This document shows positions 1-17,400 of a stretch of DNA of 17,400 nt, one piece after another. Source of the stretch: Promethearchaeota archaeon. Lineage in GTDB: Archaea; Asgardarchaeota; Lokiarchaeia; Sigyniarchaeales; SOKP01. The notes under the pieces were generated by a model, which did no database searches, was not told where the DNA came from, and saw only the letters and a program-made list of their open reading frames with translations. The stretch is from NCBI GenBank assembly GCA_048938855.1, contig JBHLLT010000043.1, positions 1-17,400 of the forward strand. Reading direction: 5' to 3'. The position numbers were made by a program, and so were the translations under genes. Numbering within the stretch: position 1 is the stretch's first letter; each line of letters opens with the position of its first letter.

Positions 1-1
1 G

Positions 2-910
2 AAAGATGAAGATGTTCCGAAATTTAATGATGCTACAATAATACTATGTGTTGATCAAAGAAAAAACGAATTTAATACTGGAGATGGTGTAAAAAATTAC
101 TGCTCAAATATTTGTTGCGGTGTAGCGTTAAAGAATGTTGAAAAATTATTGAATATAAATCCTAATGCCCACATTCATATTTTATATAGAGAATTTCAAT
201 TATCGGATTTAAATGCTGAAAATCTATGGCGCGGGCTTCGAAAAAGGGTTACATACGAGAGATATCGTTCAATTGATGATATTAAAATTAATTATGAAAA
301 AGATAAATTCCAAGTATTGTATAAGAATGTCAATGCTCAGACATATATAACATATGGCACAGATTTATTAATTTTAGCAACTCCCAAAGTTCCTGCTGAT
401 GATACCGAAAAATTAGCATCATTACTAAAGGTATCAATAAATTCAGATGGCTTTTTTCTAGAAGCTGATGCAAAACTTAGACCAATAGATTTTGCAACAG
501 AAGGTATTTTCCTATGTGGAGGAGCTCATTGGCCGAAATGGATAGGTGAAAGTTTAATACAAGCTTATGGTGCTGCAGGAAGAGCAGCAATAATTATGGT
601 TAATGGTGAAATAGAAACTGAATGTATTACTTCATATATAATTGAAGAAAAGTGTATCGGGTGTGGTAAATGTATTGAAATTTGTCCATACAATGCTATT
701 GAATTAATTGAGATTCATAAAGAAATTGGTTTATACAATAAATCTATAAGAAAAGCTCATATTATTAATGCTGTTTGCAAAGGTTGTGGGGCTTGTATTC
801 CTGAATGTTCAGTTGGAGCAATTGACCAAAATTATTTTAGTAAATTTCAAATCAGCAAAATGATTGATTTACTACCTAGTTTAGATATGGCAAATTATGA
901 ATCTGTTTGA
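2..910 (+). CDS. hdrA: Heterodisulfide reductase subunit A-like flavoprotein, C-terminal part (5'-truncated by window edge)
   Basis: Frame is open from position 2 (KDEDVPKF...ILCVDQR...NYCSNICCGVALKN), so the TTG at 149 is internal. HdrA motifs: CV...CSxxCC, GFFLEADAKLRP, GIFLCGGAHWPK, and a C-terminal 2x[4Fe-4S] domain (CIGCGKCIEICP, CKGCGACIPEC). Confidence 0.9.
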   Translation, partial: KDEDVPKFNDATIILCVDQRKNEFNTGDGVKNYCSNICCGVALKNVEKLLNINPNAHIHILYREFQLSDLNAENLWRGLRKRVTYERYRSIDDIKINYEKDKFQVLYKNVNAQTYITYGTDLLILATPKVPADDTEKLASLLKVSINSDGFFLEADAKLRPIDFATEGIFLCGGAHWPKWIGESLIQAYGAAGRAAIIMVNGEIETECITSYIIEEKCIGCGKCIEICPYNAIELIEIHKEIGLYNKSIRKAHIINAVCKGCGACIPECSVGAIDQNYFSKFQISKMIDLLPSLDMANYESV

Positions 911-947
911 TTTGGGGTGAATAAAACTGTTAAAAGTTAAAAAAAAG

Positions 948-1403
948 ATGAATCTCGAGTTTGAGCCAAATATCTTAGTTTTTTGCTGTAATTGGTGTAG
1001 TTATGCTGGTGCAGATTTAGCAGGTGTTTCTAGGTTCCAATACCCTCCAAATATTAGAATTATTAGAGTAATGTGTTCTAGTAGAGTCGAACCAACCTTT
1101 GTATTAAGAGCATTTAGCAATGGGATAGATGGAGTATTAATTATTGGATGCCATATAGGTGATTGCCATTATTTGAAAGGTTTTGAATATACTCAAAAAA
1201 GAATGATTCACTTAAAGAATTTAATAAAATATATAGGAATAGACGAAGATAGATTTCAAGTGCATTCTATTTCTGCTAGTGAAGGAAAACAATTTGCAGA
1301 ATTAATAAAAAACTTTACAAAAAAAATTATAGAATTAGGAGAATTGACAATACCAAAAATATCAGGAATATTTGAATTAGAAAGAATTTGTAAAAACAAC
1401 TAA
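948..1403 (+). CDS. mvhD: Methyl-viologen-reducing hydrogenase delta subunit (MvhD/FlpD), [2Fe-2S], Cys form
   Basis: FCCNWCSYAGAD, RVMCSSRV, GCHIGDCHY and ISASEG motifs; directly follows hdrA. Confidence 0.93.
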   Translation: MNLEFEPNILVFCCNWCSYAGADLAGVSRFQYPPNIRIIRVMCSSRVEPTFVLRAFSNGIDGVLIIGCHIGDCHYLKGFEYTQKRMIHLKNLIKYIGIDEDRFQVHSISASEGKQFAELIKNFTKKIIELGELTIPKISGIFELERICKNN

Positions 1404-1418
1404 AAAAAGAGGATTAAA

Positions 1419-2534
1419 ATGACTGAATCAACATCTCAACAATTTTTTTCAAAAGAAGTAAAAACATTTGAAGATCTAAAAAATGAAATAATAATAAGTA
1501 ATAAATGCTGTGCATGTGGTGCGTGTATAGCATATTGTGAAAGTCAAGGTTTTGATGTTATTGAGATGATAGAATATATTCCTAAGTTCAAATCAGAAAA
1601 AAGTCCTGATAATTGTACCAAATGTGGTGTATGTTATTACATTTGTCCTCAAACTAAAATATTATTAAAAGAATTAAATGATACTTATTCTATTGAAGAT
1701 AATATTGGTAATGTTATTAGAATTCTTGCTGCTAAAGCAACAAACTCTACATTAGGAAAAGTTGGGCAAGATGGGGGTGTTGTATCGGCAATTCTTATAC
1801 ATTTATTTGAAAAACATAAAATTGATGCAGCTATTGTATCGGAATTTGATGATAACTTTAAACCTATTCCAAAAATCATATATGATAAAGAAGATTTATT
1901 TAAATCAGCAGGTACACGTTATTCGATTTCTCCTCAAATATTTCCTTTAAAAAATTTATATACCATATCAAAGGAGATTCTTTTAAAAAAAGAAATATTT
2001 GAAAGTGATCAGCTAAGAATAGCATTTATAGGAACTCCTTGCCAATGTAGAGCGGTTAGCAAAATGAAATTTTTAAATGTTAAACCAGCTCATGTCATTA
2101 AATATATTATAGGGTTATTTTGTTTTGAGAATTTCATTTATTCCCAATTATATGATATTTTGAAAAGAGAAATAAAAATTGATCCTAGTAATATAAAAAA
2201 AACTTGGATAAAAAAGAATTTCTTCATTCAAACCAAAGATAATAAAAAATTTGAAGTCGATATAAAAACCTTAAATCCCGCAGTTCGAAATAACTGCCAC
2301 GAATGTGACGAATTCACGGGAAGATTTACTGATATTAGTGTGGGGGCATCTGGGGCTCCAGATGGATATTCTATGATACTAATAAGAACTGCTAATGGTG
2401 AAAATGTAATAAATAATATGCTTTCAAAAGGAGTAATTGAGCAATTTATTATCCCATTTAACAAGACTGTTGAATGGAAGAATAAAAAAATAGATTGGTT
2501 TAACAAATTAATTTCTTTAAAAAATCAAAAATAA
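1419..2534 (+). CDS. Coenzyme F420 hydrogenase/dehydrogenase beta-subunit family protein (FrhB/FdhB/FpoF-like) with N-terminal 2x[4Fe-4S] domain
   Basis: CCACGAC and CTKCGVCYYICP ferredoxin motifs; FrhB motifs QDGGVVS, SAGTRY, GTPCQ, IGLFCFENF, CxxC...DISVG; AGAGGA SD upstream. Confidence 0.88.
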   Translation: MTESTSQQFFSKEVKTFEDLKNEIIISNKCCACGACIAYCESQGFDVIEMIEYIPKFKSEKSPDNCTKCGVCYYICPQTKILLKELNDTYSIEDNIGNVIRILAAKATNSTLGKVGQDGGVVSAILIHLFEKHKIDAAIVSEFDDNFKPIPKIIYDKEDLFKSAGTRYSISPQIFPLKNLYTISKEILLKKEIFESDQLRIAFIGTPCQCRAVSKMKFLNVKPAHVIKYIIGLFCFENFIYSQLYDILKREIKIDPSNIKKTWIKKNFFIQTKDNKKFEVDIKTLNPAVRNNCHECDEFTGRFTDISVGASGAPDGYSMILIRTANGENVINNMLSKGVIEQFIIPFNKTVEWKNKKIDWFNKLISLKNQK

Positions 2535-2546
2535 AAAATTCATTTC

Positions 2547-2571
2547 ATAAGTTGTAAATAAAACAATTTAT
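2547..2571 (+). terminator. AT-rich hairpin between convergent frhB-like and hdrA genes, possible terminator
   Basis: ATAAGTTGT-aaataaa-ACAATTTAT, 9-bp stem with one G-U, 12 nt after the frhB-like stop. Confidence 0.3.
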
Positions 2572-2604
2572 AACTATAATTCTAATTATATATTTTTTAT
2601 AAGT

Positions 2605-2677
2605 ATCTGAAAACCTTTGCTATAGGTTAGTTTCCTCCCAACTAATATTTTTTTAAGAGGATCATTCTTTTTCAGAT
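2605..2677 (-). ncRNA. Structured 3'-UTR element of the Sec-HdrA; candidate (deviant) SECIS
   Basis: Outer stem AUCUGAAAA/UUUUCAGAU (2677-2669/2613-2605). AUGA (2665-2662) is followed by a 9-bp helix UCCUCUUAA/UUGGGAGGA with an A-rich loop. The 3' side has AA rather than the canonical GA. Confidence 0.4.
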
Positions 2678-4713
2678 TAAGTTTGATAAGGAGTTAAGGC
2701 TTCAATTTTTTTCCAAATAAGTTCAATGGATTCTATATATTCTTCCTTATATTCAAGTTCTGGACTGCAAATTCCTTTTATCTCTTCGACAAGTTGTTTA
2801 TCTCTATAATATTTGAGATCAATTGCTCGAGCTGGACATGAGGTTACGCAAACTCCGCATCCTTTGCATTTAATATCATCTACTTCAGCTAAATTTGCTC
2901 CATTAACTTTTATTGCTTGAAAGTTGCATAATTTTTCACATCTATGGCAACCCATACATAGATTCTCATTAATTTCAGCGATTAATAACTCTTGATTTAT
3001 TGTTTCTTTCGAGAGCAAAGTCGATGCTTTACTTGCGGCTGCTAATGCAGTTGATACTGAATAGGGAATATTTTTAGGACCAGCTGCACAGCCGCATATA
3101 TAAATTCCCAGGTTATTCGTCTCTTGAGGTTTTAGGCATCCGTGAATTTCAGTTAAAAAACCATTTATGTCCGTAGCAACACCTAAAATTTCTGCAATTT
3201 TTGCAGTACTTTTAGAGGGGACCATACCTGTAGATAATACAACTAAATCTGCATTCATGGTAATAAAGTCATTTGTTAAAGTTGAAGAAGCAGTGATTTT
3301 TATCTTATTTAGTTTTTGATCCATTCGAATATCCCCCACTTTTCCTCGTATCATTACAATCCCTGCTTCTCTCGCTTTTCTATAATATTCTTCATTTCTT
3401 TTATCCCATGTTCGCATATCTATATAAAAGATAACAATTTCCATATTTGGATATTCTTGTTTTAGCAATTGAGCATTTTTAAGTGCAACAGTGCAACATA
3501 CTCCTGAACAATATTGATTCCCTTTTAAAGATCTCGAACCTACACACTGGATCATTGCTACCGTTTTTGGGATTTGGCCATCAGAAATTCGATATACATG
3601 ACCTCCTGTCGGTCCGACGGGACTTAATAGGCGTTCTAACTCTATTTGAGTAATGACATCAGGATATATCCCATATTGATATTCGTTAGTTTTTATAATT
3701 GGATATTCATCCCAACCTGTAGCAATAATTATAACACCAACCTTTAAATTAATATATTCTGAATTTTGTTCTAAATCAATCGCCTCAGCAGGGCAAATTT
3801 TTTGACAATTTTTACATCCTATACATGCACTTTTGTCAATTAAAGCAATTTTGGGTACTGCTTGAGGAAATGGTGTGTAGATTGCCTTATGTTCACCAAT
3901 TCCTCTATTAAAACCATTAGGTATACTTATTGGACATTTTGTAGTGCATAATCCGCATCCTGTACACTTTTTTTCATTAACATAACGAGGTTTCTTACAA
4001 ATCTCAACATTATAATTTCCACATATACCACTGAATTTAGTAATTTCACTATAAGTAAACAATTTTATATTAGGGTGTTGTGAAGTACTAACCATAATAG
4101 GTGCTAAAACTCATATCGCACAATCATCAGTAGGATAAATTCGATCTAATTGTGCCATTTTTCCACCAATAGTTGGTTCTTTTTCAACTAAGTACACATT
4201 TATTCCTTGATTTGCCAAATCTAATGCTGCATTCATCCCTGCAATCCCGGCACCTACAATTAATACTGATTTTTCAACTGAAACATTTTTGTAAGGTATT
4301 ATTTCTAATTCTCTTGCACGATTGATTCCAGCTTGTATTAAACGAATTGCTTTTTTAGTAGTATTACTCTTATTTCCTGAATGAATAAATGAGCAATGTT
4401 CACGAAGATTAACCATTTGAAAGTAATTTGGATTCAATCCTGCTTGAGCTAAAACGGTTCGATATGTGGATTCATGAATTTTTGGAGTACATGCAGCAAC
4501 AACAACACGATTTAAATCTAAATCTAAAATATCGTTTTTGATAATATTTTGTCCTGGATCACTACAAGTAAAATCATTTACTTTAGCAACAATCACATTT
4601 GGAATAGCTTCAACATAATCTCTAATAAGATCACAATCGATAGAAGCACTAATATTAACTCCTCATCTACAAATATATACTCCGATTCTGACTTTGGTCT
4701 GTATCTCAGACAT
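2677..4713 (-). CDS. hdrA: Heterodisulfide reductase subunit A, selenoprotein with two predicted Sec (U17, U201), 678 aa
   Basis: ATG at 4713 with AGGTGA SD. MSEIQTKVRIGVYICR*GVNI has TGA at 4665-4663 and DRIYPTDDCAI*VLAPIMV has TGA at 4113-4111. All pieces are in one frame and both TGAs align with conserved HdrA Cys (GVYxCxCG, DCxxC). GAGIAG FAD motif, QCVGSR...CSGVCC, GPK and two ferredoxin domains are intact. Confidence 0.9.
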
Positions 4714-4758
4714 TTACTTCACCTATTTAAAATATCACCAAACTCAATTAATTTTAAT

Positions 4759-4774
4759 TTAACAAATTTGTTAA
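4759..4774. promoter_or_regulatory. Perfect 16-bp palindrome upstream of Sec-hdrA, candidate operator
   Basis: TTAACAAA|TTTGTTAA, about 45 bp upstream of the hdrA ATG in the divergent hdrA/frhB intergenic region. Confidence 0.35.
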
Positions 4775-5147
4775 TGTAAAATTTCTAAAAAATTAAAAAA
4801 GATTAAAATGCATTTTTATATCCTATTCCGTGTAGATGATGGTTTAAATTAAATTTAAAAAATATGATAAGAAAAATTTTAATCATTTTGACAAAATTTT
4901 TAGTCATTTTTTCTTATGATGTACGAAACTGATCTTTACATATCCTATATCTAACATAAGATCATAGTTTTCACTACAAATATTAGTATATTCTTGACAT
5001 CTCACTGCAATAAATGAATATAAAGAAACAGAAAAAGGATCATATTTATATAGCCTGACAACAATATTTATCATAGAGATCATTTTATTAATCAAAATAA
5101 TCATAATAATTTTTGAGATTAATCAAATAAATTGGTGATTTTTAATA

Positions 5148-6299
5148 ATGAGAATAAAAATTTTTCAAGATTTAATTAAAGAAGTACATGAATTTGGTAT
5201 TTGTCAACAATGCGGAGGCTGTGTAAGTTTTTGTAATTCGATTGAAAATGAAGTAATTGGCTTTAAGGAACCTAATTCACCCCCAGAATATATAAACAAA
5301 GACAAATGCCTTGAGTGTGGTATATGTTATTTGATTTGTCCACAAACGCATCTTTTAGATGATGATCTTAATAATACTTTTAACTTTTCAGATTTTTCAT
5401 CAATGCCTATAGGTTTTGTTGATAATATTTATTCATGTAAATCCACAGACGAAGAATTTTTGAAATTTGGGACAGATGGAGGCGTTGTTAATACAATTAT
5501 AAATTATTTAATAGAAAAGAAAATTATTGATGGAGCTATTGTAGCAAAAACAAAATCTACATTTTCGAGAGAAGCTAGCATTGCAAAGACTAAAAAAGAT
5601 TTGATAGATGCTTCAGGTACAAAACTAGATATGTCTTCACAATTAGATACCGTACAAAAATTTCATACATACGTAAGTTCACTACCTAAATTAAAATATT
5701 TTAAATCCAAAAAGTTAGCACTTGTAGGAACGCCATGCCAGATTTATACAATTCGATGTATGCAAGCTTTAGGAATAATACCATCAGATAATATAGAAAT
5801 TTGTCTTGGTCTATTTTGTTATGAGAATTTCTACTTTGATAGAACAAAATTGAAGCAATTTGAAAAACAATTTAAGGTTAAAGTAAAAGATATTAAGAGA
5901 ATAAACATTAAGGAAAATCTAATTATTGAATTGAAGGATCATGACGCATCAAAAAAACCAATTAATATCCCTTTTGAAGATTTAACTGATTACATGCGAC
6001 CTGCTTGCGGTGTTTGTAAGGATTTTACAAATATTTATGCTGATATCTCATTTGGAGGATTAGGCTCCTCAGATAAACATACCACTGTAATTACCCGAAC
6101 TAAAAAAGGAAAAGAGATAATCCGTAATGCAATTAGAACAGGGTTAATCAAGTCCTTGAGTATGGATAATAACACTAAAAATATTATGAAAGAAAAATTG
6201 ATCCATTTTTCTCAATCAAAAATAGCAAGAACAGAGCAAAATTTAATAAATAAATTCAAATCTGGGAAAATTCATTCATTGAAATCTACGAATAGTTAA
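5148..6299 (+). CDS. Second F420 hydrogenase/dehydrogenase beta-subunit family protein (FrhB/FdhB-like) with N-terminal ferredoxin domain
   Basis: CQQCGGC, CLECGICYLICP, TDGGVV, ASGTK, GTPCQ, LGLFCYENF, CGVCKDF...ADISFG; GGTGA SD; clear paralog of 1419..2534. Confidence 0.88.
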   Translation: MRIKIFQDLIKEVHEFGICQQCGGCVSFCNSIENEVIGFKEPNSPPEYINKDKCLECGICYLICPQTHLLDDDLNNTFNFSDFSSMPIGFVDNIYSCKSTDEEFLKFGTDGGVVNTIINYLIEKKIIDGAIVAKTKSTFSREASIAKTKKDLIDASGTKLDMSSQLDTVQKFHTYVSSLPKLKYFKSKKLALVGTPCQIYTIRCMQALGIIPSDNIEICLGLFCYENFYFDRTKLKQFEKQFKVKVKDIKRINIKENLIIELKDHDASKKPINIPFEDLTDYMRPACGVCKDFTNIYADISFGGLGSSDKHTTVITRTKKGKEIIRNAIRTGLIKSLSMDNNTKNIMKEKLIHFSQSKIARTEQNLINKFKSGKIHSLKSTNS

Positions 6300-6392
6300 A
6301 AATTATTGTTAAAATCCAATTTTAATTTTTTTTTTAAAAATTAATAGAGTTATAAATTATTTGAAATTGAAAGGAAAAAGAGGAATTGAATT

Positions 6393-8942
6393 ATGGATAT
6401 CTATTCCATATTATCTCATCCATTTCGAAGAAAAATCTTGCTTCTTTTGGAAAAAGAAGGATACATCCCCTATACTGATTTAATGGAAAAATTGGGTTTA
6501 GAAACAACAGGACAATTAAATTTCCATCTTAAAAGACTTGGTTCCCTTATAAATAAAGATAAAAAATCGTATTTTCTCACAGAAGACGGAAAACGTGTAT
6601 TACAAATACTAAATCTTAATAAAAGAATTTTATCAGGAGATAATATTGATGAATATTTAGATTCAAAAGGAAGTGAAATAAACAGAATTGGAGTAATTAT
6701 TTGTAATTGTAATACAGAAATTTCAAACTCGATTAATATAACAGCACTTGAAAATTATGTGAATAAACTGAGAAAGGTAGTTTCTGTAAAGATATTTAAA
6801 AATTTATGTCAACAAAAAAATTTTGACAAAATTACGCATTGGGTAAAAGACAATTTCTTAAATAAGATTGTAATTGCTGCATGTTCTCCAAGAACTCATC
6901 AAAGTCTTTTTGAACGGATTTTTGATGGAGTTATTGACCACGTCAATATAGAAATTGCAAATATTAGAGAACAGTGTTGTTGGGTTCATCAATTTGAAAC
7001 AAATCAAATAGATCCATCACTTTCATTAGAAAAAGTAAAATTATTAATAGAAGCTGCAATTGAACGTGTCAGTCTCCAAAAAAAAGTAAAAGTCAAGAGA
7101 GTTGAGATTGAGAAGAGTGCTGCGATTTTAGGAGGTGGAATCGCGGGTATAACTCTTGCCTTAAATTTAGCTCGTGCTGGAATAAAAGTTTATGTGATCG
7201 AAAAATCACCTACTTTGGGAGGTAAGGTTGCTAGGTGGGATCGAATTCATAATATGGGTGATTGCTCAATATGTTTCATTTCAGAATTAATAGGGGAGTT
7301 AGTAAATGAAAAAAATATAAAGGTGTTTACTAATACTGAAATTGAAAATGTTTCAGGAGAAGTAGGGAATTTTACACTTAATTTGATTAAAAAACCTCGA
7401 TATGTAGATATTAAGAAATGTACTGGTTGTAAACAATGTATAGAAGTATGTAGTATTGAAAAACTAAACCAATATGAATTTGGCTTAGTCAATAGAAAAA
7501 TAATCTATATCCCATTTATTCATTCTTTCCCATATGTTCCTTTAATTGATGAATCAGATATTAATAATTGTCTTAATTGTAGGATATGTGAACGTGCTTG
7601 TGCAAATAAAGCAATTGATTTATTAGAAAAGCCAGAAAAAATTGAAATTAAAGTAGGAACTAAAATTATAGCTATTGGTTCTGATCTTTATTCAGATTTA
7701 GGAGAATATTCGTATAACCCACATAATGATATAATTACTTCATCAGAATTTGAGCGAATGGTATCCTCTGATGGATTTACTGAGGGAAAAATAATAAAAA
7801 TTTCTGATAAGAAACCTCCAGACACAATTTCAATTATTCAATGTGTAGGGCCTCCTGGTTGTCAACATAAACTTCAAGATATTCTAGCATTAAAATATTT
7901 AAATTATATTGAAGTAAAAATTCCAAACTGTAAAGTTAACGTTTTTTATGATTTAAGTAAAATAAATAAAAATGATAACTTTTTACTAAGATCCACGGAT
8001 TCTAGAATACATTATTATAATAAAGTGAAAATTCTTGAAAAACACAATCAAAAGATTGTTAAAGCCGACTTAAAAGAATATCCTAGCGATTTAATTATCT
8101 TAAATCAAACACTAGTTCCAAATGAAGATTTAAAGGCATTTCGAAAAACAATGGATTTTACATTAGACGATTATGGATTTATGAGTGAGGAAACATTAGC
8201 CTCAGGAATTTATGGGGCTGGAACTATATTTGGTCCATTAGATTATAATTCCACGATATCAACTGCTAATAACACTGCGGTTAAAATTATATCACTTCTC
8301 TCTAAAGATTTTCTAATAGCAGAATTTAGTGGAATTGAAATTGATGATAATAAATGTGGTTTATGTGGATTGTGTTCTGAAATTTGTCCTTATAATGCAA
8401 TTACAATAGAATCGGATAAAATAAGTATAGATAAATTTAAATGTAAAGGCTGTGGTACATGTGTTAGTGTTTGTCCTACTACAGCGATTGATTTAAATAT
8501 TGATACTTCTGAAAAGATTTTAAAGACAATTGAAGTTTTTTCGAAATTCAGGAAACGACCAAAAATTATTGCATTTTGTTGTCGATCTTGTGGTTATGCC
8601 GCTGCTGATGATGCTGGTCTTAAAAAAATCTCCTATAATCCAAATATTTTTATTTTACGAGTTCCTTGTACTGGTCGCATTGATACTAATTTTATTATTA
8701 AATCCTTTGAATTTGGTTTTGACGGAGTAATGGTAATCGGTTGCCGTAAAAATGCTTGTCGATATATTGATGGAGTAGAAAAAGTAGAAAAAAAACTTTT
8801 GTTATTAAAAAATATTATCCCAAAGAAATATAGTGAGCGGATAATCCTTAAACATATGAATGCAGTTGAGGGCAATAAGTTTGCTGAAATAGTTAATAAA
8901 TTTTATGGTAAATTATTGGAGGAGGTTGAATTTGAAGCGTAA
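6393..8942 (+). CDS. Fusion protein: ArsR-like winged HTH + degenerate HdrA-like flavoprotein + MvhD domain
   Basis: N-terminal ~80 aa LSHPFRRKILLLL...YTDLMEKLGLETTGQLNFHLKRL...YFLTEDG (wHTH). HdrA motifs GVIICNC, AACSPRTH, NIREQCCW, GGGIAG, DCSIC and two ferredoxin domains. C-terminal MvhD motifs FCCRSCGYAAAD, RVPCTGR, GCRKNACRY, NAVEG. Confidence 0.88.
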   Translation: MDIYSILSHPFRRKILLLLEKEGYIPYTDLMEKLGLETTGQLNFHLKRLGSLINKDKKSYFLTEDGKRVLQILNLNKRILSGDNIDEYLDSKGSEINRIGVIICNCNTEISNSINITALENYVNKLRKVVSVKIFKNLCQQKNFDKITHWVKDNFLNKIVIAACSPRTHQSLFERIFDGVIDHVNIEIANIREQCCWVHQFETNQIDPSLSLEKVKLLIEAAIERVSLQKKVKVKRVEIEKSAAILGGGIAGITLALNLARAGIKVYVIEKSPTLGGKVARWDRIHNMGDCSICFISELIGELVNEKNIKVFTNTEIENVSGEVGNFTLNLIKKPRYVDIKKCTGCKQCIEVCSIEKLNQYEFGLVNRKIIYIPFIHSFPYVPLIDESDINNCLNCRICERACANKAIDLLEKPEKIEIKVGTKIIAIGSDLYSDLGEYSYNPHNDIITSSEFERMVSSDGFTEGKIIKISDKKPPDTISIIQCVGPPGCQHKLQDILALKYLNYIEVKIPNCKVNVFYDLSKINKNDNFLLRSTDSRIHYYNKVKILEKHNQKIVKADLKEYPSDLIILNQTLVPNEDLKAFRKTMDFTLDDYGFMSEETLASGIYGAGTIFGPLDYNSTISTANNTAVKIISLLSKDFLIAEFSGIEIDDNKCGLCGLCSEICPYNAITIESDKISIDKFKCKGCGTCVSVCPTTAIDLNIDTSEKILKTIEVFSKFRKRPKIIAFCCRSCGYAAADDAGLKKISYNPNIFILRVPCTGRIDTNFIIKSFEFGFDGVMVIGCRKNACRYIDGVEKVEKKLLLLKNIIPKKYSERIILKHMNAVEGNKFAEIVNKFYGKLLEEVEFEA

Positions 8943-9690
8943 AGTGGCTATAATATCTTTAACTTCTTGTAGTGGTTGTATCTCTTCACTTATCTCATTA
9001 GATATTTTTCCACAATTCCTTGAGAGAACAAAAATAGACTATTTTCAATTTATAAGCGATATGAAAGATATTGAAGATTGTGATATTTGTTTAGTAGAAG
9101 GTTGTATTTCTGAAGAAAATCAAATAGCTATGCTTAGGAAAATTCGAACTCAAGTAAAGAAGGTATATGCATTAGGAACTTGTGCTTGTTTCGGAGGGAT
9201 TTTAAGTTTATCCGATGCAAAAACAACTCAACAAATTTCAAGTTTTATTGAAATTGATGGTATGATTCCTGGTTGTCCACCGCCTATAAAACTTTTTGGA
9301 AATTGTTTAATTCGGTTAGTTGAAAATAAAGAATTAGAATTATCTGAAAAAAATATGTGTGGTACGTGTCCATTAAAGGGAAATATGAAAATAAATTCAA
9401 ATATAAAAATCTCAAAACTTACTCCAAACCCAGATGAAATAAAAATTGAAGAAGAAAATACAGAATGTTTTTTAGAAAATGGAATTTTATGTCTCGGAGC
9501 TATAACAAGAGATGGATGTGAACATAAATGTATTAAGATGGGGCTTCCTTGTGAAGGATGTATGGGCCCTGTATCAAAAGATTATACTTCTAATGTCATT
9601 AACTATTTGAGTTTGATTAATTTATCTAAAGAAATCAAAGATTACGCTGGAATATTTTATCGATTTTCAAAACCAAAATTGGAGGGATGA
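8932..9690 (+). CDS. Group 3 [NiFe]-hydrogenase small subunit (MvhG/HydD-like)
   Basis: SCSGC, EG, GTCACFGG and PGCPP motifs; C-terminal CGTCP...CFL...CLG...RDGC...C...PCEGCMGP. Likely TTG start at 8932 (GGAGGT SD at 8921-8926), overlapping the upstream stop. Confidence 0.88.
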   Translation: MKRKVAIISLTSCSGCISSLISLDIFPQFLERTKIDYFQFISDMKDIEDCDICLVEGCISEENQIAMLRKIRTQVKKVYALGTCACFGGILSLSDAKTTQQISSFIEIDGMIPGCPPPIKLFGNCLIRLVENKELELSEKNMCGTCPLKGNMKINSNIKISKLTPNPDEIKIEEENTECFLENGILCLGAITRDGCEHKCIKMGLPCEGCMGPVSKDYTSNVINYLSLINLSKEIKDYAGIFYRFSKPKLEG

Positions 9691-9693
9691 AGG

Positions 9694-10998
9694 ATGTTAA
9701 AAGTCATTGATGTTTGTAAACGAATTGAAGGTCATGGTGACATAAAAATATTACTTCAAAACGATGAAATATCATTAGTAAATTTTGAATTTGAGGTTTA
9801 TAGAGGTTTTGAAAACTTTTTAGTAGGAAAAGCTTTATTTGATATTCCAAAAATAGTCTCTCGTATATGTGGATTATGTTATACGTCTCAAGCAATCACT
9901 AGTTGTAAGGCAATTGAAGATATATATGAGATCAGGGTATCAACGCAAACAAAACTCTTGAGATGTATTTTAATGAATGCGGAAATGATCAAATCCCATT
10001 CTATGAGTTTCTTTTTCCAAACCCTCCCAGACTTATTAAATATATTTAATATTACTCATAAAACCACCAACCCTTATGATTTAATTAATTATGATCCTAA
10101 ACTAACCACAAATATTTATGAATTAATTAAAATTGGCAATGAAATAAATAATTTATTTGGGAGCAGATCCGTTCATCTAATTTCCGTTATTCCTGGAGCA
10201 GTTATTTATTCCCCTTCCAAAAAGAACATTTCAATAGCTAAGAAAAAATTTCAAAGTGCTTTATTCAATTTAGAATGGATTATCGAAAAATTTATTGAAT
10301 TATTTTCTCATCAAACTCCTCCAAGCGAATTTTCTACTCCAAATCTTATTTATCTCGGTCTCACTAAATTTGGAAATTACAGTCGATATTCTGGGAAGTT
10401 ATCAATCAAAGAAAATAATAAAAATATGATAGAATTTGAAAAACATAATTATTCTTCATATTTTGAAAAAGAACCAGATTTACGAGGAATTGACTTTCAT
10501 TTTGATAATAAAAGTAATGTGATTGTTGGCCCTATTAGTCGCTACAAGATTAATGAAAATTATGGTATCGACGAAATTCAAACTTATCTTGATTATTTCG
10601 ATAAATCATGGAAAAATAATATACTTTTTGCGAATTTTATTAGGTTATTAGAAATGTATATGGAAAGTTTCCAAAGCATACAATCTCTAGACCATCCTGA
10701 TTTAACCATTAAACAAAATGCTCCATCTCTTAATACAGTAAAAAATGTTGAGGGAATTGGCGTTATTGAAGCACCTAGAGGTACACTTGTACATCATTAT
10801 CACCTAAATAATCATAATTCTATTGATCGTATAAAATTGTTTGTTGCTACCGAGTTCAATATTCCATTGATAAATACCATGATTACAAATTCTGCTAAAG
10901 GATTATTTGAAAAGACTGGAGATATTAATTTAGTTAAGAATAATGTCCAGAAAATAATTAGAGCTTTTGATCCCTGTATCTCTTGTGCAACACATTAA
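9694..10998 (+). CDS. Group 3 [NiFe]-hydrogenase large subunit (MvhA/HydA-like) lacking a C-terminal extension
   Basis: RIEGHG, RGFENFLVGK, RICGLC (L1), EAPRGTLVHHY, RAFDPCISCATH* (L2). Confidence 0.92.
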   Translation: MLKVIDVCKRIEGHGDIKILLQNDEISLVNFEFEVYRGFENFLVGKALFDIPKIVSRICGLCYTSQAITSCKAIEDIYEIRVSTQTKLLRCILMNAEMIKSHSMSFFFQTLPDLLNIFNITHKTTNPYDLINYDPKLTTNIYELIKIGNEINNLFGSRSVHLISVIPGAVIYSPSKKNISIAKKKFQSALFNLEWIIEKFIELFSHQTPPSEFSTPNLIYLGLTKFGNYSRYSGKLSIKENNKNMIEFEKHNYSSYFEKEPDLRGIDFHFDNKSNVIVGPISRYKINENYGIDEIQTYLDYFDKSWKNNILFANFIRLLEMYMESFQSIQSLDHPDLTIKQNAPSLNTVKNVEGIGVIEAPRGTLVHHYHLNNHNSIDRIKLFVATEFNIPLINTMITNSAKGLFEKTGDINLVKNNVQKIIRAFDPCISCATH

Positions 10999-11086
10999 AT
11001 AAGGAATTTATATAGGCATTGAATTAACACTATTTTTTAGCTGATATTTTGGTAAAAAATTAAAAAAAGAAATAAGAATTAGAAAA

Positions 11087-11278
11087 CTATTTTTTTAATT
11101 TTAGAAAACAATCTTCACAAAAAAAAATCCTTCTTAATTTAGAGCTATCCCAAACCATGTGACCTGATTTTTGCTTTGTCTCGCAACCCCAGCACATTTT
11201 ATAAAGGTTAGTATCAACAAAATATTCATCAGTTATATTAAAATTATCATCTTTTATTATTTCCCTATAACTTTTCAT
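11087..11278 (-). CDS. Small hypothetical protein with CxxC...CxxC (putative zinc finger)
   Basis: 63 aa, ATG start, CWGC and CEDC pairs; fills an otherwise empty intergenic gap. Confidence 0.55.
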   Translation of the reverse strand: MKSYREIIKDDNFNITDEYFVDTNLYKMCWGCETKQKSGHMVWDSSKLRRIFFCEDCFLKLKK

Positions 11279-11366
11279 TTTTAAAACAACATATTCATCT
11301 TTTTTGAATAAACATCCATTATTAAAGGATTGTTTAATAAATATTTATATATGAATTTAAGGATTC

Positions 11367-11380
11367 TGAATAAATATTCA
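11367..11380. promoter_or_regulatory. Palindromic operator TGAATA-N2-TATTCA (copy 1)
   Basis: TGAATAAATATTCA upstream of the NifX-family gene at 11448; same motif at 13420 and 16444. Confidence 0.6.
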
Positions 11381-11447
11381 CAAATTATAAATAATAAGAT
11401 TTTTTTATTAACATAATAATTAAATATCTATAACTATTGTGTATAGC

Positions 11448-11828
11448 ATGACTAGAATAGTTGGAATACCATCCGATGGAACTGAATTATCAGACAATAT
11501 ATCACCCCATTTGGGGCATTGCAGATATTTCATCGGGATTGAAATCCATGAGAATAATAATTTTAAAAAAGCTTTTACCTTACCTAATAACGGTCATACG
11601 GGATGTATAGAACCCGTTATTAACATGAAACAACGAAGAGTCACTGATATGATTCTAACGGGTATAGGTATGAGACCACTTATGGGTTTTCAACAAGTTA
11701 ATATAAATTTATATCAAGGTTTAAATGCAAGCATTGAAGAAAATATTAGAATGTTGATTTATGGGAAATTGAGGCTAATGAGTAATGCTAGTTGCAGAAA
11801 TCACTCTAATCATGCTCACACTAATTAA
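11448..11828 (+). CDS. NifB/NifX (dinitrogenase FeMo-cofactor-binding/ORP) family protein
   Basis: VGIPSDG...ISPHLGHCRYF...LPN...GIGMRP family pattern; ATG at 11448 preferred over GTG at 11439; Cys/His-rich tail. Confidence 0.8.
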   Translation: MTRIVGIPSDGTELSDNISPHLGHCRYFIGIEIHENNNFKKAFTLPNNGHTGCIEPVINMKQRRVTDMILTGIGMRPLMGFQQVNINLYQGLNASIEENIRMLIYGKLRLMSNASCRNHSNHAHTN

Positions 11829-11868
11829 AATAACATAAAAAAATTAAAATTATGTAAGATGAAATAAA

Positions 11869-12378
11869 ATGCCAAGTTTTAAAGAAACATATGAAGCCAT
11901 AAAGGTAGATTGGAATGCTGGGGAAAAAAATTTTAATATAGAATGTGAAATGCTTCCCAAAGGTATGCAGGTTAAATGTTCTATGGGAAATCCAGGCGGA
12001 GATCCATTTGAGTTGCTTATTGACGCTCCTGGAGGATTAGATGGGACAAATCAAGGACCATCACCATTATTAGTAATTTTATCGTCTATTGGGGCTTGCA
12101 TTATTGCAGTGACTAAATTTTGGGCTAAAATCATGGACATTAAAATCGAAGAGCTGAAAGTTTTCTCACGAGGACACATTAATTTAGGAGCTATTTTTGG
12201 AATTGATGATTCTAAATTAGCAGGTTATGATAAATTAGAACCTGTTATAAGAATTAAAGCAGACGCTTCAGAAGAAAAAATTAATGAGTTAATGGATAAA
12301 GTATTCAATCATTGCCCTGTTATTACTAATTTTGGTGGAGCCTCTAAAATAAATCCAAAAGTACAAATTCGAAAATGA
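11869..12378 (+). CDS. OsmC/Ohr-like family protein
   Basis: IDAPGGLDGTNQGPSP...SIGAC...HCPV, with the two conserved Cys. Confidence 0.82.
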   Translation: MPSFKETYEAIKVDWNAGEKNFNIECEMLPKGMQVKCSMGNPGGDPFELLIDAPGGLDGTNQGPSPLLVILSSIGACIIAVTKFWAKIMDIKIEELKVFSRGHINLGAIFGIDDSKLAGYDKLEPVIRIKADASEEKINELMDKVFNHCPVITNFGGASKINPKVQIRK

Positions 12379-12390
12379 ATAATCTTCAAA

Positions 12391-12406
12391 TTTTTTCTTT
12401 TTTTTT
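12391..12406 (+). terminator. Oligo-T tract, possible archaeal intrinsic terminator
   Basis: TTTTTTCTTTTTTTTT shortly after the OsmC-family stop codon. Confidence 0.35.
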
Positions 12407-12454
12407 ATATCTATGAGATTGATTTCTGTTAATTTATGATTATTCTAATAAATT

Positions 12455-12883
12455 ATGTCAGATAATGAAAAATTATTTCCTATAAGCGTAAATCCAAATT
12501 TTTGTGTTCTTTGTCAACGATGTATGAATAGTTGTCATAGCAAAGCTATTTTCTTTAAAAATTCACTTAGATATGTGAATTATGATAAGTGCCAAGGATG
12601 CTTGAAATGTGTTGATGTCTGTGAACATGGTGCAATTGAAGTTATCTCAATCAAGGAAGGAAAATTAGATGGTTTCATAATTAATCAAGATAATTGCAAT
12701 CTATGCAAAACATGTTTACAAGAGGATTTTTGCTTTCAAAATTTGTTTGCATTGAGAAAAAATCAAGAAACTAATCGAGAATGGATTGAATTTCAGAAAA
12801 AAAATCTAAATAACTGCTTTAAATGCTTAAAATGTTTTAAAAATTGCCCAAATAATGCAATTATTCCTGTAATTACGATTTAA
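12455..12883 (+). CDS. Polyferredoxin (about 4 x [4Fe-4S])
   Basis: CVLCQRCMNSC, CQGCLKCVDVC, CNLCKTCLQEDFC (extended spacing), CFKCLKCFKNCP. Confidence 0.85.
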   Translation: MSDNEKLFPISVNPNFCVLCQRCMNSCHSKAIFFKNSLRYVNYDKCQGCLKCVDVCEHGAIEVISIKEGKLDGFIINQDNCNLCKTCLQEDFCFQNLFALRKNQETNREWIEFQKKNLNNCFKCLKCFKNCPNNAIIPVITI

Positions 12884-12940
12884 GCCCTATTTAAAATTTT
12901 AAATGAACAGGGATGATATTAAAGTTGAATTTGAATATAT

Positions 12941-13348
12941 CTACTGATGAATGTGATGGTGTTCACGATCATCATCAGCTTCAGTATGAATTTTATCAAT
13001 ACCATATCCCTTACCTCCTCCTGGAGAGCAGAGACTTTCTCCTCCTTCTAGAGTTCCATCGATTATCTTTTTAATAACATCATCAATCTTACCACTAACA
13101 CCTATAATGACATCAATACCATATTCATTAAAAAAAGCTTCAGCTCTACGTCCCATACCTCCCGCTATCATCCACTTTGCTCCTTGTTGATTCACAAATT
13201 CTGGGATACTTCCTACTGTATGACCAGGATTTGGTAATACTTTTTTCTCAACAACTTTATTGTTTTCAATAGAAACAAATGTAAATTCTGGAGCACGACC
13301 AAAATGAGTAGAAACATTTCCTGAATCAGTACTAATAGCTACTTTCAA
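12941..13348 (-). CDS. NifB/NifX family protein with His-rich tail
   Basis: MKVAISTD...STHFGRAPEF...PNPGH...AGGMGRRA; TTG start; ends DDDREHHHIHQ. Confidence 0.85.
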   Translation of the reverse strand: MKVAISTDSGNVSTHFGRAPEFTFVSIENNKVVEKKVLPNPGHTVGSIPEFVNQQGAKWMIAGGMGRRAEAFFNEYGIDVIIGVSGKIDDVIKKIIDGTLEGGESLCSPGGGKGYGIDKIHTEADDDREHHHIHQ

Positions 13349-13416
13349 TATTATATCATCTCTATATTTGCAAAATGACTATTTTAATTAATTTAGTTTT
13401 GAATAATATTTAATAT

Positions 13417-13436
13417 TTATGAATATTTATTCATAA
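13417..13436. promoter_or_regulatory. Palindromic operator TGAATA-N2-TATTCA (copy 2, extended)
   Basis: TTATGAATA-TT-TATTCATAA in the divergent NifX/DUF134 intergenic region. Confidence 0.65.
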
Positions 13437-13578
13437 TATGTCTGTACTATAATGTCTCATTTAACCTTATTATTCGTTAAAATATGAGAATAACTTATAA
13501 TAATCAACGATAAATATTTATTAATAATTTTGAATATTAAATCAATTGGTAATTTTCTAAAAATTAAGCCGGTGATTT

Positions 13579-14001
13579 TTGATAGGTAGAAGAAGACATC
13601 GTCGTTGGGTTAATCAACCACCTAATAACTTATATTTTACTCAAGAACCTCCAAAACCAGAAGATGCAATAATATTAACTATTGCTGAATTTGAAGCAAT
13701 GCGATTAAAGCACTTTCTAGGCTTAAACCAGAAAGAAGCGGCTGAAAGAATGGGTGTCAGCCAGCCAACATTTTCTAGGATTCTTGAGAATGCTCATCAA
13801 AAAAATACTATAGCATTGCTTGAAGGAAAAGAAATTAAAGTCTATGGTGGGAATTTTGAACATAAACCTAGCTTTAAAGGATATGGATGTCTTAATTGTA
13901 ATTATGAGTGGGAGGATCCAGAAGCTAAGAAGGATCAAAAAGTAAGTTGTGTAAAATGTAATTCAAAGAATGTTTATTATATTATTAGAGAACTAATTTA
14001 A
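13579..14001 (+). CDS. DUF134 family predicted DNA-binding protein with C-terminal Zn ribbon
   Basis: GRRRHRR...EFEAMRLKHFLGLNQKEAAERMGVSQPTFSRILENAHQK...ALLEGKEI; CLNC...CVKC; GGTGA SD before TTG. Confidence 0.88.
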   Translation: MIGRRRHRRWVNQPPNNLYFTQEPPKPEDAIILTIAEFEAMRLKHFLGLNQKEAAERMGVSQPTFSRILENAHQKNTIALLEGKEIKVYGGNFEHKPSFKGYGCLNCNYEWEDPEAKKDQKVSCVKCNSKNVYYIIRELI

Positions 14002-14043
14002 TTTCTATTTTTGTAAAAATTAACATAAAGTATGAGAATTAGA

Positions 14044-14970
14044 TTATTGGATATCATTCCATAAAGTAGATTTTAGGTTTATATAAATTTCTTTAATAAA
14101 TCTACTTGCATTTGAATCTGGGGCATAATCTGTTACAGGTTCAGCATATGACATCGCTTTTGGTATCGATAGATCAAAAGGAATGTCTCCTAATTTCATA
14201 TATCCTGTTTCGGCTATAAATTTCTTAAATTTCTCTTGAAATGGACTTTTTAAATCAGATTTATTAATAATTAAGCCAAAAGGAATTCCAAAATGTTCTA
14301 TGACCTCAATAATTCGCACTAAATCATGTAATCCCGAAGGTGTAGGTTCAGAAATTGTTATAACATAATCTAAATTTGAAATAGTAGCAATTACAGGGCA
14401 TCCTATGCCAGGAGGGCCATCAATTAATATTAAATTACTCTGATTATCCTCTGAATAGTTTATATATTCCTTAACATCTGATACTAACTTACCAGATGTC
14501 GTACTTCCTAATTGGGTTATACCATAAATCAATGGAATTCCTATTTTACTATTATATGATATGATTTCTCCACTTTTAACTGGATAAATTTCAAAAGAGT
14601 GCTCCGGACATAAAGCTTTACAAGCACCACAGCCTTCACATTTTAAAATATCAATAATAGGAATTGATTTTTCCCAATCCCATTTAAGTGCATTAAATTC
14701 ACAAAAATGATTTTCAATACACTGCTTACAACTTATACATTTATTTTCTAGTAATTCTGCTTTTCTTGTAGTATATGTATCTTCTTTTTTAATAGTAGAA
14801 TTTTCGTCAGGAGGAAGAATAATTGCTAGATTTGGAGCATCTACATCACAATCCATAACAGTTACATTTATATCTGGATCTTTTTTTGCCAAACTAGCCA
14901 AAGATGCAGTTATTGAAGTCTTACCCACACCTCCTTTACCAGAAACTATTCCTACTATTTTTCTTTTCAT
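14044..14970 (-). CDS. MinD/ParA-family P-loop ATPase with inserted ferredoxin domain (COG1149-like)
   Basis: SGKGGVGKT, DCDVDAPN, CISCKQC/CEGCGACKALCP, SGKLV, DGPPGIGCP, EPTPSGLHDL, NKSD; ATG 14970 with GAGTGA SD. Confidence 0.88.
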   Translation of the reverse strand: MKRKIVGIVSGKGGVGKTSITASLASLAKKDPDINVTVMDCDVDAPNLAIILPPDENSTIKKEDTYTTRKAELLENKCISCKQCIENHFCEFNALKWDWEKSIPIIDILKCEGCGACKALCPEHSFEIYPVKSGEIISYNSKIGIPLIYGITQLGSTTSGKLVSDVKEYINYSEDNQSNLILIDGPPGIGCPVIATISNLDYVITISEPTPSGLHDLVRIIEVIEHFGIPFGLIINKSDLKSPFQEKFKKFIAETGYMKLGDIPFDLSIPKAMSYAEPVTDYAPDSNASRFIKEIYINLKSTLWNDIQ

Positions 14971-14993
14971 TTTCACTCAACTATCAAAAAAGA

Positions 14994-15914
14994 TTAATTG
15001 TTTCCGATCCATTTTTTCAATTTGTTATAAATTTTAGTAAAAGCGATATATCCAGGACCTTCTCTGCTAAACTTACTATTCTTGTCCATAATTGGGATTC
15101 CTTGACAATAAGATTCTACAATATCAGAATCTAGTGGAATATCCCCTAAAATCATAATACTTTCTTCCTTTAATTCATTTAAAAATTGTTCTTTAAATCC
15201 CAATAATGACGATCTGTTTAATACTATTCGAGATTCTTTGCCAAGAAGTTTAATTAAATCCATTATTCTAATTAAATCTAGTTTTCCAAATCTTGTTGGT
15301 TCAGTTATAGGAATTACTACATCTGCCATAGCAATTAATAGTTCAACATCACAATGAGCTCCAGGAGCAGTATCTAAAATTATTGTATCAAATTGCCTAG
15401 GATTATTTTCGAGAACATTTTCAAGTTTTTCAAGAAGAGCTTCAACAATTGTAGCGGAATGTGCTTCAGATGGTTTTAATTCACCCAAATAAAGAGTAAG
15501 ACCGTTTATATTAGTGGAATAGGTCCATCCTATTGTTTTAGTATCTTCGTGAATTGCATTTTCTGGACATATTTTATAGCATAATTTACATCCAGAGCAG
15601 ACCGTAAGAATTGGAATAGGATAGCAGCTATTTACATATAATAAAGCATGTGATAAACAATTTTCAGCGCATAATCCACATTTAGAACATTTGCTCTCAA
15701 CAATTTTGGGCTTAAAAAAAGGGACCTCTACTTGATTTTCAAGACTTCCATTTAATAATAAATAAGTATTAGGATTCTCCACATCACCATCTATGAGAAG
15801 AACCTTATTTCCTTCATCTCTGAACATGACAGCAAAATTTACTGCACATAAAGTCTTACCTGTCCCGCCTTTTCCTCCTGTTATACATATAATTTTTGGC
15901 CTACTTTTACTCAT
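14994..15914 (-). CDS. MinD/ParA-family P-loop ATPase with inserted ferredoxin domain (COG1149-like), second paralog
   Basis: GGKGGTGKT, DGDVENPN, CSKCGLCAENC/CSGCKLCYKICP, DTAPGAHC, EPTRFGKLDL. Confidence 0.88.
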   Translation of the reverse strand: MSKSRPKIICITGGKGGTGKTLCAVNFAVMFRDEGNKVLLIDGDVENPNTYLLLNGSLENQVEVPFFKPKIVESKCSKCGLCAENCLSHALLYVNSCYPIPILTVCSGCKLCYKICPENAIHEDTKTIGWTYSTNINGLTLYLGELKPSEAHSATIVEALLEKLENVLENNPRQFDTIILDTAPGAHCDVELLIAMADVVIPITEPTRFGKLDLIRIMDLIKLLGKESRIVLNRSSLLGFKEQFLNELKEESIMILGDIPLDSDIVESYCQGIPIMDKNSKFSREGPGYIAFTKIYNKLKKWIGNN

Positions 15915-15948
15915 AAGTAAATCTTATCGAATTTTCTTTTCTACATTG

Positions 15949-16392
15949 TTATGGTCGATCTCCGCTTCCCATTCTTCGTCCACCACCTCCCATTCCCCTT
16001 CTTCCTCCGCCCATTCCATGATGTGAGGTAACATTTGAAGTAGTGATTATCTCTAATTTTCCTTCTAAATAGAGATTCATAACTTCTTTTATTGTTATTG
16101 ATTGATTAGGAGCTTGATAGATTTTTAATTTTAAAGCATTTAAACCTTCAGCAGCATTAGGACCCAAAAAGCCAACTATTATAGCATCCGCATTATTACT
16201 GCCAACTACTTGAGAAGCTTGTACACCAGCACCTCCCATTGCATTTACTGCTGGATTTGGAACTGCTTTTACGGCTTTTATCTTCTCTGCCTCAACTTCA
16301 ACAAATGTAAAGCTTGTACATCTTCCAAAACGAGGACTCATTTGATCATTTAAGCCCCCATTACCCATTGAAGGAATTGCAATAATACTCAT
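15949..16392 (-). CDS. NifB/NifX family (orange-protein-like) protein with Gly/Arg/Met-rich tail
   Basis: IAIPS...SPRFGRCTSF...NPAVNAMGGAGVQA...GPNA; tail HHGMGGGRRGMGGGGRRMG; AGGATGAG SD. Confidence 0.87.
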   Translation of the reverse strand: MSIIAIPSMGNGGLNDQMSPRFGRCTSFTFVEVEAEKIKAVKAVPNPAVNAMGGAGVQASQVVGSNNADAIIVGFLGPNAAEGLNALKLKIYQAPNQSITIKEVMNLYLEGKLEIITTSNVTSHHGMGGGRRGMGGGGRRMGSGDRP

Positions 16393-16440
16393 ATTGTTCT
16401 CATCCTTTTTTTTTAATTGTTATTTCATAATCTTTATTAT

Positions 16441-16460
16441 TTATGAATAATTATTCATTA
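16441..16460. promoter_or_regulatory. Palindromic operator TGAATA-N2-TATTCA (copy 3)
   Basis: TTATGAATA-AT-TATTCATTA (perfect palindrome 16443-16458) between the divergent NifX and Mrp genes. Confidence 0.65.
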
Positions 16461-16589
16461 TATATATTGTAAAAATTTAAAAATATATAAATTTAACCAT
16501 TAAATTCTAAGCGGTGCAACAATATTCAAGAAAAAGAAATTCCAGACATCGATTTAAAGAAGACCATTGAGCAAGGAAAAAAAGAACAA

Positions 16590-17399
16590 ATGGATGAATT
16601 AACAGAAAATATTAGAAAGAATATGCAAAAAATTAAACATAAAATCGTAGTTATTTCTGGGAAAGGTGGAGTAGGAAAAACCACAGTGGCAGTAAATCTT
16701 GCTATGAGTTTGGTAAGTGTTGGATTAAGAGTTGGAATTTTAGATGTAGATATAACAGGACCAAATGTTTTAAAAATGTTAGGTATTAATCCAAATCTTA
16801 AACCTAGAGTTGATCCCGAAAAAAAGAGATTTTATCCAGTACACGGGCCGTTGAATCTTAAAACAATGAGTATGGCATTCCTCATTGAAAGCTCAGATTC
16901 ACCTGTTATTTGGAGAGGTCCAATGAAAATGAGCGCTGTACGACAATTTTTGGGCGAAGCGATCTGGGGTGAATTAGATTATTTAATTTGTGATTTACCA
17001 CCAGGAACTTCTGATGAAACTCTAGACATACTGCAACTTATACCCGATGAGAATGTAATCGTCGTCTCAACTCCTCAGGAGGTAGCATTAATGGATGCCC
17101 GAAAAACTATTCGAATGGCTCAAATAATGGAAAGAAAGGTATTAGGATTAATTGAGAATATGTCCGGTTTTAATTGTCCTCATTGTGGAGAATATATTGA
17201 CTTGTATCCTCCAGGAGGAGTAGAAAAAGCAGCTCAAGATTTTGGTATTCAGCTTTTAGGTAAAATTCCTTTTGAAATAGAGGTAAGCCAACAAGGGGAT
17301 CAAGGACTACCCTTTATAATAAAATATCCAGAGAGTGAGTCAACTAAAGCTTTTAAAATTACTGTTAAAAAGATTCGTGAAATACTAGAAAAAGATTAA
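16590..17399 (+). CDS. mrp: Mrp/NBP35 (ApbC) Fe-S cluster carrier ATPase
   Basis: SGKGGVGKTT, DVDITGP, PVIWRGPMK, WGELDYLICDLPPGTSD, STPQEVA, ENMSGFNCPHC; the true start may lie upstream (see findings). Confidence 0.92.
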   Translation: MDELTENIRKNMQKIKHKIVVISGKGGVGKTTVAVNLAMSLVSVGLRVGILDVDITGPNVLKMLGINPNLKPRVDPEKKRFYPVHGPLNLKTMSMAFLIESSDSPVIWRGPMKMSAVRQFLGEAIWGELDYLICDLPPGTSDETLDILQLIPDENVIVVSTPQEVALMDARKTIRMAQIMERKVLGLIENMSGFNCPHCGEYIDLYPPGGVEKAAQDFGIQLLGKIPFEIEVSQQGDQGLPFIIKYPESESTKAFKITVKKIREILEKD

Positions 17400-17400
17400 A

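Follow-up and report, generated by a model that had tools for sequence, protein, structure and literature searches.

A winged-helix domain fused to HdrA in Asgard archaea: a candidate repressor of its own hydrogenase gene cluster

We describe an 849-residue protein of a Promethearchaeota archaeon in which a winged-helix (wHTH) domain, HdrA and MvhD are encoded by a single open reading frame (6393-8942, forward strand, zero internal stops). The frame lies in a window of 17,400 nucleotides, the whole stretch of DNA analysed here (contig JBHLLT010000043.1 of assembly GCA_048938855.1), which is AT-rich and has its closest homologues in genomes labelled Lokiarchaeia/Promethearchaeota. We propose, with a probability of roughly 0.55, that the fusion is part of a regulatory hydrogenase-flavoprotein complex that represses its own gene cluster and is gated by H2 or redox state. 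We found no description of a wHTH-HdrA-MvhD fusion in a literature search that most subscription journals lay outside. The features are collected in Table 1.

Table 1. Predicted features of the fusion locus, with positions in the window
Feature	Positions	Strand	Basis
Divergent canonical HdrA (Sec-hdrA), intact HA4 motif, two in-frame TGA	2677-4713	-	profile match, alignment
Operator 2 (1 mismatch), closer to divergent Sec-hdrA	4889-4906	.	motif match
TATA box TTTATATA	5045-5052	+	conserved position; function inferred from archaeal consensus
Operator 1, TGAYAA-N6-TTRTCA, 3 bp downstream of TATA box	5056-5073	.	conserved across related promoters
FrhB-like F420-binding gene, optional first operon gene	5148-6299	+	profile match, locus comparison
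wHTH domain, residues 1-80 (DUF7347, ArsR/HxlR-like fold)	6393-6632	+	Pfam, predicted fold, dN/dS 0.048
Predicted recognition helix T39-L49	6507-6539	+	role inferred from wHTH topology
Linker, flexible yet conserved, residues ~81-96	6633-6680	+	pLDDT <50 at 82-94; dN/dS 0.07
HdrA body: N-terminal Fe-S domain, FAD site GGGIAG, C291/C294, two ferredoxins	6681-8537	+	homology, alignment
Eroded HA4 cluster motif	7833-7907	+	alignment to 5ODC; dN/dS 0.31
Fused MvhD [2Fe-2S] domain, Cys ligands invariant	8550-8942	+	profile match, alignment
MvhG-like small subunit, Cys ligands conserved	8932-9690	+	profile match, alignment
Divergent group-3 [NiFe] large subunit	9694-10998	+	profile match, alignment

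Results

A conserved winged-helix domain is joined in frame to HdrA

A preliminary description of this DNA had proposed that an ArsR-like wHTH runs without a stop into the N-terminus of an HdrA. We confirmed the in-frame fusion and found its motifs in the single frame: HPFRRKIL at residues 9-16, GQLNFHLKRL at 40-49, YFLTEDG at 60-66 and the HdrA start motif RIGVIICNC at 98-106 (nucleotide 6684). Profile and homology searches assigned residues 95-715 to HdrA and residues 720-845 to MvhD; the C-terminal MvhD and the loss of the HA4 cluster motif from the HdrA part had both been overlooked. Residues 2-72 matched Pfam DUF7347 above its cut-off (46 bits, E 5e-12) and also HTH_24, and the domain predicted alone adopted a winged-helix fold (pLDDT 92). 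The model resembled YodB, CadC and PH1061-type regulators (TM about 0.8; Z 11-12), and the fold match extended to ArsR/HxlR/MarR-type repressors, including the N- and C-terminal helices. "ArsR-like" thus describes the fold but not the family: the ArsR/SmtB model NF033788 scored 24.5, below its cut-off of 55, and residues 1-96 contain no cysteine, so there is no metal or thiol sensing site of the ArsR/SmtB kind in that part.

The wHTH had the lowest dN/dS among all domains of the fusion protein (0.048), and T39, G40, N43 and H45 of its predicted recognition helix did not vary across a diverse alignment. The architecture is identical in more than 100 full-length homologues. Membrane proteins P0176, P0211 and P0256 each contain two DUF7347 winged helices with similar recognition helices. 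The complex prediction for a wHTH homodimer scored 0.19 against a mark of 0.42, and we counted it neither for nor against a dimer. The terminal helices of the wHTH could be its own means of dimerisation. The earlier suggestion that the HdrA dimer supplies the two-fold geometry for a palindrome is plausible, because electron transfer in trans needs a dimer.

The fusion could in principle be an assembly or read-through artefact that joins two genes, and one near-identical Hermodarchaeia contig does carry the HTH as a separate 84-residue gene. That split allele, however, is a deletion allele lacking 89 bp, the first HdrA Cys motif among them. Moreover, gap-free contigs from two other studies independently bridge the junction (6348-6877 and 6461-7562), and the fusion recurs in 59 genomes. 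An artefact is therefore extremely improbable, and we conclude that a real, conserved wHTH is part of this HdrA.

The fusion is inherited as a cassette with MvhG and MvhA

We searched 251 Asgard genomes with a profile of residues 1-235 and found the full fusion in 59 of them, which belong to six families; its scores were clearly separated from those of ordinary HdrA. The bearers are labelled Promethearchaeota, Helarchaeota, Jord/Freyarchaeia and Hermodarchaeota, and the fusion is also present in Bathyarchaeia. The fusion HdrA bodies formed one clade in the tree (100/100), on a long stem and apart from 23 canonical HdrAs. Orthologues do not generally encode the HTH separately: 60 of 61 orthologous wHTHs in the sample are on HdrA, and the remaining one is joined to an Mtd-like protein. 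This exception (locus L128, 4501-6477; 658 residues) has the wHTH directly attached, H45 changed to R and no operator, and is likely a deletion derivative of the cassette.

Wherever the contig is long enough, including in Jordarchaeia, Hermodarchaeia and Bathyarchaeia, MvhG and MvhA follow the fusion, with tight or overlapping gene spacing and variable flanks. In our window mvhG probably starts at a TTG behind AGGAGG that overlaps the fusion stop. Five relatives without the fusion likewise yielded no intact cognate MvhA; one carried a broken remnant. Several relatives lack frhB, and there the same promoter lies directly against the fusion. No kinase was found among the window ORFs adjoining the cassette. 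In Bathyarchaeia (L139, 4378-9629), GcvH and a HydABC/NuoEFG-like operon precede the cassette, with hypA and hypF nearby; that operon contains a hydrogenase small-subunit/ferredoxin fusion and has the same operator core upstream.

A palindrome at a fixed distance from the TATA box marks the cassette promoter

The preliminary description had suggested a palindromic target, and a conserved palindrome, TGAYAA-N6-TTRTCA, does lie upstream, where operator 1 is predicted to control the promoter of a frhB-fusion-mvhG-mvhA operon. Within 250 bp upstream, 25 of the 73 distinct loci had an exact TGAYA-N8-TRTCA; every other spacer from 4 to 13 gave 0-2 loci, and an in-gene control gave 0. A palindrome with at most one mismatch lay within 2.2 kb at 64 of the 73; because the genomes are related, these counts are not independent tests. 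The TATA-to-operator spacing was 3 bp in 38 of 52 lokiarchaeal promoters, and none had another spacing in the range 0-8. The palindrome stays at the promoter with or without frhB inserted before the fusion. In Bathyarchaeia, an identical palindrome with the core GACAA-N6-TTGTC occurs in both intergenic regions that flank the cassette and the HydABC-like operon upstream of it. A sigma-70 promoter scan stayed at chance level, its consensus not being applicable to archaea, and Rfam gave no match.

The two sites in the window are not significant taken alone, since 37 of 200 shuffles were as good. When we scanned 3.95 Mb with a matrix trained on other genomes only, the top three intergenic sites were 5056-5073, 4889-4906 and one 158 bp before a 211-residue gene and an Mtd-like gene. 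The top-scoring in-gene match (C41:610) lies inside a coding frame, and motif counts outside the cluster equalled those of spacer-shifted controls, giving no sign of a wider regulon in the genome scan. The third site and its Mtd-like operon are on the adjoining contig C86, some 10 kb upstream; because C86 overlaps the first 77 bases of the window, this is a separate promoter in the same cluster. As judged from sequence, the regulon would be local, with about three promoters in one gene cluster.

In many relatives the Mtd-like operon lies next to the fusion in divergent orientation, and it is largely co-inherited with the fusion. It encodes 211- and 561-residue proteins co-inherited with the cassette (L106, 455-2775; C86:8454-10774 in the genome studied here, G000); the 561-residue protein combines a paralogous domain of unknown function with an Mpt_N methylene-pterin dehydrogenase-like domain, and we found no family assignment for the 211-residue protein. 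Hermodarchaeia and another deep family have the Mtd-like gene directly after mvhA. The operator precedes the Mtd-like operon in nine fusion-bearing genomes, including the Promethearchaeota archaeon studied here, and lies between mvhA and mtd in one further lineage. None of 12 such loci from fusion-lacking genomes had it; among them were a same-genus genome whose cassette has decayed and the wHTH-Mtd derivative.

The divergent HdrA gene, closer to operator 2, is a probable regulated target. It has in-frame TGA codons at 4665-4663 (in C-R-U-G) and 4113-4111 (in C-A-I-U), and it probably encodes a double-selenocysteine protein that gene callers have split; selenocysteine-containing HdrA is already known in Asgard archaea (PMC11227280). 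In fusion-lacking genomes, the Sec-hdrA promoters available as controls were paralogues or on a broken contig only. Farther out, an HdrA fragment at 2-910 is the end of an HdrA of about 1037 residues in an hdrA-mvhD-frhB unit without hdrBC. A different palindrome, TGAATA-N2-TATTCA, occurs at 11367-11380, 13420-13433 and 16444-16457 (0.01 expected by chance), near three NifB/NifX-like genes; its cognate regulator is possibly the DUF134 HTH protein at 13579-14001.

The wHTH could also be a structural, dimerisation or non-specific DNA-tethering module, with the palindrome belonging to some other factor. DUF7347-type wHTHs are indeed fused to many unrelated proteins, and one fusion-bearing family (L071-L075) has an altered recognition helix and no recognisable operator. 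In members L072-L075 the helix reads TSGKLNFH, the operator is absent, and MvhA has K-x-CGFC in L1 and no terminal His after L2. Against such a module, the operator tracks the fusion, irrespective of the flanks, through the Asgard classes and Bathyarchaeia, and is gone where the fusion is missing or degraded, including in the H45R wHTH-Mtd derivative. Nor did another protein of the same genome have a similar recognition helix (next best E 1e-5). We judge a non-specific module improbable; instead, the wHTH very probably binds TGAYAA-N6-TTRTCA. Because binding at a site 3 bp behind the TATA box would be expected to block transcription initiation, the protein is likely a repressor.

The HdrA part keeps its flavin site and loses the HA4 cluster

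In both homology and fold the central part is an HdrA, with an N-terminal domain, an FAD/TrxR domain and two ferredoxin domains (E 1e-113 to 8RVU; Foldseek TM by target 0.80-0.84). Its N-terminal Fe-S domain residues are C104, C106, C139, C164, H169 and C195, and the inserted and C-terminal 2x[4Fe-4S] ferredoxins are both present. The N-terminal cluster ligands, the FAD motif, C291/C294, both ferredoxin pairs and the MvhD cysteines are invariant or almost invariant in 118 near homologues. K501 and E454, invariant in all 118, align to K409 and E356 of 5ODC, the latter of which we take to be the flavin-contacting Glu. K409 of HdrA touches flavin N5 (PMC6405883). The Lys of a GPK motif was considered as the flavin lysine and rejected, as K409 maps to the retained K501.

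Scores with curated HdrA models fell below the cut-offs (NF040770, 583 of 1100; NF041891, 431 of 1300). In 5ODC, C386, C399, C403 and C404 are presumably the ligands of the HA4 [4Fe-4S] cluster. The matching segment contains no cysteine in 78 of the 118 near homologues, one in 32 and two in 8, and the CC pair is absent from all 118. At 0.31, the dN/dS of the HA4 loop is the highest of all segments. Deep-branching fusions retain four HA4 cysteines, in a shorter loop. In methanogens, HA4 is the route of the high-potential electron to HdrB (PMC13580544, PMC12350162). No hdrB or hdrC (CCG) gene was found in the cassette; many CCG proteins are encoded elsewhere in the genome, which also has at least seven HdrA paralogues whose HA4 motif is complete.

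The large subunit is a divergent, tail-less group-3 hydrogenase

The MvhA-like subunit keeps the four Ni-binding cysteines (L1/L2) and the EGH motif, and its best matches are group-3 rather than group-2 enzymes. Its VhuA model score was 150 bits, compared with 435 for the canonical MvhA of the same genome. In all 29 near homologues, Gln replaces the His after L1 and the L2 His (the end of DPCISCATH in our protein) is the last residue, leaving no cleavable tail; the canonical, housekeeping MvhA has a tail of 27 residues and a maturation protease encoded next to it. Deep-branching fusion loci keep the L1 His and a short MvhA tail of about 7-13 residues. Because these deep members keep the HA4 cysteines, the His and a tail, we conclude that the sensor-like traits (HA4 loss, Gln and lack of a tail) were derived within the lineage.

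These traits bear on a further alternative, in which the complex is a trigger enzyme: a working hydrogenase or oxidoreductase whose HdrA subunit autoregulates by titration, with H2 not being the signal. A free or immature subunit would bind DNA, and assembly, Ni loading or a partner would release it; ferredoxin, FrhB/F420 or the Mtd-like C1 protein, for example, would be the electron outlet. In favor of such an enzyme, no catalytic or electron-transfer motif has been lost, K501/E454, both ferredoxin pairs and the Ni-binding cysteines included. HA4 and the L1 His persist in deep members, an Mtd-like gene is inherited together with the cassette (directly behind mvhA in two deep families), and the regulon is small and local. 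In this lineage, however, relaxed selection has let HA4 decay, whereas no domain is more constrained than the wHTH. Tail loss and the His-to-Gln change accompany the decay, and a canonical MvhA is encoded separately in the genome, along with at least seven full-HA4 HdrA paralogues. We therefore consider a trigger enzyme rather unlikely here, although it may well suit the deep-branching members.

Discussion

We favor a regulatory complex that would work as follows. The fusion would dimerise, carry MvhG and MvhA docked on its MvhD part, bind the palindrome and repress its own operon, the divergent gene or genes and the co-inherited Mtd-like C1 operon. H2 oxidised at MvhAG would reduce the flavin and, without the HA4/HdrBC exit, the module would stay reduced. 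The mobile arm that carries the HdrA N-terminal domain, and hence the wHTH, would then change state and alter DNA binding. Cofactor motifs are intact along the path from NiFe through the MvhG clusters, the MvhD [2Fe-2S] cluster and the Cys pair to FAD. In methanogens, MvhD reduces the partner subunit's FAD, possibly via the Cys pair, and HdrA's N- and C-terminal domains form a mobile arm with MvhAGD (PMC13580544, PMC12350162). Solved complexes place the HdrA N-terminal domain on this arm, off the rigid dimer core (PMC13580544); the wHTH would therefore be attached to a moving part. That H2 or redox state gates DNA binding is slightly more probable than not, given the intact wire from NiFe to flavin, the lost HdrBC exit and the wHTH's place on the mobile arm.

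Several observations count against this regulatory reading. Tail-less large subunits include H2 sensors, but they also occur in the non-sensory groups 4c, 4e and 4g (PMC7294309). The sensor-like traits are lineage-specific: deep-branching members retain a short tail, the L1 His and four HA4 cysteines. Archaeal relatives of this wHTH module are promiscuous and are found on membrane proteins too, and in family L071-L075 the fusion is present but the operator is not recognisable. The regulon, moreover, would be no more than local.

The closest known system is MvhAGD-HdrABC (5ODC, 8RVU, 9SW2-6; PMC12350162, PMC13580544), with homologous HdrA, MvhD, MvhG and MvhA. The equivalents of Lys409/Glu356, the Cys202/205 pair, the FAD site and the ferredoxin domains are kept. 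What differs here is the N-terminal wHTH, the fused MvhD, a cassette without hdrB/hdrC, the loss of the HA4 ligands in this lineage, a tail-less MvhA of about 30% identity and a dedicated operator. With group 3c [NiFe] MvhA our large subunit shares the Ni cysteines and the MvhG/MvhD partners, but not the L1 His, the tail or close similarity. In HoxC, the large subunit of a regulatory hydrogenase, Q67 likewise stands for the His after L1. A tail-less large subunit is also common to our protein and group 2b (HoxBC/HupUV; PMC7294309), as is a role, here only proposed, in controlling genes by H2. Ancestry here, however, is group-3-like, the cassette has no histidine kinase (HoxJ/HupT) or response regulator, and the complex has its DNA-binding domain built in.

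Fusions of enzymes with DNA-binding domains have precedents. PutA is a flavoenzyme-repressor with a fused DNA-binding domain. The archaeal wHTH-riboflavin kinase RbkR has its DNA-binding domain at the N-terminus of the enzyme and palindromic operators on its own and neighbouring genes (PMC5397151). Our protein shares with both the fusion and a conserved operator on its own genes, as seen from genomes alone, whereas its enzyme modules are unrelated and a multi-subunit NiFe/Fe-S/FAD wire is the putative input. With regulators of the ArsR/SmtB, HxlR/YodB and MarR types it shares the fold and a short inverted-repeat promoter operator, but any sensing would come from the fused module. We tentatively suggest, at a little under even odds, an archaeal one-component H2 sensor, in which a [NiFe] hydrogenase is wired straight to DNA via an electron-bifurcating HdrA arm put to new use, with no kinase or separate regulator, and which evolved stepwise from a functional Mvh-Hdr module. 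An H2 sensor would, just as tentatively, also imply convergence on features of bacterial sensory hydrogenases.

The proposal breaks into testable pieces: a domain of 84 residues, an operator of 18 bp whose place behind the TATA box is fixed, and a regulon of three promoters. If it is true, the redox-driven movement of the HdrA arm would be usable as a signal. Metabolic reconstructions of Asgard genomes should not score this divergent hydrogenase/HdrA pair as a standard group 3c Mvh-Hdr. The cassette is a candidate for how archaea sense H2 and for how Asgard archaea tune H2 exchange with syntrophic partners, an exchange that bears on models of eukaryote origin.

Follow-up and report, generated by a model that had tools for sequence, protein, structure and literature searches.

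The histidine that closes the L1 motif of the large subunit has been described as conserved in all [NiFe] hydrogenases but the bacterial H2 sensors, and glutamine in its column is a hallmark of the group 2b sensors (PMC5665086). The DNA analysed here (17,400 nucleotides of contig JBHLLT010000043.1 from a Promethearchaeota archaeon, termed the window) encodes a group-3-like large subunit with glutamine at this position, and an earlier note on the sequence suggested convergence on sensor-type active-site properties. The locus thus raises the question of whether the glutamine marks an archaeal H2 sensor or a working hydrogenase whose active site has been altered in another way.

The window large subunit and its L1 motif

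The features of the large subunit are as follows.

9694-10998, + strand: [NiFe] hydrogenase large subunit P0001, 434 aa, identified by PF00374, an AF2 model and its TM score to MvhA
9862-9891, + strand: L1 motif RICGLCYTSQ (R57-Q66), with Ni ligands C59 and C62, and L61, Y63 and Q66
9889-9891, + strand: CAA codon of Q66, which replaces the L1 His
10018-10020, + strand: Q109, in the gas-gate Leu column (second L1 Cys +47)
10969-10998, + strand: L2 motif DPCISCATH, with Ni ligands C428 and C431 and a TAA stop directly after it

Translation of the open reading frame at 9694-10998 gave the spacing C59-x2-C62-x3-Q66, and the motif as first read in the earlier note was confirmed by this translation and by alignment to solved structures; the protein departs from the L1 consensus RxCGxCxxxH in having Q66 for His. 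In HMMER, the large subunit aligned over its full length with 7t2r_D (the NiFe large subunit of A. mobile, E 3e-52) and end to end with MvhA (5odc_F, E 8e-43) and with a third solved group-3 large subunit, HoxH (5xf9_D), and Q66 fell in the column of the L1 histidine in all three alignments. The PF00374 score was 93 bits against a curated cut-off of 25.8, and that of the NCBIfam VhuA equivalog 150.5 bits, below its cut-off of 800. The AF2 model (pLDDT 87.9, pTM 0.90) had MvhA 5odc_F as its best structural neighbour, with a TM score of 0.88. Across a 50-sequence alignment, C59, C62, C428, C431, R362 (the pendant Arg), D426 and P427 are invariant, and conservation is 90% or higher at H434 and at E12, the Glu of RIEGHG that serves as proton relay. 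No C-terminal extension follows H434.

Frequency of glutamine at the L1 histidine column

The earlier note had left it to be seen whether glutamine is common in ordinary group 3 enzymes and whether orthologs carry histidine. Of the 120 cluster representatives closest to the window protein (51-92% identity, with source names of Promethearchaeota, Lokiarchaeota and other Asgard labels), 118 have a readable L1 motif, and it ends in glutamine in every one of them, so that the orthologs keep glutamine, not histidine; in all 119 with a readable L2 motif, the protein ends directly at the L2 His. The best 150 matches were tabulated from a search that ran without profiles through all of 1.8 billion 50%-identity representatives. 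In these 150, the last residue of L1 is H in 108, Q in 9 and Y in 7 and is unreadable or fragmentary in 26, and all nine glutamine rows fall among the closest matches. Column 66 holds Q in 30 of 31 rows of the Gln clade and in none of 118 other group-3 cluster representatives (H 111, Y 7), so glutamine is not common in ordinary group 3.

Large subunits were also read from related genomes. Q66 is present in 48 of 53 non-identical proteins, encoded by CAA in 44 and by CAG in 4, and the five His carriers are sister lineages and one canonical paralog. As the glutamine is kept in 118/118 and 48/53 of the sequences in the two sets, with both codons in use and histidine one base away, it is neither a sequence error nor a product of chance. 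A literature search of incomplete coverage found no paper that mentions glutamine in Asgard L1 motifs, which leaves novelty unproven.

Phylogeny and origin of the glutamine

A FastTree overview of all 160 rows placed the window protein in a 31-row clade with 100% support, nested in a clade of about 40 rows (40-41) with 98% support. The window clade did not group with VhuA-like enzymes: HoxH, the paralog on contig 42 of the same genome and the VhuA-like rows (P0139, P0143 and P0147) form a separate cluster, and sulfhydrogenase-like rows form a second one. HoxC branched with HoxG, outside all group-3 rows. Because HoxC is phylogenetically this remote, the likeness of the window clade to group 2b and HoxC in this residue appears to be convergent.

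An IQ-TREE 'quick' tree was built from 50 rows after removal of the L1 and 105-109 columns. It recovered a 28-row clade with 100% support, consisting of 27 Gln rows and one nested His row (P0126), and two changes suffice for column 66: glutamine arose once in the Lokiarchaeial lineage and reverted once. The immediate sisters with histidine have the motif RICGLCSSAH (P0130, L057 and L062) or KxCG[FV]C[SA]AAH (P0133, L059 and L063).

Several other variants were observed in these alignments. The His row P0126 (RVCGICYASH) keeps Q109 and lacks a tail, and can be regarded as a natural revertant; locus L047 has Q66 together with H109. A set of the Gln-clade sisters (P0133, P0144, P0163, P0221, P0237, L059 and L063) has Lys for the L1 Arg, and their L2 motif ends in V, L, A or Q, not His; L059 and L063 still lie behind a wHTH-HdrA-MvhD gene (see below).

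Tyrosine takes the place of the L1 histidine (RICGICPVAY) in a sulfhydrogenase-like group-3b clade with 97% support (P0185, P0189, P0242, P0246, P0259, P0260 and P0272). This clade is a second natural replacement of the 'invariant' L1 histidine and shows that the residue is replaceable in presumed-metabolic enzymes.

Changes around the metal site, gas gate and C-terminus

The gas-gate residues of the D. fructosovorans enzyme are V74 and L122, and its Ni ligands are C72 and C75. Gate columns placed at -1 and +47 from the second L1 Cys gave V77/L125 in HoxG, I62/F110 in HoxC and L61/Q109 in the window protein, L61 being in the column of D. fructosovorans V74 and HoxC I62; I62/F110 of HoxC are the published sensor gate residues. 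The titles of PDB entries 3cus (Ile/Phe double mutant), 3h3x (V74M) and 4ueq (V74C) confirm these as the engineered gate positions of D. fructosovorans. The residues at the gate columns and at two further L1 columns were distributed as follows in the Gln clade (31 rows) and in the other group-3 representatives (118 rows).

Column 61: Gln clade L 30; other group-3 I 64, V 33, L 9
Column 63: Gln clade Y 16, H 14, F 1; other group-3 mostly P or S
Column 66: Gln clade Q 30; other group-3 H 111, Y 7
Column 109: Gln clade Q 30, N 1; other group-3 L 93, M 11, F 11, Q 0

The clade signature is CGLC[YH]xSQ ... FFFQ ... DPCxSCxxH-stop. Deeper Gln members carry 5-11 residues beyond the L2 His, and the crown group, which includes the window protein, carries none. 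These patterns show that Gln66 came as part of a coordinated remodelling with Leu61, Tyr/His63 and Gln109, and that the crown group, window included, later lost the endopeptidase-cleaved C-terminal tail.

An altered gate residue was considered as an exclusive trait of the wHTH-linked clade and rejected, since Phe or Met occurs at column 109 in 22 of the 118 other group-3 representatives; only Gln is exclusive to the Gln clade at this column. Next to the gate, the window protein has S105 (10006-10008) in SFFFQ, where most clade members have HFFFQ; column 105 of the Gln clade holds H in 19 rows, N in 8 and S in 4.

Operon and partner proteins

Three genes on the same strand lie upstream of the large subunit.

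8905-9690, + strand: MvhG/VhuG-like small subunit P0002, whose Cys ligands for three FeS clusters line up with those of VhuG
6393-8942, + strand: wHTH(DUF7347)-HdrA-MvhD fusion P0003, a conserved partner gene of the hydrogenase clade
5148-6299, + strand: FrhB-family gene P0004 with an N-terminal ferredoxin domain, upstream of the fusion

The cysteines of P0002 for the proximal, medial and distal clusters are in register with those of VhuG/MvhG. In the fusion protein, the wHTH-HdrA clade has lost a set of four cysteines at P0003 residues 484-496 (window 7842-7880) that both canonical HdrAs keep, and it retains nearly all other FeS cysteines. The window operon contains no hdrBC genes and no kinase gene, and a look for palindromes in the AT-rich intergenic regions returned low-complexity matches only.

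Gene context was compared at thirty loci from related genomes. The order wHTH-HdrA-MvhD, small subunit, large subunit was found at 28 of the 30; the Gln-type loci L054 and L060 have no HdrA match upstream, and at L053 the contig ends before the N-terminus of the fusion. The same gene order is present in the His-type sisters L057, L059, L062 and L063, at 30-35% identity. Since His-bearing sisters have the same wHTH-HdrA-MvhD, the DNA-binding partner predates the glutamine. The canonical paralog at L061 (RICGICPVSH, 24-residue tail) lies behind an HdrA-MvhD gene without the wHTH. An FrhB-family gene directly upstream is confined to the closer, genus-level relatives.

Genome distribution and maturation genes

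The genome to which the window belongs (97% complete) carries exactly two [NiFe] large subunits, and no group-4 subunit was found in it. The second large subunit, on contig 42, is VhuA-like (RICGVCPVAH, 27-aa tail) and has a HycI-type protease gene adjacent. When 400 genomes of the phylum were searched, strong matches to the window protein (E < 1e-100) were limited to three families of one class, that of the window and two more, and weaker Gln or His relatives occurred in three other families. Two closed genomes of a sister family, G135 (4.4 Mb, 1 contig) and G138 (6.0 Mb, 1 contig), gave no large-subunit match at E 1e-20, indicating that not every member of the order has the Gln-type enzyme.

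In five MAGs of 93-99% completeness (G200, G264, G162, G163 and G273), the Gln-type gene was the only hydrogenase found, with no other PF00374, no PF00346 and no [FeFe] hydrogenase detected in any of them. Two of the five, G162 and G163, come from the same genus, and this speaks against assembly gaps as the whole cause. MAG incompleteness remains a caveat, given the lack of detectable HypD in the genome of the window (see below).

Most genomes of the family carry HypD (PF01924). It was not detected in the 97%-complete genome of the window despite the two [NiFe] hydrogenases there, and this absence is probably an assembly gap. For this reason the presence or absence of HypD was set aside as a sign of cofactor synthesis in the Gln-only genomes. 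Absence of an endopeptidase was considered as a sign that no processing is needed and was rejected, as every Gln-only genome keeps one stand-alone HycI-like endopeptidase gene, and so does the genome of the window. In the latter, this HycI-family protease (189 aa) is encoded on contig 34 (L004:1342-1911, - strand), unlinked to hydrogenase genes and beside a multi-PAS protein; its homologs are kept in the five genomes whose sole hydrogenase is tailless.

Proposed role of Gln66

The L1 histidine (His88 of DvMF, His82 of R. eutropha MBH, His75L of Mbh) adjoins the bridging L2 cysteine and is the entry of the proton 'histidine pathway', and its protonation was computed to lower the second proton-transfer barrier and to act as a pH switch (PMC11228991). 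By analogy, the amide of Gln66 probably keeps the hydrogen bond to the bridging Cys431 thiolate that normally comes from histidine, and, being unprotonatable, would shut the histidine pathway and its pH switch, with the Glu12 route alone left. Gas access and the proton-coupled steps would also be changed by the gas-gate residues Leu61 and Gln109 and by Tyr/His63, which adjoins the bridging Cys62. In the proposed mechanism, H2 would be activated at this site and the electrons would pass to the small subunit, to MvhD and on to the DNA-binding HdrA. The proton-coupled steps would be tuned unlike those of canonical Mvh, and the enzyme would probably be slower and poised at Ni-C like the bacterial sensor, whose Ni-C to Ni-R behaviour is unusual (PMC5665086). 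The mechanism that we favour is that of a working hydrogenase that may also set the redox state of its DNA-binding partner.

Our main reading, to which we assign a probability of about 0.6, is that selection put Q66 in place of the L1 histidine and that this change defines a separate Lokiarchaeial subfamily among the Mvh-like hydrogenases of group 3, with an enzyme that is catalytically competent, retuned and feeds a DNA-binding HdrA. A retuned working hydrogenase is favoured because glutamine alone is not diagnostic of sensing, because the wHTH partner is older than the glutamine, and because the enzyme appears to be the sole hydrogenase in some relatives. Counted against this reading is that an HdrA with one four-Cys set lost and a DNA-binding domain fits a regulatory device at least equally well.

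Such a device could be a dedicated H2 sensor, in which the Gln-type hydrogenase and the wHTH-HdrA-MvhD protein would together act as a transcription factor complex that senses H2 at low turnover, the archaeal counterpart of HoxBC-HoxJ-HoxA, with Gln66, the altered gate and the missing tail as adaptations to sensing. We consider this doubtful. Three sensor-like traits do coincide (glutamine at the HoxC Q67 column, a residue other than Leu where HoxC has F110, and a C-terminus without extension), but the HoxC glutamine itself 'seems not to be involved in H2 sensing' (PMC5665086), and glutamine alone is then no proof of sensor properties. The obligatory partner has a wHTH domain and has lost one set of FeS ligands, yet His-bearing sisters share that partner, so that the regulatory-looking architecture predates the glutamine, and the genus has an FrhB-family gene directly upstream, which points to an electron partner in metabolism. 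In the genome of the window, the canonical VhuA-like hydrogenase, with its histidine, 27-aa tail and adjacent endopeptidase gene, could be the working enzyme; however, the five near-complete relatives without any other [NiFe], group-4 or [FeFe] hydrogenase would have no H2 metabolism to regulate, and a sole hydrogenase is more readily understood as a working enzyme than as a pure sensor. Of the convergence on sensor-type properties that the earlier note had suggested, the part concerning the residue therefore stands, with HoxC remote and with the missing tail and the changed residue at the HoxC F110 column beside it, and the step from the residue to sensor properties is not supported as it was put.

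Lineage-specific drift, in which a conservative change from His to Gln that is silent in function was fixed once and then inherited, seems improbable to us. Glutamine would still offer an N-H donor with about the same reach, HoxC Q67 is reportedly dispensable for sensing (PMC5665086), 3b-like enzymes include a Tyr-for-His clade and P0126 has reverted to histidine. Against these points, the glutamine has been kept over a range of 31-92% identity with histidine one transversion away and both Gln codons used, and three further active-site positions, just as fixed, vary together with it.

From the invariant catalytic core, the confident MvhA-like fold, the small-subunit cysteines and the presence of HypD in most genomes of the family, we infer that the large subunit binds a NiFe cofactor, with an FeS relay in the complex. 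A degenerate, non-catalytic hydrogenase-like scaffold resembling NuoD in complex I is accordingly very hard to credit, for although neighbouring lineages of the larger clade without the L2 terminal His and with Lys for the L1 Arg point to relaxed constraint in the wider group, the four metal-binding cysteines, Arg362 and Asp426 are invariant, Glu12 is found in 90% or more of the aligned sequences, the small subunit retains its FeS ligands, and HypD occurs in most genomes of the family.

The clade provides a large, natural and independently evolved Gln-bearing set inside group 3, with His-bearing sisters and one revertant, and so a ready-made comparative system for the effect of a second-sphere residue on proton delivery, redox-state populations and catalytic bias. 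Its signature separates the Lokiarchaeial subfamily from ordinary Mvh, and genome-based Asgard models annotate such genes as 'group 3c / Mvh'; if the enzyme were a sensor or strongly biased in direction, reconstructions of Asgard H2 metabolism and syntrophy would need revising. Should the Gln-type hydrogenase with wHTH-HdrA-MvhD prove to be a sensor after all, which we think unlikely, it would be the first archaeal H2-sensing transcription factor, contained in one complex and independent of bacterial HoxBC. It would then share the active-site solution of HoxBC (glutamine for histidine, an altered gas gate and a pre-processed C-terminus), and gene expression in these syntrophic relatives of the eukaryotic ancestor would respond directly to the partial pressure of H2.

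Comparison with known systems

New Asgard group-3 [NiFe] clades (subgroups 3e-3l) are announced in a preprint (bioRxiv 10.1101/2024.07.04.601786), whose accessible passages do not mention the glutamine substitution. The Gln clade is probably one of these Asgard subgroups.

The MvhAGD-HdrABC and VhuAGD complexes of group 3c (PDB 5ODC, 9SW2) resemble the window system in fold, in the MvhG/VhuG-like small subunit and in having MvhD and HdrA as partners. In contrast to Mvh/Vhu, the window large subunit has Gln66 instead of His and Gln109 instead of Leu and lacks the C-terminal tail, and HdrA and MvhD of the window are fused, carry an N-terminal wHTH, have one four-Cys set fewer and are not accompanied in the operon by hdrBC, whose products work with group 3c enzymes in heterodisulfide reduction. 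The best sequence match among solved structures is the electron-bifurcating HydABCSL of Acetomicrobium mobile (PDB 7T2R), which differs in its L1 His, its gate-column Leu, its 25-residue tail and its partners, HydABC rather than HdrA.

HoxBC of Cupriavidus necator (group 2b) shares the glutamine at the L1 His column, Q67 in HoxC and Q66 in the window. Regulatory hydrogenases of group 2b are further marked by low turnover, by Ni-SI and Ni-C as their only states, and by insensitivity to O2. HoxC translated from pHG1 has the motif RVCGICSVSQ with C60, C63 and Q67, in agreement with the positions given in the earlier note, and ends in DPCMVCTVH; in the membrane-bound HoxG, the motif is RICGVCTGCH and the tail is 15 residues long. 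HoxC is also like the window protein in that the large subunit ends at the L2 His and in having a residue other than Leu at the gate Leu column, but the gate pairs differ: HoxC has I62/F110, which narrow its gas channel, and the window protein has L61/Q109. The output of HoxBC is gene regulation, and the partner of the window hydrogenase carries a DNA-binding domain. The routes are different, however: the signal of HoxBC passes to the kinase HoxJ and the regulator HoxA, both encoded beside hoxBC on pHG1, whereas the window partner is a flavo-FeS HdrA-MvhD protein with a wHTH of its own.
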